From contig OY782781.1 of the NCBI GenBank assembly GCA_963678315.1, forward strand, positions 2,816,001 through 2,880,000: DNA of 64,000 bases, read 5' to 3'. How positions within the stretch are numbered: position 1 is the first letter of the stretch; every line of letters starts with the position of its first letter. Positions 1 to 64,000 of the stretch are shown in pieces. Both the position numbers and the translations under genes were made by a program. This DNA comes from Candidatus Cloacimonadales bacterium. GTDB taxonomy: Bacteria; Cloacimonadota; Cloacimonadia; Cloacimonadales; JAFGVF01. The notes below the pieces were generated by a model that made no database searches, was not told the origin of the DNA, and saw only the letters and a list, made by a program, of their open reading frames with translations.

Positions 1-1
1 A

Positions 2-2095
2 AAAAGACCTCAAGATGGTGCTCCAAGACCAGATAGATCAAAAACATCTCCTAGATTTAACCCAGCGAATAATACAGCTAAAGTGCAACCAGTAGATGCT
101 CTAGCTAAAACTGATATTTCTAAGAAGTTTGGGAAAAACAAAAAGTCATCTAAAGACTTTGGAGAATCTTCAAAACATATCAAGAATAAATTAAAATCTT
201 CAAAGAAGAAGAGTAAATACGTAGATTATTCAAAAGAATTGGATGAAGCGACTATTTCAAAGAATATCAAAAAGACTTTGAGAAAGACTAAAAAGAACAA
301 AAAATATCATAAAGAAGCTCAATCTTCAAGCCAACAGGTTGTTGACGGTGTAATTAAAATTAGTGAATTTACTTCTGTAAGTGAATTAGCTAGAATTATT
401 GGTGTTCCTGCTACTGATATTATTGGTAAGTTCTTTGCAGCTGGTCAAATGGTTACTATTAACCAAAGATTAGATAAAGATTCATTAGAGTTAATGTGTG
501 CTGAGTATGATTTAGAATATCAATTTGAAGATGAAGTAGGAACAGATGTTCTTAAAAAAGACACTGATGAATATGATGATGTAGAATTTGTTGAAAGATC
601 ACCAATTGTTACCATCATGGGGCATGTTGATCATGGTAAAACTTCAATTCTTGATTATATCAGAAATGAAAATGTTGTTGCTGGTGAATCTGGTGGAATC
701 ACACAACATATTGGTGCCTATCAAATTACTTACAACGATAGAAGAATAACATTCTTAGATACTCCAGGTCATGAAGCTTTCTCTGCTATGAGATCTAGAG
801 GTGCTAATGTTACAGATATTGCTGTAATTGTTGTAGCTGCAAATGACGGTGTAATGCCTCAAACTATTGAAGCTATTGACCATGCTAAAGCAGCGGGTGT
901 GACAATTGTCGTTGCAATAAATAAATGCGATTTACCTGAAGCAAATGTAGATAAGACTATTGCAGAACTTCTTGAAAAAGGTGTTTATTTAGAAGGTTAC
1001 GGTGGTGAAATACTTTGGGGACAATGTTCAGCAAAAACTGGAGAAGGTGTTAATGAACTTCTTGATTTAATGCTCCTTTCAGCCGAAATGGATGAATATT
1101 CAGCAAGATATGAAGTTCCTGGTGAAGGTATTGTTATTGAATCACAAAAAGACGCTAGAATGGGTTCTATCATCACAGTTCTTTTACGTGAAGGACGCTT
1201 AAAGAAAGGCGATAACATTGTTTGTGGTGCAACTTATGGTAAAGTTAGAAAACTTGAAAATGAGCGTGGTACTGAAATCAATGAATTGGGACCTTCCGAT
1301 GTTGCTAGACTTTTTGGTCTGAATGATGTTCCAAAAGCTGGTGATGTACTTAATGTAGTAGAATCTGATAAAATTGCAAAAAGCATTTCTTCTGAACGTC
1401 AGTTAATTAGAAGAGAAAGAGAAAACTTCCAAAACAAAGCAAGTTTGAATAATATATTTGATAGAATTAAAGAAAATCAACTAACAGATTTAAACTTAAT
1501 TGTTAAAGCTGATACTGACGGATCTGTTGAAGCATTATGTGACTCATTTGAGAAACTTTCTAACGATGAAGTTAAGGTACAGATCATTAGAAAGTCCGTT
1601 GGTGGTATCAATGAAGCTGACATTAGTTTAGCATCTGCCTCTGACGCTGTTATTATTGGTTTCCATGTTAGATCATCTGCAAAAGCACAGAAATTAGCTG
1701 ATTTAGAAGGTGTTGAAGTTAAGCTATACCACATTATTTATGATGCGATTTTAGATGTTAAATCTGCTATTGAAGGTATGCTATCTCCTACATTAGTAGA
1801 AAAAGCTATAGGTTCAGCTAGAGTTAAAGAAGTATTTAAAATTAAGAAAGTTGGTAATATTGCCGGTTGTGCAGTTGAATCAGGTTACATTCTTAATGAT
1901 GCTAAAGCAAGAATTTATCGTAATGATGTAATGCTTTATGAAGGCAACCTTTCTTCATTAAAACACTTTGCAAATGATGCTAAAGAAGTAAAAGCAGGTA
2001 CAGAATGTGGTATCGGTTTTGAAAACTATAATGATTTAAAAGAAGGTGATGTTATCGAATCATACATCATTGTAGAAGAGAAGAAGACCTTGTAA
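2..2095 (+). CDS. infB: Translation initiation factor IF-2 (5' end lies outside the window)
   Basis: GHVDHGKT, GGITQHIGAY, DTPGHEAF and NKCD G-motifs; the frame is open from base 2, so the GTG at 83 is internal. Confidence 0.98.
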   Translation, partial: KRPQDGAPRPDRSKTSPRFNPANNTAKVQPVDALAKTDISKKFGKNKKSSKDFGESSKHIKNKLKSSKKKSKYVDYSKELDEATISKNIKKTLRKTKKNKKYHKEAQSSSQQVVDGVIKISEFTSVSELARIIGVPATDIIGKFFAAGQMVTINQRLDKDSLELMCAEYDLEYQFEDEVGTDVLKKDTDEYDDVEFVERSPIVTIMGHVDHGKTSILDYIRNENVVAGESGGITQHIGAYQITYNDRRITFLDTPGHEAFSAMRSRGANVTDIAVIVVAANDGVMPQTIEAIDHAKAAGVTIVVAINKCDLPEANVDKTIAELLEKGVYLEGYGGEILWGQCSAKTGEGVNELLDLMLLSAEMDEYSARYEVPGEGIVIESQKDARMGSIITVLLREGRLKKGDNIVCGATYGKVRKLENERGTEINELGPSDVARLFGLNDVPKAGDVLNVVESDKIAKSISSERQLIRRERENFQNKASLNNIFDRIKENQLTDLNLIVKADTDGSVEALCDSFEKLSNDEVKVQIIRKSVGGINEADISLASASDAVIIGFHVRSSAKAQKLADLEGVEVKLYHIIYDAILDVKSAIEGMLSPTLVEKAIGSARVKEVFKIKKVGNIAGCAVESGYILNDAKARIYRNDVMLYEGNLSSLKHFANDAKEVKAGTECGIGFENYNDLKEGDVIESYIIVEEKKTL

Positions 2096-2096
2096 T

Positions 2097-2450
2097 ATGG
2101 CATCTATCAAAATATTAAGACTACAAAAAGAATTGATTAAACTATTCAATTCTAAAGTTATATATAAATTAAGAGACGAGCGTCTGAGTGGTATTTACTT
2201 CTCAGACGTGGTTGTCACTTCTGATTTAAGATTAGCTAAAATCTACTTTAATAACCCATATTCTGATTTGAATAAAAATGAGATGGTCAATATCTTAACT
2301 AAAGCTTCAGGGCAATTCAAAAAGATTATTGCAGAAGCTAAACTTATGAGAATCATTCCAGACCTTCATTTTTACTATGATAATACACAAGAAAATGTTG
2401 AGAAAATTAACAGTCTTCTTGATGCAATTAAGGAAGATGAAGATGAATAG
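2097..2450 (+). CDS. rbfA: Ribosome-binding factor A
   Basis: Directly after infB; V..SDLRLAKIY and LR.IPDLHFYYD motifs; 117 aa. Confidence 0.93.
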   Translation: MASIKILRLQKELIKLFNSKVIYKLRDERLSGIYFSDVVVTSDLRLAKIYFNNPYSDLNKNEMVNILTKASGQFKKIIAEAKLMRIIPDLHFYYDNTQENVEKINSLLDAIKEDEDE

Positions 2451-3450
2451 ACTGAATACTATTGAAGACTTATATAATAAATTTCAAGCTTTAGCAGCTC
2501 TGAATAAAGTATCTAATGAATCAATAGGAATTATAACTCATGTTAATCCCGATGGAGACGGTTTAGCAGTTGCATTAGGAATTAAAAAGCTAATGACGTT
2601 CTTTGGTGTTAATATGGATATAATTCTTTCAGATGAAGGGTTAGATAAGTTAAATTATCTTGATGTTAATGACAATGTTATCAAGTGGTCAGAAAATATG
2701 CATTATGACAACTTGTTAGTTATTGATTGCCATAGCTTAGATAGGTTAGGTAATTGTGAAAAACTGATAGATTCAGCTCAGAATATTTTAATCATTGATC
2801 ATCACGTTGCAAATGATGTTATTGAAAGAGCTAGTTATTATATTGATGAATCAGTTGCTTGTGTTGGAGATATAGTTTATCATCTACTTGAAGATGATCT
2901 TAAAAAAGCTGATCCAGAAACCCAAAAATACTTTGCAGAAGCAATATATACTTCTATTCTAAATGATACAAACAACTTTCTTAACCAAAATGTCGATGAA
3001 GCTGTTTTTAGAATATCAGCTGAGTTATTGAAATATGGCTTGCAAACTTCAACTATAGCAAAAAAATTCTTATATGACAGAGAATATGCAGAGATGCTGA
3101 TGATTGGAGAAAGTTTATCAACATTGGATAAACACTTTGACAGTAAAGTTCTTATTTTCCATACAACAAGAGAAATGCTAGATAAAAATAATTTAGATGA
3201 TAGCGCTACCTCAAAGATGACTCAATGGGTTAAAGGAATCAAAGGTGTCGATCTCATAGTCTACTATTGGGAAAAAACAGAGAATTCTTACAAATTCAGT
3301 CTAAGATCAGACAATCTAAATGTTCAACGTCTAGCAATGAATTTTGGCGGCGGAGGTCATGTTCGTGCTGCTGGATTCCCTGCAAATGGAGATATCAAAG
3401 AAATCTTAGCTGAATTATTTAGATTAATAGAAAAAGAGATATATGGATAA
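2443..3450 (+). CDS. nrnA: DHH/DHHA1 phosphoesterase (NrnA-like nanoRNase/pAp phosphatase)
   Basis: HVNPDGD, IIDHH, SLRS and GGGGHVRAAG motifs; conserved rbfA-DHH-truB synteny; start placed at the ATG overlapping the rbfA stop region. Confidence 0.9.
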   Translation: MNRLNTIEDLYNKFQALAALNKVSNESIGIITHVNPDGDGLAVALGIKKLMTFFGVNMDIILSDEGLDKLNYLDVNDNVIKWSENMHYDNLLVIDCHSLDRLGNCEKLIDSAQNILIIDHHVANDVIERASYYIDESVACVGDIVYHLLEDDLKKADPETQKYFAEAIYTSILNDTNNFLNQNVDEAVFRISAELLKYGLQTSTIAKKFLYDREYAEMLMIGESLSTLDKHFDSKVLIFHTTREMLDKNNLDDSATSKMTQWVKGIKGVDLIVYYWEKTENSYKFSLRSDNLNVQRLAMNFGGGGHVRAAGFPANGDIKEILAELFRLIEKEIYG

Positions 3451-4303
3451 AATTGGTGTTATTTTAGTTAGGAAACCTGTTGGTATTACATCTTTTGATA
3501 TTATTAGGAAGCTAAGAAGAGTTACAAAGATAAGACAAATAGGTCATACCGGAACACTTGATCCCTTTGCTGAAGGACTAATGCAGATTTTAGTTGGGAA
3601 AGCTACCAAGATTGCTCAATATCTAACTGTTAGTGATAAAGTTTATCAAGTTGAAATGAAATTTGGAATTAAAACAGATACTGGTGATATAACTGGCCAA
3701 CAAATTGAAAGTCAAGAATTAGCTAATTTTGATATTGATGTTGAAGATTTAAAGAAGAGAGCAGAAGCGATTACTTGTCAAGTGCCACCAAAATATTCAG
3801 CAATCAAAGTAAATGGAACAAGAGCCTATAAATTAGCCAGAAATAATCAAGAATTTGAATTAGAAGCTAGACCGGTAAAGATTTCAGAATTCGAGCTTTT
3901 AAACATTGACTTTCCTTATATGACATACAAATGTAGAGTAAGTAAAGGTACTTATATTAGAACTTTATCTGAGCAAATTGCTGAGTTTTACAATACAATT
4001 AGCACCACTACTAAGTTAATAAGGAAATCTGTAGACCAACATGATATTTCTAAAGCGGTTTTATTAGATGATTTGAATGAAGATAACTGGCAAGATTACC
4101 TCCTACCTATTGATTACATCATGAATAACTCAGTTTATGATCTCACTTCTGATGAGTATAAATACTTCTATCATGGTCGTCAAATTGCAACAGACAACTT
4201 TACCTCTTCTTCAAATATTATCCTTGTAAAGTATGAGAATAATGTTGTAGGGTTAGCAAGTCACACAAACAATGTTCTCTCCCCTAAAAAGGTATTCAAA
4301 TGA
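3443..4303 (+). CDS. truB: tRNA pseudouridine(55) synthase
   Basis: KPVGITS, GHTGTLDP, QVPPKYSAIKVNG and SKGTYIRTL motifs. Confidence 0.97.
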   Translation: MDKIGVILVRKPVGITSFDIIRKLRRVTKIRQIGHTGTLDPFAEGLMQILVGKATKIAQYLTVSDKVYQVEMKFGIKTDTGDITGQQIESQELANFDIDVEDLKKRAEAITCQVPPKYSAIKVNGTRAYKLARNNQEFELEARPVKISEFELLNIDFPYMTYKCRVSKGTYIRTLSEQIAEFYNTISTTTKLIRKSVDQHDISKAVLLDDLNEDNWQDYLLPIDYIMNNSVYDLTSDEYKYFYHGRQIATDNFTSSSNIILVKYENNVVGLASHTNNVLSPKKVFK

Positions 4304-5199
4304 CTAAAAACTATGTATTGACCATGGGAAACTTTGATGGTGTTCATATTGGTCACTGCAAGCTCTTACTTAAATTACGTGAAGTAGCTATTGAATTAAA
4401 TTGTGAGCCTATAATTATTACTTATGAGAATCATTCAAAAGATATTTTACAAGATGGAAAAGCTCCCTATATTCTCACAACAGCCAGGCAAAAAGAAGAG
4501 ATTCTTAAGGATAGAGGCTTTCATAATATTAAATTTATTATGTTTACTAAAGAACTAGCAAATATGAGTCCTTTAGAATTTCTACAAAAAGAAATCTATG
4601 ATAAATATAAACCTAAGGCTATAGTACTTGGATACGACTCTCATTTTGGGAAGAATAGAGAGGGTAACTATGAATTTGTCAAGCAACATGAGAAGCAATT
4701 TAATTACAAAACTTATCAGGTTTCACCATTAATTGTTGACGGAGAGATTGTGAGTTCATCTCTTGTAAGAAAGTTAATCATTAATGGTAAGTTATCATCT
4801 GCAAATTATTATTTAAAAAGAACCTTTGCTTTTTGGGGTTCAATAACTAAAGGGAAAAAGATTGGAAGAACACTGGGTTACCCAACAATTAATATTAAAC
4901 CAATCAGTAAATTCCAGCTTACCCCACCTTCTGGTATATATTATACAAAAACCAAAATTATGGGTATAAAGTATGATTCTGTAACAAACATTGGAACAAA
5001 TCCTACTGTCTCTGATAATAATGAGTTAAAGATAGAGACCTTCATTCTAAAGTTTGAACAAAATATTTATGGACAAGTTATAGAGACTCTATTCATTAAG
5101 AAATTAAGAGAAGAAAAAAAATTCACTAATTTAGAAAGCTTAAAAGAAGCAATTAAACAAGATGTTCAAAATGTTGAGAGGATTATTAGTAATGAGTAA
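4300..5199 (+). CDS. ribF: Bifunctional riboflavin kinase/FAD synthetase
   Basis: GNFDGVHIGH, SSSLVR, GRTLGYPTIN and NIGTNPT motifs. Confidence 0.96.
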   Translation: MTKNYVLTMGNFDGVHIGHCKLLLKLREVAIELNCEPIIITYENHSKDILQDGKAPYILTTARQKEEILKDRGFHNIKFIMFTKELANMSPLEFLQKEIYDKYKPKAIVLGYDSHFGKNREGNYEFVKQHEKQFNYKTYQVSPLIVDGEIVSSSLVRKLIINGKLSSANYYLKRTFAFWGSITKGKKIGRTLGYPTINIKPISKFQLTPPSGIYYTKTKIMGIKYDSVTNIGTNPTVSDNNELKIETFILKFEQNIYGQVIETLFIKKLREEKKFTNLESLKEAIKQDVQNVERIISNE

Positions 5200-7081
5200 T
5201 TTTAGAAAATTCTATTTAGTTCTACTTGTGGTTATGTCTTTTATAACGATTAATCTTGAGAGTATTGAGAGAAGTTCAATCAACTATAATACCACAGAAG
5301 TAAGAGATTATAGCTTACATTATTTTGAAGATGATAGTCCTACTTCAAATTGGTATGGTGCAGAGAGTTGGGCTGTTAAGTTTATTGCATCTGACTTTAA
5401 TCTAGCAGCGTCTGAGATGACCATAGAGAAAGTAAAAATATATTTCCCTACGCCATCTACTGATGGGGTTAATATCCGAGCTTACACCTATGATGAAAAC
5501 TCTATTAGTGATCCTCAAGAAGGAACTGAAGTTCTAGATCTTAATGTTCAAGATTTTGAGATTAATGAAGCAGATTGGTATGAATTTACTCTTACTCAAC
5601 CATATACTGGAGAAGGATTATGGATTGTTATTGATAAAGAAACTAACTATCAAGATGAATTCATGGCTACAAGATCTGGAAATGGTCAAAATAGCTATTA
5701 CAAGGTAGTGGATGGTAGCGATGCTTATTTTAGAAGTTTTGCAGATGTTCAAATAGAACAAGAGTTATTAGTTAAAGTTTTTGCTACTCTTGAACTAGAA
5801 GAAAGCACAATAGAACTTAAAGATGTTTCTGTTAATCACCTTGAAGATAATGATTGGAGTATAAACTACCAAATTTACAATTACTCAGATGAAGTGATAG
5901 ATAACGACACCTTGCTTGTTACGATTTCTCACCCTGACTCTGAAATATTTCCTGATTCTTTATATAAGTTCAACCCTGTTCTTCAGCCTGAATCATTAAA
6001 TGAAAATGCTGGAAATGAATTTATTATAAATCTACCAATAGAAAATTCTCAATTCAAGATTAATATCCAGTTAAAGAAAGCTTCAGATAATACTATTTAT
6101 GGTTCAAAGCTGTTACTGGTCGATAATTTTAATAGCTATGATCAACAGGTTCATATATTTAACATGATGTCTTCAGTTTATCCTTTTACTGATTTAATAC
6201 TTGAAACTCAAAGAAGTATTGCAGAAAGCAATTGGAATATAATCAATTTTGGTGTAGATATTAATGACCCACTTTTCTATTCAAATGCAGCCTTCAACTA
6301 CTATAATGACTACGGTGTTAGTTCATTCCCAATGACAATAATCAACGGTGATACTTACTATACGGGTTATAATATAGAATCAATCGAAAGTAACCTAGTT
6401 GAAAATTCTTACAATATAAAGCAACTATTTACTACCATAACAGATAGTTTATACAGTGAAGATGGAATAATTTCCTTCCAGCACTATTTTAATTATGGCA
6501 ATAAGTATGTTTTCGATAGTTTTACTAATAACCTAGCTTTGAAAGTATACCTATTGCAAGAATCTAAACACTATTCTGATGAGGGTGATTATTTTATTGT
6601 TCAAGAATTAGATGATGTCAGCTATGATTTTGAAAGATTACTTACTAACGAAGAAGCTTATGTTAGTGTAAACTACGACCCTAACAATGTTGATACTCTC
6701 CAAACTGATTCAAATGGTCCTATGAAAAGTATTATATATATTTATAACGAGGAGACATTCCAGACAGTTTCTGTTACAGAGTACAGCTTTGAGAACAACA
6801 TATTTGTTAGCAATGACAACTCAGAAGTTATTCCTTCTGAAATAATTAAATTTTACCCCAACCCATGTAAATCAGGAAAATACCTTAATCTAAATTCAAA
6901 TAGAAATGATATTGAGAAAGTTAATATTTACAACATTAGAGGACAGAAAATTGAAACTGTAAATGTTGATGCAAATGGGATAAAAATTCCTCAAAAGATG
7001 GCAAGTGGAGTTTACTTACTACGTCCCATTGGCAAAAATGGATTTAGCTATAAAACACAAAAAAGTGTAATTATTAAATAA
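5192..7081 (+). CDS. Secreted protein with a T9SS/FlgD-like C-terminal domain
   Basis: Signal-peptide-like N-terminus from the Met at 5192; C-terminal FYPNP...IYNIRGQK...SGVY...K motif. Confidence 0.75.
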   Translation: MSNFRKFYLVLLVVMSFITINLESIERSSINYNTTEVRDYSLHYFEDDSPTSNWYGAESWAVKFIASDFNLAASEMTIEKVKIYFPTPSTDGVNIRAYTYDENSISDPQEGTEVLDLNVQDFEINEADWYEFTLTQPYTGEGLWIVIDKETNYQDEFMATRSGNGQNSYYKVVDGSDAYFRSFADVQIEQELLVKVFATLELEESTIELKDVSVNHLEDNDWSINYQIYNYSDEVIDNDTLLVTISHPDSEIFPDSLYKFNPVLQPESLNENAGNEFIINLPIENSQFKINIQLKKASDNTIYGSKLLLVDNFNSYDQQVHIFNMMSSVYPFTDLILETQRSIAESNWNIINFGVDINDPLFYSNAAFNYYNDYGVSSFPMTIINGDTYYTGYNIESIESNLVENSYNIKQLFTTITDSLYSEDGIISFQHYFNYGNKYVFDSFTNNLALKVYLLQESKHYSDEGDYFIVQELDDVSYDFERLLTNEEAYVSVNYDPNNVDTLQTDSNGPMKSIIYIYNEETFQTVSVTEYSFENNIFVSNDNSEVIPSEIIKFYPNPCKSGKYLNLNSNRNDIEKVNIYNIRGQKIETVNVDANGIKIPQKMASGVYLLRPIGKNGFSYKTQKSVIIK

Positions 7082-7090
7082 AGAGGAATC

Positions 7091-8032
7091 ATGAATAGAA
7101 TACAAATTAATGAATTATCAAATCATATTAATTCTGAAATAGAAAGTTACTATTTAGTAACGGAGAAAGAGCTTAGGCAAGGTGCAAAAGACTTTTTTCT
7201 AAGATTGAAATTAGCAGATAATAGTGGTTTTGTAGTTGCTAATATCTGGAGAAATGCTAATGAAAAGGCAGAGATGTTTAATGTTGGAGATGTGTTAAAG
7301 ATTAGAGGTTTAGTTATTAAATACAATAAAAGTATTCAAATAACTATAAATAATATTTTTAATCTTTCCGAAGATGAATATGAAATCTCAGAACTAATCC
7401 CTAGTACTAAGAAAGATATAAATGAATTAGCCGATATCTTTTTCAACTTTATTGATAGTATCAAAGATGAACACCTTAATAGATTAATGAAAATCATTTT
7501 TGAAGAAAAACAATTCTTTAATAGATTCTTAAAATCCCCAGCAGCTAAAAGCTGGCACCATAATTATGCTGGTGGTTTGTTAGAACATTCAATATCAGTG
7601 GCGAAGATATGTGATTTTTCTAGTAATTTGTACGGTTTAGATAGAGATTTAATGATTGCTGGAGCTCTTTTGCATGACGTTGGTAAAGTTGAGGAATACG
7701 ACTCTAATGTAGGTATAGACTTTTCTGATGCAGGAAGACTAATTGGACACTTTGTTATAGCAGACAGAATGATAACTGAAGCAGCCGCTAAAATCGATTT
7801 ATTCCCAGCAAAGAAATTACTAAAACTCAGACACATGATTCTAGCCCATCACGGTGAGTTTGAAAAAGGATCTGTTAGATTACCTCAAACTCTTGAAGCA
7901 ATGGTACTTCATTTAGCTGATAATTTAGATGCTCAAACTGTGGGCGTTAAACAAATTATTGATGCAAGTTCAGATAAGTCTGAATGGTCTGAATTCGATA
8001 AATTGAACCAAAAGTTCTATTATAAAGGTTAA
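7091..8032 (+). CDS. yhaM: OB-fold/HD-domain 3'-5' exoribonuclease (YhaM/Cbf family)
   Basis: N-terminal OB fold; PAAKSWHH..GGLLEHS, LLHDVGK and HHG motifs. Confidence 0.9.
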   Translation: MNRIQINELSNHINSEIESYYLVTEKELRQGAKDFFLRLKLADNSGFVVANIWRNANEKAEMFNVGDVLKIRGLVIKYNKSIQITINNIFNLSEDEYEISELIPSTKKDINELADIFFNFIDSIKDEHLNRLMKIIFEEKQFFNRFLKSPAAKSWHHNYAGGLLEHSISVAKICDFSSNLYGLDRDLMIAGALLHDVGKVEEYDSNVGIDFSDAGRLIGHFVIADRMITEAAAKIDLFPAKKLLKLRHMILAHHGEFEKGSVRLPQTLEAMVLHLADNLDAQTVGVKQIIDASSDKSEWSEFDKLNQKFYYKG

Positions 8033-8034
8033 TC

Positions 8035-8820
8035 ATGCTCAGAACTTCTGTCCTTTTAAGTGGAAGTAAAGGGAACGCTACATTAGTCTTTACTGATAAC
8101 ACATACCTGCTTATTGATGCTGGTTTGTCAGCCAAAAGAATTTTTGCAGCTTTAGACACAATTAGAATTGAGCCCAATAAACTTGATGCAATTTTAATAA
8201 CGCATGAGCATAGTGATCATGTGAAAGGTGCAGGAGTTGTTAGTAGAAAACTCAATATTCCAATTTACTTAACTGAAAGTACTTATAAGTATTGCTCAAA
8301 TAAATTAGGAAATCTTAAAATAGCCCCAATTCATTTCAATGTTGGAGATGATTTATTTATTGGAGACATTAATATTAATGCCTTTAGTTCTTCGCATGAT
8401 GCTATTGATTCTTGTAACTTTGTCTTCCAAAAAAAAGATTGTGTTGATAAGAAACTAGTTTTTGCAACAGATTTAGGAATAGCAACTAAGCTTCTATTAA
8501 AAAAGCTAGAGAATGCAACAACAATTATTCTTGAAAGTAATCATGATGAGAAAATACTCCTTGAAGGTCCTTATCCTTGGGAATTGAAACAAAGGGTTAA
8601 GAGTAACAATGGACACTTATCTAATAAGCAAGCGGTAGCAGTTATTAGCCAAGTTGTACATTCCAATTTGAACAACTTAATACTGGCTCATTTATCTGAA
8701 ACAAACAATACTCCAGAACTTGCAGAAAAAGAAATGAGAGAATATATTCAAGCTATAAATCATACCTTGAATTTATATATAGCAGAACAAAACAATCCAA
8801 CTCCAGTAGTTGTAGTATAA
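8035..8820 (+). CDS. MBL-fold hydrolase, YycJ/WalJ family
   Basis: SGSKGNA, THEHSDH, ESNHD, GHLSN and AHLSE motifs. Confidence 0.9.
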   Translation: MLRTSVLLSGSKGNATLVFTDNTYLLIDAGLSAKRIFAALDTIRIEPNKLDAILITHEHSDHVKGAGVVSRKLNIPIYLTESTYKYCSNKLGNLKIAPIHFNVGDDLFIGDININAFSSSHDAIDSCNFVFQKKDCVDKKLVFATDLGIATKLLLKKLENATTIILESNHDEKILLEGPYPWELKQRVKSNNGHLSNKQAVAVISQVVHSNLNNLILAHLSETNNTPELAEKEMREYIQAINHTLNLYIAEQNNPTPVVVV

Positions 8821-8828
8821 GAGGATTT

Positions 8829-10118
8829 ATGAAATTTTATATAGAAACATATGGATGCCAAATGAATATTTCTGACAGTGAATTAGTTGCAACTATACTT
8901 TCAACTGCTGGTCATATTCAAGCTGATAATATCGAAGACGCAGATGTGATAATTTTTAATACATGCTCAGTAAGACAACATGCTGAAGATAGAGTTATGG
9001 GACGTATAGCTAATGAGAAATCAAGAAAAAGAACAAAAACTAATCTCAAGATAGGGGTTATTGGTTGTATGGCTCAAAGACTTCAAGATGAATTGATTGA
9101 CCTTCAAAAAGAAATCGATTTCGTAGTAGGAGTAGACCAATATAGCGAGTTACCTTTTATAATAGAATCCGATGAACACCTTGCAGTTGATTTCAATAAA
9201 GAAGAGATATACAATGAGATTTACCCTACTAGAAGAGGTAAATTTAATGCATTTGTTACAATTATGAGAGGCTGTAATAATTTCTGTTCTTATTGCATAG
9301 TTCCTTATACAAGAGGAAGAGAGCGTTCTAGACCTTTAAGTGATGTTCTTGAAGAAGTTAGAATTGCTGGTGATAATGGTTATAAAGATATTACACTATT
9401 AGGCCAAAATGTGAATTCTTATGATTATGATGGTGTTAAGTTCCCTGATTTGTTAAGAGAGTTAAATAAGATCGATAACATCAAACGTCTTAGATTTGTT
9501 ACTTCTCACCCAAAAGATTTATCTGATGATTTAGTTATCGCTATGAGTGAGTGTGATAAGGTATGTAAGAATATTCATTTTGCTATGCAGAGCGGAAATA
9601 CTGAAGTTCTAAAACGAATGAATAGAGGCTATACTGCTGAGCACTTCTATGGTAGAATCCTTAAATTAAGGGAATATATGCCAGACATTTCAATTACTAC
9701 TGATGTTATCGCAGGTTTCCCTGGAGAAAGCGAAGAGCAGTTCATGGATACTTATAATTTAATGAAGAAGATTGAATTTGATTATGCTTTCATGTATAAA
9801 TATTCACCAAGAAGAGGAACAAAAGCTGCTGAGTTTACTGATCAAGTTGATGAAGCAGTAAGATTATCAAGACTTCAACGCTTAATTGATATGCAAAGGG
9901 AAGTTACCCTTCATAAATATCAGGCTATGATTGGTAAAATTGTTGAAGTATATGTAGAGAATGTTTCAAAAAAATCTGATGATGAGTTATCAGGAAAGAC
10001 AGACCAATATAAAATATGTGTATTCCCTGGAGATAAAGAATTAATAGGACAATTTGTTAAAGTAAAAATTACAGATGCAACTGCAGGAACCTTGATAGGA
10101 GTGCAATATAATGAGTAA
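8829..10118 (+). CDS. miaB: tRNA-2-methylthio-N6-dimethylallyladenosine synthase
   Basis: TYGCQMN, NTCSVR, radical-SAM CNNFCSYC and a C-terminal TRAM domain. Confidence 0.96.
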   Translation: MKFYIETYGCQMNISDSELVATILSTAGHIQADNIEDADVIIFNTCSVRQHAEDRVMGRIANEKSRKRTKTNLKIGVIGCMAQRLQDELIDLQKEIDFVVGVDQYSELPFIIESDEHLAVDFNKEEIYNEIYPTRRGKFNAFVTIMRGCNNFCSYCIVPYTRGRERSRPLSDVLEEVRIAGDNGYKDITLLGQNVNSYDYDGVKFPDLLRELNKIDNIKRLRFVTSHPKDLSDDLVIAMSECDKVCKNIHFAMQSGNTEVLKRMNRGYTAEHFYGRILKLREYMPDISITTDVIAGFPGESEEQFMDTYNLMKKIEFDYAFMYKYSPRRGTKAAEFTDQVDEAVRLSRLQRLIDMQREVTLHKYQAMIGKIVEVYVENVSKKSDDELSGKTDQYKICVFPGDKELIGQFVKVKITDATAGTLIGVQYNE

Positions 10119-10719
10119 GATAGAATTAACAGATGAGATTATTCAAGACGGTTCATCAAAGAATAAGAAGAAAAGTAGACATCATAAAAAAGTTTTCCGC
10201 AAGTGGTTTATTACATTTTTTTTGCTTTCACTTTTCTTTGGATTTGTAATAATAAAACTCATTGTTGAAACTGTTGATATTCCTTTTAGTAGAAAACAAA
10301 AAGAAGTAGAAAAGACTGTAGTTGATTCTATAGATGTATCTTTACAGAAAATTAATTTTGTAAAGCGTTCTTTCCTACATATATTAGAGAATTCTTTTTG
10401 GGATCATGAGAATTTTACAGATATAAACTATAGTAACAAGAACATCGAATTAGCTGTTAATAATCTTTTTGGCTACCAAGATAAAAACCAAAAATGGGAG
10501 TATATTGATAACTCAGAAGGAGAATTTGTAACTGTAGAAGGTTCTAAGATTCTAAATAATGTTAAGTTCATTACATTAATCAAATTTAGTATTTCTGAAG
10601 ATATGGTCTATTTCCATGATATACAGTTAAAAGAATATAGATATAGAACTAGAGGAAAGTTCATTCCCGCAACTAATAAGCAAAGAGTACATTTAATTCA
10701 AACAATGTACAGAAACTAA
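10111..10719 (+). CDS. Hypothetical single-pass membrane protein
   Basis: Overlaps the miaB stop; basic patch followed by one hydrophobic helix. Confidence 0.7.
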   Translation: MSKIELTDEIIQDGSSKNKKKSRHHKKVFRKWFITFFLLSLFFGFVIIKLIVETVDIPFSRKQKEVEKTVVDSIDVSLQKINFVKRSFLHILENSFWDHENFTDINYSNKNIELAVNNLFGYQDKNQKWEYIDNSEGEFVTVEGSKILNNVKFITLIKFSISEDMVYFHDIQLKEYRYRTRGKFIPATNKQRVHLIQTMYRN

Positions 10720-10765
10720 ATTCAGTAAAATTGGATTAATTAAAGCAAATTAGCTTATGTCTAGC

Positions 10766-11053
10766 CCTAAATATTTTGACTGTTTTTCGTGTTATTCGTG
10801 CTTTTCATGGTATACTTTCCTGTTTGCAGATAAAGCCTAGCCTTTATGTCGCCCTTTCAGGGCTTTTTTTATTTTTTAACTATTACATGGAGGGCAAGCC
10901 TCCATGCTTAGTATATGCCACCCCTTCGGGGTTTTTATGGATAGCATCTCCTCAATTCTTCCACTCCTCACTCCTAACTCCTAACTTCTAACTGCCTTCT
11001 TGCCCTTGCCCTTGCCCCACCTGCATAAAAAGCTGATTTAATGCAGGAGGCTA
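10766..11053 (+). repeat. Composite palindromic intergenic repeat, copy A
   Basis: Modules TTCGTGTTATTCGTG, TATGTCGCCCTTTCAGGGC, CATGGAGG/CCTCCATG, ACCCCTTCGGGGT-TTTATGGATAGCA and CCTGCAT...ATGCAGG; the first module is shared with 24173-24465 and the rest with both 24173-24465 and 54995-55209. Confidence 0.9.
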
Positions 11054-11122
11054 TTAAGAAATAAGTATAGAGCAAAATACTTTACTTAGAAGCTACTCCA
11101 TGTTTTTATATTTTAGTATATG

Positions 11123-13015
11123 TTAATAAGAAAAAATAATACCACTATTAGGCAGTATCCATTTAGATAGCCCTGCATCTACTTCAATAGTATTGTTTTC
11201 CTTTTTTACTGATGGATATTTAGTCTCTCCAGAAATTATATTTACAACTTCAATATCTTTAAGAGAATTAGGATACTTAAAGGCTACTTTAACTCCTAAG
11301 GTAGGTTCAGATATATAAATTGCTAATTGATGTTTAGATTTTGGATAATAAGTTTCAGTCTCAATAACAAAAGAGCATTCACTATTCACAAAGTTCTTTA
11401 ACTTGTCATGACTAGCACTATATTCTAGAACATCAGATTCCTTAGTTAACTCAATATCAGTAGAGATATCATTAATTTTAAGATTGGTAACTACAAAACT
11501 TTTATTGCTTATTGGAAATTGCTCAGCTAACAACCATCTATATTCTACTTGTGGATTTTGGAAATACTTATTTAAAGTATCATTGTTATTGGCACAAGCA
11601 ACGATGATTTTATCAGTTTTTAGAATCTTATTATAGGAAATCTTAGTCTTAACTTTATAGAATTGCTTAAATTCATGTGAATCTATGAATTGTATTTCAT
11701 GATTAAAGTTCTTTCTATAAACTGTATTTCTATCAGAGGCTCTTATATATCTATCAATTATTTCATTATAAAGAGTCGTAGATAAAGAATTACTTTCAAT
11801 TCTTTCTTTTATAGATTCTTTAATAATATTTGAAAGTTTGCTTTTAGAAAAGTCTGGAGAAAAGAAACCTCGACGCATTATTGGTTCTTCACTAAGTTGC
11901 TTATTATTATAGAAAAAGAGTCTAACAGCTCTTCTTCCGATTAAGGTAGCTAGCTCATAAGGAGAACCTTTGTAGAGTTGAGCTAAATCTTCAATATGAA
12001 TACTTTCAGACCCAAATAAGGTAACATTGTCTCCAAGCTTGATAAGCTTGTTATTTTGCTTAATAATGGTCATATCCATGGTTACTTTTCCTATAACAGG
12101 TAAAATCTCATTATTACATTCAACAAAGCCTTTATTTCCTAAATGGTAAGGGTATCCGTCAGCATACCCAACTGGTAGTATTGCATAAGTAATATCTTCA
12201 TCAGCAGTATAAGTCATGTTGTAGCTGATATGTTCACCAGCATTAGCTGATTTAATCTGTCCTATTGTAGTTAAAAACTTCATAACAGGCTTTAAGTTAA
12301 TCTTATTTCTAATTTTGGCAATGGGGTATATACCAAAGGTAAGAATACCTAATCTAACTAAGTTTACTTGGTCAAAAGAAAAATTTACGAGCCCACAGCT
12401 GTTCGATGAATGAATGTAGCGAGGGGAAAAGTCTTCTAAATGATCTTTTAGATTATTAACACAGGCAATAAACTTATTATATTGTAGATGAGTAAATTTA
12501 TTATTATCTTCACTTTCAGCAAAATGGGTGAAGATACCTTCTAGCTTTAAGTTAGATAGAGAAAGTATCTTCTTGATAAAATTCTTTGCTTCAGAGGGTT
12601 TAATCCCAGAACGGTTCATGCCAGTATCAATATTAATGTGAATCTCTATAGTTTTATTCTTTTTAATAGCTTCTTGATTAAGAAGTTCTGCAAACTCAAT
12701 ATCATTAATGCTAGGAGTTAAATTATACTCTATTATTGAATTAATCTCAGATTTTAAAGAAGGTGATAGTATTAGAATATCAAGTGTTATACCTTGATAT
12801 CTTAGGTTAGCACCTTCGTCAGCATTTGCCACCCCCAATAGAGAAGCACCATTTTTAATTGCTACTTGAGCTATATGGAAAGCTCCATGACCATAGGCAT
12901 CAGCTTTTACAATTTGCAAAAAAGCTTGTTGGGGTTTGAGAAAACCTTTTAAAGCTTTAAGGTTTTCTTCAAAATGAGATAAGTTTATTTCAATCCAAGA
13001 TCTAGCAAGTGGCAT
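11123..13015 (-). CDS. alr: Alanine racemase with a ~250-aa C-terminal extension of unknown function
   Basis: VKADAYGHG (PLP Lys), DTGMNR, ISYNMTY (catalytic Tyr), GYADG and GKVTMD motifs; the racemase fold ends at about aa 370. Confidence 0.92.
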   Translation of the reverse strand: MPLARSWIEINLSHFEENLKALKGFLKPQQAFLQIVKADAYGHGAFHIAQVAIKNGASLLGVANADEGANLRYQGITLDILILSPSLKSEINSIIEYNLTPSINDIEFAELLNQEAIKKNKTIEIHINIDTGMNRSGIKPSEAKNFIKKILSLSNLKLEGIFTHFAESEDNNKFTHLQYNKFIACVNNLKDHLEDFSPRYIHSSNSCGLVNFSFDQVNLVRLGILTFGIYPIAKIRNKINLKPVMKFLTTIGQIKSANAGEHISYNMTYTADEDITYAILPVGYADGYPYHLGNKGFVECNNEILPVIGKVTMDMTIIKQNNKLIKLGDNVTLFGSESIHIEDLAQLYKGSPYELATLIGRRAVRLFFYNNKQLSEEPIMRRGFFSPDFSKSKLSNIIKESIKERIESNSLSTTLYNEIIDRYIRASDRNTVYRKNFNHEIQFIDSHEFKQFYKVKTKISYNKILKTDKIIVACANNNDTLNKYFQNPQVEYRWLLAEQFPISNKSFVVTNLKINDISTDIELTKESDVLEYSASHDKLKNFVNSECSFVIETETYYPKSKHQLAIYISEPTLGVKVAFKYPNSLKDIEVVNIISGETKYPSVKKENNTIEVDAGLSKWILPNSGIIFSY

Positions 13016-13023
13016 GTAGAATC

Positions 13024-14370
13024 CTAAAAGTATGAAGCGGCTATTTCAGCTAATTTAGATCTTTCACCTTTCATAAGTGTGACATGACCAACAAGTTCCT
13101 CATTCTTTAGTTTCTCAACAGCTATCGATAAACCGTTACTCTCAGAATCCAAATAAGGAATATCTATTTGATAAGGATCACCTGTTAAAATAATTTTTGT
13201 ATTCTCACCTGCACGAGTGATGATTGTTTTCATTTCATGGGGAGTTAAATTCTGTGCTTCGTCAATAATCATAAACTGATTAGGTAAACTTCTACCTCTA
13301 ATATATGTCAAAGGTTCCAATTCGACAAAATTAAAGTCCAGATAATCATCAATGCTTGGATTATGCTTACCGAAAATTTTACCATTATCTTTTGGATTAT
13401 AGTTAGAATGACCTTGGATTAATATTTCCATATTATCATAGATTGGTTGCATCCAGGGAGTGAACTTATCATTCTTAGAACCAGGTAGGAAACCTAAATC
13501 TTTACCAAGAGGTGAAATTGGTCTTGAAACAACTAATCTTTTATAAGAATCATCCTCAACAACCTGATTTAATCCTGCTGCAATTGCTAATAGAGTTTTA
13601 CCTGTGCCAGCAATACCTGACAATGATACCATTCTTACAGACTTATCTAGCAACAATTCAAATGCTATTCTTTGCTCATCATTTCTTGCAGTGATACCAA
13701 AGATTTCTTGTCCTGTGTAATGAACTAAGGGGTAAAATACATTTGCTTCTTTGGAATAACGTCCAAGTGCAGTTCTAGTAGGATTTTCGTTATTATTTAC
13801 AAGTTTTATGAAATGATTTGGTTTAACATCATCTAATGGGTTTTCGAAAATTTCCTTTTCTAGATAATTATCAATCTCTTCATCACTAACAACTAAAGTA
13901 GTGAAACCTGTGTAAAGCTCATCAAATTTCATTACATCATGTTCAAAGTTTTCACTCTTAATCCCTAAGCAATCTGCCTTAATTCTGACATTTGCATCTT
14001 TAGATATCAAAATAACTGTCTTCTCGGGGTTTTCTTCCTTGAAGTGTATTGCAGTACCAATTATCTTATTATCGTTTGTATCCTGTAACGTATGTCCCTC
14101 ATATTCAAGCTTATTTGATCTAATAGTAACAATTATTTTGCCACCTTTTGGAGTTTCTACACCTTCTTGTAAGGAACCCTTTTGTCTTAGAGCATCAAGA
14201 TGACGACCTATTTGTCTAGCATTTCTTGATTTTTCATCTACACCTTTTTTAAATCTATCCACTTCCTCAATTACAGTTATAGGGATTACAACTATGTTAT
14301 CTTCGAATAAATACATAGCTTCTGGATTATGAATTAATACATTAGTATCGAGAACGAATATTTTTTCCAT
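13024..14370 (-). CDS. PIN-PhoH (PhoH2/YlaK-like) protein
   Basis: N-terminal VLDTNV PIN domain; GIAGTGKT, LGFLPG, RGRS, DEAQN and GD..QID PhoH motifs. Confidence 0.92.
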   Translation of the reverse strand: MEKIFVLDTNVLIHNPEAMYLFEDNIVVIPITVIEEVDRFKKGVDEKSRNARQIGRHLDALRQKGSLQEGVETPKGGKIIVTIRSNKLEYEGHTLQDTNDNKIIGTAIHFKEENPEKTVILISKDANVRIKADCLGIKSENFEHDVMKFDELYTGFTTLVVSDEEIDNYLEKEIFENPLDDVKPNHFIKLVNNNENPTRTALGRYSKEANVFYPLVHYTGQEIFGITARNDEQRIAFELLLDKSVRMVSLSGIAGTGKTLLAIAAGLNQVVEDDSYKRLVVSRPISPLGKDLGFLPGSKNDKFTPWMQPIYDNMEILIQGHSNYNPKDNGKIFGKHNPSIDDYLDFNFVELEPLTYIRGRSLPNQFMIIDEAQNLTPHEMKTIITRAGENTKIILTGDPYQIDIPYLDSESNGLSIAVEKLKNEELVGHVTLMKGERSKLAEIAASYF

Positions 14371-14377
14371 TTTCACC

Positions 14378-15727
14378 TCAAAAATATAGCTTGAAAAGTT
14401 CTGATATATCTTTTATCATTTTTACTTTATTTTTAAATTTTGAGTCAATATTTGAATTTTTAGAAAGAACAACTTCTTTAAATCCTAGTTTTAGAGACTC
14501 ATTTATTCTACTGTTAATATTAGAAGCTGTCCTTACTTCACCATTCAATCCAACTTCTCCGATGAATACTGAATTCTTTGAAAGAGCAATATCACTAAAA
14601 CCTGAGAATATAGATGCTACAACTGCTAAGTCAATGGCAGAATCTTTAATCTTTAATCCTCCGATTATATTAATAAAGACATCGTTATTCCCCAGAGGAA
14701 TTCCAGTGTTTTTCTCTATCACAGCCAATATCATAGCTAACTTTTTTTGTTCATAGCCAACTGCAACTCTTTGAGCATTACCATAATTTGTATCATTCAA
14801 GAGTGCTTGGATCTCTATGAAAAAGTTTCGAGAACCTTCACTTATGCAACTAATAACATCACCTGAGCGCATTTCATTAGTTGATATAAATGTCATAGAC
14901 GGATTTGGAGCTTCATTTAAGCCATTGCTTGTCATTTCAAAAATACCAATTTCATTAGTTGAACCAAATCTATTCTTACTGGTCCTTAGTATTTTGTGAA
15001 AGCCACTTTTATCACTTTCAAAATACAGAACTGTATCAACCATGTGTTCTATTGTTTTAGGACCTGCTACTACACCATCTTTGGTAACGTGGCCAATTAT
15101 AATTGTGGGTATATTATTATTCTTTGCTAATTTTGTAAGATAATTACTGCATTCACGTAATTGAGTTACGGAGCCTTGATATGAATCTATTACTGAAGAA
15201 TAGACAGACTGTATTGAATCAACAATTAGCAAGTCTGGTGCATGTTCTTTCACTGTTGGCTCGATTTGCTCAATCTGGTTACAGCACATCAATAAAATAT
15301 TCTCAGAATTAGTATTTAGTCTATCTGACCTAATTTTGATTTGCTGTGAACTCTCTTCTCCTGACACATAGAGAATCTTCTTATCCTTTAGACTTAGCAT
15401 CTTGGCTAATTGAAGCATCAAAGTTGATTTACCTGTCCCTGGTTCTCCTCCTAAAAGTATAACCATTCCAGGAACAATTCCCCCACCTAATACACAGTCA
15501 AACTCATTAATTCCAGTTTTTATTCTAGCTTCACTATCTACAACAATTTCGGATATTGGGCTAATAGCTAACTTAGTCAGAGAGATGTTTTGCGATATAC
15601 TCTTACTATTTTTCTTACCAATAATACGACTAACTTCTTTAAAGGAGTTCCACTCATTACATGCTGGGCATTTACCTATCCATTTATTAGATTCAAATCC
15701 ACAGTTTGCACATACATAACTACTCAT
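14378..15727 (-). CDS. radA: DNA repair protein RadA/Sms
   Basis: C4 zinc finger, GGEPGTGKSTL and the KNRFG motif. Confidence 0.97.
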   Translation of the reverse strand: MSSYVCANCGFESNKWIGKCPACNEWNSFKEVSRIIGKKNSKSISQNISLTKLAISPISEIVVDSEARIKTGINEFDCVLGGGIVPGMVILLGGEPGTGKSTLMLQLAKMLSLKDKKILYVSGEESSQQIKIRSDRLNTNSENILLMCCNQIEQIEPTVKEHAPDLLIVDSIQSVYSSVIDSYQGSVTQLRECSNYLTKLAKNNNIPTIIIGHVTKDGVVAGPKTIEHMVDTVLYFESDKSGFHKILRTSKNRFGSTNEIGIFEMTSNGLNEAPNPSMTFISTNEMRSGDVISCISEGSRNFFIEIQALLNDTNYGNAQRVAVGYEQKKLAMILAVIEKNTGIPLGNNDVFINIIGGLKIKDSAIDLAVVASIFSGFSDIALSKNSVFIGEVGLNGEVRTASNINSRINESLKLGFKEVVLSKNSNIDSKFKNKVKMIKDISELFKLYF

Positions 15728-16811
15728 TTTTCTTCATTTTCCTTAACTCCCTTGAAGAGCTTAGCATAATTCCGAGGTGTTCTGTTGTTGGAGATGATTC
15801 AAGTGCAATTTTTACACTCATTGTTAGCGGAACTGCTAGCAACATACCAGCTATACCAAAAATCCATCCCCAGAATATCAAGGAAACAAATACTACTAAA
15901 GTTGATAAACCTAGTCCATCGCCCATAATTCTAGGTTCTAATAGATTTCCAATCAATAGGTTAGTACCCAAATAACTCAAAGCAACTAAACTTGCATCTG
16001 CATAGCCTAATTGAATTAAAGCTAAAACAATAGCAGGTATTGATGCGATTATTGAACCAATTGTTGGTATAAAATTCAATAAGAATGCAATTATACCCCA
16101 TAAGAAAGGATAATCAAGACCTATCAAATACATAAACATGGTAATCACAATTCCAGTTGCTAATGACACTAAGAACTTTAATCCTAGATAGTGCCTCATA
16201 CTTTCAGTAAATCTATGAACAAACTTTCTTGTATCAGGCTTTATTTTATTTAACAAGCTAACTTTATACTTAAATGAAGAAAATTCTAAGAGTATAAACA
16301 GCATTGCTAGAACAACTAAGAATATATCTGTTAATAGACTTCTCACACTTCCAATAAAGCCTGAAACAAAACCCATTATAGTTGAAGGAGATATACTTGA
16401 ACTTATCTCATCCATAACATTTAAATCATGTATGTTATTAGAAATAAGACTATTACTGCTTACCACTTGAGTAAGCTTAATCATCGATGAGTTATAGAAG
16501 GAAGTTAAGTTATTTTGATAATTATCAATGTTAAGAACAAAGTTATTCAAAGATGTTATAAAAATCATAGTTATCCCAAACAAGATACTCACCGCAATAA
16601 TTATTACTATCATTATAGCTAAAATCCTAGGAATCTTTTTTGAAATCAACCATTCCAATGGATATGCAACAATGCTAGATAGAAATATTGCCAAAATGAA
16701 TGGAACAATTATTTCTTGAGCTTGTTGTAAGCCATAAATTAATATAATTACAGACGAAATTGCTAGGAAGCCTCTAATTTCAGTTAGATTTTGGAGAAAA
16801 GAATTTCTCAA
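15720..16811 (-). CDS. AI-2E family transporter
   Basis: Multi-TM protein; LLNFIPTIGS, EPRIMG..LGLS and FWGWIFG..GMLLAVPLT motifs. Confidence 0.9.
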   Translation of the reverse strand: MRNSFLQNLTEIRGFLAISSVIILIYGLQQAQEIIVPFILAIFLSSIVAYPLEWLISKKIPRILAIMIVIIIAVSILFGITMIFITSLNNFVLNIDNYQNNLTSFYNSSMIKLTQVVSSNSLISNNIHDLNVMDEISSSISPSTIMGFVSGFIGSVRSLLTDIFLVVLAMLFILLEFSSFKYKVSLLNKIKPDTRKFVHRFTESMRHYLGLKFLVSLATGIVITMFMYLIGLDYPFLWGIIAFLLNFIPTIGSIIASIPAIVLALIQLGYADASLVALSYLGTNLLIGNLLEPRIMGDGLGLSTLVVFVSLIFWGWIFGIAGMLLAVPLTMSVKIALESSPTTEHLGIMLSSSRELRKMKKNE

Positions 16812-16885
16812 TACAATACCTCTCTTAAAATAATTATATATTATTAATCATAAAATAGCATTATAACTAAATTAATCAAGTTATA

Positions 16886-19132
16886 TTATTTAATTTTGGG
16901 GAAAGATAGCTCTATTGTAGTTCCTTTTCCTACTTCTGATTCAATATTTATAGAACCTTTGTGATAATTAACTACCTTACTAGCATAGTTTAAGCCTAGT
17001 CCTGTACCCGTCTCTTTTGTTGTAAAGAATGGTTTTAATACTTTTTCCTTTATATTAGCAGGAATACCAGGTCCATTATCTGTTACTTTAATCAAAATAT
17101 GATTATTGGAAGTATCCTCTGTTGATAATTCAATTTCCTTAGAATGGCTGTTTTCGTCAAAAGCTTGTACAGAATTGAGAATTAAATTTACTATAACTCC
17201 AGATAGTTCTTTTTTATCAGCAAGTATTGTATCGTTTTGAGTTTTGAAGATTAAATTTATACTAACATTGTTTTTTTCTATTACGCCTCTACTAAGGTCC
17301 CTTGCATTCTTAACAATTTCATTTACGTATAAAGGTTTTAGTTCTAAGTCTTTGTTCTTAGTATAGTCTAATAGGGCATTAATCTTATCAATTGCCAACC
17401 ACGAATTTCTGTCACATATGTTGATATATCTTTCTACATCTTCTTTTGTCTCGGCCTTACTTATCAATTTCAGAGCAGTTATCGCATTTGAAATTGGGTT
17501 TTTAATCTCATGAGCTATAGAAGAAGCCATTTCGCCTGCTGATGATAATTTTTCACTTATGATAAGTTGCTTTAGATGCTTTTCTGATGTTGCTTTTTCT
17601 CTTTCAAGTTTACTACTTTTTTCTTGCAGTTCTTTCTTTAGTTTTAAAGAAGCTAAGAGACGATTTATCAAAACTATTGTTGATAAGGCAAGAATTATTG
17701 AGATAATTAGAATAACTAGATTTAGTTTATTTGATGTTGCTTCTTTCTCAGCTAATTCAACCTCAAGAACATTATTTTTAGTTTCTAAGACATTATTTTT
17801 TAATTCTGCATTCAATTGAGCAGTTTTATCAGCTATTTCTTTAGCAAATTCCTTATCATTTGAATGGTGCCAATCAATTAGCATCTGTCTAGCCTTAAAT
17901 GCTTCTCCCGTATCTATTAGATAGCGAGAACGTTCCATCACATAATTAAAATCTAACCATGCTTGACCTAGTTGATTAAAATATGGTTTAAACTTTTCAA
18001 AATATTCATTTGATTCTTTATATTTCTTCAAGCTCATCATATGTCTTGCCAGTGTAAGATAATAATTAGCTACATATCTATCAGTTTGGAAAACATCTAG
18101 ATTTTGATTAATCTCTGCCAGATAATAATTTATTTTAGGATGATTACCATCATAAACTATATCATAAGCATTGACTATTTTGAGTAAGTTATTATAGTAG
18201 ATTTGCTTGTTATTAGTAACATAATACCTATTAGCATCCAAATATCTCTCTTCAATTACATTAATAGAATCTTTCACACACGGAGTATTATCTGCTAATA
18301 CCACTTTAAATACACCTAGATTTGAAGTAATATGCATTTTGTATTTAATGTTATCGTTTTTCTCAGCTATGTATGATATTGCAATCGCATTATAAATAGC
18401 CTGATTAGCTGCCTCTAAATTCCCGTGGTTAAAGTATACAATTTGCATTGAGTTATAAATCGCACAAGCAATAACATAAGCAGCAAGATCATTTTTACCA
18501 TAAGTTTTGCTATTCAACCTTTCTAGGTATTCATTAGCTTCCTTGAGGAAAGCCTCACTACCAGCGTAGTATCTAGTAACATAAACTTCATAGTTTTCGA
18601 TGAATATTTTATATTCAGGGTATTTAACTATATCGAGTAATTTATAGATTAAAGGTAGTTTTTCTTTTATTTCTTTAAATTGATTGAACCTTCTTTTATT
18701 TCCGAGATAGTCATAAAGCACTTTTGCTAGAGAAATTTTCTCTTTTTCAGTCAAGTCGAAGGGATACTTCTCATAAAAATCAATACATTCATATACTAAC
18801 GAATCAGACTTGGCAAAATAAGCTATTGTTTCTACATCATCTTTTCCAATTATCCAAGTGCTGGTGTTTAGAGATGATCTTAAGTGAAACTCAGCATCAA
18901 CAAGAGAATCGCATTTTACAAAATTATCATAAGCAATCCTAGAATATTTATTTGCATTTAAATAATCTGATTTAGTTTCATATTCTTTGAATATAATGCT
19001 ATAAATAGATGCCTTAGTATATATATCAGTCTCAGACTCGACCGAGTTTAGTAATGAATCAATATAGGTTATAGAGCATACTGCATTGACGACAATCAAC
19101 AAAAATATTATTAAAGTTAGTTTTAGTCTCAT
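16886..19132 (-). CDS. Orphan sensor histidine kinase with a large helical (TPR-like) extracytoplasmic domain
   Basis: Signal peptide, one TM helix, IAHEIKNP H-box, and N, DNGPG, PFFTTK and GTGLGL boxes; GGAG RBS before the ATG at 19132. Confidence 0.9.
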   Translation of the reverse strand: MRLKLTLIIFLLIVVNAVCSITYIDSLLNSVESETDIYTKASIYSIIFKEYETKSDYLNANKYSRIAYDNFVKCDSLVDAEFHLRSSLNTSTWIIGKDDVETIAYFAKSDSLVYECIDFYEKYPFDLTEKEKISLAKVLYDYLGNKRRFNQFKEIKEKLPLIYKLLDIVKYPEYKIFIENYEVYVTRYYAGSEAFLKEANEYLERLNSKTYGKNDLAAYVIACAIYNSMQIVYFNHGNLEAANQAIYNAIAISYIAEKNDNIKYKMHITSNLGVFKVVLADNTPCVKDSINVIEERYLDANRYYVTNNKQIYYNNLLKIVNAYDIVYDGNHPKINYYLAEINQNLDVFQTDRYVANYYLTLARHMMSLKKYKESNEYFEKFKPYFNQLGQAWLDFNYVMERSRYLIDTGEAFKARQMLIDWHHSNDKEFAKEIADKTAQLNAELKNNVLETKNNVLEVELAEKEATSNKLNLVILIISIILALSTIVLINRLLASLKLKKELQEKSSKLEREKATSEKHLKQLIISEKLSSAGEMASSIAHEIKNPISNAITALKLISKAETKEDVERYINICDRNSWLAIDKINALLDYTKNKDLELKPLYVNEIVKNARDLSRGVIEKNNVSINLIFKTQNDTILADKKELSGVIVNLILNSVQAFDENSHSKEIELSTEDTSNNHILIKVTDNGPGIPANIKEKVLKPFFTTKETGTGLGLNYASKVVNYHKGSINIESEVGKGTTIELSFPKIK

Positions 19133-19151
19133 AATTCTCCCAATTCTCAAA

Positions 19152-19259
19152 ATAAAATAAAGAGGTTGAATTCAACCTCTTTAACATTGTCTAAAAAGAC
19201 AACAAAACAACCAACCAAAACTAATTTACAAAACTTGATGAAACATCATCATTACATGC
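19152..19259 (-). ncRNA. Candidate ~100-nt sRNA or attenuated leader
   Basis: TAGACA-N17-TACTTT promoter (19294-19266); two small hairpins around a U/G-rich linker; perfect 26-bp palindrome at 19158-19183 followed by a U-tract. Confidence 0.4.
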
Positions 19260-19401
19260 AGTGTTAAAGTAATGCTTTATTGCATTTTTGTCTACACTTT
19301 TTTTTAAGTTGTAATTTATGCAACTTAGTTTTGTTTTGTCAATCCCTTTATATTAGCACTTTACAAGTTTTTTTCTACTTATAACTAATTTTTATTAACT
19401 C

Positions 19402-20745
19402 TTATATTTTGATTTTCAAGTCCTTAAGTTTTCTTGAAAGATTGCTCTGTTGCAAATTTAAAGCATCAGATGTGCGGGATATGTTGTTGCCGTGTTTTTC
19501 TAACTGTATTTTAAGGTATTTCTTTTCAAATTGCTGCTTTTTGGCACTGAATTTAGTAGTTTCTTGCCAAAAATCAATCTTCTCTTTTTGTTCAATGTTC
19601 ATTTTCGTCAACATTTCACTTGTAACTTGATTCTCTTCAAGGACTATGTATAGTCTCTCTACAAAGTTTCTAAGTTCCCTGACATTCCCCTTAAATTGGC
19701 AATTACTAATTATTGCAATAGCATCTTTATCAAAGCTCTTTTGACTCACTTTCATTTCCTCAGAGAATATATGAGAGAAGTATTCAATCAAGAGAGGAAT
19801 ATCACTCTTCCTATCTCGTAAAGAAGGAACTTGCAGAGGAATCACATTCAATCTATAAAACAAATCTTCTCTAAATAATCCTTGTTCAACCAATTCTTGT
19901 AGGTTTTTATGGGTTGCAGCAATAATTCTTGCATCTATTTTAATAGATTTATTGGACCCAACTCTTTCGAATTCACCTTCCTGAATTACTCGCAAAATTT
20001 TAGCTTGAGCAGTCAGGCTCATATCCCCTATCTCATCTAAAAACAGGGTTCCATTGTTTGCTTCTTCTATCTTTCCTGATTTAGAAGACACAGCCCCAGT
20101 GAAAGCTCCTTTTTCATAACCAAAGAGTTCACTTTCAACTAATTCATTGGGAATAGCTGCTGAATTAAATCTTACAAATCTGTTTCTTTTTCTAGATGAT
20201 CTATGGTGAATTGCCCAAGCTACCAGTTCTTTTCCTGAGCCACTCTCACCTTGAATAAGCACCTTAGATGAGGTCCTAGCAACTTTATCAATCATGTTGT
20301 TGAGTAGTTTCATTTCTTGTGAATCGCCAATCATCTTATACTTATCAGCTAGTTCTTTTTCTAGATTACTTACTTTATGTTGTATATTGTAATATTCTTG
20401 TGCTTTAAATAATGCAACTCTCACCATTGGTAGCGACAAAGGCTTCTCAAGAAAGTCATAAGCTCCATGTTTCATAGCTTTTACTGCAATTGCAATGTTA
20501 CTATGACCTGAAATCATAATCACTATAGCATCATTGTTAATTTTTTTTATTTTTTGAAGTGCTTCTAATCCATCAACAATAGGCATTTTAACATCAAGGA
20601 ATGTTACATCTGGCTTGAAGTGTGAAAATACTTCTATACCCTGTTGACCGTTATAAGCTACTTCGACAATATGATTATCTTCTTCAAAAATTTCTTTTAA
20701 TAATTTTACTATATTTACTTCATCATCAATGATTAGTATTTTCAT
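19402..20745 (-). CDS. Sigma54-dependent response regulator (NtrC/NtrX family)
   Basis: Receiver domain (IIDDE, LDVKMP); GESGSGKE, intact GAFTGA, LFLDEIG and GNVREL motifs; Fis-type HTH. Confidence 0.95.
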   Translation of the reverse strand: MKILIIDDEVNIVKLLKEIFEEDNHIVEVAYNGQQGIEVFSHFKPDVTFLDVKMPIVDGLEALQKIKKINNDAIVIMISGHSNIAIAVKAMKHGAYDFLEKPLSLPMVRVALFKAQEYYNIQHKVSNLEKELADKYKMIGDSQEMKLLNNMIDKVARTSSKVLIQGESGSGKELVAWAIHHRSSRKRNRFVRFNSAAIPNELVESELFGYEKGAFTGAVSSKSGKIEEANNGTLFLDEIGDMSLTAQAKILRVIQEGEFERVGSNKSIKIDARIIAATHKNLQELVEQGLFREDLFYRLNVIPLQVPSLRDRKSDIPLLIEYFSHIFSEEMKVSQKSFDKDAIAIISNCQFKGNVRELRNFVERLYIVLEENQVTSEMLTKMNIEQKEKIDFWQETTKFSAKKQQFEKKYLKIQLEKHGNNISRTSDALNLQQSNLSRKLKDLKIKI

Positions 20746-20762
20746 TTTTACCTCAATAGAAT

Positions 20763-21914
20763 TTAATTTGCTTGTTCTAAAGAGAATCTGAATTTTGTTC
20801 CAATTCCAATTTTACTATTTACATAGATAGTAGAACCATTTGCTTCAATAAACTTCTTAACGAGGGCTAAACCTAGCCCATTCCCATTTGTTTTCTTAGT
20901 AAAATATGGATTAAATATTCTTGAGATATCCTCTCTTTCAATCCCGCAACCATAATCTTCCACACAAACAATGATAAGTCCATGTTCCTCATACAATCTT
21001 ATATCAATAGGTGTTTCCCTATCAGTGGCATCAATTGCATTTTGCAGAATGTTAGTGATTATCTGATAGAAATGTTGAGGATCAAAGTTAGCGTATAAAG
21101 ACTTATCAAGATTTAGATTAATAATATATTCATCATTGTAAGAGTCAACAATGCTTGCAAGAGTTTCAGCAGGATTAAATTTCTCTTTTTCGGGAACTAC
21201 TAATTTAGTAAATGTAGAGAAATTTTTAGCTATAGTTAAGAGGTTTTGCACCTCATTTTGAATAATTTCTTGTGCTTGTGGGTAATAATCATAGAAACTT
21301 TGTTTATCTCTAGAATACTTTTCTTCTAGTCTTTGAAGAGCAAGCTGAATTGGAGTTAATGGGTTTTTAATTTCATGTGCTAAGGCTCGAGAAAGGTCTT
21401 TCCAAATTGCCTGTTTCTCTGACTCAATCAATTTATCTCTTGTATTAGAGAGCTCCTTAGACATCAAATTAAAAGACTTTTTTAATTCTCTTAGTTCTTT
21501 GATTCCTTTAATCGGAAGGTTTATATCATAGTAGCCTTTCTGTATCAGTTCAGTTGCTTTTTGAAGTTGAATGAGGGGGTTACTAAACTTGAGTACCAAC
21601 AATATAAACAATACTACAGCTACTAATGCAATTAAAAATATAAATAACCATGAGTAACTTTGAACTTCTATGTAAGTAGTTGTTGTTAGTGCTTTAGCTT
21701 GATTTATCTGATTTAAAATATCTCTAGCAACCAATGAATCTTCTGCTGTTCTAAAAGTAACATCTCTTAAAGAAGAACCATCAATATTCTCGAAGGCATT
21801 GGTGATAACTTTTTGTTGGTTTAAAAATATCTGATTTACAATATATAAGCTACCAGTAAATAGTACTAAAAAAATCAAAATGAAGTAAAATCTCAAGCCA
21901 AAGTTTAGTTTCAT
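20763..21914 (-). CDS. HAMP sensor histidine kinase (NtrY-like)
   Basis: Two TM helices, HAMP domain, W....R.LAHEIKNPLTPIQL H-box typical of NtrY, HATPase boxes. Confidence 0.92.
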   Translation of the reverse strand: MKLNFGLRFYFILIFLVLFTGSLYIVNQIFLNQQKVITNAFENIDGSSLRDVTFRTAEDSLVARDILNQINQAKALTTTTYIEVQSYSWLFIFLIALVAVVLFILLVLKFSNPLIQLQKATELIQKGYYDINLPIKGIKELRELKKSFNLMSKELSNTRDKLIESEKQAIWKDLSRALAHEIKNPLTPIQLALQRLEEKYSRDKQSFYDYYPQAQEIIQNEVQNLLTIAKNFSTFTKLVVPEKEKFNPAETLASIVDSYNDEYIINLNLDKSLYANFDPQHFYQIITNILQNAIDATDRETPIDIRLYEEHGLIIVCVEDYGCGIEREDISRIFNPYFTKKTNGNGLGLALVKKFIEANGSTIYVNSKIGIGTKFRFSLEQAN

Positions 21915-21922
21915 TGATCCTC

Positions 21923-22471
21923 TTATTGAGCGTAATTAATATTCACACGTTCTTTTATTTGGGGTTGTTTATTCTTCCATAAGAGCATGAGATTGAATTC
22001 TTTATCCATTTGTTCAAAATATACTTCATCTAAATAGGAACGTATGGTGATAACATAATTATCAACACTCCTCATTCTGTTAAATTCCCACTCAATCTTG
22101 GATAATTCATCAATAAGGATGTCATAGCTTTGACATATATAGGTCTTGTTGATCTCACTTTTCTTCAATAGAAATGTATCTTCAAGAGAATTATATATCA
22201 CATCATGAGTGAAATACTCTTCTTCTATCTTAGATCCAGCTACCTCAACTGTAACAATGAAATTTACTGATATCTCCTTACCTATTTTAAACAATTTATC
22301 AAAATCATTTTCAAATGCAGACTCCAATCTAGATTCAACTACAATAGTATTACTATCATAACTAAAATAGATATGAGAGAAAGAAGCATCATTCCCTTCA
22401 TAGGAAGAGAACAATAACAAGGTAAATGTCATCAAGCCTTTTACAATACTATTTCCAAACGATTCAAACAC
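21923..22471 (-). CDS. DUF4390-like periplasmic protein
   Basis: Size, sequence pattern and position upstream of an NtrY/NtrX-like pair; GTG start at 22471 with an AAGGAG RBS. Confidence 0.55.
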   Translation of the reverse strand: MFESFGNSIVKGLMTFTLLLFSSYEGNDASFSHIYFSYDSNTIVVESRLESAFENDFDKLFKIGKEISVNFIVTVEVAGSKIEEEYFTHDVIYNSLEDTFLLKKSEINKTYICQSYDILIDELSKIEWEFNRMRSVDNYVITIRSYLDEVYFEQMDKEFNLMLLWKNKQPQIKERVNINYAQ

Positions 22472-22653
22472 ATCATACTCCTTAATGCTTATTATCAGCT
22501 GATGCAAAATTTAGGCAAGATTTTTTTATTCCAATTATGTGAAAGCCCAACTTTTCTTCCTCACTTGTAGTTGATCTCTCTGAGATTTTAACCACACTAT
22601 CAAGAAGAAAAGTCGGGCAGGAAGGATATATTAATACTACTTGCTATGTTAAT

Positions 22654-23826
22654 TTAGAATTCAATCCATGGACCAACTGAGAACATTAAACCGTCACATT
22701 TAGTTTCTGGAGAATTGATTATTCCATAGTCAGAACCTTTCCATGAAGATTCTGGACTATAACCCATTACATAAGATACTTCACCTCTAATTCCAACCCA
22801 TGATAGAATTGGTATGTATAAATCAGCTCTTGGTTGGAAAATCACATAATCTCTACTCATACTCATTGAATTATTTGCTGAGCTATTGAAATCATCATTG
22901 AAGTTATCCCAATCATAATCGCCATTAGTTTGTGAGAATTTTAAAGTTTGTGACCCACCACCGAGTAAAAAACCGATACCAGGCTGAAAATACTTAGTAA
23001 AATAGATTCTTTTATCCAAAGTAATACCTGCAAAACCGTTTTCGTAATCCATTTTCCTAAGTACGTTTTCGTTGGTATCAGTAAGGAGATAATTGACTTT
23101 ATCATCTGTTTCATACCAATTCCACTCACCTCCAAGATAAAATCCACTACCAACATGGATACGAAATCCAAAACCGTTAGTGAACATCCCCTCATCTAGA
23201 TCTTGAAAGCCCATTTGATCTAGCATTCCATTTACATGATCAATATCATCTAGTTGATAGTATCTAGGAATCCAGTTTATAGCAATACTGTTCCATTCAA
23301 CTTTATCTTTCTCTTCATCAAAACTTACTTCAATATTCTTGTTAGGTCTTTGACCAAATGTGAATTGAATACTTTTGTGTTCTTTATTAGAGAAAATCTT
23401 CATTTCAACTGTTTCCCCAGCTTTAAATCTCTTGAGATAATCCGTGAAGTCATAGTCATCTATGATTTTCTTACCATTTATCTCATAAATAATATCATCT
23501 TTATACAACTTTTGATTAAAAGCAGGACCATCTTCCACTACACCTGTCAAAATCACACCATAATTTAAATCGTAACCTAACCTACGAACATCCTCTAATT
23601 CTAAATCATCAGGAAAAACTCCTAAATATGCTTTTGCAGAGTCTTCACCATCTTTAATCTTAATTGTTACAACGCCTTCACTAGCCTTAGATTCCATCTT
23701 CTTTTCTAGTTCTTCACCAAATTTCTCCATGTCTTCACCAAATTTCTCCATCTTCTCTTCAAAAGATTGAGCAAGCATTGGTAAACTCACTAAAACAAGG
23801 ACTGTAATTATTAAAAACTTTTTCAT
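22654..23826 (-). CDS. Secreted PDZ-domain protein with a probable C-terminal outer-membrane beta-barrel
   Basis: Signal peptide, MEKFGE repeat coiled coil, AYLGV...GPA...DII.EING PDZ domain, amphipathic strands ending in WIEF. Confidence 0.75.
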   Translation of the reverse strand: MKKFLIITVLVLVSLPMLAQSFEEKMEKFGEDMEKFGEELEKKMESKASEGVVTIKIKDGEDSAKAYLGVFPDDLELEDVRRLGYDLNYGVILTGVVEDGPAFNQKLYKDDIIYEINGKKIIDDYDFTDYLKRFKAGETVEMKIFSNKEHKSIQFTFGQRPNKNIEVSFDEEKDKVEWNSIAINWIPRYYQLDDIDHVNGMLDQMGFQDLDEGMFTNGFGFRIHVGSGFYLGGEWNWYETDDKVNYLLTDTNENVLRKMDYENGFAGITLDKRIYFTKYFQPGIGFLLGGGSQTLKFSQTNGDYDWDNFNDDFNSSANNSMSMSRDYVIFQPRADLYIPILSWVGIRGEVSYVMGYSPESSWKGSDYGIINSPETKCDGLMFSVGPWIEF

Positions 23827-23873
23827 AATTTCCTCCAATTATTAATTTTTCTAAACAACCTATCCATTATAAA

Positions 23874-23889
23874 TGCAAGCCTTGTTCCA
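23874..23889 (-). promoter_or_regulatory. Sigma54 (-24/-12) promoter
   Basis: Minus strand reads TGGAAC-AAGGC-TTGCA against the consensus TGGCAC-N5-TTGCW, about 50 bp upstream of the PDZ gene. Confidence 0.75.
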
Positions 23890-23964
23890 CTCTATCCTTT
23901 TCTTTATATCCCACTGTATTACATATTCTTATGTGTTTTTAATAATATTTGCATGCGTCTAATC

Positions 23965-24012
23965 GTATCATTTTAATATCAAAATGATATAGCTTAAATA
24001 TATTTTTGATAT
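23965..24012. promoter_or_regulatory. Candidate enhancer (UAS) sites for the NtrC-family activator
   Basis: Overlapping palindromes GTATCATTTTAATAT and ATATCAAAATGATAT, plus ATATATTTTTGATAT, 75-125 bp upstream of the -24 element. Confidence 0.55.
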
Positions 24013-24069
24013 AGCAATATTGCTACCTTTAGGTTATTGTGGTCATCATTCATCAAGAATGATATTTTC

Positions 24070-24161
24070 GCAAGCAGGGACTGTGACAGGCGAAGACTGT
24101 TGCTTGCAATCCAAATATATTTCGTAGCCAGGGATCGTGTCAGGCTAAGACTGATGGCTAC
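24070..24161 (+). repeat. Two tandem copies of a 38-nt structured repeat (period 54)
   Basis: GCAAGCA-GGGACTGTG-ACAG-GCGAAGA-CTGT-TGCTTGC and GTAGCCA-GGGATCGTG-TCAG-GCTAAGA-CTGA-TGGCTAC. Confidence 0.85.
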
Positions 24162-24172
24162 AATTGTCGAGT

Positions 24173-24465
24173 CCTAAATAATTTGACTATTTTTCGTGTT
24201 ATTCGTGCTTTTCGTGGTAAACTTCTCTTTCTACAATTAACTCTTATGTCGCCCTTTCAGGGCTTGATTTTTATTTCTAAATTACATGGGGTACAAGACC
24301 CCATGCTAATATATGTCACCCCTTTGGGGTTTTTATGGATAGCAACTCCTCAATTCTCCAATCTCCATCCATTCTGCATTCTCAATTATAATTATCCAAT
24401 AGCTCCTAACTGCCTCATTGCCCTTGCCCCTCCTGCATAAAAAGGCAATTTAATGCAGGAGGCTA
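24173..24465 (+). repeat. Composite palindromic intergenic repeat, copy B
   Basis: Colinear with 10766-11053. Confidence 0.9.
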
Positions 24466-24505
24466 GTTAGTATCTTGTATTTTAGTAGTAATATTTACAA
24501 GTTCT

Positions 24506-24568
24506 GGACTAGTCTAAATGTAAATGACTAAGTTTTTTTTGATTATCTTTAAGATATAGTGTATAAAT
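24506..24568 (+). promoter_or_regulatory. 63-bp duplicated promoter block, copy 1
   Basis: 62/63 identical to 25655-25717; contains TTGATT-N17-TATAAA. Confidence 0.75.
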
Positions 24569-24664
24569 AGAATTGTTTGTTAGACCACCATCAGATTATT
24601 TAATTAGGTTGACACCTTTTAATTAATCGAGTATCTAGCATATATAGAACGTTGGGGGATGGAT

Positions 24665-25567
24665 ATGAAATTTGCATTGTTGAGTCTTTTTATTGTCAGT
24701 GTAATGATTTTAGTTTCAGGTTGTGGATTATTTTATGAAGAGCTAGGTACTTCTAACACAAGAGCTCACTCTTTAGGAATAAAACAGAGTGTTGTCACCA
24801 AACCACATGGTAGCTTAACATTACAAGTAGAATTCAGTGACATGTCTTACATAGATCAAATCACTGAAGAGTGGCACTATCATGAAGGATGGGAAGAAGA
24901 AGCACCTTATGTCTCAAATGTACTATCACAACCCCAAAAAGTAACTAAGCATAAGAGAGCAATATCTTTAGAAGTTGCCATAACAGATAAGCTAACAATG
25001 ATTAGTGGATTATCATCGGGTGAATTAATGGGTATAGATGTAGAAGGTGATTCTCTTTGGACAAGACTATCAATGAAAGAAGCTGAGTATACAACTTTTG
25101 ATGGAATTTCAGTTGGTGCAAAATACAGATTAATTGATGCAAGAGATGACCTTAGTCTCTCAATATATGGTAATTATGAGCGTTTAAGTTTTAACACACC
25201 ATCTTTATTTGATTCTGATAGTCAAGAAGTTACTGCAGGAATAATAACAGGTTATCAATCATCCAATAGAAATTTTGTTTCCCCCAGCTTAGCTCTGTTT
25301 TACACTGGTACTTTCAATGATGCGAAATCAACTCTAGGGAATGTTCCTTTAAAACGAGAAATCTATTGTGTTGGTAGTGAAGCAAACATAATGTTTCAAG
25401 GTAAGAGAGCTTTTCTAATAGCAGGTATTGGCATTCAACAGCGTCTAGGTGAAATGCGAGAATTTGGTGACTATGATTTTTATTCTTATTTTAGATACGG
25501 TTATGATATACTTTCAGGCTTAGAAAGGGAGTTTAAGAATATTGAAGCAGATAATAAAAAACAATAG
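24665..25567 (+). CDS. Lipoprotein of unknown function, beta-strand rich (paralogue 1)
   Basis: Lipobox LVSGC; colinear with 25758-26675. Confidence 0.8.
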   Translation: MKFALLSLFIVSVMILVSGCGLFYEELGTSNTRAHSLGIKQSVVTKPHGSLTLQVEFSDMSYIDQITEEWHYHEGWEEEAPYVSNVLSQPQKVTKHKRAISLEVAITDKLTMISGLSSGELMGIDVEGDSLWTRLSMKEAEYTTFDGISVGAKYRLIDARDDLSLSIYGNYERLSFNTPSLFDSDSQEVTAGIITGYQSSNRNFVSPSLALFYTGTFNDAKSTLGNVPLKREIYCVGSEANIMFQGKRAFLIAGIGIQQRLGEMREFGDYDFYSYFRYGYDILSGLEREFKNIEADNKKQ

Positions 25568-25654
25568 ATAATCACGTTTTAATACAGATTTAACTTAAAT
25601 AATTCTAACAAACGTTAAACTAATATTCTATTTCAGGAATAATGTTCGTTTTGG

Positions 25655-25717
25655 GGACTAGTCTAAATGTAAATGATTAAGTTTTTTTTGATTATCTTTA
25701 AGATATAGTGTATAAAT
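25655..25717 (+). promoter_or_regulatory. 63-bp duplicated promoter block, copy 2
   Basis: 62/63 identical to 24506-24568. Confidence 0.75.
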
Positions 25718-25757
25718 CAATCTATAAGAGTAATATTAAGCGAATTGGGAGAGTATA

Positions 25758-26675
25758 ATGAAATCATCATTTTTGTTTTTTTTATGTATCATTGGCATTC
25801 TGCTAACATCAGGGTGTGGAGTAATTGATTTTTCTGAAAAATATGGAGCTTCAAACACCAGGGCACATTCATTAGGAATTAAGCAAAGTGTTGTAACAAA
25901 ACCACACGGAACTTTGTCCTTACAAGTTGAATTTAGTGATATGTCATATATTGATCAAATTACTGATGAGTGGCATTATGTTGATTGGTGGGAATTCGAA
26001 AATGAGCCATACGTTACAAATGTTTTATCACAACCTAAAGAAGCAAGTAAAGATAAGAAAGGCTTATCCATGGAAGTAGCTTTAACAGACAGACTGACAA
26101 TTTCTAGTGGATTTTCTTTTGGTGATTTAGAAGGCTTGAGAGTTGAAGGTGATTCTATTTGGTCTAGGGCCTCAAATGAAGAGCTGACAGGGGTAGAGAT
26201 TACATCATTTAATGGAATTTCTATCGGGGGAAAGTATCGATTAATTGACACTAGAGATGACTTAAGCCTCTCAATATATGCTTCTTATGAAAAAATGAAC
26301 TTTGATACTCCCAGCAAATATTTTGAATCTGAAAGTCAAGAAATTACAGCTGGTTTAATAACTGGTTACCAGATTGATAAACCAACATTTATTGCACCAA
26401 GTCTAGCTCTTTTTTACACTGGCACATTCAATGAAGCCCGATCATCTTTTGGCAACATACCTCATGATAGAGAAATTTATTGTGTTGGTACAGAAGCCAA
26501 TCTGCTTTTCCAAGCTCCTCGTGTATTCTTATTGGCTGGCCTAGGAGCTCAACAACGCTTGGGAGAAATGAGAGATTTCGGAGACATGGATGTTTATTCC
26601 TTTGTGAAAGTTGGTATTGATATACTTTCTGGATTTAAAAGAGAATTTGCAGACAAAGAATCTAAGGAAAATTGA
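25758..26675 (+). CDS. Lipoprotein of unknown function, beta-strand rich (paralogue 2)
   Basis: Lipobox LTSGC; shares SNTRAHSLGIKQSVVTKPHG with paralogue 1. Confidence 0.8.
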   Translation: MKSSFLFFLCIIGILLTSGCGVIDFSEKYGASNTRAHSLGIKQSVVTKPHGTLSLQVEFSDMSYIDQITDEWHYVDWWEFENEPYVTNVLSQPKEASKDKKGLSMEVALTDRLTISSGFSFGDLEGLRVEGDSIWSRASNEELTGVEITSFNGISIGGKYRLIDTRDDLSLSIYASYEKMNFDTPSKYFESESQEITAGLITGYQIDKPTFIAPSLALFYTGTFNEARSSFGNIPHDREIYCVGTEANLLFQAPRVFLLAGLGAQQRLGEMRDFGDMDVYSFVKVGIDILSGFKREFADKESKEN

Positions 26676-26680
26676 TATTC

Positions 26681-26863
26681 GTAAGCAAGCACTGTGACAT
26701 GCGAAGACTGTAGTTTACAACCCAAAAGCTTTACAAGCAAGATTATTGCTGTCCCAGATAAGTACTTTCTTAGGAGTGTAAGCATCCCTGCTTACACTAA
26801 AACTAGCTTTTTTTCCTTAGCTAGGAACATACAATCCTAATTGTTTGCAAGCAAAATGCTTGC
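26681..26863 (+). repeat. Cluster of REP-like hairpins, including a third copy of the 38-nt repeat
   Basis: 26681-26718 matches the 38-nt repeat; AGTGTAAGCA-TCCC-TGCTTACACT (26775-26798); GCAAGCA-AAA-TGCTTGC (26847-26863). Confidence 0.75.
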
Positions 26864-27022
26864 GGTAGTAATTCATGTTAGTATTCTACTAAACAGCAAT
26901 ATTTTCATTTATAGTTTGACACTAAAGTAGTGAAAAAGAAAGTGACCTTAATAATTAATGACAATTCAATTTAACTACAATCAATTGTCAGAAGATTGCA
27001 ATAAAAAAACAAAGGTTAGTGA

Positions 27023-28735
27023 ATGATTTACTTTAAAGATTTAGCTCTTAAAGAAGAGATTAAAAGAGCATTAGAAACAATAGAATTTGTTTCACCGACT
27101 CCGATACAGGAACAAACAATTCCTTATATATTGGAGAATAAGCAAGATTTGATTGCTTTAGCGCAAACAGGGACTGGCAAGACTGCTGGTTTTGGTTTAC
27201 CTGTAATAAATATGATTGACGAGAACTCAAAAGATGTTCAAGCTTTTATATTATGTCCGACAAGAGAGTTATGCTTACAGATAGCAAAGGACTTAGACAA
27301 ATTCTCCAAATTTATACGTGGAATCAATGTTGTAGCTGTATATGGCGGAGCCAGTGTTCCTAATCAACTTAGAGAGTTAAAACGTGGTGCTAACATAGTT
27401 GTTGGTACACCTGGAAGAGTTAATGACTTCATACAGAGAAAGAGTCTAGATGTCTCAAAAGTTAAGTGGTTAGTTTTAGATGAAGCTGATGAGATGTTAA
27501 ACATGGGATTCAAGGAAGAGTTAGATCAAATTCTAGCAAACACTCCTTCTGAAAAACAGACACTTCTTTTCTCTGCAACCATGCCTAGAGAAATTCAAAG
27601 AATCGCCAATGAATATATGAAAGAACCTCATGAAATTACAACAGGTTCTAAGAATATGGGTGCTGACACAGTTGCACATCATATATATACAGTTAGATCA
27701 AAAGATAGATATGCTGCTCTTAAAAGAATTGCAGATATGAACCCAAATATCTATAGTATAGTTTTCTGTAGAACAAGACGTGAAACTCAAGAGATTGCAG
27801 AGAAATTACAATTTGATGGTTATAATGCTGATTCTTTACATGGTGAACTATCACAGTCAATAAGAGAAACAGTGATGAACAAGTTCCGTAATCGTCATAT
27901 TCAGCTTCTGGTTGCTACTGATGTTGCAGCAAGAGGATTGGATATCAATGATTTAACTCATGTAATAAACTACGGGCTTCCTGATGAAGCAGATACTTAT
28001 GTTCATAGATCTGGTAGAACTGGTAGAGCTGGTAAGAGTGGTATTTGTATCAGTATTACCCACACAAAAGAGGGTAGAAAATTAAAGCAAATTGAAAGAA
28101 GATTACAAAAAAATCTTGAGCATAAAGAAGTACCATCAGGTAGAGAGATTTGTGAAAAGCAACTATTTAATCTTATTGATACTGTTCAAAAAGTTGAGGT
28201 TAATGATGAAGAGATTAATCCATTCATGGAAGTTATCTTCAAAAAGCTTTCATGGTTAGAACGTGAAGATTTGATTAAGCACTTTGTAGCAGTTGAATTT
28301 AACAAGTTCTTAGAATACTACAAAGGCGCAAATGATATAAACTATCATAGAGAATCTAGATCTCGTAGAGATGACGATAGAGACAGCCGTGGCAGAGATA
28401 GTAGAAGAGATGGTAGAAGAGATAGGAATAGGGATGACCGCCCAAGAGATAATAGAGAAGAAGGAAGAAGAGAACCAAGAAAGGTAAGAGCTCAACAAGG
28501 TTATACTAGATTCTTCATGAATGTTGGTACAGAACAATCACTATCAAAACCAAAGTTAATTGGTATTATTAATGATTTAAATCTTGCTCCTAGAATAGAT
28601 ATTGGAAAAATTGATTTAAAAGGAAACTTCTCTTTCTTTGAGATTGAAAGTAAATATGAAACTGCTATATTGAAGAAATTTAAACGTGGCGTTAGATTTA
28701 ATCAGAATAGAGTTAGAATTGAAATTGCAAAGTAG
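27023..28735 (+). CDS. deaD: DEAD-box RNA helicase with a DbpA-type RNA-binding C-terminus (DeaD/CsdA-like)
   Basis: Q motif, AQTGTGKT, PTREL, DEAD, SAT, ARGLD and HRSGRTGRAG motifs; RD-rich linker. Confidence 0.9.
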   Translation: MIYFKDLALKEEIKRALETIEFVSPTPIQEQTIPYILENKQDLIALAQTGTGKTAGFGLPVINMIDENSKDVQAFILCPTRELCLQIAKDLDKFSKFIRGINVVAVYGGASVPNQLRELKRGANIVVGTPGRVNDFIQRKSLDVSKVKWLVLDEADEMLNMGFKEELDQILANTPSEKQTLLFSATMPREIQRIANEYMKEPHEITTGSKNMGADTVAHHIYTVRSKDRYAALKRIADMNPNIYSIVFCRTRRETQEIAEKLQFDGYNADSLHGELSQSIRETVMNKFRNRHIQLLVATDVAARGLDINDLTHVINYGLPDEADTYVHRSGRTGRAGKSGICISITHTKEGRKLKQIERRLQKNLEHKEVPSGREICEKQLFNLIDTVQKVEVNDEEINPFMEVIFKKLSWLEREDLIKHFVAVEFNKFLEYYKGANDINYHRESRSRRDDDRDSRGRDSRRDGRRDRNRDDRPRDNREEGRREPRKVRAQQGYTRFFMNVGTEQSLSKPKLIGIINDLNLAPRIDIGKIDLKGNFSFFEIESKYETAILKKFKRGVRFNQNRVRIEIAK

Positions 28736-28737
28736 GA

Positions 28738-30795
28738 TTAGTATTTAACTATCTTTGAGATATAAGAATTAGTTGAAGATTTTACTTTAAGAAAATATAT
28801 TCCAGATGGAATTGCTAAATTACTTTTGTTATCTAAGTTAATTTTAGCGATTCCATCTTTATTATTTAGAAAATAATCTTTGAGCTTCTGTCCTTTAATA
28901 TTATACAATGAAGCCTTCTCAATGTTACCTTTTTTTAGAGATAGCTTTATCTCATTATTAAAAGGATTAGGGTAGATAGAAAGATTATCAATTAATTCAA
29001 TTACTTCATTTGATTGATTAGGAACATCATCTGTGAAGTCACTAATAATCTTTACACCCTCACTTGTTGCAAGTAGTACTGTCGGAGTATCCAGTAAAAA
29101 GTTATGAGATAGGCTTAGCATAGAAAGATTTTCCAAGCCATTATTGAGATAAACAAGATTATTATTATAGTAAGCAGCCACCTTGTTAAAGTATTCAGGG
29201 ACTGCTGTTGGCTTCCAAATTATAAAGATAACTCCTTGAGCATCAGATTCTATGTCTGCCAAATTATCAGTAGGAAAATCATAGTTCCAGTTAATCCCAT
29301 TATCTTCACTTGAGTATAAGCCTTGGTCCTCTCCCTCATTCTTAATACCATAGAACTTTCCATCTTGGTAGTTGTATTCAAGTTTATTAAGCTTCTTATC
29401 TGATGCTTTTCTCCAACCTAACTTAGAATAGAAATAAAGATTTGATTGGATACCACTATACTCTTCACTAGCTGTAAAATAGCCATTACCATCATAGCGC
29501 CATGCTACAGCTTCACCTTGAGGTTCTATCACATAAGGGACTTGGATTCTTTGACCATTTAAAGTGTTCAATATAGAATCTTCACTTCTCTCCCACATAA
29601 ATACATTCTGATAGGTCTTGATTAAGATAAAATTACCATCTGGAGAAATATCTCCACCAGTGGCACCGTAACCATAAAGCACATCAGCAGGAATTTCAAA
29701 AGTTCCTTCATAAGTTGCGGTTACAAGCTGGTCATTATAGGTATAAGGAACTGAAAATAGCCTCTCGAAGTTATCATCATTAGACCCGTTGCGCTTTGTT
29801 ACAATGTAGAAAGTGCTAGTACGTTGGTCGAATATGAGAGTTTCTGAATCGTAAAATTCATTATTAGGATACTCAAAGTTAATAGTCCGACCTTCTTGAA
29901 TAAGCTCTGTAACAGGCTGTTGAGAAGGTGAAACACTTGCTTCTGGGACAACATAAATTTGCTTTATAGGATTGCTAAGTCCATTATCCCCCATGTCAGC
30001 TAGATAGATTTCAGGGCTATTGCTTTGTGGGTTCTTGCCAATAGCAATATCTTCCCAATCCCGATTGCTTATAGCAGGAATAGTGTAAACTCCTAAGTGC
30101 TGACCAAGTTCATTCATGGCATAAAGATGATTTCCACCTCCGGAATCATTCATGGTCCATAAAACGCCAGGATTAGACCTGCTTGCAACTAGACCAGAAA
30201 TCTCAGTTAGTTCATTATGTTCAACCTGACCGAAATTCTGTCTGCTAGCAAACAAAGCATCATCATCTTCACTATTCTTATGATAGATGCCATCAGTAGT
30301 TGCCACTAACTGGAAATCGTCACTGTCTTCAAAAGCAGTAGACTTCTTACGATTAAATTCATTCACTGTTTGAAAAGAAGAATTGTTGTAGACATTCAGC
30401 CCATATTCATAACCTACATAAAGATTGCCGTCCACGCTTGAGCTTTCTAAAAAGTTAGGATTGAAAAACCAATCAACTATCTCTAGACTCTCTGTCTCTA
30501 AATTAGCAATATAGACTCCGTCACTCCATGACCCCGCCCCCAATGTAGCATAAACTTCATTATTATAGACAGCTACATCATTACAAGGTAAATCACCTGA
30601 AGTGTAGAGTCCAACTTCATCAAAATAGTTATACTCAGCAAGACCCTGGTCAGTAGCCATAAATATATTATTGGAAGAATTATCCATAAGCATATCGTAG
30701 ACATGGTATTCAGTATCCCAATAGCTGGTCCATTCATACGAGTAACAAGATCCAAACAGCATAAACAGTATTATTAACATGACAACTCTTTTCAT
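28738..30795 (-). CDS. Secreted beta-propeller-type protein with a T9SS-like C-terminal domain
   Basis: Signal peptide; EISGL...NDSG...DWEDIA...QGEAV module; YPNPFN...YNIKGQK...SGIYF. Confidence 0.75.
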   Translation of the reverse strand: MKRVVMLIILFMLFGSCYSYEWTSYWDTEYHVYDMLMDNSSNNIFMATDQGLAEYNYFDEVGLYTSGDLPCNDVAVYNNEVYATLGAGSWSDGVYIANLETESLEIVDWFFNPNFLESSSVDGNLYVGYEYGLNVYNNSSFQTVNEFNRKKSTAFEDSDDFQLVATTDGIYHKNSEDDDALFASRQNFGQVEHNELTEISGLVASRSNPGVLWTMNDSGGGNHLYAMNELGQHLGVYTIPAISNRDWEDIAIGKNPQSNSPEIYLADMGDNGLSNPIKQIYVVPEASVSPSQQPVTELIQEGRTINFEYPNNEFYDSETLIFDQRTSTFYIVTKRNGSNDDNFERLFSVPYTYNDQLVTATYEGTFEIPADVLYGYGATGGDISPDGNFILIKTYQNVFMWERSEDSILNTLNGQRIQVPYVIEPQGEAVAWRYDGNGYFTASEEYSGIQSNLYFYSKLGWRKASDKKLNKLEYNYQDGKFYGIKNEGEDQGLYSSEDNGINWNYDFPTDNLADIESDAQGVIFIIWKPTAVPEYFNKVAAYYNNNLVYLNNGLENLSMLSLSHNFLLDTPTVLLATSEGVKIISDFTDDVPNQSNEVIELIDNLSIYPNPFNNEIKLSLKKGNIEKASLYNIKGQKLKDYFLNNKDGIAKINLDNKSNLAIPSGIYFLKVKSSTNSYISKIVKY

Positions 30796-30909
30796 TATAT
30801 ACTCCTACTAAGAATTTAATCATAATTTGACAGCTAGCAAATACATTGCCTTCTATTAGACAATATAATTATGTTTTATCTGACAGTCAATAAATCAATA
30901 TTAAAAATG

Positions 30910-30943
30910 AAAAGAGAGACCTAATAAATATCAGGACTCTCTT
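30910..30943 (-). terminator. Intrinsic terminator
   Basis: AAGAGAG-TCCTGAT...ATTAGG-T-CTCTCTT hairpin after the stop at 30966. Confidence 0.55.
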
Positions 30944-30965
30944 GTGTTATATAAAACAAGTTGAT

Positions 30966-32174
30966 TTATAGCTTATAATAACCCATATTAGAAACTACAT
31001 CAACATCTTCTTCTATATCTTCCTCTTTCTCTAGTGAAGTATTAATAACCTCACCTTTATTGATGTTAAGCTTCATTTGTACTAAACCGAATAGTTCTTC
31101 TTTCACTTCAATATCAGCGAAGTTATCAATTTTATTAATCTTTTCAACAAAGGTATCAGGATTGATATCATCAGCAAAGATTAGATCACCGTTGTTAACG
31201 ATATAATAAGCGTTAGGAGCATACTGAAGTTCCAATTGAGTAATAGTTCTATCTCCACTATTAACAAGTAACTTTCCTTCAAAACTAGTGATTTCAATAT
31301 CCTCATTCACTTTTGCTATTAAAGAATCAAGAATATGTTTTGGAACATAAATTCTTTTAGCAGCTAATATTGCTTCAATACCATTATCAATATCTGCAGG
31401 TTCAACTTCAGGATTAATGATGATGCAAGACCTACTGAAAAGTCTCTCAGCCTTATAACGCTTCAAGGTAACTGTATCAATTTCTTGCCATGCTTTAAGT
31501 ATCAAACAATTATCAGGTATTATGGTAATTCTACCTTTGATACCATCTTTTGCTTTAGTCTCAAACATAGCTTGATAAGATTCACGTAGTCTAGCAACTC
31601 CCATTAATTCAATCTTATTAATCTTTTTATTGAAGAGATCAACATCAATATCATTGATAATTGAAACTACTCCCATAACGTCTAGATTGCTATTGTCCTC
31701 CAATGAGTTTAGCCATTGATTAGTAATATCTTTCTTACCTTGAATTCTAACCTTATTCTTCTCTATTTCACGAACCATTCCTGCATTCTTAACAACTTTA
31801 GTTTTAAGGTAACCAATAAGTTCTTTTGGACATTCTATAATTCCAACATTGTAGAGTCCACCAATCTTATCTTTGATTAATTCTGGAGTAACGTCTTCTG
31901 TAACAGTAAGAATACCTACAACCATCTTTTTTAGTGGTTTATCAAGAACTTCCAAAGAGTTCTTAGTAATCTCTATATTACCAATTTCTATTTCATAATC
32001 TTCTGAAAGTTCTTCAACCATTCCTGCATTTGTTATTGATATGTTGTTCATAAAAGGTTTTACTCTTTTTGAATAAAGCACAACACCTGTATTTGATATA
32101 GATGAAATATTCTTTAAAGTTTCTTCACTAGCAAATCTAATATCTACTGCACCAACATTCTTAATCTTTTTCAT
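30966..32174 (-). CDS. Hypothetical cytoplasmic protein with internal N-x-G-hydrophobic repeats
   Basis: 402-aa ORF with an AAGGAG RBS; recurring NVGAV/NTGVV/NAGMV/NVGII motifs. Confidence 0.8.
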   Translation of the reverse strand: MKKIKNVGAVDIRFASEETLKNISSISNTGVVLYSKRVKPFMNNISITNAGMVEELSEDYEIEIGNIEITKNSLEVLDKPLKKMVVGILTVTEDVTPELIKDKIGGLYNVGIIECPKELIGYLKTKVVKNAGMVREIEKNKVRIQGKKDITNQWLNSLEDNSNLDVMGVVSIINDIDVDLFNKKINKIELMGVARLRESYQAMFETKAKDGIKGRITIIPDNCLILKAWQEIDTVTLKRYKAERLFSRSCIIINPEVEPADIDNGIEAILAAKRIYVPKHILDSLIAKVNEDIEITSFEGKLLVNSGDRTITQLELQYAPNAYYIVNNGDLIFADDINPDTFVEKINKIDNFADIEVKEELFGLVQMKLNINKGEVINTSLEKEEDIEEDVDVVSNMGYYKL

Positions 32175-32185
32175 TTTATTCTCCT

Positions 32186-32329
32186 TTATCTCCAGATGTG
32201 GTTTTCTTCTCTTATCTTTTGTAATTCATTCAATTCTTCTTCTGATAACTCTTCCGCATCATTCGTTCGATTGTAAGGTATAATATGACTCACAATCCAC
32301 TCACCTAAACTTAGTAATCTGTATTCCAT
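32186..32329 (-). CDS. Small 47-aa protein absent from the ORF track
   Basis: MEYRLLSLGEWIVSHIIPYNRTNDAEELSEEELNELQKIREENHIWR; AGGAGAAAGGA RBS; overlaps the sigma 3' end and its stop abuts the RBS of the next gene. Confidence 0.7.
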   Translation of the reverse strand: MEYRLLSLGEWIVSHIIPYNRTNDAEELSEEELNELQKIREENHIWR

Positions 32330-32793
32330 TTCCTTTCTCCTGCATACATCCTAAGCTTTTTCAATATCTTTGTTAGTTTCCATCTGACTGTAGAAGCAGG
32401 AACTTCAAGTTCTTTAGCTACTTCTTTAGAATTCATACCTAGCCAGTATCTACAATGTACAATTTCTCTTTCTTCTTCATCTAATTTGTCCAGTAGCTGT
32501 TCGACATATACTTCGAGTTCTGGATTAAAGTTAGATTTTTCTTGAACATCGCTAACAATGTTTAGAAGTTTTTCCTTACGTTTCTTATCAATTAGAATAT
32601 TCTTTATTACCTTAAAAAGCCAGCTTCTTACTTGAGATGATTTTAATTGCTTTATCAACAAGGCATTATTAATAATTTTTAGATAACAATCTTGAACAAT
32701 GTCGTCAGCCAAACTCTCATCTTTAGTGATGGAGAGTGCATAACATCGCATCATGTCATCATATTTATCAATAATCTCATCTAATATTTGCAT
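32311..32793 (-). CDS. ECF RNA polymerase sigma factor
   Basis: ADDIVQD...SWLFKVIKN region 2 and S.KEVA.ELEVPASTVRW region 4; GAGGTG RBS before the ATG at 32793. Confidence 0.9.
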   Translation of the reverse strand: MQILDEIIDKYDDMMRCYALSITKDESLADDIVQDCYLKIINNALLIKQLKSSQVRSWLFKVIKNILIDKKRKEKLLNIVSDVQEKSNFNPELEVYVEQLLDKLDEEEREIVHCRYWLGMNSKEVAKELEVPASTVRWKLTKILKKLRMYAGERKWNTDY

Positions 32794-32816
32794 TGTATCA
32801 CCTCTTTTCATAAACT

Positions 32817-32846
32817 AAGACGTATTAGAGAACAAAAGTGTTGGTA
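32817..32846 (-). promoter_or_regulatory. Candidate autoregulatory ECF promoter
   Basis: ccAAC-N17-CGTc on the minus strand just upstream of the sigma gene. Confidence 0.6.
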
Positions 32847-32975
32847 CTTTTTGAAATAATTTTACATATAATAGAAAATTCTTGTAAAGGAATATAAATC
32901 CCAATGATAATTAAATTGACAAAGTTTGATTTAAGTTAATAATTATCATTAAGTTAAAAGAGGAAAGGAGTATTC

Positions 32976-33440
32976 ATGATTAAGTTACTTGTATTTTTAC
33001 GATATTTCATCATCTTTGTGGCAGTATTCATGGGATTTTATTATTTAGAAATCAACAAAGAAATAACTATGAAGATAGTTGTTGGAGGAATGGTTGGCTG
33101 TGTTGGACTATTAAGCTTCGTAACTCACGTTATCTTTCATAAGGCTGATGCAAAAAGGCTTGGATGGCAGACTGATAGACCTGACTGGCAATTTGAAGTA
33201 GGCTTTGCAAACTTAGCATTCGGAATTTCTGCCTTATTATCTCTTACTTCTTATCTACCAGCTAGATCTGGCATAGTTATAACCATAGCCTATGCACTTT
33301 ACCTTTTTCAGGCAGCTATTCTCCATGGAATTAGAGCACTTCAATCAACACCAATAAAGCTAAAGAAATTAATTCTTAGTTCAGGACTAACATTCGTATT
33401 TGTTTTCTTCATGATCTACTTCACATGTCTCACCTATTAG
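32976..33440 (+). CDS. DUF6790-like membrane protein
   Basis: Four TM helices; LGW....WQFEVGFANLAFG motif. Confidence 0.7.
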   Translation: MIKLLVFLRYFIIFVAVFMGFYYLEINKEITMKIVVGGMVGCVGLLSFVTHVIFHKADAKRLGWQTDRPDWQFEVGFANLAFGISALLSLTSYLPARSGIVITIAYALYLFQAAILHGIRALQSTPIKLKKLILSSGLTFVFVFFMIYFTCLTY

Positions 33441-33871
33441 AACTTTAATCTCTGACTTAACTCCCACAAGGCTGTCTTATTGCTGTCATACTTCAACATT
33501 TCCATAGCTTGATCATAGCTAACCCAGCTATATTCTGAATGTTCATCTGAGATAGTAACTTCTTGCTCTACTAGCTCTATGGCGAAGCTATGTTCTGTGA
33601 CAGTATAAACATTCTCTGGCCAATCTTGCTTAAATATATCAGCCCTCACCGAGCACATTGAATCTAGTGATATTATCTGCTTATAATTCACTATTTGAGC
33701 CTCTTCCCTACACTCTCTTATTGCCGTTTCAAGATAAGTTTCATTATCTTCAACCCCTCCAGCAATCCATTGCCATATCTGTGCCCTCTTGCGCTTGAAG
33801 ATAGCAAACTTCATCCCTTGATCTGTTTTTAGATATGGAATCACTAATACATTATGCGGTTGTCTTCCCAT
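33437..33871 (-). CDS. NUDIX pyrophosphatase (NudB-like)
   Basis: WQWIAGGVEDNETYLETAIRECREE Nudix box and SDEHSEYSW; start at 33871 with an AAGGA RBS. Confidence 0.88.
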   Translation of the reverse strand: MGRQPHNVLVIPYLKTDQGMKFAIFKRKRAQIWQWIAGGVEDNETYLETAIRECREEAQIVNYKQIISLDSMCSVRADIFKQDWPENVYTVTEHSFAIELVEQEVTISDEHSEYSWVSYDQAMEMLKYDSNKTALWELSQRLKF

Positions 33872-33949
33872 TAAATTTCCTTTATTTATTTTTCTTAATG
33901 CAATCATTGACAGATTACCCTTGTTTAAGAAACATAAATTGAGGATATT

Positions 33950-34474
33950 ATGAAAAATAGTCAAGCAAAGATTCAAGTTTATACAGGTAATGGAAAAGGC
34001 AAAACTACAGCTGCAATAGGTTTAGCTATTAGAGCAGTTGGACATGACTTAAAGGTTTTTATTGGTCAGTTCATGAAAGGTAGCTTTTATGGAGAACTCA
34101 GAACCCTAGAAGATATTCCAAACATTGACATAGTTCAATTTGGAAGTCCTGATTGCATTAGAAAAGAAGATGTTACAGAGTTTCATAAGAAGAAAGCAGA
34201 GGAAGGTTTAGCCTATTGCCATAGAGCGATTAGCAGTGGAGAATATGATCTAGTTATTCTTGACGAAATAAATGTTACTATCTGGTTTGAGCTCTTAGCT
34301 TTAGAAGATGTCTTAGTTATTATCAAAGATAAGCCTAATAATGTTGAGCTAGTCCTTACAGGTAGATACGCTCCTCAAGAAATCATCAATATAGCTGATT
34401 TAGTTACTGAGATGAAAGAGATAAAACACTACTATTCTCATGGCATAGAAGCAAGAGATGGAATAGAAAGATAG
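33950..34474 (+). CDS. cobO: Cob(I)yrinic acid a,c-diamide adenosyltransferase (CobO/BtuR)
   Basis: YTGNGKGKTTAA, QFMKG, ILDEI, LTGR and IKH motifs. Confidence 0.93.
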   Translation: MKNSQAKIQVYTGNGKGKTTAAIGLAIRAVGHDLKVFIGQFMKGSFYGELRTLEDIPNIDIVQFGSPDCIRKEDVTEFHKKKAEEGLAYCHRAISSGEYDLVILDEINVTIWFELLALEDVLVIIKDKPNNVELVLTGRYAPQEIINIADLVTEMKEIKHYYSHGIEARDGIER

Positions 34475-35950
34475 TTATTTTAGAAGTAATATTTTTGACG
34501 TTTTAACTTGTTTTTTTGTTTTTACTTTAACAAGATATAGTCCGTTTGCAAAGCCATTCAAAGAAATACTTTCGCCTTTATTTCTAACACTAAGTGTTCT
34601 TAGTTTCTGCCCTTTAACATTGTATATTTCCACTTTTTGCAAAGAATCATCAGCTTCAACTCGTAAATGTTGATTTTTTCCAACAACAGAAGGATAAACA
34701 TAGACTTCTGGAACCATAGGAGACAAGTCATCAGAGTTAGGTGTTGCATCTAACCATTGTTCAATTACTTGAAAGACACCTTCTTCTAAGTCGTAAAAAC
34801 TATTTCCTTGGGCATAATTAGCACCATTAGTGATAAAGATAATCCCTATATCTCTTTCAAGATTATAGTACATATCACTTATAAGACCATAAGCTTCCCC
34901 AGCATGACCAATAAAAAGCTCTCCAGTAAACAAATCATAAGTTCTTTGAAGCTGTAATCCCATTTCCGTAAAGAAGCCACCTAAGCCAGATCCGTTCCAG
35001 TTGATATCTTCCATTAAGCCTATAGTGAAAGGAGATAATACTTCAACATCTCCATAATTCCCCCTATTCTTATACATAATAAGAATTTTTGCTAAGTCTT
35101 GTCCGCTTATTCTTAAGTTTCCCTGTGGACCATACATCAAAGCATTAGAGCCTATTGGCATATTATCATAGTCTAACTCCGTAGGAGTCACTCCATTATA
35201 GTCATCAACTTGTGCTTGAGGATTTCCCCCATAAATTCTATATAATACTGCTAAATCATTAATATCTGAAAGATTAGAGAAGTTACCCCAACAATAATCA
35301 ATATCCAGCGGTTCAAATAGTATTTCATCAAGATAATCATGAAAATGCTGATTACTCACACTTTCTATAATAGTGGCTAAAACACCAGAGCCCAAATTAG
35401 AATAGTCCCAGCCTGAAAAGCTTCCAGGAGCATGAGTACTTGACCACACATTGCTTTGATAATACTGTCCAGAAGCTAAGAACAACTCTGATATACTAGG
35501 GGGATTATTGTTATAAGAAGCTGATTGAAAATTGCTATATCCATTACCGTCTCTGATTGATGAGATATGAGTCATAATATCTCTTACGGTAATTTCAACT
35601 TCCGGGAAGTTAGGGTTTCTAAACTCAAATCCAAGATAGCTAGAAACATCTGTGTCGAGTTCTAACAGACCTTCTTCAACCAGTTTCATAGCTCCAATAG
35701 CAGTAATAATCTTCGATATCGAAGCTATTCTATATTTCGTATTAGAATTAACTCTTAACTGTCTTTCATAGTCTCTAAAGCCAAAAGAAAATTCATGACT
35801 ATCATTGCCTTCAACTAATAAAACTGTTGCTCCAATTGTATCATATTCTTGTATTACATCAAATAACCTTGCATCTAAATCATTATAATCCTGACCATTA
35901 AGCAAGCACGAAATAAGCAAAAGCATTATCATTAATATATATTTTATCAT
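34475..35950 (-). CDS. Secreted serine hydrolase (beta-lactamase/peptidase S12 family) with a T9SS-like C-terminal domain
   Basis: SISK (SxxK), YSN and HAG motifs; C-terminal YNVKGQK...NGLY. Confidence 0.88.
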   Translation of the reverse strand: MIKYILMIMLLLISCLLNGQDYNDLDARLFDVIQEYDTIGATVLLVEGNDSHEFSFGFRDYERQLRVNSNTKYRIASISKIITAIGAMKLVEEGLLELDTDVSSYLGFEFRNPNFPEVEITVRDIMTHISSIRDGNGYSNFQSASYNNNPPSISELFLASGQYYQSNVWSSTHAPGSFSGWDYSNLGSGVLATIIESVSNQHFHDYLDEILFEPLDIDYCWGNFSNLSDINDLAVLYRIYGGNPQAQVDDYNGVTPTELDYDNMPIGSNALMYGPQGNLRISGQDLAKILIMYKNRGNYGDVEVLSPFTIGLMEDINWNGSGLGGFFTEMGLQLQRTYDLFTGELFIGHAGEAYGLISDMYYNLERDIGIIFITNGANYAQGNSFYDLEEGVFQVIEQWLDATPNSDDLSPMVPEVYVYPSVVGKNQHLRVEADDSLQKVEIYNVKGQKLRTLSVRNKGESISLNGFANGLYLVKVKTKKQVKTSKILLLK

Positions 35951-36046
35951 TATTTATTATCCTCACTAACATAATCTAAGAAGAGAATATCTTGTCTAGT
36001 GAATTCCGCACGCTAGAAGCATGTGATCCAAAACAGTAGCTTTCCT

Positions 36047-36086
36047 TACTAGCCTCCTGCATTAAATGACTTTTTAATGGAGGAGG
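36047..36086 (-). repeat. Stand-alone terminal hairpin module of the composite repeat (copy D)
   Basis: The reverse complement, CCTCCTCCATTAAAAAGTCATTTAATGCAGGAGGCTAGT, matches the ends of copies A and B. Confidence 0.75.
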
Positions 36087-36111
36087 TCAATAAGTTTAAG
36101 CTGTTTTTAGC

Positions 36112-36143
36112 AAAAAAAAGAGGTGCTACAAAAGCACCTCTTT
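36112..36143 (-). terminator. Intrinsic terminator of the glucan operon
   Basis: AAAGAGGTGCT/AGCACCTCTTT stem plus a U-tract. Confidence 0.8.
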
Positions 36144-36159
36144 GGGTATCAGCATCATC

Positions 36160-39100
36160 TTATTTCAGTGTTACGTATATTTTCTCTACTTGCCTATCTC
36201 TAATTGCTTCTACAATATCTCCTGAGAGCTTAGAATCATTATAAGTTTTTTCTGAACCATTCAAGAAAGTAATTTTATATGAAGTAATTTTAGCTTTATC
36301 TTGGCCATAAGTATTTTTACGTTGCGGATTATGATAAGTTACTAATATCTTTCCTAAGAAGATAAAACTGAAGCTATCTTTATCAACAAATTCTTCTTCA
36401 AGTTTTCCATTCTTATAGAGTTTCACTCTCTTTTCTTCATTGGTAAATAGCCAGCTAGGTAGAACAGGACTTAAACTAAACTCAAGTTGATTATTTAGGG
36501 TAAATGGGGTCTTACCTTGAATCATTATAAGCAAAATATTAATGAATTCTGCTGTTGCTCCACTAAGTCTTGCCACATAACCACCACCATGAATATCTGG
36601 ATCTGGGTTTGCTGAAGAAACAATGAATGATGAGTTTTCTAAGATACTTCGACCATACATCTCAGGCTTCAAGAATGGAATAAGAACTTTCTTGAAATCA
36701 TGGAAGAAATCCTCATAAAGACCACTCTTAAGCATTTCAAGAATATATTTATATTCCATGTGTAGCCAAATAGATTCATTTTCAAACCAACCAGGTGAAA
36801 ATGTTCTTGCTCTTCCAATTTCATCAGGTTCTGTATCTAGGCATTCATTTACCTTGTACATGTTTAGCTTTCTATCATAGAGACCGCTCTGACGGATATT
36901 CTTTACTAGTTGTCTAGATTTTTCAATATTTTTATTAGAACGTAGATAGTGGACTGGTCCTTCTAAGAACAAAGGTAAAGCCCTATGTCTAAACTTTGTA
37001 ACCTTATAGCAGAGAAATCCTTTAGGGCTGGTTTTAGGAGTCTTTGTATTTCCCTTACCTTCTTCGATTATGTGATAGTCTTCAATTTCATTCACAAAAT
37101 AAGAAGAGATAATACCTTTTTCTTTATCCCAAGCTTTTTCAATAGCTAGGTTAAGTTTATCCAATCCAGCATTTAGGAAATCCATTAGATAGCTTTTCTT
37201 AACATACACTTCTTCTCCGGAAATACCAAGTCTAGTTCTTTTACGATACTCTTCTTTCAAGCTAGAAGCATTATCCCAAAAGTCAAAAGCATTCAGCTTG
37301 TGTTTAGTTAGTGATATATAAGAATTTATAAAATCGTACATTTCTGTGAAGATAGCAAATGAAGCATTGATATCATAGAATTCATCTAAGCTTTCTATCA
37401 AGAATTGAATATTACGTTTTATTTCAAGCGTTTCATTCAGACTAGAACCAATAATTCCTGGTAAACCATTAAGGGCATCATACCAGTTAGGTTTATCAGA
37501 TTCCATCTCAACGCCAACACCTTCAGAATCTAAAGAAGTAAGCTTGTTTATAACAATATTAAGCATCTTGTTGAGGAGATTTGTATGATAAATCTCTTTT
37601 GTTCCATAGCCTGTTCTTACAAGATTGGGGTTAGATTCACGTTGGCCTATTAGATTCTCTTTCTCAGTATCTAAAGCAACAGAGTCTAATTGCATTGGCC
37701 TGTCATTCCAGATAACATATTTTTCATCCCTTGGTTTAACGGTATGAGGGTTATCATAGAAAGTAAATACTTTATCTTCAAACAATATGCTCTTTTTATT
37801 CTCAGGGTAGACTGCTAAGTAATTCTCAAGTAAATCTAGATTGTAAGTCCAATGGTCAGTCCAATAGCCTTCACCATGCTCTGTTCCATACTCTTTATGA
37901 CAGCATTCCAGAATTTCTCCCATGAAATCATCTGTTGTTTTCGGAAGATCAAGAGTAGATTCTTTGAGATATTCCATAAATTCACCTGGTGTAAAAGGCT
38001 TCTTTAAGAAGTCAAGGATAGCACTACAATCATCACAATTTAGATACTTACTCAGAACTGAACTAAGTTTAACTTTATCCTGAATAGTAAATCTAATTTC
38101 TTTGATAACCAAAGGATTAAATCCATCTAACTGGATTAAATTATAGAATTGGATGAGATTACTCTCTTTAACATCTGGATTAAAGAAAAGATCACTTCGT
38201 CTATTCTGATTAACATCTCTATAGTTACCATTACCTTGAGAATATTGTGTTGCTTTCAATCTAAAGTCATTATAATCTCTTTCTAAGTCACCATGTTTCC
38301 TAGAATATAGGTGCAAGGTCGTTGTCTTTTCCTTTCCTTTAAATGAGAATGGAAAACCACCTCTTAGAGCATTATCCAAGAAATTAGTTCTAGCATAGTT
38401 ATTAAAGATTGGATCATCACTAAGGATGAAGTTATTCTGAGTTAATTCTCTGATGATACGTCTATTCTCTGCATCTTTCTTGTTAACATAACTGTTCTTG
38501 CTAATGGTAGGGATTAATAGGTTAAGCTCTTCAACTGAAGCTGCTTGACCAATAATAGTGGTAACTTCATATTCTGAATGTGGAGCAATGCGCCTTTTAA
38601 ATCTGCCCATTGCACAAGGTAATCTATTCTCTAATATTTGATTGTCAGCTATTTCATCATAAGTCTTAGCTAAAAAGTTTTCAGGGTAATTATAGTCGCC
38701 TCTAATTCCAAAGACCTTTACTGGATCAACTATTGGTGTAAGTAACTTACTAGTAGAATCTTCACTTTCAAAAGCAAGATAGAAGTTACCTTTCTTAACC
38801 TTTATAACATCAGGGGTGTCACTAGGTAAAACTTTACTCTTAAAGAAAGGAGCTTTATTCTCGTGATTAACAACTTCTACAAAAGCTTCAAACAGACGCC
38901 TAAGATTCTTTAAACCAAAGTTGTTTATACCGTAAGGTACTATCATAGGAAGACCATCTAATCCTTCCAAGTCTATTGCTTTATCGTTTAAATTCTTTAT
39001 CTTTAGCTTTCTAATTAAGCCTGCAAACTTGTCCTGAGGAACATTAAAATACTCAACTGAGAACTGCAATCCTAAGGTCTTGTTTTTCTCAACAAGTGTT

Positions 39101-39474
39101 AACTTAGAAGAAGTAATCTTCATCTTCTGTTTAAGTCGCATATTCCTATTTTGATAATGATCTTGGAATGGTTCATAGAATGACCCATCACTGAACTTTA
39201 AGAAAGTCCGAAAGCCTTGTGTAGAAGTTAAATTGTATGCCCAGTTAGCTGGCAAGAATTCCATGATTGGATTATGTTTACCTTCGAGGCCAATACTACA
39301 TACACATTGTCCTCTATTAACATAGAAAGCCCACATTGGAATACCATTTTTCCCAGCTACTCCAGGGAAGAAAGAAGAGAACAACTTTGAAGAATTATAG
39401 TTATTAATTACAAATTCTCCAGAATTATTCAATTTATATTTTACTTTTTTATTGCTAGTCAAAGCTACCTCCAT
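36160..39474 (-). CDS. GH94-related glycoside phosphorylase, probably a GH161 beta-1,3-glucan phosphorylase
   Basis: SFFPGVAG..GIPMW.FYVNRGQ, YSRKHGDLERDYN.F, GNYRDVNQNRR, WYDALNGLPG and ENESIWLHMEYKY motifs; no signal peptide; the start may be the TTG at 39462. Confidence 0.8.
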   Translation of the reverse strand: MEVALTSNKKVKYKLNNSGEFVINNYNSSKLFSSFFPGVAGKNGIPMWAFYVNRGQCVCSIGLEGKHNPIMEFLPANWAYNLTSTQGFRTFLKFSDGSFYEPFQDHYQNRNMRLKQKMKITSSKLTLVEKNKTLGLQFSVEYFNVPQDKFAGLIRKLKIKNLNDKAIDLEGLDGLPMIVPYGINNFGLKNLRRLFEAFVEVVNHENKAPFFKSKVLPSDTPDVIKVKKGNFYLAFESEDSTSKLLTPIVDPVKVFGIRGDYNYPENFLAKTYDEIADNQILENRLPCAMGRFKRRIAPHSEYEVTTIIGQAASVEELNLLIPTISKNSYVNKKDAENRRIIRELTQNNFILSDDPIFNNYARTNFLDNALRGGFPFSFKGKEKTTTLHLYSRKHGDLERDYNDFRLKATQYSQGNGNYRDVNQNRRSDLFFNPDVKESNLIQFYNLIQLDGFNPLVIKEIRFTIQDKVKLSSVLSKYLNCDDCSAILDFLKKPFTPGEFMEYLKESTLDLPKTTDDFMGEILECCHKEYGTEHGEGYWTDHWTYNLDLLENYLAVYPENKKSILFEDKVFTFYDNPHTVKPRDEKYVIWNDRPMQLDSVALDTEKENLIGQRESNPNLVRTGYGTKEIYHTNLLNKMLNIVINKLTSLDSEGVGVEMESDKPNWYDALNGLPGIIGSSLNETLEIKRNIQFLIESLDEFYDINASFAIFTEMYDFINSYISLTKHKLNAFDFWDNASSLKEEYRKRTRLGISGEEVYVKKSYLMDFLNAGLDKLNLAIEKAWDKEKGIISSYFVNEIEDYHIIEEGKGNTKTPKTSPKGFLCYKVTKFRHRALPLFLEGPVHYLRSNKNIEKSRQLVKNIRQSGLYDRKLNMYKVNECLDTEPDEIGRARTFSPGWFENESIWLHMEYKYILEMLKSGLYEDFFHDFKKVLIPFLKPEMYGRSILENSSFIVSSANPDPDIHGGGYVARLSGATAEFINILLIMIQGKTPFTLNNQLEFSLSPVLPSWLFTNEEKRVKLYKNGKLEEEFVDKDSFSFIFLGKILVTYHNPQRKNTYGQDKAKITSYKITFLNGSEKTYNDSKLSGDIVEAIRDRQVEKIYVTLK

Positions 39475-39526
39475 GAGAGTTCTTTAAAATAGGGAGTGCT
39501 AGTTAAAGCACCCCCAATAAATTATT

Positions 39527-42352
39527 CTACTTCATTAATACCATTTTCTTAGTACCAATTAGTTCATTATCAACTTTTAGCTGATAGAAATAGATACCAG
39601 ATGATACATTATTAGCTTTCCATACTACATTATAGTTATTTGCATCACGTTGACCATTAACCAAGCTTTCTACTAACTGTCCCTTTGAGTTATATATCTT
39701 TAGAGAAACATTACCTGCTCTCTTTAGGGTATAATTTATAGTTGTTTCTGGATTGAAAGGATTAGGGTAATTATTTCCCATAATCACCGAAGAAGCAAGG
39801 TCTACATCATCAGAAGCATTAGCAACTCCACCATCATAGAAATAGATATTATCAACGTAAAGAGTGTTTGGATCGCCACCGAATATTAGTTGTGCTATAT
39901 GACTTTGACCTGTCATATTTGCAAACTCAGTTAATGGAATATCAAAGCTTACCCATTCACCTGTGGCTAGACTTGTACCATCAAAAGTTAGCTCATGTTC
40001 TGTATCATCATTACCCCATACGCCGTCAGCACCAAAGTCAACTAACTTAATTCTAAACTCAGCTTGGTCAGTTGCATCTGGAGTCCATATATCCATATGG
40101 AAATAGTTCATACCACTAGCATCAATTGTTTCGGAAGTAAATTCAATACCAGCAAAGACGAGATCAGTATAGAGCTTAGTAGCATTCTCAGCAATCATAA
40201 CTTCTTCATAATCAGCATTATCCCATTCAGCTGACCAAGTATCTACATTAATATTTGGATAAACATCACTAAAAATAGAAGTAACATCTTCAGCATCTTC
40301 AGTAGGTGTTGGTGCTGCTTCTGAAGGGATTTGAGAAGGATCTTCTACTGTGAAATGAATATAGTAAGATAGCATTACTGTTTCATCTTCAGAAGTTACT
40401 TCAACTTCAGTTGTTCCAGGAAGTTCACTAGCATCCATTACCATATAGGAAGCATTAGGATTGCTAGTTGTTGCTGTTACCATCGGAACATCTGTAGTAC
40501 CTTCAGGGAGCATTACATCATAATTGAACATATCAGAAGCAAAAGCCTCTATGGAAGTTCCATCTACCATTAAGTCACTCAATGTAGCAATAGACTCTTC
40601 TCCTCCTGATGTTTTCCAGAAATATAGGTTATCAAACCAAATAGTACCATTTCCTACTACTTTAAATTGGAATACACCAGATAAGTCTACAAGGTCGCTA
40701 AAAGCTGTTAAAGGAATATCTACACTTACCCATTCTTCTAACTGAATGTTAAATTCATAAGGTGATTCAGCTCCTGTAGAAATGAGGTAAATATTCAAGT
40801 CAGTTGAGTTAGGAGTCCAGAAATCTACATGTAGATATTCGTATTCACTAAGATCTTGACTTGTAAATTCAGTACCTTGATAGTTCAAATTAGCATACTT
40901 CAAGGTATTGTTACCTGCAATCATTTCATTTACTGTAACGACTGTAGATTGCCCCCAATCAGGGTTGTAATTACTATTAGGTACATTGTTGTATGTATCA
41001 CTATAAATCGAAATCACATTGTCGGTATTATGCATAGGTATTTCAGGGGCAGTTGTTGGTTCTGTGATTGGTTGGTCAATAGTGAAGTTGATAGTATAAG
41101 TCTCATTCATACTTGCATCTGCAGAAGTAACTACAACTGTTGTTGTTCCTGGAAGTTCTGTTGCATCATTAACAACATAACTAGCTCCAGGGTCAGTTGT
41201 TGTGGCAGTAACCATAGGAAGATCTGTTGTTCCTTCAGGTAGAACTACATCATAGCTAAATGTTTGAGAATTAAAGCCTTCAATTGTCACACCATCAACT
41301 TGTAAATCACTTAGAGTAGCAACTTGAGCTCCTCCAACTTCTTTCCAGAAGTAGTAGTTATCAAACCAAACTGTTCCATTTCCTACAACTTTGAACTGGA
41401 TAACATCAGCTAAATTTAAAACAGAACTATAAGCTGAAAGAGGTATATCGATGCTTACCCATGTTTCATGAGTAATGTCTAAAGCATAACTAGCTTCTGC
41501 ACCTGGACTGATTAAATAGAAGTCTAAAGTTGTTGAATTAGGAGTCCAGAAATCTACATGTAAGTAATCATACTCTGATACATTTTGAGAAGTAAACTCT
41601 GTACCTTGATAGTTTAAGTTAGCATATTTTAAGGTATTGTTGCCAGCAATCATCTCATTTACAGTAACCATTGTTGATTGTCCCCAACCTGGATTATAGT
41701 TAGAGTTAGGAACATTATCATAAGAATCACTATAAATTGATATAACGTTCTCTGCATCTTGAGTAGGAAGTGCCGGTGCATCTGTTGGTTCTGCTGGTGG
41801 AGGTAGAACTTCACCTTCAGGTAAAACAATATTATCTAAATAAACAAGATTATCTTCTTCTCTTGCAGCGAAATCAGGTATAAGCACAATTCTATTATAT
41901 GTATTACCTATTTGAGCTGAGAAATCAAAGGTAATCTCTTCCCATTGGTTAACTACAGTATTAGGAACTTGTAGTTCTATAGCACCGCTCATTCCTTCAA
42001 ATTTAAGTCCAATATTGCTTATAACTGGCTTATGTATCATAAGAGATACTGTTGAATTATTAGCATCGAATGTGAAAGTTCCATTATCATCAGTGTAGAA
42101 TAATGCCCAAGCATTCCCATCACTTCTAGCTATAAACTTAGCCACTGTAGGTGTTTGATTAGCTCCACTAGAATTAGGGTTTGCTATAAATTCTATTGCT
42201 GGGTTATCTCCATTCTCTTCAACAGTCCAATCCCATTCTGAGCCAACTCCAGCTGACTCAAAATCTACAGTATGGCTTGCTTGAGCAAACATCAAACTTG
42301 TAAATGTTAATAGGACAAATATAAGTAAATTTCTCAAAGTAATCTGTTTCAT
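39527..42352 (-). CDS. Secreted non-catalytic multi-module (putative glycan-binding) protein with a T9SS-like C-terminal domain
   Basis: Signal peptide; three P..AP.P...V.SI.SD.Y modules; two ATLSDL.VDG cadherin-like modules; NYPNPFNP.T C-terminal domain. Confidence 0.75.
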   Translation of the reverse strand: MKQITLRNLLIFVLLTFTSLMFAQASHTVDFESAGVGSEWDWTVEENGDNPAIEFIANPNSSGANQTPTVAKFIARSDGNAWALFYTDDNGTFTFDANNSTVSLMIHKPVISNIGLKFEGMSGAIELQVPNTVVNQWEEITFDFSAQIGNTYNRIVLIPDFAAREEDNLVYLDNIVLPEGEVLPPPAEPTDAPALPTQDAENVISIYSDSYDNVPNSNYNPGWGQSTMVTVNEMIAGNNTLKYANLNYQGTEFTSQNVSEYDYLHVDFWTPNSTTLDFYLISPGAEASYALDITHETWVSIDIPLSAYSSVLNLADVIQFKVVGNGTVWFDNYYFWKEVGGAQVATLSDLQVDGVTIEGFNSQTFSYDVVLPEGTTDLPMVTATTTDPGASYVVNDATELPGTTTVVVTSADASMNETYTINFTIDQPITEPTTAPEIPMHNTDNVISIYSDTYNNVPNSNYNPDWGQSTVVTVNEMIAGNNTLKYANLNYQGTEFTSQDLSEYEYLHVDFWTPNSTDLNIYLISTGAESPYEFNIQLEEWVSVDIPLTAFSDLVDLSGVFQFKVVGNGTIWFDNLYFWKTSGGEESIATLSDLMVDGTSIEAFASDMFNYDVMLPEGTTDVPMVTATTSNPNASYMVMDASELPGTTEVEVTSEDETVMLSYYIHFTVEDPSQIPSEAAPTPTEDAEDVTSIFSDVYPNINVDTWSAEWDNADYEEVMIAENATKLYTDLVFAGIEFTSETIDASGMNYFHMDIWTPDATDQAEFRIKLVDFGADGVWGNDDTEHELTFDGTSLATGEWVSFDIPLTEFANMTGQSHIAQLIFGGDPNTLYVDNIYFYDGGVANASDDVDLASSVIMGNNYPNPFNPETTINYTLKRAGNVSLKIYNSKGQLVESLVNGQRDANNYNVVWKANNVSSGIYFYQLKVDNELIGTKKMVLMK

Positions 42353-42353
42353 C

Positions 42354-43463
42354 TTATCCTCCAAAATTAGTATCTTTTATTTTTCTTGTATAATCTATAA
42401 ATGATTGTTTAGGCTTCCTATTCTCATAGAATATACCCCAGTTCTTCTCAACTTCATTGCTTCCAGTAGAGTCTCCTCCACCTTTCCAGGGTTCATCAAA
42501 GACTTCAAATAAGAAGGTTAATCTCTTATTCTTCTTAGTCCATGTAGCAAGTTCTTGTAGAAACTTTCCCTGTGTTTCAACATCTGCTTTCCCCTTAATC
42601 AATGTTCCCTGTTGTCCATCACCTTTTTTGTTTGCATTGTAATTAGATGCCCAGCCAATTTCACCGACTACTAGCTGCTTTTCAGGATGAAGTTCCTGAA
42701 TTTTTACAAGTTCAGAGTCAACCCATTCCATTGAATTTTCAAGACTTTTGCCATTCCATAAAGGGTGAATATGACAAGTTATAAAGTCTATTTCCTGAGC
42801 TACTTTCTTGCTTTCTTCTTTGTTCCAAAAATTGTAATCATCTGCAGTGCTTATTGGTTTATTGACATTTGAGCGAATTACTTTAATGTACTTTATTAAG
42901 CTATCTATCTTCATTTTATGCCAAGACCAATAAACTTGAGTTTCATTACCAACGCTAACAGCAAAAATCTCTTCATTATATTCATTTGTTTGTCTAATTG
43001 CTTCAACAACATTGTTGATATTCTCTAGACGTTTTTCTTCTGAATCTTCTTTACCCAACCACACACCTAACATGACTTTTAGTGGTAATTGTTCTGCTCT
43101 AATTGTTTCTAAAATCATCTTACTCACTGCATCAGCATTATATAATCTAATTATATCAAAATGCTCTGCGATAATGTATAAGTCTTCTATTATTTGATCT
43201 TTTGATGGGTTTTTTACTCCTGGAGCTTGACCCTTTCGATATAAACTCACGCTTACTTGTATCCTTGAAAAATCGCTGTTTTTTAAAAGAGGCAAGTAAG
43301 GGTCAAGGGTAGTTGCACTGTCTATAGAATAATTTTTAGCAATTAATTCAGATTTTAACTTATCTAGATCTAAGCTATTATCTTGCTCTATCACTTGAGC
43401 TTGCTGAGAACATGAAAGAAGAATCAAGCTTAGTATAATGAGAATAAGATTATAAATCTTCAT
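42354..43463 (-). CDS. GH17 beta-1,3-glucanase/glucosidase lipoprotein
   Basis: Lipobox LLSC; IRLY, VGNE, GEIGW and FDEPWK...E..WG motifs. Confidence 0.88.
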   Translation of the reverse strand: MKIYNLILIILSLILLSCSQQAQVIEQDNSLDLDKLKSELIAKNYSIDSATTLDPYLPLLKNSDFSRIQVSVSLYRKGQAPGVKNPSKDQIIEDLYIIAEHFDIIRLYNADAVSKMILETIRAEQLPLKVMLGVWLGKEDSEEKRLENINNVVEAIRQTNEYNEEIFAVSVGNETQVYWSWHKMKIDSLIKYIKVIRSNVNKPISTADDYNFWNKEESKKVAQEIDFITCHIHPLWNGKSLENSMEWVDSELVKIQELHPEKQLVVGEIGWASNYNANKKGDGQQGTLIKGKADVETQGKFLQELATWTKKNKRLTFLFEVFDEPWKGGGDSTGSNEVEKNWGIFYENRKPKQSFIDYTRKIKDTNFGG

Positions 43464-43472
43464 AGTTTCACC

Positions 43473-45161
43473 TTAATATTTCATTTGAAGTGTTTCTAAA
43501 GAATTTGCTGGTATTTCAACTTGAATATAGCTATCTTCAATTTGAATACTTGTAGAAATTATTTCATCAGAAGTGTTTAGCATTTGTATAGATATCTCTT
43601 TAGCCGAATTAATAGTTGCTAGAACATGTAAGTCATCATCATCTAAAGTAGAATTTACAACTTTGTTTGTGATAACATAATCTCCCGGTCTAATTGTTCT
43701 GCTAAACTGAGATAAAATATTATAGATAGGAGTATAATATACTTCTTTTGTTTGCCTATCAATCATGATGGGAGCCCCACAGAAGTTTCCAACATGATTA
43801 GGTCCACCCTTACTGTCTAACACTACATTCCAGTCTATCCAGCCAGAAACCCAGTTATCAAGACTAAGGATTATATTTCTAGCATATCGATGAACAGGAG
43901 TATAGATAGGATGATCTTCAACCTTTACTCCTTGCCATGTCACACTGTAAGCCCAGTCTGTAGCATTAGGATTCCACCAAAAGTCATCATTGTTAAACCA
44001 ATCTTTTTCCTTAAATCGAACAGTGTCAGTTACTCCACCTGGTGCATCTTTACCTAAATCATCAATACAACCTTCAGTATGCATTATATCAAAATCAGGG
44101 TATTTGTCATGAACTCTTCTTAATACATCTTCATATACTTTGTTAGTAGACTCATACCAGTGTATTGCAGCGCCATACACATACTCAGAACTTAGATTAT
44201 CATTATAAATAGGCTCAACCCATTCCTCAAGTCCATCTCTGTTTTGGTCATAAATTAGTAACTTTACATCTTTAAATTTATTCTCTTGAAGCTTTGGTCC
44301 TAAATATCTTTTGATAAAGCTATTTTGACTTTCAGGAGTAAATTTCATAGATTCCCATTGACCATTGTTGCCATGTGGCTCATTTACAGGAGTAATACCC
44401 CAAATATCAATACCAACCATTTGATAAGCTTGTAAGTACTTAATCAGATAATCAGCATAAACTTCTTCATATTCAGCTTTTAAAGAACCACCTGTACCTT
44501 GCCAGTTATTCTCTGGAGTTCCAGGAATGTACCAAGTCTCTATATCCTTCATCCAAGCTGGGGCTGTCCAAGCTGAGGCTACAATATTTAGAGTCTTGTC
44601 TTTCTGCTGACTTTTAACTTGATAAGCCTCCATAATCATAGGAAGTAAATCATAAGAAGTTTTAACAAGATCTGGGTATTTTTGTTTATCAAAACCTTTT
44701 AAATCATTCATTATCGAAAAGTTAGAAAGGTTTATATCATCAGCAAGGTCGTTATATGAATATTTCCCTTGGACTGTAAAGTCACATGAACCAATATGGG
44801 TTCTGGCTAAACTGAAGTTTGCACCCTTCTCCCCATAGATGTTTTCCATGACTTCCTTTCTATCATTTTCTGAGAGATGAGCCAGTACAAAAGCAGAAGA
44901 TTCTGTGAAAGAAGAACCGATTCCTACAATTGCTTGTTTTTTCATATCAGGATAGACTTCTATGACAAGACCATTTGCTTTCCCTTTATTAACTTCTAGA
45001 CTAGGCATTTGTTCTTGTATAGCTCCAGCTGAAGAAGTTAAAATTACTTTAGCAATATTGGCTTGTCTAGATGAATCAACTTCGTTCATAGAACAGCCAG
45101 TAATTATTAATGTTAAGATAATTATCCTAAAGACACTAGGAATTCTACTTATATTGTTCAT
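43473..45161 (-). CDS. GH30 (glucosylceramidase-like) glycoside hydrolase lipoprotein
   Basis: Lipobox ITGC; ARTHIGSCDF, SAWTAPAWMK, NEP, HWY, TEGC and WIDWN...GGPNHV motifs. Confidence 0.88.
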   Translation of the reverse strand: MNNISRIPSVFRIIILTLIITGCSMNEVDSSRQANIAKVILTSSAGAIQEQMPSLEVNKGKANGLVIEVYPDMKKQAIVGIGSSFTESSAFVLAHLSENDRKEVMENIYGEKGANFSLARTHIGSCDFTVQGKYSYNDLADDINLSNFSIMNDLKGFDKQKYPDLVKTSYDLLPMIMEAYQVKSQQKDKTLNIVASAWTAPAWMKDIETWYIPGTPENNWQGTGGSLKAEYEEVYADYLIKYLQAYQMVGIDIWGITPVNEPHGNNGQWESMKFTPESQNSFIKRYLGPKLQENKFKDVKLLIYDQNRDGLEEWVEPIYNDNLSSEYVYGAAIHWYESTNKVYEDVLRRVHDKYPDFDIMHTEGCIDDLGKDAPGGVTDTVRFKEKDWFNNDDFWWNPNATDWAYSVTWQGVKVEDHPIYTPVHRYARNIILSLDNWVSGWIDWNVVLDSKGGPNHVGNFCGAPIMIDRQTKEVYYTPIYNILSQFSRTIRPGDYVITNKVVNSTLDDDDLHVLATINSAKEISIQMLNTSDEIISTSIQIEDSYIQVEIPANSLETLQMKY

Positions 45162-45173
45162 AGCTCATCTCAC

Positions 45174-46622
45174 TCAATTTACAAGTTTACTTTTATGTTC
45201 TTTTCTTTTCTTAAGCTCATCACGAATTTCATAAGACATCTTCTCAGTTAGGCTATACTTAGACATCACAATTATAGCTACTACAGCACCAATAATTGGG
45301 ACTATACTATAGGCTAGTCTAACACCTGTTATTGCACCAACAACTTGTTGACTTGCATCAGGATTGAATCCAACAAATGCCATTATAGCACCACTAAGTA
45401 GTCCTGCAAAAGCCTGACCAAACTTAACCATCCACCAATATATAGCTCCAAAAACGCCTTCTCTTCTTAAACCAGAATTAAGTTCATCTAAGTCACAAAC
45501 ATCAGCAGTCATAGACATCATCAAAGTAAATAGTCCACCAATACCAAATGAAAAGAATGGAAGCGGGATGAATATTAACCATGGCTTTCCAGGAACAAAA
45601 CAGAACCAGAAAAGGATGTAACCAATAAGAGAGATTGACTGAGTGATGATAAACGCTTTCTTTTTACCAAACTTCTTGGAAATAGGTGTTATAAGTGGTA
45701 TTACTAAGAATGTAGTAAAAATAGCACCAATAGAACCATTTAGTGTTGGCCACAAACCAGCATCTCCCGCATTTCCATTGAACATATAATGAACAATGAT
45801 GAAGAATGAGAATGCTGCAATTGTGTTGAAAGAATTAAAGACAAGGAATGTAGAAATACATAGCTTTCTAAAAGGTTTTAGTTTTAGAGCTTCTCCGAAC
45901 TCATGAAAAAGAGTCTTTAAATTATTTGATATATTCTGTCTGTTAAGTTCTTTATATTCTGTATTATTAAGAGTTGATTTACTTTTAACAAATATAGCAG
46001 GAACTGCTGCCAAAAGCATACAAATAAGTCCTACCCAAACAGCGAGGTATCTACTTCCTGCTGCTGCATCAGCAAACCATTCTTGTTTGTAGATTACCAC
46101 CCAGAACCATGGGGCTATAACCCATGCCCATTGACCAATCCATTGGGCAACAGCCATTATCTTAGTTCTTTCATGAAAATCACTACTCATTTCATAGCCC
46201 ATTGCAACATAAGGGACACTAAAAATGGTCAATCCTAAGTAGAAAATTAGTGAGAAAAACATGAAATAATAGAAGTTATAGTTTAGTCCATTAGAGGCAT
46301 ACAATTGCCACATGAAGACAAAGCTCAGACCTGTAATAAGGGCACCTAGTAAAACATATTGACGTCTTCTACCCCATTTAGATCTAGTATTATCAGAGAT
46401 AAAGCCCATCATTGGGTCTGTTATAGCATCAAATAATCTAGGGAAGAAGAAGATAAGTCCCCATAAGAAAGGAGAAAAACCTAGTCCTTGAACTAAGACA
46501 ATCATAAAGACACCTAAGGCAGCTGGAAACATTTGATTAGCAAGCATTCCTATACCAAAGGCAACCTTTTGCGACATTGGTACAGAGTCCCTTCTAACTA
46601 CATTGCTATTTATATTATTCAT
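45174..46622 (-). CDS. MFS/GPH sugar:cation symporter
   Basis: DAITDPMMG.ISD.TRSKWGRRR and AD..D..E...G.RREG motifs; multiple TM helices. Confidence 0.92.
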   Translation of the reverse strand: MNNINSNVVRRDSVPMSQKVAFGIGMLANQMFPAALGVFMIVLVQGLGFSPFLWGLIFFFPRLFDAITDPMMGFISDNTRSKWGRRRQYVLLGALITGLSFVFMWQLYASNGLNYNFYYFMFFSLIFYLGLTIFSVPYVAMGYEMSSDFHERTKIMAVAQWIGQWAWVIAPWFWVVIYKQEWFADAAAGSRYLAVWVGLICMLLAAVPAIFVKSKSTLNNTEYKELNRQNISNNLKTLFHEFGEALKLKPFRKLCISTFLVFNSFNTIAAFSFFIIVHYMFNGNAGDAGLWPTLNGSIGAIFTTFLVIPLITPISKKFGKKKAFIITQSISLIGYILFWFCFVPGKPWLIFIPLPFFSFGIGGLFTLMMSMTADVCDLDELNSGLRREGVFGAIYWWMVKFGQAFAGLLSGAIMAFVGFNPDASQQVVGAITGVRLAYSIVPIIGAVVAIIVMSKYSLTEKMSYEIRDELKKRKEHKSKLVN

Positions 46623-46641
46623 AATAAGTTATCCTCTTTCT

Positions 46642-49362
46642 TTAGTTGCTAAGGTAAATATCATCAAGATATAACTTACCGAACAATAGGTTATTTGAAA
46701 TATCATTAGGATTCCAAATTCCAAGGTATCTAAAGTCAGTTAAATCTACTCCAGTGAAATCACTTAATGGAACTTCATAAATGTACCAATCTCCTTGCAT
46801 AGAAGGAGTATAGTTTGCTATATCAACTTCAAGTTGACCACCAGAATTATCTTCAAGCTTTATGCCTAGATGTACTAAAGCAGAAAGTTCTGTTTTATTG
46901 ATAGCAAAGTTTAGTCTTGTATAAGAAGTAATATCTTGACCTGGGGTTCCAAAATTAAAGGCTATTCCTCCCCAACCATTACCAGAATCTTGGAAATCGA
47001 TAGATAAACAATGGTTCCCTTCTAGAGCTGTTATTTCTGTGTTTTCAAGATTTACTTCCACAACATTACCACTCCAATCAGCACTGTTAATAACCTGACT
47101 ATAGGCTATTACACTTCCATTATGAGTTTCTGTGTAGATTCCACCTTCTTCACCATCTGGTATTTCAATTTCATCCATAGATAAATAGATATTGTCGAAA
47201 AAGAGCTTGCCAAAGAGTAGATTGTTTGAAGCATCTTTTGGACTCCATATACCTAAGTATTTCAAGTCACTAAAATCAACCCCTACAAAATTATTTATAG
47301 GTATTTTATATATTGACCAATCTCCTTGGAGTAAAGGACTATAGTTTGAGATATCAAGCTCTGTTTGATTTCCAGCATTATCTTCAAACTTCATTCCTAA
47401 GTGAACTAAATTATTCATTTGAGTACTATTTACAGCGAATGAGAAAGTCAAGAATTCACTTACATCCTGGTTATTATTTGAGAAATCAAAGGCAATACCA
47501 CCCCACCCAACTCCTAGATCTTGGAAATCTACAGAAAGTGAATAAGTACCATCATAAGGAGTAACCTCTGTACTTTCAACATCTGGCTCTCCAATGTTAC
47601 CACTCCAATCTGCGCTATTGATAATTTGTGAATAAGATAAAGTAGCATCTGTGTATGTTTCAGAATATATCGCTATGTTATTAGATGGCTCTTGATTTTC
47701 TTCCATCATTGCACTAGCACTTTTAAGTAAGCCATTTGAATCTGTATAAGTAACTGTTAAATATTGACCTGGAACAAAGACTACTTGTTCTGAATTAGCG
47801 TCTGAGGAAACAAATTCTATTGTTTTACTGCCAGTTCCAGAGTTATCTAAGTCTAGAGAAATTTCAAAGCTTTGTTGAGAATTATCAACAGTAACATTGA
47901 CAGAGCTATCAATCAATCCTTCATCCATAACAGTAATTACTGCATTAGTTGAATCTTCAGTGTATGTTGCAGAATCAAGCATAATACTTGAGCTGTTTAG
48001 ACCACCACCACTATAGTATATGTCATCTATTGCAAAGTGACATTGAACTCCATTCTCTTCTCGAATGATGAAGACATAGTCTGAATTAGATAAATCAACT
48101 CCTACTGCAAGTTCTTGTAGAGGAATTGATGCCTTTCCCCATTCCCCATCTCTTACTAAGCCATAAGCAGTTTGATTTGCTGGGAATTCAAGGTAGTTTT
48201 CATTGCCATTTATATCATTCATACCTATTTGAAAAGTAACTTCAGCAGGTATCTTAATCATGAAGTTTAGGTAACCAGCTTGGAAATTGCTTAGATTAAG
48301 AGCTTCGTTCATCTTGATTCCACAGCCAAACCAACCAATGCCAGTAGTTAGCCATGTCATGCCTGCATCTCCTTCATAAGGATCGATTGAACCAGGAGAT
48401 AAAGTATTTTCCCAAACATATATCTCTGCATCAGCACCAACAACAATATTAGCATCTACTGGGCTCGTTTCTGTAAAGATACCAAGTGTTTCTACATCTC
48501 CGCTAGTATCTTCAATTTGATATACTCGTACCCAATCAATTAGCATTTCTTGAGGCCATTCAGTTGTTGAATCAGGTGCTCCACCAAGATTACCACCTAC
48601 TGCATTGTTGAGGATTATGAAAAAGTCGTTCATGAATTCACTCATAGTCTCAGGATCTATAATTTTAGTGAAATAAGTTACTCCATCAATACGTCCAACT
48701 ATCTTATCTGCATCCCATTCAACTTCAAAGATATGGTAATCTTCAGCAAGAGAGTATTCAAATTCTTTAGTTTGACTATAATAGACTCTTTCTCCATCCT
48801 CTTCCCAATGAACAGTGCACATTGTAGTATTCTCGTTATGATAGAAGGAGGACATTTCCATAACATCTATCTCTCCACATTGAGGCCAGCCAATTGTATC
48901 ATAATTTGCCCCTAACATCCAGAAAGCAGGCCACATACCCATTGTGCGAGGAGGTTTTATCTTGGCTTGAATCATACCATATTTGAAAGAATACTTGTTT
49001 TTTGTATTCACTCTTCCTGATGTGATTGAGCCATCCCTTTTACCGGGAGCAGAATAGTTTTCTGAATCGAATCGGGTGGTTATTACAAGGTTACCATTTT
49101 CTACTTTAACATTATCTTGAGAGTTGGTATATAATTGCCATTCATCATTACCCCAGCCATCTTGACCATACCCTTCTTCAATATTCCATTTAGTAGCATC
49201 TAATTGTGTAGATTCTTGATTAAATTCATCCGACCATACTAAAGTATAATTCTGTGATGGTAAAGTATCTTCAATTTGTTGAGGTTCTGTAGAATTGTCA
49301 CAACTAAATAAAATAGGAATCAATAATAAATATAACAATTTATAAATATTTCTGCTAGCCAT
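46642..49362 (-). CDS. GH16 laminarinase lipoprotein with C-terminal CBM-like repeats
   Basis: Lipobox LFSC from the ATG at 49362 (GGAGG RBS); LVWSDEF, WPAFWM and GEIDVME catalytic motifs; two tandem SADWSGN...GWGGIAF modules. Confidence 0.9.
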   Translation of the reverse strand: MASRNIYKLLYLLLIPILFSCDNSTEPQQIEDTLPSQNYTLVWSDEFNQESTQLDATKWNIEEGYGQDGWGNDEWQLYTNSQDNVKVENGNLVITTRFDSENYSAPGKRDGSITSGRVNTKNKYSFKYGMIQAKIKPPRTMGMWPAFWMLGANYDTIGWPQCGEIDVMEMSSFYHNENTTMCTVHWEEDGERVYYSQTKEFEYSLAEDYHIFEVEWDADKIVGRIDGVTYFTKIIDPETMSEFMNDFFIILNNAVGGNLGGAPDSTTEWPQEMLIDWVRVYQIEDTSGDVETLGIFTETSPVDANIVVGADAEIYVWENTLSPGSIDPYEGDAGMTWLTTGIGWFGCGIKMNEALNLSNFQAGYLNFMIKIPAEVTFQIGMNDINGNENYLEFPANQTAYGLVRDGEWGKASIPLQELAVGVDLSNSDYVFIIREENGVQCHFAIDDIYYSGGGLNSSSIMLDSATYTEDSTNAVITVMDEGLIDSSVNVTVDNSQQSFEISLDLDNSGTGSKTIEFVSSDANSEQVVFVPGQYLTVTYTDSNGLLKSASAMMEENQEPSNNIAIYSETYTDATLSYSQIINSADWSGNIGEPDVESTEVTPYDGTYSLSVDFQDLGVGWGGIAFDFSNNNQDVSEFLTFSFAVNSTQMNNLVHLGMKFEDNAGNQTELDISNYSPLLQGDWSIYKIPINNFVGVDFSDLKYLGIWSPKDASNNLLFGKLFFDNIYLSMDEIEIPDGEEGGIYTETHNGSVIAYSQVINSADWSGNVVEVNLENTEITALEGNHCLSIDFQDSGNGWGGIAFNFGTPGQDITSYTRLNFAINKTELSALVHLGIKLEDNSGGQLEVDIANYTPSMQGDWYIYEVPLSDFTGVDLTDFRYLGIWNPNDISNNLLFGKLYLDDIYLSN

Positions 49363-49424
49363 TATAAATCCTCCACTAGTCCTTAGTTTTTTTATCTTAA
49401 CATAATATAATAATAACATGTTTA

Positions 49425-49436
49425 TGCTATATAGCA
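49425..49436. promoter_or_regulatory. Candidate operator TGCTATATAGCA
   Basis: Perfect 12-bp palindrome downstream of a minus-strand TTGACA (49465-49460); near-copy at 50976-50987. Confidence 0.6.
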
Positions 49437-49592
49437 AATAAAGATAAATAAAATTTTGCTGTCAAGAATTTATTGATATACTTTCTATTATAGAGTTAAT
49501 TTTGCTTGACCTATTATAGCATTTTAAAGATTAGTCACTAAGTGCTATATTTTCAAAATGCAAAGAAACTAGATATTTCAGGAGAAATATAT

Positions 49593-50648
49593 ATGACTAA
49601 CACTCCAAAGTATATTGCTGTAAAAGAGCAAATAAGAGAAAGTATTAAAGACGGTAGCCTAAAAGGTAAAATACCAGGAGAGCGACAGTTAGCAAAACAC
49701 TATAATGTGTCTTATATGACTGTAAGAAGAGCTATCTCAGAGCTTGTTGAAAGCGGAATACTACATAAGTTTGCAACTAAAGGCACTTTCGTTAGCCATA
49801 GTAAAAGCACACCTAAAGTAACTAAAAACATTGGCTTCTTCCTAGACAAAGAGATTAAGCAGGGTATTTCTAGTCCCTATTACTCTTTAGTATTTAATGC
49901 TCTTGAACAAGAAGCACTTAAGATTGGTTATCACCTAATTCTTTTTTCTGAATTCGATGATCTTAACCCGGTAAATAGCATGAAAAAAATCGATGGTGTA
50001 ATCCTAAGTTGCTTCCCTAGGTTAGAACCTAAGATACAAGAACTTAAAAAGCTACTTCCAATTGTTCTAATAGACAATATTTCTTCAGATAAATCTATCC
50101 CTTCAGTAACTATTGACAACTTCAATGGTATTTATGAAGCAGTAGAATATTTGTGTGAACTGAATCACAAAAGAATTGCTTTTATTACTGGACTATTAGA
50201 TTCTAACATATACAATGAGCGTATCTTAGGCTACGAACATTCTTTAGTTGCTAATGGTATCGAACCAGATGAATCATTAACTTACAGAGGAGATTATTCT
50301 TATCAATCTGGAGAAGATGCTGCTATGTATTTCCTATCCTTAAAAAACCCTCCTACTGCTATAATGTGTGCTAACGATACAATGGCAATAGGAGCTATAA
50401 AAGTCGTTAGAGAAAAAGGCTTGGACGTTCCTCAAGACGTTAGTATAATAGGCTTTGATGACATTGAAGTCTCTTCTAAAATGTTCCCAGGACTTACAAC
50501 TTTAGCAGCCCCAATAGAAAAGATAGCTAAGGAAGCAGTTACTCTCTTAGTTAGTGTTATAGAGGGTGAAAATAAAGATTACAAGCATATAATATTACCT
50601 ACCGAATTAGTTAAAAGAGGAACTTGTACATTGATACAAAACAACTAG
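49593..50648 (+). CDS. GntR-HTH plus LacI-type sugar-binding transcriptional regulator (AraR-like)
   Basis: KIPGERQLA..YNVS.MTVRRAI wHTH; periplasmic-binding-fold C-terminus (CANDTMAIG, VPQDVSIIGFDD). Confidence 0.9.
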   Translation: MTNTPKYIAVKEQIRESIKDGSLKGKIPGERQLAKHYNVSYMTVRRAISELVESGILHKFATKGTFVSHSKSTPKVTKNIGFFLDKEIKQGISSPYYSLVFNALEQEALKIGYHLILFSEFDDLNPVNSMKKIDGVILSCFPRLEPKIQELKKLLPIVLIDNISSDKSIPSVTIDNFNGIYEAVEYLCELNHKRIAFITGLLDSNIYNERILGYEHSLVANGIEPDESLTYRGDYSYQSGEDAAMYFLSLKNPPTAIMCANDTMAIGAIKVVREKGLDVPQDVSIIGFDDIEVSSKMFPGLTTLAAPIEKIAKEAVTLLVSVIEGENKDYKHIILPTELVKRGTCTLIQNN

Positions 50649-50948
50649 TTCTTCATCAGCAATTTAAGATAAATCCTTTTCACCACTACACTTTGATAGA
50701 CTGCTATCAAATAAAAGTCAAAAATACTATAGCAATAATAACTATTTAACTATAGAGTTGAAACTTACCCCTCTTAATCACATCTTCTTAATGCTATCAC
50801 ATAATATATTTATTCAATCTTGCACACTAGCGTCCCATATAGCTCCTTTTTTCATATAGAATTACTAATCAACACTTTAAAGGAGAAAATTTTATGATTA
50901 TTGATATCCGGATAATACTAGATATCAACATAACAGATAAAATACTTC

Positions 50949-50987
50949 TTGACAATTAGCAATAGTGGATTAAACTGCTATATAGTA
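50949..50987 (+). promoter_or_regulatory. Sigma70-like promoter with an overlapping operator
   Basis: TTGACA-N16-TAAACT followed by TGCTATATAGTA. Confidence 0.55.
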
Positions 50988-51033
50988 GCTAAGCATTTTA
51001 CTACAAAACATCATAAGTCCGGGGAGTGATATT

Positions 51034-54000
51034 ATGTTAAAACTTGTTAATTTTAGAACGAAAAGTACATTACTTTTAATCATTTTTACATTACTATTTT
51101 CATTTCTATTCTCTAGCCCAACAAGCAAGGCAAATCTTGTAAACACTTACAATGATTCGGGGGGATGGAAACTTCAAGTTGATGGCGAAGACTATTTTGT
51201 GAAAGGTATAGTTTGGGGTTATACACCAATCGGAGAAAACTATTCCTACAATCTTTGGGCAAATAACGATGAGCAGATAATGAAAGTATTAGATTATGAA
51301 TGTTCATTAATGCAAAAGGCTGGGATTAATACTATAAGGTCTTTTGGAATGATACCACCTAAATGGGTTACCTATATCTATGATAAGTATGGTATCATGA
51401 CTATTATCAATCATTTAATGGGAAGATATGGCTATAATGTTGCTGGTGTTTGGATACCAAAAACTAATTATGCTGATAAGCTCACCAGAGAAACATTGAC
51501 AAAAGATTTTGTTGATTTAGTTCAACAATATAAAGAAGTTCCTGGTGTTCTTATGTTCGCTTTAGGTAATGAAAGCAATTACGGTTTAGAATGGTCTAGC
51601 TTCGAGATAGAAAATCTTCCTGTTGGGGAACAGCATAAAGAGAAAGCTAAATCTCTCTATAGTCTTTTCAATGACGTAATTGTAGAAGCTAAGAAAGTAA
51701 ACTCTAATCACCCATATATTATAGTTAATGGAGATATTCAGTATCTTGATTTGATAGTTGATTTATGTCCTGATTTAGATATTCTTGGGGTCAATGCTTA
51801 TCGTGGAATTAGCTTTACTGATATGTGGCAAAGAGTTGATGCAGAAGCAAATCTACCTATACTTTTAACAGAATTTGGTTCTGATGCTTTCAATGCACTT
51901 ACTTTTGCAGAAGACCAAGATGGTCAAGCAGAGATTGTTAAAGGTAATTGGGTTGAAATATACAACAAGTCTTATGATAAAGATGAAGAAGGGAATGCTC
52001 TTGGTGGCTGTCTTTTTGAATGGCGTGACGAGTGGTGGAAATACCTACAGGTTGAAAACCTTGATGTTCAAGACAATCATGCATCATGGAGTAATGGTGG
52101 TTACTATTTTGACTATAGACAAGGTGTCAACAACATGAATGAAGAGTGGTTTGGTATTTGTGGATTGGCTGGTCCAAATGATGATGGCGTGTTTGAAGCA
52201 ATCCCTAGAACTGCTTATGATGTTATGACAGCTATGTGGAAAATAGATCCATATAAGACTTCAAAAACAGATATGAATCACTATTTTGACAAGCTAGATA
52301 TGAAAGTTTACTCTCTCGGTGGACAAGTTACTAAATTGCTTTCAGAAAGTAAAAAGAATAAGTATTTTTATCTAAAAGGTGGAAGTTTAGAAGGAGACAT
52401 GGTATTCAACGGTCTCTCAGAAGACATCGAAAATGATGGTAAGGATGGTCTTAACTTCTCCAATGGTGAAATGCTTTACTTAGATTTCGGATTCCAACCA
52501 ACCAGCCGAATAAATGGTGAGTTTACTCTTAATATTCTTGGTAATGTAGTCGATAAACCTATGGATGAATATTATGGCAAACGTGGTTTAGCTTATAATA
52601 CTGTTGTTTCTGAATTAGACGACAATAATTTACCAGTCTTATCTGAGCAAGAAGTTACAGACAATGAAAGAGTGGAGATATATAGTTTTAAGGCTCACTA
52701 TCATAATGACAATTATGATTTAACAGCTTTCTATCATGTTCCTAGATATCATTGGGGATATGATGGGGACTTCTTTGGATTAATGTGGGAAGCTACAGAT
52801 ATGGAAGGAATGGATATTTGGAATGCTAAAGCTCCTTATGGAATGGAATTCGAAGGAAAAAAAGGACTTTCTGGATTAACTGTAGTTGCTGGACCTGAAG
52901 TTTACTGGGGAGCTAACCCAAAAGCAATCGTAAAATATAACTTTGGTAGCGATAGATTTAAATACACTTTCGTTCATTCTGAAGACTTTACCCAGGCTGA
53001 AGCTTCTTCAACTGCTACAGAAGCTACTGACAAAGCAACCAGACAAACAGCCTTATCATTAGAAACTAATGTCATCCCAAGAACAAAGATTGAATTGGGT
53101 TATCTCTTCTCAGGTAGTGAAAAGATAGATGATGAATTTTACTATTATGATGATGAAATGCTTTATCAAGATAAGATTGACATAGAGGATACTCAAGCAT
53201 TTAAAGCTAAGATTACTTTCACTGCACCATGGGCAATAGTCTTAGATGCCTCATTTAACTATGCAGGTTTAGTAGCTAATTCAGGTTCCCCTTTACGTGA
53301 ATTCGACACTGAAATGCCATATTCTTCCTTAGGTAATAAAATGGTATATGAAGCAGGTTTAATAGTTCCTATCGGCAACTTCTTCCTTCTTCCAAGAGCT
53401 ATGTATAGAGAGAATTTAATCGAAGCTAACCCAACTATTGAGGCTACATCAAATGCCTTAGATATATTCCCAGGTCTTACCCCAAGAAACCTTGAGTCTG
53501 ATCCATTTGCTGTTCTTGACAATAGAAAAGCACAGTCAGCAGAATTTTTCTTCTCATACGACCCAACTCCTGCAAGTTCTTTTTATGCTTGGGACTACGA
53601 GAAACGTGAAGATGCAAGCTTAGCTTTTAGTTTAGGTGGTAATTACACTAAGTATGAAACAGAAACAGATGCAAACCTCTTCTACTATCAAGAAGGTGGC
53701 TTTAATGCTCCATTTGGTGCTGGACTTCCTGCCGATGAAGTATGGTTAGGAAAGCTTAAAATGGTTATAAATCCTACAGCTAATGTTAGGTTAATCACTA
53801 ATATTAGCGCTGGAAAACAACAATCTTCTGGAACTCCGGAAGGAGAAGCTGCAGAATTTAGTGAAGTATCATCAAAACTAATCTTATCAAAGAAACACTA
53901 TCTAGAAGCTTATGTTAAAAAAGATGCCTGGGGACCACTTGATTGGTACAGACAGTTTAACATCACCTTCCCTTATCAATATATGTTAGACTATTCCTAC

Positions 54001-54156
54001 TTGATAGATAATCTACTTAGTGATACTTCCTCAAGTAGAATCGGATTTAGAGCTATCATGCGTGAACTCAATTCTGATTCTCCAACAAACGAAGGATTAG
54101 ATGTTCCAAGTGATTATGAGTTCCAAGCAGGAATTTACTACAAAATGGCATTTTAA
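51034..54156 (+). CDS. Clan GH-A TIM-barrel glycoside hydrolase (GH2/GH158-like) fused to a probable outer-membrane beta-barrel
   Basis: Signal peptide; GINTIR, LGNE, TEFG and FEWRDEWWK motifs; ~600-aa amphipathic beta-strand C-terminus ending YYKMAF. Confidence 0.72.
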   Translation: MLKLVNFRTKSTLLLIIFTLLFSFLFSSPTSKANLVNTYNDSGGWKLQVDGEDYFVKGIVWGYTPIGENYSYNLWANNDEQIMKVLDYECSLMQKAGINTIRSFGMIPPKWVTYIYDKYGIMTIINHLMGRYGYNVAGVWIPKTNYADKLTRETLTKDFVDLVQQYKEVPGVLMFALGNESNYGLEWSSFEIENLPVGEQHKEKAKSLYSLFNDVIVEAKKVNSNHPYIIVNGDIQYLDLIVDLCPDLDILGVNAYRGISFTDMWQRVDAEANLPILLTEFGSDAFNALTFAEDQDGQAEIVKGNWVEIYNKSYDKDEEGNALGGCLFEWRDEWWKYLQVENLDVQDNHASWSNGGYYFDYRQGVNNMNEEWFGICGLAGPNDDGVFEAIPRTAYDVMTAMWKIDPYKTSKTDMNHYFDKLDMKVYSLGGQVTKLLSESKKNKYFYLKGGSLEGDMVFNGLSEDIENDGKDGLNFSNGEMLYLDFGFQPTSRINGEFTLNILGNVVDKPMDEYYGKRGLAYNTVVSELDDNNLPVLSEQEVTDNERVEIYSFKAHYHNDNYDLTAFYHVPRYHWGYDGDFFGLMWEATDMEGMDIWNAKAPYGMEFEGKKGLSGLTVVAGPEVYWGANPKAIVKYNFGSDRFKYTFVHSEDFTQAEASSTATEATDKATRQTALSLETNVIPRTKIELGYLFSGSEKIDDEFYYYDDEMLYQDKIDIEDTQAFKAKITFTAPWAIVLDASFNYAGLVANSGSPLREFDTEMPYSSLGNKMVYEAGLIVPIGNFFLLPRAMYRENLIEANPTIEATSNALDIFPGLTPRNLESDPFAVLDNRKAQSAEFFFSYDPTPASSFYAWDYEKREDASLAFSLGGNYTKYETETDANLFYYQEGGFNAPFGAGLPADEVWLGKLKMVINPTANVRLITNISAGKQQSSGTPEGEAAEFSEVSSKLILSKKHYLEAYVKKDAWGPLDWYRQFNITFPYQYMLDYSYLIDNLLSDTSSSRIGFRAIMRELNSDSPTNEGLDVPSDYEFQAGIYYKMAF

Positions 54157-54167
54157 GGACTACTATT

Positions 54168-54779
54168 ATGAAAAAAATACTTATAATATTTATAACTTTA
54201 TTAATTATCGTTGCTTGTGAAGTTAAAGAAGGAAATCAGATTACTGGTCTTGATTTACCTCTTGATAATGAACTGGTTCTTTATGGAGAAAATGAAGGTA
54301 TTTATCCTAGTACTTCTATCTTAGATAACGAGAATAACCCTTATGCTAATGCAAATATCTCAGCTGAACAAGCTTGGGATTTCTTGGAAGACTGCCCTTC
54401 TCCTAAAGCAAAGTTCTACCTTTGGGGAACAATGCTAGCTAAAATATCAACTGGTGAATATCAGTATTTTACAGCTCAAGCTCTCCATGAGCTATATACA
54501 GTTAGTGGTAGCCAAAACGCTAAAGAACAAGCTAAAAAAGCTTACCGTTCTGTACTAGACAACTTCTTCACATCTACTACTTGGTATGAAGCCTGGTGGA
54601 TTCAAGAAGAAACAGTCTATGCTGTAGAATTAAATAATCTAGTTGGACAAAGCATGTATGACCCAACAGAATTAAATCTACTACCACTTTATAATGATCC
54701 TGTCTTAGCACTTCAAGATTTATCTTTATGGGGCTATGTTTATGATCCAGAAACAAAAACCATTTCAAGAATAAATTAA
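54168..54779 (+). CDS. Hypothetical lipoprotein
   Basis: Lipobox IVAC; 11 bp downstream of the GH-barrel gene. Confidence 0.8.
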   Translation: MKKILIIFITLLIIVACEVKEGNQITGLDLPLDNELVLYGENEGIYPSTSILDNENNPYANANISAEQAWDFLEDCPSPKAKFYLWGTMLAKISTGEYQYFTAQALHELYTVSGSQNAKEQAKKAYRSVLDNFFTSTTWYEAWWIQEETVYAVELNNLVGQSMYDPTELNLLPLYNDPVLALQDLSLWGYVYDPETKTISRIN

Positions 54780-54820
54780 TAGCTAAAAGATTAGACTTGT
54801 AATCTTAAATCTTGCTTTAA

Positions 54821-54981
54821 CCCATTTGATGCAGTAGGCTTCTCGTGAAGAGTGCAGATTATTTCAGCAAAATAAGTTACAGAATCGAAGTTTGAATAAT
54901 ATATATTCTAGCTGAGATTATGGAAGTTATTCTTGCCAAATAATATAGTACTATTCTAGAAGTTCTACTGTATTAGATGGG
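54821..54981 (+). mobile_element. 161-bp palindromic MITE-like element, intron-free copy
   Basis: CCCA...TGGG ends flanked by TTTAA direct repeats (54816-54820 and 54982-54986); about 85% identical (hand count 137/161) to the copy at 60829-60638. Confidence 0.75.
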
Positions 54982-54994
54982 TTTAATATTAAGC

Positions 54995-55209
54995 GCTTCC
55001 TGCATCAAATAACAAATTAATGCAGGAGGAGCAAGGGCGCATAGGCAGTATTGAGTGGGTAGTAGGACTTCAAGTTGCTAGATTTCTAATAGCATTCGAG
55101 TCAGATGCTATCCATAAAAACCCCGAAGGGGTGGTATGTATTAGCATTGGGTCTTGTACCCCATGTAAATATGAAATAAAATCCAGCCCTAAAAGGGCGA
55201 CATAAAGAG
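54995..55209 (-). repeat. Composite palindromic intergenic repeat, copy C
   Basis: Reverse complement of the GCCCT..AGGGC, CATGGGGT, ACCCCTTCGGGGT and CCTGCAT modules. Confidence 0.88.
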
Positions 55210-55300
55210 TAAAGAACAACCGTTAATCTAGAAGTTAGGAGTTTTAGTAATACTAGTTTATCCCAAGAATAATTTTTTTAGTTTCTTCTATTTTTGATAT

Positions 55301-55328
55301 AAAAAAAGGCTGACACTTGGTCAGCCCT
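55301..55328 (-). terminator. Intrinsic terminator
   Basis: GGGCTGAC-CAAGT-GTCAGCCT followed by a T-run, downstream of the C25 gene. Confidence 0.75.
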
Positions 55329-55394
55329 TCATTAATATTCAATTATGAATTACCTGCCTGTCGACAGACAAGTCAATTATTCATTAATATGATA

Positions 55395-57845
55395 TTACTT
55401 CAAGAGTAACAGTTTTTTTCTAAATGAATACTTATATGTCTTGATGTCTAAGAAATAAATAGCAGAAGATACTTCTTCATTATTATCATTTACACCATTC
55501 CAATGAACTGTGTGCTTGCCTACTTGGCACTCCTCATCTATCAATGTTCTAACTTTCTGACCTTTGATGTTATATATTTTGGCACAAACATTACTTTTTT
55601 TATCTAAGCAAAATGAAATACTAGTTGTTGGATTAAATGGGTTAGGATAAACTTGAACATTCAGTTGGGCTGGGATAGAATCATCAGCATTGCTAGTTAT
55701 ATTGACATCAAGTTCACTAAAATGGAAAGCTTCTTTGCAGTTACTATCCTCGAGCCTGTTGAGAATCACATGATTACCATTATTTAATGGAATATTAAAT
55801 TGAGAAGATACAATCTCATCACTCACTAAGCTAGAATATTCGTCCATCCAGAAGGTTTCCCAATAATAATCTGTCTCAATATCATAGCTATTCATAATAT
55901 ATTCAGTTTCAGTATTAACATTATAAATTGGACCATTAGAAGATGTTACAGAAGCTATTTGACCAATGTAACCATGAGTATCACTTCCTTCTAGTATTAT
56001 TCTTGGAACATTGTCTTGTTCGATGAAATTCGGTTTAGCTGGCAATATAAGACCAGCATCAGTAAGAGCAACAAACCTAAAATAGCCTGCTTGAATAAAT
56101 GTGTTCCCCATGTCTTGACTTGCAAGATACTTGATTTTGGCTTCTCTATATAAATCTCCCATCGTAGGATTTTCTAATTCTCTATAAGCCTCTAAATAGT
56201 AGTATATCAAAGCAAAAGTATCATTCACCCCAATATAGCTTATATTACCATGATCAACGTTGTAATCACTCATCCCATAATTTGATCTAGAACCACCAAT
56301 ATAGGCTATAGCTCCACCTTTTGAACGTATCAAGGCTTCACCAAATGATTCCCCTGCCCAATCTCCGTGATATATTTCAGTATCATAAGCTCCATTTCTA
56401 CAAGCTACTGATAGAAATATCGGTAAGCGATCTTTACTAGGATAGGATTGAACGTCCTCTACACTAATTGCTGAATTATCATCAAAATGAACAGCACCAC
56501 CAGAACCATGGGAAACATGCATCTGCCACAAAAAGTCATCATTCTTTAAATGATTAGTCATATCGCTCTCTGTAAAGTTGCCCTTAGTTTCATAGAATTT
56601 GTCAATATTATAACCAGAGAGTAAATCATCGCATATTACTTGGTTTGACATTAGCTCTCCACAGAAATAAGGTAATCCAAACGGAATACCTCCTGCTACT
56701 GCAGCATTGTACACCCAGGAAGAATCCCAAGAATCAACCCATCTTATCATCTTATGGTAATAATTACTTAACTCTTGCAAGGAAGACACGGTTACTCTAC
56801 TTGTTCCAAAATTATCTACCAGGTCATAATCTGGTGACGAATAATAGTGGTCAGAAGGAATCCAACCATCATATTCCATATCTTCAAAAGGTACAAGATA
56901 AGGGTAATAAAAGTAGTATGAAGGAGGAAGTATATGCCCTGAACCAAGCAATGTTACATTCTCTAAATATGGATGCTTACTATTATCTCTTAAGTAGGCA
57001 ATAATCTTTTTAGCTAATGAAAAATCATAGTTTTCTATATTTTGGTTTTCGGTATTTGCTATTCCAGTTAATTGAGGGTTTTCAACTTCTTCATAGCTAG
57101 AACTAATATCTTCTAAAGTTATGACATCAGTAGCAATACCATTATTACCATGAAAAGTAGCTATTGAATCTGCCACTAATGCCCATGCTTCCGGACAAAT
57201 TAAAAGATGTGATGCATTAGTCGAAGGTATATCTCTAGTATTAGTAAATTTACAGTTCTGTTTTCTTTGACCATAAATCTTGATCTTGTAATCTTTCAAT
57301 AAATAGATTTTTTGATTTTCCTGAACCCATTGAAGAGGCCTTAACTGTATAAATACTTTAGTTTCTTTCCCATCAAAACCTACACTATAACTAAACCACT
57401 TACCAGGACTAACTTCATCTGCTGATTTTGAAGCTATCATTGAAGTTGAAACTCTATTCTTCCACTTTACTTGCCTCAAGTTTATAGCTAATTTGTCTTC
57501 TAATTTTGTTTGTAAGATAGTTTGTTCAAGTAGTTCTAAACCTGTAATATCATAGTTTCCTTTAAAAGTCAAAGATATTTGCTTCTGTGGTAAGGCAGGG
57601 TTATTTGCTATTGCCTTATTCTGTAATCCTTCAAGTTTAACAACTAAACCATTTGAAGATTCTCTTACCGATAAATCCCCAAATTCTCCTGATAACTCTT
57701 TTATAGTCCCACTCCGTTCCCCTACTAAGCTTCCTATTACTAGCTCATCTGATGATTCCTCAACCTTAGTCATTTCTAAATAGTCAGCCCCAAATAAACT
57801 CATCCCCAACAAAAAAAACATGAATAATAACATTTTTCTATACAT
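55395..57845 (-). CDS. Peptidase C25 (gingipain-like) with propeptide and a FlgD/T9SS-like C-terminal domain
   Basis: Signal peptide; SDHYY, HVSHG and SVAC (His/Cys dyad), GAIAYIG motifs; YPNPFNPTT...YNIKGQKV. Confidence 0.85.
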   Translation of the reverse strand: MYRKMLLFMFFLLGMSLFGADYLEMTKVEESSDELVIGSLVGERSGTIKELSGEFGDLSVRESSNGLVVKLEGLQNKAIANNPALPQKQISLTFKGNYDITGLELLEQTILQTKLEDKLAINLRQVKWKNRVSTSMIASKSADEVSPGKWFSYSVGFDGKETKVFIQLRPLQWVQENQKIYLLKDYKIKIYGQRKQNCKFTNTRDIPSTNASHLLICPEAWALVADSIATFHGNNGIATDVITLEDISSSYEEVENPQLTGIANTENQNIENYDFSLAKKIIAYLRDNSKHPYLENVTLLGSGHILPPSYYFYYPYLVPFEDMEYDGWIPSDHYYSSPDYDLVDNFGTSRVTVSSLQELSNYYHKMIRWVDSWDSSWVYNAAVAGGIPFGLPYFCGELMSNQVICDDLLSGYNIDKFYETKGNFTESDMTNHLKNDDFLWQMHVSHGSGGAVHFDDNSAISVEDVQSYPSKDRLPIFLSVACRNGAYDTEIYHGDWAGESFGEALIRSKGGAIAYIGGSRSNYGMSDYNVDHGNISYIGVNDTFALIYYYLEAYRELENPTMGDLYREAKIKYLASQDMGNTFIQAGYFRFVALTDAGLILPAKPNFIEQDNVPRIILEGSDTHGYIGQIASVTSSNGPIYNVNTETEYIMNSYDIETDYYWETFWMDEYSSLVSDEIVSSQFNIPLNNGNHVILNRLEDSNCKEAFHFSELDVNITSNADDSIPAQLNVQVYPNPFNPTTSISFCLDKKSNVCAKIYNIKGQKVRTLIDEECQVGKHTVHWNGVNDNNEEVSSAIYFLDIKTYKYSFRKKLLLLK

Positions 57846-58067
57846 GCCATTTCTCCTTTTCCAAAACTTAGCTTACAATAGCATATTTAAGATGTAAAGG
57901 CAAGAAAATTCTTATGAGTAGTTATAATTGTGATCTGAACGGTTGATTTCTGTTAATCTATCATGAAGTAATCACATAATTAAACTTGTATAATATTTAC
58001 GGTATTTCTTTTTCCTTGCCAAATTATCTATTCATATTAGTTTTAAAAGAAAACTAAAGGAATTAGA

Positions 58068-58667
58068 ATGTCTTTTTTAGATAGTCCTGATATGGCATAC
58101 TTATTGCCAATAATAATATTCTTATCAAGAATTGTTGATGTTTCACTGGGAACACTTAGAATTATATTTGTTAATCGTGGTATGCGTTACATTGCCCCTG
58201 TTATAGGGTTTTTTGAAGTGCTAATATGGTTAATTGTTATTGGCCAGATTATGCAAAGAATTTCTAGTCCAATTAATTACATTTCTTATGCAGCTGGCTT
58301 TGCTGCAGGTAATTATATAGGTATTTTGCTAGAATCTAAGTTAGCAGTTGGACTTACCATGCTAAGAATCATTACTAGAACTAGAGCTAAAGAACTTATT
58401 GTCTCACTCAGAGAAATGGGATATCGTGTTACTCATGTTCCAGCTGAAGCGAACTCTGGTAAAGTACAAGTTATCTTCTTACCAACAAGAAGAAAAGAAA
58501 TTCCTAAACTAATAAATATTGTTCAAGCATATAACCCTAATGCTCTTTATACTATTGAAGATATGCGTTCAGTTTCTATGTGGTCTATACCAGGGACCCA
58601 ATTAAATACCAACAGAAGAGACAGACCTTATTGGAGACTTTATAGGTTTAAAAGAAAAGGGAAGTAG
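58068..58667 (+). CDS. DUF2179/UPF0316 membrane protein
   Basis: RIVDVSLGTLRI, GFFEVLIW and YAAGFAAGNYIG motifs. Confidence 0.88.
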   Translation: MSFLDSPDMAYLLPIIIFLSRIVDVSLGTLRIIFVNRGMRYIAPVIGFFEVLIWLIVIGQIMQRISSPINYISYAAGFAAGNYIGILLESKLAVGLTMLRIITRTRAKELIVSLREMGYRVTHVPAEANSGKVQVIFLPTRRKEIPKLINIVQAYNPNALYTIEDMRSVSMWSIPGTQLNTNRRDRPYWRLYRFKRKGK

Positions 58668-58687
58668 ATATTCTCTTTAGCCCTACT

Positions 58688-58724
58688 TCTACCTTTAAGA
58701 AATAGGCTTTTTCTTAAAGGTAGA
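58688..58724. terminator. 15-bp-stem hairpin after the DUF2179 gene
   Basis: TCTACCTTTAAGAAA-N7-TTTCTTAAAGGTAGA. Confidence 0.6.
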
Positions 58725-58730
58725 GTTAAA

Positions 58731-60637
58731 GTAGAGTAGAGACAGGTTTTCACCTGCCCCCCTCTTCAAACCGTGCATGCGGTTTTCCCGCACACGGCTT
58801 ACCGACAAAGTTCTTTCTAAGCTTTCACAAGTTTGTCAGGGTGTTCTGTATGCTAAGTTATATAGACCATAATACCTAATTAACTTGGCATGAGCATTTT
58901 GACGATAAAGCTTACAGCTCTTCTGACTCTTGCGTTTGTAATACCTCTTTAAACTAAAAAAGAGATATGTATTAACACTATCTTTGGCTTTAGCTGGGTA
59001 GCTTACTTTTGGTATTGTGAAGTAGTTAACCCAACCTCTTAATATGGGATTGAGTTTCTTTACTAAAGTATAATTAGATGAGTGTCCATTATTCATAAGA
59101 CAATGTTTTATATTTGCCTTGAACTTTTTGACACTCTTTTTACTTGGAATAACATTCCAGTAATAACCATACCAATTGTAAAAAGATTTATCAAACCTAA
59201 AAGTAAAACCTAAAAAGTCAAAGGATAGCTTTGTTGCATTCAAGTGTTTCGTTTTTTCCATGTTAATGGTTAATTCCATTTTCTCTAGTATTCTGTGTAA
59301 ATACGATAAGCATTCTTTAGGTATTTTATTTCCCATTAGGATAAAGTCATCAGCATAACGAACTATTTTTATGCCTCTTTTAGCGAAAAAATCCATCTTC
59401 TCTATTGACAGCTTTATCAACAAGATTTAAGTATATATTTGCTAGTAAAGGAGAAATAACGCCTCCTTGAGGTGTTCCCTTTTTACTCTTGTGCAATTTA
59501 TTCTTTTCAAAGTATGGTGCTTTTAACCACATTTTAATAAGTTTTAATACTCTTTTATCTGTTATTCTTCTTTCAACAAGATACATCAGTTTATCGTGTG
59601 GAATATTATCGAAATAACCTGATAAATCAGCATCATATACTTCTGTTTTTCCAGCCTTTAGATTAGACTTAATTTCCTTTATAGCTCCATGTGCTGAACG
59701 CTTTGGTCTGAAACCATGAGAACAATCTTCAAAGTCTGCTTCAAAGATTGGTTCTATTATTAGTTTACAACACATCTGAACAACTCTATCTTTGATAGTT
59801 GGAATTCCTAATGGTCTCATTTTACCATTTGCTTTTGGAATATATACTCGAAGTATTGGAGATGGTTTATAAGTTGCATCTTTTAGTTCTTGTTGAATTT
59901 CAAAGAGAAAGTCTGTTACTCCATATTCTTCAATATCAGAGAAACTCTTCTTATCATATCCTGCAATCCCATTGTTCAACTTCACCCTTCTCCAAGCTTC
60001 TGTTAGAAAATATCCCACTGTTAACTTATCATACAATACATAAAAACGAAAATCCTTTTCATGTTTGGCTTTAGAATATAATTTACGTTGAAAAATTCGA
60101 ACTCTTTCTTCAGCTGTTAAATCAGCCTTTCGTTTGCTTGTTAGATTTTCATCAATCACAACTTTCTCCTTATCTTGTAAATTTCTTTGAAGTAATGCCC
60201 CTTCGCTACTTTTGAGTTATGTTGTCTCAAATATCATCACTACTATGGGCATCTCCGACTGCCTAAATAACTGGATTTCACTTCGACACCGTCTTATAGA
60301 AATCCATTTAGGGTTGTCACCTCTTATTAAATAGGCTCTCTCACGTTTAATGTGCAATCGTTTATAAGCACGCCACCAGTTATAACTCCGGTAATCTTTG
60401 ATAGTGCATACTTCTGTTTCTTCCTATCAAATAGCAGGTTTCATCCTCTGGGAAAGATTAACCGATTACAATTGCCTAACGAAGCTACCTGTTCGCTTAC
60501 GCTACGGCTTACTTACCGATTCAAAGAGCTTCAAACTAAACATTACTGTATTAGTTTGTCTTTTTCACTTCTGGTTGAACAGAAAATTAACCAGACTGGA
60601 TTTTCACCAGTTGACGGCACACCACCTCGTGACGCAC
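58731..60637 (-). mobile_element. Group II intron (IIB-like AGC triad, no endonuclease domain)
   Basis: 5' GTGCG at 60637; D5 AGCCGTGTGCGGGAAAACCGCATGCACGGTT; D6 and a 3' CTAC at 58731; alpha/alpha' pair TTCTGTT/AACAGAA; boundaries confirmed by the empty homologous site at 54981/54982. Confidence 0.93.
58836..60159 (-). pseudogene. ltrA: Group II intron RT/maturase split by a +1 frameshift
   Basis: RPLGIPT, HGFRP and GTPQGG lie in one frame, YADD and the X domain in the next; one extra T in the T6 run at 59386-59391. Confidence 0.85.
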
Positions 60638-60829
60638 CCCAAATAATGCACTAGGATTTAAAAAATAGCACTATATTATTCCTGTGAGGGCGTAGCTTTA
60701 GCGAAGACTCATGGCAAGAATAACTTCCATAATCTCAACTAGAATATATATTATTCAAGCTTCGATTCTGTAAGATATTTTGCTGAAAGAATCTGCACTA
60801 TTTCCATAAAGCCTAATGCATCATCTGGG
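60638..60829 (-). mobile_element. 161-bp palindromic MITE-like element carrying a 31-bp insertion; serves as the intron 5' exon
   Basis: Homologous to 54821-54981; 192 bp = 161 + 31 (insertion at 60681-60711); TTTAA repeats at 60834-60830 and 58730-58726. Confidence 0.75.
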
Positions 60830-60905
60830 TTAAAGGAAAAGACTTTAATAACAATCTTTTAGATTTTTATCTTTTCTAAAGAGCAAAATCACTACTTCAG
60901 ACAAA

Positions 60906-61976
60906 TTATATAATCTCTTTTGTAATATACTTTGAGTTCATAAGATGAAGTAATCCCATATAATCCATATGAAATTCAAGCATATCACCTACTTTGTAAT
61001 TAGATTTATTATCTCCAATATCAATAACAATCATATCAGAGCTAGCACCCACAAATACAATATCTTTATCATCAGACCAAATATGTTTTTCATTTACATC
61101 AAGTAATCCTAGATTAATGATAGCACGATAGGATGTTTTACCAAGATCCTTAGCATCAAATTCATAAGATTTACCTTCAACATTAGTGCCCATTTCTCCA
61201 TTAGGAACAACAGGTTTTTCTGAAAGTTCAATTATTTCTGCATGTAGTTTAAAAATATCATTATGCATGCCTTTAATCAGCTTTTCATTATAAATATCTG
61301 TTCCAAAGAAAAGAGTTTCTCCAACTCTAAAATGATTTATTCCTCTAGGAAGAGTATTGTTCAAAATCAGTGGAATAACAACAGAAGAACCGCCAGATAC
61401 AAAAGGTATCAGCCTGTTGAATTTAGCTTCAATCAACTGTTCATAAAGACATAACTGGATCAACTTATCAGGATTGGGAAGCACTCCATATAAGCAAGAG
61501 AAGTTCGCTCCTATACCAACAACTTCTATATTATCGAGTTCGAACACACCTTTATAAAAATCAAGAAATTCCTCCCTTACAACTCCTTCTCGCAGTTCTC
61601 CAAGTTCAATCATAATTATAACTTTGTGAGTTTTATTTTGCTTTTTTGCTTCTACTGAAAGAGCATATATGGTTTCATACTCTGTATTGATAGATATATC
61701 TGCAAATTTAACAACGTCCTGAATATCTAGCATTGATGGAGGTTTTATATAGAGAGTTATAACGTTAGGGTCAATTTCTTTTATCATTTCAAGATTACTA
61801 AGTCTTGAATCACAAACCTGCTTAGTTCCAATTTCAATCAATACTTCTAGAAGTTGTTTATGTCCACAAAGAACTTTTGATACAATAGCCCAGTTTATGT
61901 CATTTTTGGTAAACAATTTATCCAGATATTTAAAGTTATCTTGTAACTTCTTCTTATCCATACTTAAATATGCCAT
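60906..61976 (-). CDS. Alanine/ornithine racemase-family PLP enzyme
   Basis: VSK PLP lysine, DSRL.NL, ELGELREG, SGGSS, RVGE and GASSD motifs. Confidence 0.85.
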   Translation of the reverse strand: MAYLSMDKKKLQDNFKYLDKLFTKNDINWAIVSKVLCGHKQLLEVLIEIGTKQVCDSRLSNLEMIKEIDPNVITLYIKPPSMLDIQDVVKFADISINTEYETIYALSVEAKKQNKTHKVIIMIELGELREGVVREEFLDFYKGVFELDNIEVVGIGANFSCLYGVLPNPDKLIQLCLYEQLIEAKFNRLIPFVSGGSSVVIPLILNNTLPRGINHFRVGETLFFGTDIYNEKLIKGMHNDIFKLHAEIIELSEKPVVPNGEMGTNVEGKSYEFDAKDLGKTSYRAIINLGLLDVNEKHIWSDDKDIVFVGASSDMIVIDIGDNKSNYKVGDMLEFHMDYMGLLHLMNSKYITKEII

Positions 61977-61977
61977 T

Positions 61978-62427
61978 TTAATCCCTCACTAGTCTCATTT
62001 CAGCATATTTCTTAACAAATCCTACCTTTTCATACAAGAACTTAGCAGGGTTATCTTCCTCAACATGAAGAGCAATATTGCCATCACAAACCCTTTTTGC
62101 TTTGTTCATGAGTTGTTTACCAAATCCCATACCTCTACAATCATGTTTAACTGCAATATATACCAATATAGTTTCAGGAATATAACCTTGCATACCTGTT
62201 TTGTTTAAGACCACTACTCCCTTGATTTCATTATCATGGTAAGCAATAATTATTTTTCCTCCATAGCTATCTTTATCAAAAACATAGTTTATTGCTTTCA
62301 TAATATCAGCTTTGGGGTCTCCATATTGTTCTAAATTGTGATATAAAAAGTTAGCTATTTCTTCTTTATTATCTTTGTCCAAGTGTGTATCTTTGTCAAC
62401 AACATTAAATACAAGTTCTGTATTCAT
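61978..62427 (-). CDS. GNAT N-acetyltransferase
   Basis: YIAV...RGMGFGK.L and LHVE.DNPA..LYEK.GF motifs. Confidence 0.9.
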   Translation of the reverse strand: MNTELVFNVVDKDTHLDKDNKEEIANFLYHNLEQYGDPKADIMKAINYVFDKDSYGGKIIIAYHDNEIKGVVVLNKTGMQGYIPETILVYIAVKHDCRGMGFGKQLMNKAKRVCDGNIALHVEEDNPAKFLYEKVGFVKKYAEMRLVRD

Positions 62428-62620
62428 TAAATCTCCTTTTCTTATTCTTATTGATTGAAAAATAATAATTTAGGCATGTCAACTCTTTTCTTGTTTTTTT
62501 TGAATTAAGAACAAGTTAACTTTTTCTTGTTAAAAATAATCTTTCACAGTGGATAATATATTGACACTTATTTCAGATCTCTTTTCTTGAATGGAAAATA
62601 ATTATTAACATAGAGGTATT

Positions 62621-63472
62621 ATGAAGACTTTTCTAGAGTGTATCCCTTGCTTCATGAAGCAGGCTCTAAAATCAGGCAAGATCGCAACATCTGATGAGGT
62701 CAAGATAAAAGAAATTCTTAACAGAGTTGGTAAAGAAATTGAAAATATACCACTGGAGAATACTCCTCCTGAAACAGGTAGGCTTATTTACAGAATCGTA
62801 TCAGAAGTGACAGGTTTAGAAGATCCTTATCATGATATAAAGCAAAACAATATTAAGCATGCTCTAAAAGTTTATCCTGAATATGAGCAAAAAGTAAATG
62901 ATATTGAAAACTATGATGAAAGGCTTGAACTTGCTATAAGAATCGCCACAGCTGGTAATGTTATTGACTTAGGAGTCGATAGAGTATTTGATTTGCAGAA
63001 AGATATTAATGAAGCGATAAAGGTAGATTTTAAAATCTGGGACTTTGATATTTTTAAAGAAAAACTAGCTCAAGCTGAAAATATCTTATATATTGGAGAT
63101 AATACTGGAGAAGCTGTCTTCGATAGAATTCTCATTAAACAGGTAGGCAAGAAGGTAACTTTTGCTACAAGAGGAATCCCAGTTCTTAATGATATAACAA
63201 TCAAAGAAGCTAAGCAACTTAATATCGATAAATTAGCAGAAGTAATTTCATCTGGTTCTAGCTGTCCAGGAGCTGTGACAAAGTACTGCAATGAAAACTT
63301 TATGCAGGTCTTTAATAATGCTGATTTAGTTATAGCTAAAGGACAAGGAAACTATGAAGCTCTCTCAAATGAAAATAGAGATATCTTCTTTTTAATGAAA
63401 GCTAAATGCCGTGTTATTGCAGAAGATGCAGGAGTTGAAGTAGAAGATTTTGTATTAGAGTACAAAAACTAG
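62621..63472 (+). CDS. ARMT1/DUF89 damage-control phosphatase
   Basis: EC.PC, GNVID, DNTGE..FD, NDIT and KGQGNYE motifs. Confidence 0.9.
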   Translation: MKTFLECIPCFMKQALKSGKIATSDEVKIKEILNRVGKEIENIPLENTPPETGRLIYRIVSEVTGLEDPYHDIKQNNIKHALKVYPEYEQKVNDIENYDERLELAIRIATAGNVIDLGVDRVFDLQKDINEAIKVDFKIWDFDIFKEKLAQAENILYIGDNTGEAVFDRILIKQVGKKVTFATRGIPVLNDITIKEAKQLNIDKLAEVISSGSSCPGAVTKYCNENFMQVFNNADLVIAKGQGNYEALSNENRDIFFLMKAKCRVIAEDAGVEVEDFVLEYKN

Positions 63473-63496
63473 TTTATCTTTGTTATTCTTATAAAA

Positions 63497-63535
63497 GAAA
63501 AAGCCGAAAACTAAACTTAGTTATCGGCTATTTTT
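63497..63535. terminator. Bidirectional terminator
   Basis: AGCCGA.AACTAA/TTAGTT.TCGGCT hairpin with A/T tails between convergent genes. Confidence 0.65.
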
Positions 63536-63550
63536 AACAATTATATATGT

Positions 63551-64000
63551 TTAGAAGTAAAGGTCTCTTTCACCTTTAGCTACACGTTCTAACTTTTGGA
63601 TAAGTTCTTTTTGCACCTTTTCATCAGGTATATTTTTCACTTCTTCATCAACAAGTTTCATCACAGCTTCTCTTGTTTTTTCTGAAGAGTAATCATGAAC
63701 ATATTCTGAAACTGTTAGGATAGCGTTTGGTGTACAGAATCTTTTAACAAAACCCGGTATAGCAAATTCCATGAAGTGCTCACCTGTTCTACCTAATCTA
63801 TAACAAGCAGTACAGAATGATGGTAAGAAACCGTGAGTAGCAAGCTCATGAATAACATCATCTAAAGAGCGTTGATCACCAAGTAGGAATTGTGATTTTT
63901 TGAAAGCATCTTCATCTTTGTGTGAATAGTCACCGATACCGATACTTGATCCAGCATCAATTTGTGACACGCCAAAAGAAATAACTTCATTTCTGATTTC
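63551..64000 (-). CDS. hydG: [FeFe]-hydrogenase maturase HydG, C-terminal part
   Basis: GVSQIDAGS, PSFCTACYR...FC (CX2CX22C) and GERDLYF end; truncated by the window edge. Confidence 0.92.
   Translation of the reverse strand, partial: EIRNEVISFGVSQIDAGSSIGIGDYSHKDEDAFKKSQFLLGDQRSLDDVIHELATHGFLPSFCTACYRLGRTGEHFMEFAIPGFVKRFCTPNAILTVSEYVHDYSSEKTREAVMKLVDEEVKNIPDEKVQKELIQKLERVAKGERDLYF

Follow-up and report, generated by a model that had tools for sequence, protein, structure and literature searches.

An endonuclease-less group II intron at the outer ends of a multicopy MITE in Cloacimonadales

RmInt2 from Sinorhizobium meliloti GR4, an endonuclease-less class D (IIB) group II intron, homes into the inverted repeats of ISRm17, for which an experimental demonstration and a lagging-strand bias have been described, the two arms providing one site per strand (PMC4615759). 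RmInt1 from S. meliloti, as described in the same paper, homes into ISRm2011-2. Group IIC (class C) introns insert after terminators or into attC sites (PMC4424553), and in Pseudomonas putida KT2440 group II intron copies adjoin REP elements, in only two of nine copies (PMC1525189). The papers found on MITEs and group II introns, or on Cloacimonas, do not describe any intron that homes to a MITE.

The window analysed here is a whole stretch of 64,000 nucleotides from a Candidatus Cloacimonadales bacterium, in which a sequence-only reading had placed a group II intron between the terminal repeat of a palindromic element and TTTAA. The placement was confirmed, the intron sitting exactly at the boundary between the end of a MITE and its target-site duplication. 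The features of the junction, and of the intron-free element nearby, are as follows.

58731..60637, minus strand: group II intron, 1907 nt, 5' GUGCG ... 3' CUCUAC
60638..60829, minus strand: 192-bp MITE copy, occupied (the intron follows directly on its last base), with CCCAGATGATGCATTAGG and CCTAGTGCATTATTTGGG as terminal repeats
60830..60834: target-site duplication of 5 bp, reading TTAAA on plus and TTTAA on the intron strand; partner at 58726-58730
58726..58730: second duplication copy, TTTAA on the minus strand; it starts the 3' exon of the intron, and its first T is IBS3
54821..54981, plus strand: empty MITE copy, 161 bp, TTTAA at 54816-54820 and 54982-54986

The intron boundaries were fixed by alignment to the empty MITE copy, to a second identical intron copy and to eight copies in two relatives, and the minus-strand junctions read ...CCTAGTGCATTATTTGGG / GTGCGTCACG...CTCTACTCTAC / TTTAACTC. 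With the intron removed, the 192-bp element can be aligned over its whole length with the 161-bp one, the main difference being one 31-bp indel; the latter carries its own TTTAA duplication and is the empty element that had been noticed earlier. The intron now separates the occupied MITE from its duplication copy at 58726-58730.

The element is short, non-coding and multicopy, with terminal inverted repeats and fixed-length duplications, which identifies it as a MITE. It is not restricted to the two copies in the window: the family has 39 loci in the 2.99-Mb genome, and two relatives have at least 41 and 42 matches. The terminal arms are about 18 bp long, and perfect 5-bp duplications were present in 22 of the 31 paired copies (TTTAA 9, TTAAA 6, ATTAT 3, TTTAT 2, ATAAA 1 and ATAAT 1). 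A parent insertion sequence with MITE ends was sought in this genome by scanning 15 solo ends for ORFs, and no transposase was found inside any of them; the five largest neighbouring ORFs, searched against Pfam, were rejected as parent transposases, being four housekeeping or restriction-system genes and one unrelated insertion sequence inserted into a MITE.

Only two copies of the intron are present in this genome. The second (copy B, genome positions 982661-984567) is 100% identical to the window copy over 1907 nt, indicating recent movement. Eight further close copies of about 92% identity were found in two relatives, seven in G001 and one in G002. Between two genera the intron has 92% identity against 69% for a neighbouring gene, which suggests that it has moved horizontally among Cloacimonadales of digesters.

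Rfam searches matched group-II-D1D4-4 (RF02003) at 60613-60477 (64.2 bits, cut-off 49) and domains V/VI (RF00029) at 58802-58731 (56.8 bits, cut-off 40). The RNAalifold consensus of domain I from 10 related introns contains 87 pairs, 47 of which show compensatory changes, and the folds of domains I to III are all backed by covariation. The coordinates of domains I and II were converted by us, those of domain I from alignment columns.

60341..60632 (about 292 nt), minus strand: domain I, subdomains a, b, c and d (RNAalifold, 10 related introns)
60257..60340, minus strand: domain II (RNAalifold, 7 introns)
60189..60256, minus strand: domain III (RNAalifold, 7 introns)
60156..60180, minus strand: hairpin at the base of domain IV, around the ribosome-binding site (AAGGAG) and GTG start codon (RNAalifold)
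58768..58800, minus strand: domain V (Rfam RF00029 alignment), AGC triad at 58799-58797
58731..58765, minus strand: domain VI including the 3' splice site (Rfam RF00029 alignment)

The pairs of the domain IV hairpin were found in 7/7 introns, with one pair altered on one side in two of them, and this hairpin is likely the binding site of the intron-encoded protein. The putative branch A, placed by position, is 58737. These six-domain ribozyme features, together with a reverse transcriptase/maturase ORF in domain IV, are those of a bacterial group II intron. The protein is encoded in two frames.

59380..60159, minus strand: reverse-transcriptase ORF1 of 259 aa with a UAA stop, covering the RT fingers and some of the palm
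58836..59385, minus strand: reverse-transcriptase part 2, +1 frame, YADD palm and thumb/maturase (GIIM); the frame is open from 59423

ORF1 matched Pfam RVT_1 (E 3.5e-26) and TIGR04416 (288 bits). RVT_1 and GIIM were the only Pfam domains detected, and part 2 gave no Pfam match to a DNA-binding or endonuclease domain; only 26 residues follow GIIM, so the intron is endonuclease-less, in line with the sequence-only reading.

Exon recognition was then assigned from the domain I fold and from covariation among related introns.

60447..60452, minus strand: EBS1 (5'-CCCAGA-3'), terminal loop of a domain Id hairpin, covarying with IBS1
60383, minus strand: EBS3 (A), partner of 3' exon position +1 (the T that opens the TTTAA duplication)
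60824..60830, plus strand: vacant perfect EBS1/EBS3 match, TCTGGG followed by T, on the other MITE arm

EBS1 pairs with the six nucleotides that end the MITE repeat, UUUGGG or UCUGGG. The sequence-only reading had paired a CCCAGA loop with the 5' exon end and suggested folding domain I as a check on EBS1 and EBS3; the fold indeed places CCCAGA in a hairpin loop, and covariation shows it to be the exon-binding loop and identifies A60383 as EBS3. In nine related introns with nine different EBS1 sequences, cognate EBS1/IBS1 pairs average 5.44 matches out of 6 and non-cognate pairs 2.89, and none of 20000 permutations reached the observed sum. EBS1 covaries along its full 6 nt, and further relatives beyond this set also show matching changes of EBS1 and target. 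The EBS3 column is the sole alignment column that is Watson-Crick complementary to the 3' exon +1 position in 9/9 introns (column A opposite exon T in six, G opposite C in one, U opposite A in two). In alignment A2 we see no covariation of this position with the nucleotide immediately 5' to EBS1. Reading of the 3' exon falls to EBS3 in domain Id instead of a delta position beside EBS1, which is recognition of the IIB/IIC type.

Pairing is not perfect at every copy: an A.C mismatch interrupts the EBS1 pairing at copy B, and a single EBS1 mismatch is present at L004 and at L007. The ends of the empty 161-bp MITE, AAATGGG and AGATGGG, are poor matches to EBS1. The consensus fold, built from just 10 sequences, showed nothing 5' of EBS1, hairpin or loop, whose bases covary with positions -7 to -13, and an EBS2 was thus not found. 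Two candidates, UUAGG with CCUAG and AUGCA with UGCAU, were rejected as not covarying or not conserved among sites; the AUGCA loop, the complement of UGCAU, is invariant in introns with other targets and is therefore not EBS2.

Flanks were tabulated for all ten close copies, which come from three genomes and two genera and are not fully independent sites. None had the unrelated flanks that would have spoken against the earlier proposal: 10/10 sit after a terminal-repeat-type end, ...TGCAnTAnYTGGG, followed by TT, with 16-18 nt of sequence common to all, and nine of them continue with TTTAA or TTAAA. In copy B the intron lies between CTTAATGCATCATCCGGG, the complement of a left-arm end, and TTTAAC. 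Sites of the right-arm type were found for the window copy, L001, L004 and L035, and sites complementary to the left arm for copy B, L002, L003 and L006. A complete two-armed MITE with matching duplications is present at seven of the ten sites (six by repeat search, L001 by fold), and solo repeat ends at three. The L007 site may be ectopic: its repeat match needs a 1-nt indel, a second arm is missing and the sequence after it is TTCATT. Genome-wide there are 588 EBS-compatible TYTGGGT sites, of which only 33 have repeat-like sequence upstream (four of these being loose matches in our reading), making a chance choice of repeat ends unlikely. A G001 locus after the same 356-aa gene, likely orthologous, contains the MITE without the intron. 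These ten repeat-end sites and the 39 MITE loci support the suggestion that the intron is aimed at the end of a multicopy non-coding element. Conservation at -7 to -18 could reflect the sites being copies of one repeat.

Orientation relative to replication was assigned by GC skew, and 9/9 placeable copies are co-oriented with the replication fork (2^-9 by chance, our arithmetic), the origin and terminus of G001 being placed from a noisy skew over 40 sampled stretches of 12-20 kb. Such co-orientation is as expected for endonuclease-less introns. The idea of landing sites on both strands is thereby constrained: both MITE arms are used, and all nine placeable copies follow the fork. The perfect TCTGGG target on the other arm of the occupied MITE, seen earlier as unoccupied, is indeed vacant at 60824-60829, its strand being disfavoured by the direction of replication.

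The anatomy, the EBS1/EBS3 pairings, the table of sites and the strand bias are matters of observation; what very probably underlies them, judging from sequence comparison, is that the outer end of the MITE serves as a sequence-specific retrohoming target for an intron lacking an endonuclease. The CCCAGA loop of EBS1 would pair with UYUGGG, the six outermost bases of either terminal repeat, and EBS3 (A) with the first base outside the MITE, which is T because the MITE itself prefers TTTAA/TTAAA sites. Some ten more repeat bases, common to all sites, would also be read, probably by the intron-encoded protein, given that EBS2 was not found and by analogy with RmInt1/RmInt2. The intron RNA would reverse-splice into the lagging-strand template strand, and cDNA synthesis would be primed by nascent DNA at the fork. 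With two arms per MITE, each copy would offer one site in the favoured orientation, and insertion outside the last repeat base would keep the MITE intact.

The targeting strategy itself is not new, being experimentally documented for RmInt2/ISRm17 (PMC4615759). The present intron shares with RmInt2, as characterized there, the absence of an endonuclease, the location of all natural copies in terminal inverted repeats of a transposable element, two opposite-strand sites per element, a lagging-strand template bias and a U-A EBS3/IBS3 pair. It differs in its target, a gene-less MITE of about 160-190 bp present in tens of copies, in inserting at the very boundary between the last repeat base and the duplication, with IBS3 outside the element, and in having a frameshifted protein gene; in addition, RmInt2 has a 5-nt EBS2 (PMC4615759), whereas none was found here. 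With RmInt1 it has in common the lack of an endonuclease and site-specific retrohoming into another mobile element, as well as a target of about -20 to +5 whose distal exon positions are read by the protein (PMC4615759), the last being proposed here by analogy; the RmInt1 target, however, lies inside the insertion sequence and not in a terminal repeat, with one site per element (PMC4615759). Like the KT2440 introns, it is tied to a multicopy palindromic intergenic repeat (PMC1525189), but a base-pairing rationale is given here and none in the table row of that paper. The locus would thus extend a known trick, homing into the end repeats of insertion sequences, to gene-less MITEs, which are far more numerous and intergenic and of which one arm is in every case oriented favourably with respect to replication. 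Homing to MITE ends would be a cheap means of persistence for an intron without harm to its host, and the natural EBS1 variants with matching targets already provide a table for retargeting a compact intron that lacks an endonuclease.

An alternative that we consider unlikely is structure-guided targeting of the group IIC kind, in which the MITE would form a hairpin in single-stranded DNA and the intron would insert at its 3' base with the help of a short EBS1/EBS3 match. Several features recall class C: no endonuclease, no EBS2 found, EBS1 and EBS3 as the only exon contacts identified, and a small domain I; in 215-nt folds both arms are paired right up to the insertion point at 7/10 sites, placing the intron at the foot of a stem-loop, and a 58%-identical Thermodesulfobacteriota relative lies 10 nt past a GC-rich hairpin in four of five inspected copies. 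At copy B, L005 and L007, however, the insertion point is unpaired while the repeat-like sequence is kept, so that sequence and not structure seems to be read; with three of ten sites having no stem-loop and 16-18 nt common to 10/10, this is not class C insertion at a stem-loop with little sequence requirement. The 6-nt EBS1 covaries over its full length, and relatives of 62-80% identity target unrelated sequences that are not palindromic, with EBS1 altered to match. The comparison with IIC hairpins made earlier is therefore not needed.

By E-value, the N-terminal part of the reverse transcriptase does not prefer IIC references. In searches against solved structures, LtrA (5.6e-47) outscored the IIC proteins (1.3e-44, 3.1e-41, 6e-40 and 1.6e-39), whereas the other intron of this genome, which follows a hairpin repeat, prefers IIC references by about 11 orders of magnitude. 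Since that IIC-like intron also has AGC, the AGC triad does not discriminate. A class label was obtained from none of the solved-structure searches, NCBIfam, plasmid tblastn, the control genomes (RF02003 in 0/14) and the opening part of Toro & Martinez-Abarca 2013; the two nearest plasmid tblastn matches with annotation that were examined are endonuclease-less genes of about 432-445 aa. In a comparison of domain content and copy orientation, two class D features were seen, the absence of an endonuclease domain and the fork co-orientation of 9/9 copies.

A passive or reversed association, with MITEs inserting beside introns or with MITE and intron transposing as one composite unit, is highly improbable: the 5-bp duplication does flank MITE and intron jointly, as in a composite transposon, but the 3' end of the intron has no terminal repeat, no duplication separates MITE and intron as expected had the MITE inserted beside it, the intron is found at left arms, right arms, different MITE subfamilies and solo ends, many empty MITEs have the same duplication pattern, the likely orthologous MITE of G001 is empty, and the exact junction is accounted for by EBS1/EBS3 pairing.

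The intron encodes its reverse transcriptase across a conserved shift of frame.

59380..59391, minus strand: frameshift site UUU UUU CGC UAA (T6 at 59386-59391, CGC at 59383-59385, stop at 59380-59382)

We tentatively suggest, leaning slightly towards doubt, that the reverse transcriptase is made only via a programmed +1 frameshift (tRNA-Phe moving to UUC) and that intron and MITE are co-adapted, the 3' exon need of the former being met by the TTWAA preference of the latter. Programmed +1 frameshifts occur where a slippery codon is followed by a slow codon or a stop, as in prfB (CUU UGA C) and yeast Ty1 (CUU AGG C). By analogy, the P-site tRNA here could re-pair +1 (UUU to UUC), with a rare CGC followed by a stop in the A site; unlike in that comparison, a stimulatory Shine-Dalgarno sequence ahead of the site was not identified. 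Possible alternatives to a ribosomal shift are slippage during transcription and independent initiation from a TTG located upstream in the +1 frame. Among the titles found in a literature search there was no report of recoding in group II intron proteins; if true, this would be the first reported recoding signal in such a protein, would throttle retrohoming and would represent a new way to regulate a group II reverse transcriptase. A true recoding site would also call for caution with annotation pipelines that would label such introns dead.

The frameshift site is common to 11/11 close copies with sequence there, namely the 10 genome copies and metagenome contig L133, the one close contig from a protein-guided scan of metagenome contigs (an exact-pattern scan of such contigs gave no match). 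L133, which was independently assembled, reads GGT TTT TTT CGC TAA and has a synonymous change beside the site. No indel was present at the site in contigs of four sequencing runs from three studies, whose platforms are not on record and one of which may be the source of the window. Sequencing error was accordingly judged an unlikely cause. CGC is a rare codon (0.91 per 1000 codons), and reading with a +1 shift restores the spacing of unshifted relatives. In the downstream +1 frame, codons of the window copy and L001 differ synonymously in 40 cases and non-synonymously in 16, and third positions account for 45 of the 63 substitutions, versus 3 and 5 synonymous and 47 non-synonymous differences in the other two frames; on these codon counts, the frame downstream of the shift is under purifying selection.

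The source genome, a single contig of 2.99 Mb (G+C 32.8%), harbors the intron on the minus strand of the window, with the boundaries ...CCTAGTGCATTATTTGGG/GTGCGTCACG ... CTCTACTCTAC/TTTAACTC (slashes mark the junctions) and the following parts.

60637..58731, minus strand: main group II intron, length 1907 nt
60613-60477, minus strand: group-II-D1D4-4 (Rfam, 64.2 bits)
58802-58731, minus strand: domains V/VI (Rfam, 56.8 bits)

Its reading frame comprises RVT_1 and GIIM domains and, since nothing follows GIIM, the protein lacks an endonuclease domain, as the sequence-only reading had stated. Elsewhere in the window (24285-24331, plus strand), a match to the Rfam small RNA Acido-Lenti-1 (37.5 bits) barely exceeded the cut-off of 37.

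The intron had been proposed to lie at the terminal repeat of a multicopy MITE-like element. With the intron taken out, the 192-bp element that it abuts (60638-60829) aligned end to end with the empty 161-bp element at 54821-54981, the main difference being one 31-bp indel. BLAST located 39 loci of this element in the source genome and at least 41 and at least 42 matches in two relatives, bearing out the multicopy part of the proposal. The arms read CCCAGATGATGCATTAGG or CCCATTTGATGCAGTAGG, plus complements, and 22 of the 31 two-armed copies are flanked by perfect 5-bp target duplications (TTTAA 9, TTAAA 6, ATTAT 3, TTTAT 2, ATAAA 1, ATAAT 1); the intron-bearing copy becomes the 23rd upon intron removal. 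The element is a true MITE. Its parent insertion sequence was not found in the source genome. An IS of 1.6 kb that encodes a DDE_Tnp_1 transposase and has the ends AGCATACCCCC...GGGGGTATGCT (three 99%-identical copies, G000:C1:1246915-1248524, 1667860-1669465 and 2192883-2194493) was rejected as parent; one of its copies has itself landed in a short MITE copy, within the arm, and duplicated ~12 bp. The 31-bp segment distinguishing the two MITE forms (window 60681-60711) is absent, the joint skipping 31 nt, from contigs of all four sequencing runs, and therefore both length forms coexist as subfamilies.

A second copy of the intron in the source genome (copy B, genome 982661-984567) is 100% identical over 1907 nt and is flanked by TTTAAC downstream and by CTTAATGCATCATCCGGG, the complement of a left-arm MITE end, upstream. 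Eight further copies of ~92% nucleotide identity were found, seven in G001, a relative from another genus of the same family, and one in a second relative, G002. All eight follow ...TGCAnTAnYTGGG, seven are directly followed by TTTAA or TTAAA, and both MITE arm types are occupied, in agreement with the suggestion that the intron is programmed against the element end. A partner arm with matching duplication lies 159-192 nt upstream at six of the ten sites, and at that of the relative copy L001 the arms pair in a 215-nt fold; copy B and L005 occupy solo ends, and the repeat match at L007 requires a 1-nt indel. At each of the ten sites the intron sits at a repeat end, and only 33 of the 588 TYTGGGT-compatible sites in the source genome are repeat-like. 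One G001 copy (L035) has its reverse-transcriptase gene split by a 1.3-kb ISL3-family IS (L035:1173-2500; DDE_Tnp_ISL3, E 4.7e-58), with ~33 nt of the intron duplicated on either side.

Pairing of the CCCAGA loop (60452..60447) with the 5' exon end, also claimed beforehand, was borne out by covariation in a domain I alignment of 10 related introns. The EBS1 loop changes to CAGAUU, AGGGGA, CUGACA, CAGGUG, CAAAAU, CGGAUU and others, tracking the 5' exon of each intron itself: pairing averaged 5.44 of 6 positions for cognate and 2.89 for non-cognate combinations, and none of 20000 permutations reached the observed cognate sum. Additional relatives were consistent with this covariation. In 9/9 introns the base in column A60383 complements base +1 of the 3' exon, which places exon recognition in the IIB/IIC category. 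Domain I has a consensus fold of 87 pairs, 47 of them with compensatory changes; after it come domains II and III and a hairpin at the start codon. Neither alignment nor fold of these 10 introns revealed an EBS2.

Since seven of the ten sites have arms paired right up to the insertion point, a DNA hairpin, instead of sequence, might be what is read. However, the final 15-27 nt before the insertion point are unpaired at copy B, L005 and L007, and relatives of 62-80% identity home to non-palindromic sites. Moreover, the N-terminal reverse-transcriptase part scores slightly higher with LtrA than with IIC proteins, whereas a second intron family of the source genome, located behind a GCCAGC...GCTGGC hairpin repeat, favours IIC proteins by ~11 orders of magnitude. 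Sequence-specific retrohoming is favoured on these grounds.

By cumulative GC skew, replication of the source genome starts at about 0.72 Mb and ends at about 2.0 Mb, and both intron copies there are co-oriented with the replication fork. In G001, where the skew across 40 sampled stretches switches at about 1.6 Mb and in the opposite sense at about 0.03 Mb, the same holds for the five minus-strand copies (0.42-1.58 Mb) and the two plus-strand copies (2.10 and 2.40 Mb). That 9/9 copies are co-oriented is in line with priming on the lagging-strand template, and this strand bias also explains why the perfect site on the other arm (60824-60830) is empty. Downstream of the same 356-aa gene, G001 has the MITE with similar flanks and no intron; this locus is likely orthologous, indicating that the MITE would have been in place before the intron. 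Between the two genomes the gene is 69% and the intron 92% identical, which suggests that the intron has spread horizontally. In a sample of 201 genomes from the order, 18 matched the intron's first 300 nt, and only the source genome, G001 and G002 did so with ≥93% identity.

The review PMC4424553 lists three target specificities of bacterial group II introns: homing sites, terminators and attC sites. According to PMC4615759, all RmInt2 copies lie within the inverted repeats of ISRm17, retrohoming is biased to the lagging strand, and such homing, per its authors, doubles the site number and guarantees one site on the lagging strand. Our literature searches found no published case of an intron homing to a MITE end. 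The earlier observation and its interpretation both hold, and MITE-end homing is a variation on an already known strategy; the conserved frameshift was unexpected.

The reading frame is broken at GGA TTT TTT CGC TAA, beyond which YADD and the maturase part resume in the +1 frame. The site is common to 10/10 genome copies and recurs in an independently assembled metagenome contig (91% protein identity; glycine codon GGT); contigs of four runs from three studies contained no indel there. Relatives at ≤78% identity have a single continuous frame with 10 residues between DG and RYADD, the spacing that a +1 shift restores. When the downstream part of the window copy is compared with L001, 40 codon differences in its own frame are synonymous and 16 non-synonymous; read in the other two frames, 47 are non-synonymous and 3 and 5, respectively, synonymous. 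CGC is rare (0.91/1000 codons). We read the split site as one where functional +1 recoding would take place; alternatively, slippage may occur during transcription, or the downstream part may be initiated on its own from an upstream TTG. Literature searches found no published recoding in a group II intron protein.

The second, unrelated intron family (G000:C1:2505193-2507086, plus strand, = L083:1194-3087; a 96%-identical copy on the minus strand of L084) encodes a reverse transcriptase 48% identical to that of the main intron in an ORF of just 339 aa, the protein matching IIC structures best. Its boundaries were inferred by restoring the repeat unit of its target, a REP-like hairpin repeat GCCAGC-N6-GCTGGCGTTC/CCA, in tandem within the 3' exon. 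Embedding in repeats is also seen in remote relatives (54-58% protein identity). Those in Terriglobia (L056, L058, L059, L061, L062, L067, L068) have ~97 nt upstream in common, beginning GTAGGACAGAC, and at least three have an inverted GTCTGTCCTAC 60-90 nt downstream; among those in Thermodesulfobacteriota (L023-L030), four of five inspected have a GC-rich hairpin 10 nt upstream. Among relatives at ~79-80% from the order's other families (L216-L241), many 5' exons consist of short direct repeats with the IBS1 word at the end, e.g. ...ATCTGTGCTCATCTGTGTTGATCTG/ and ...CTCTGTGTTCTCTG/, and three further sequences (L015, L136, L137) are located in heptamer-like tandem repeats.
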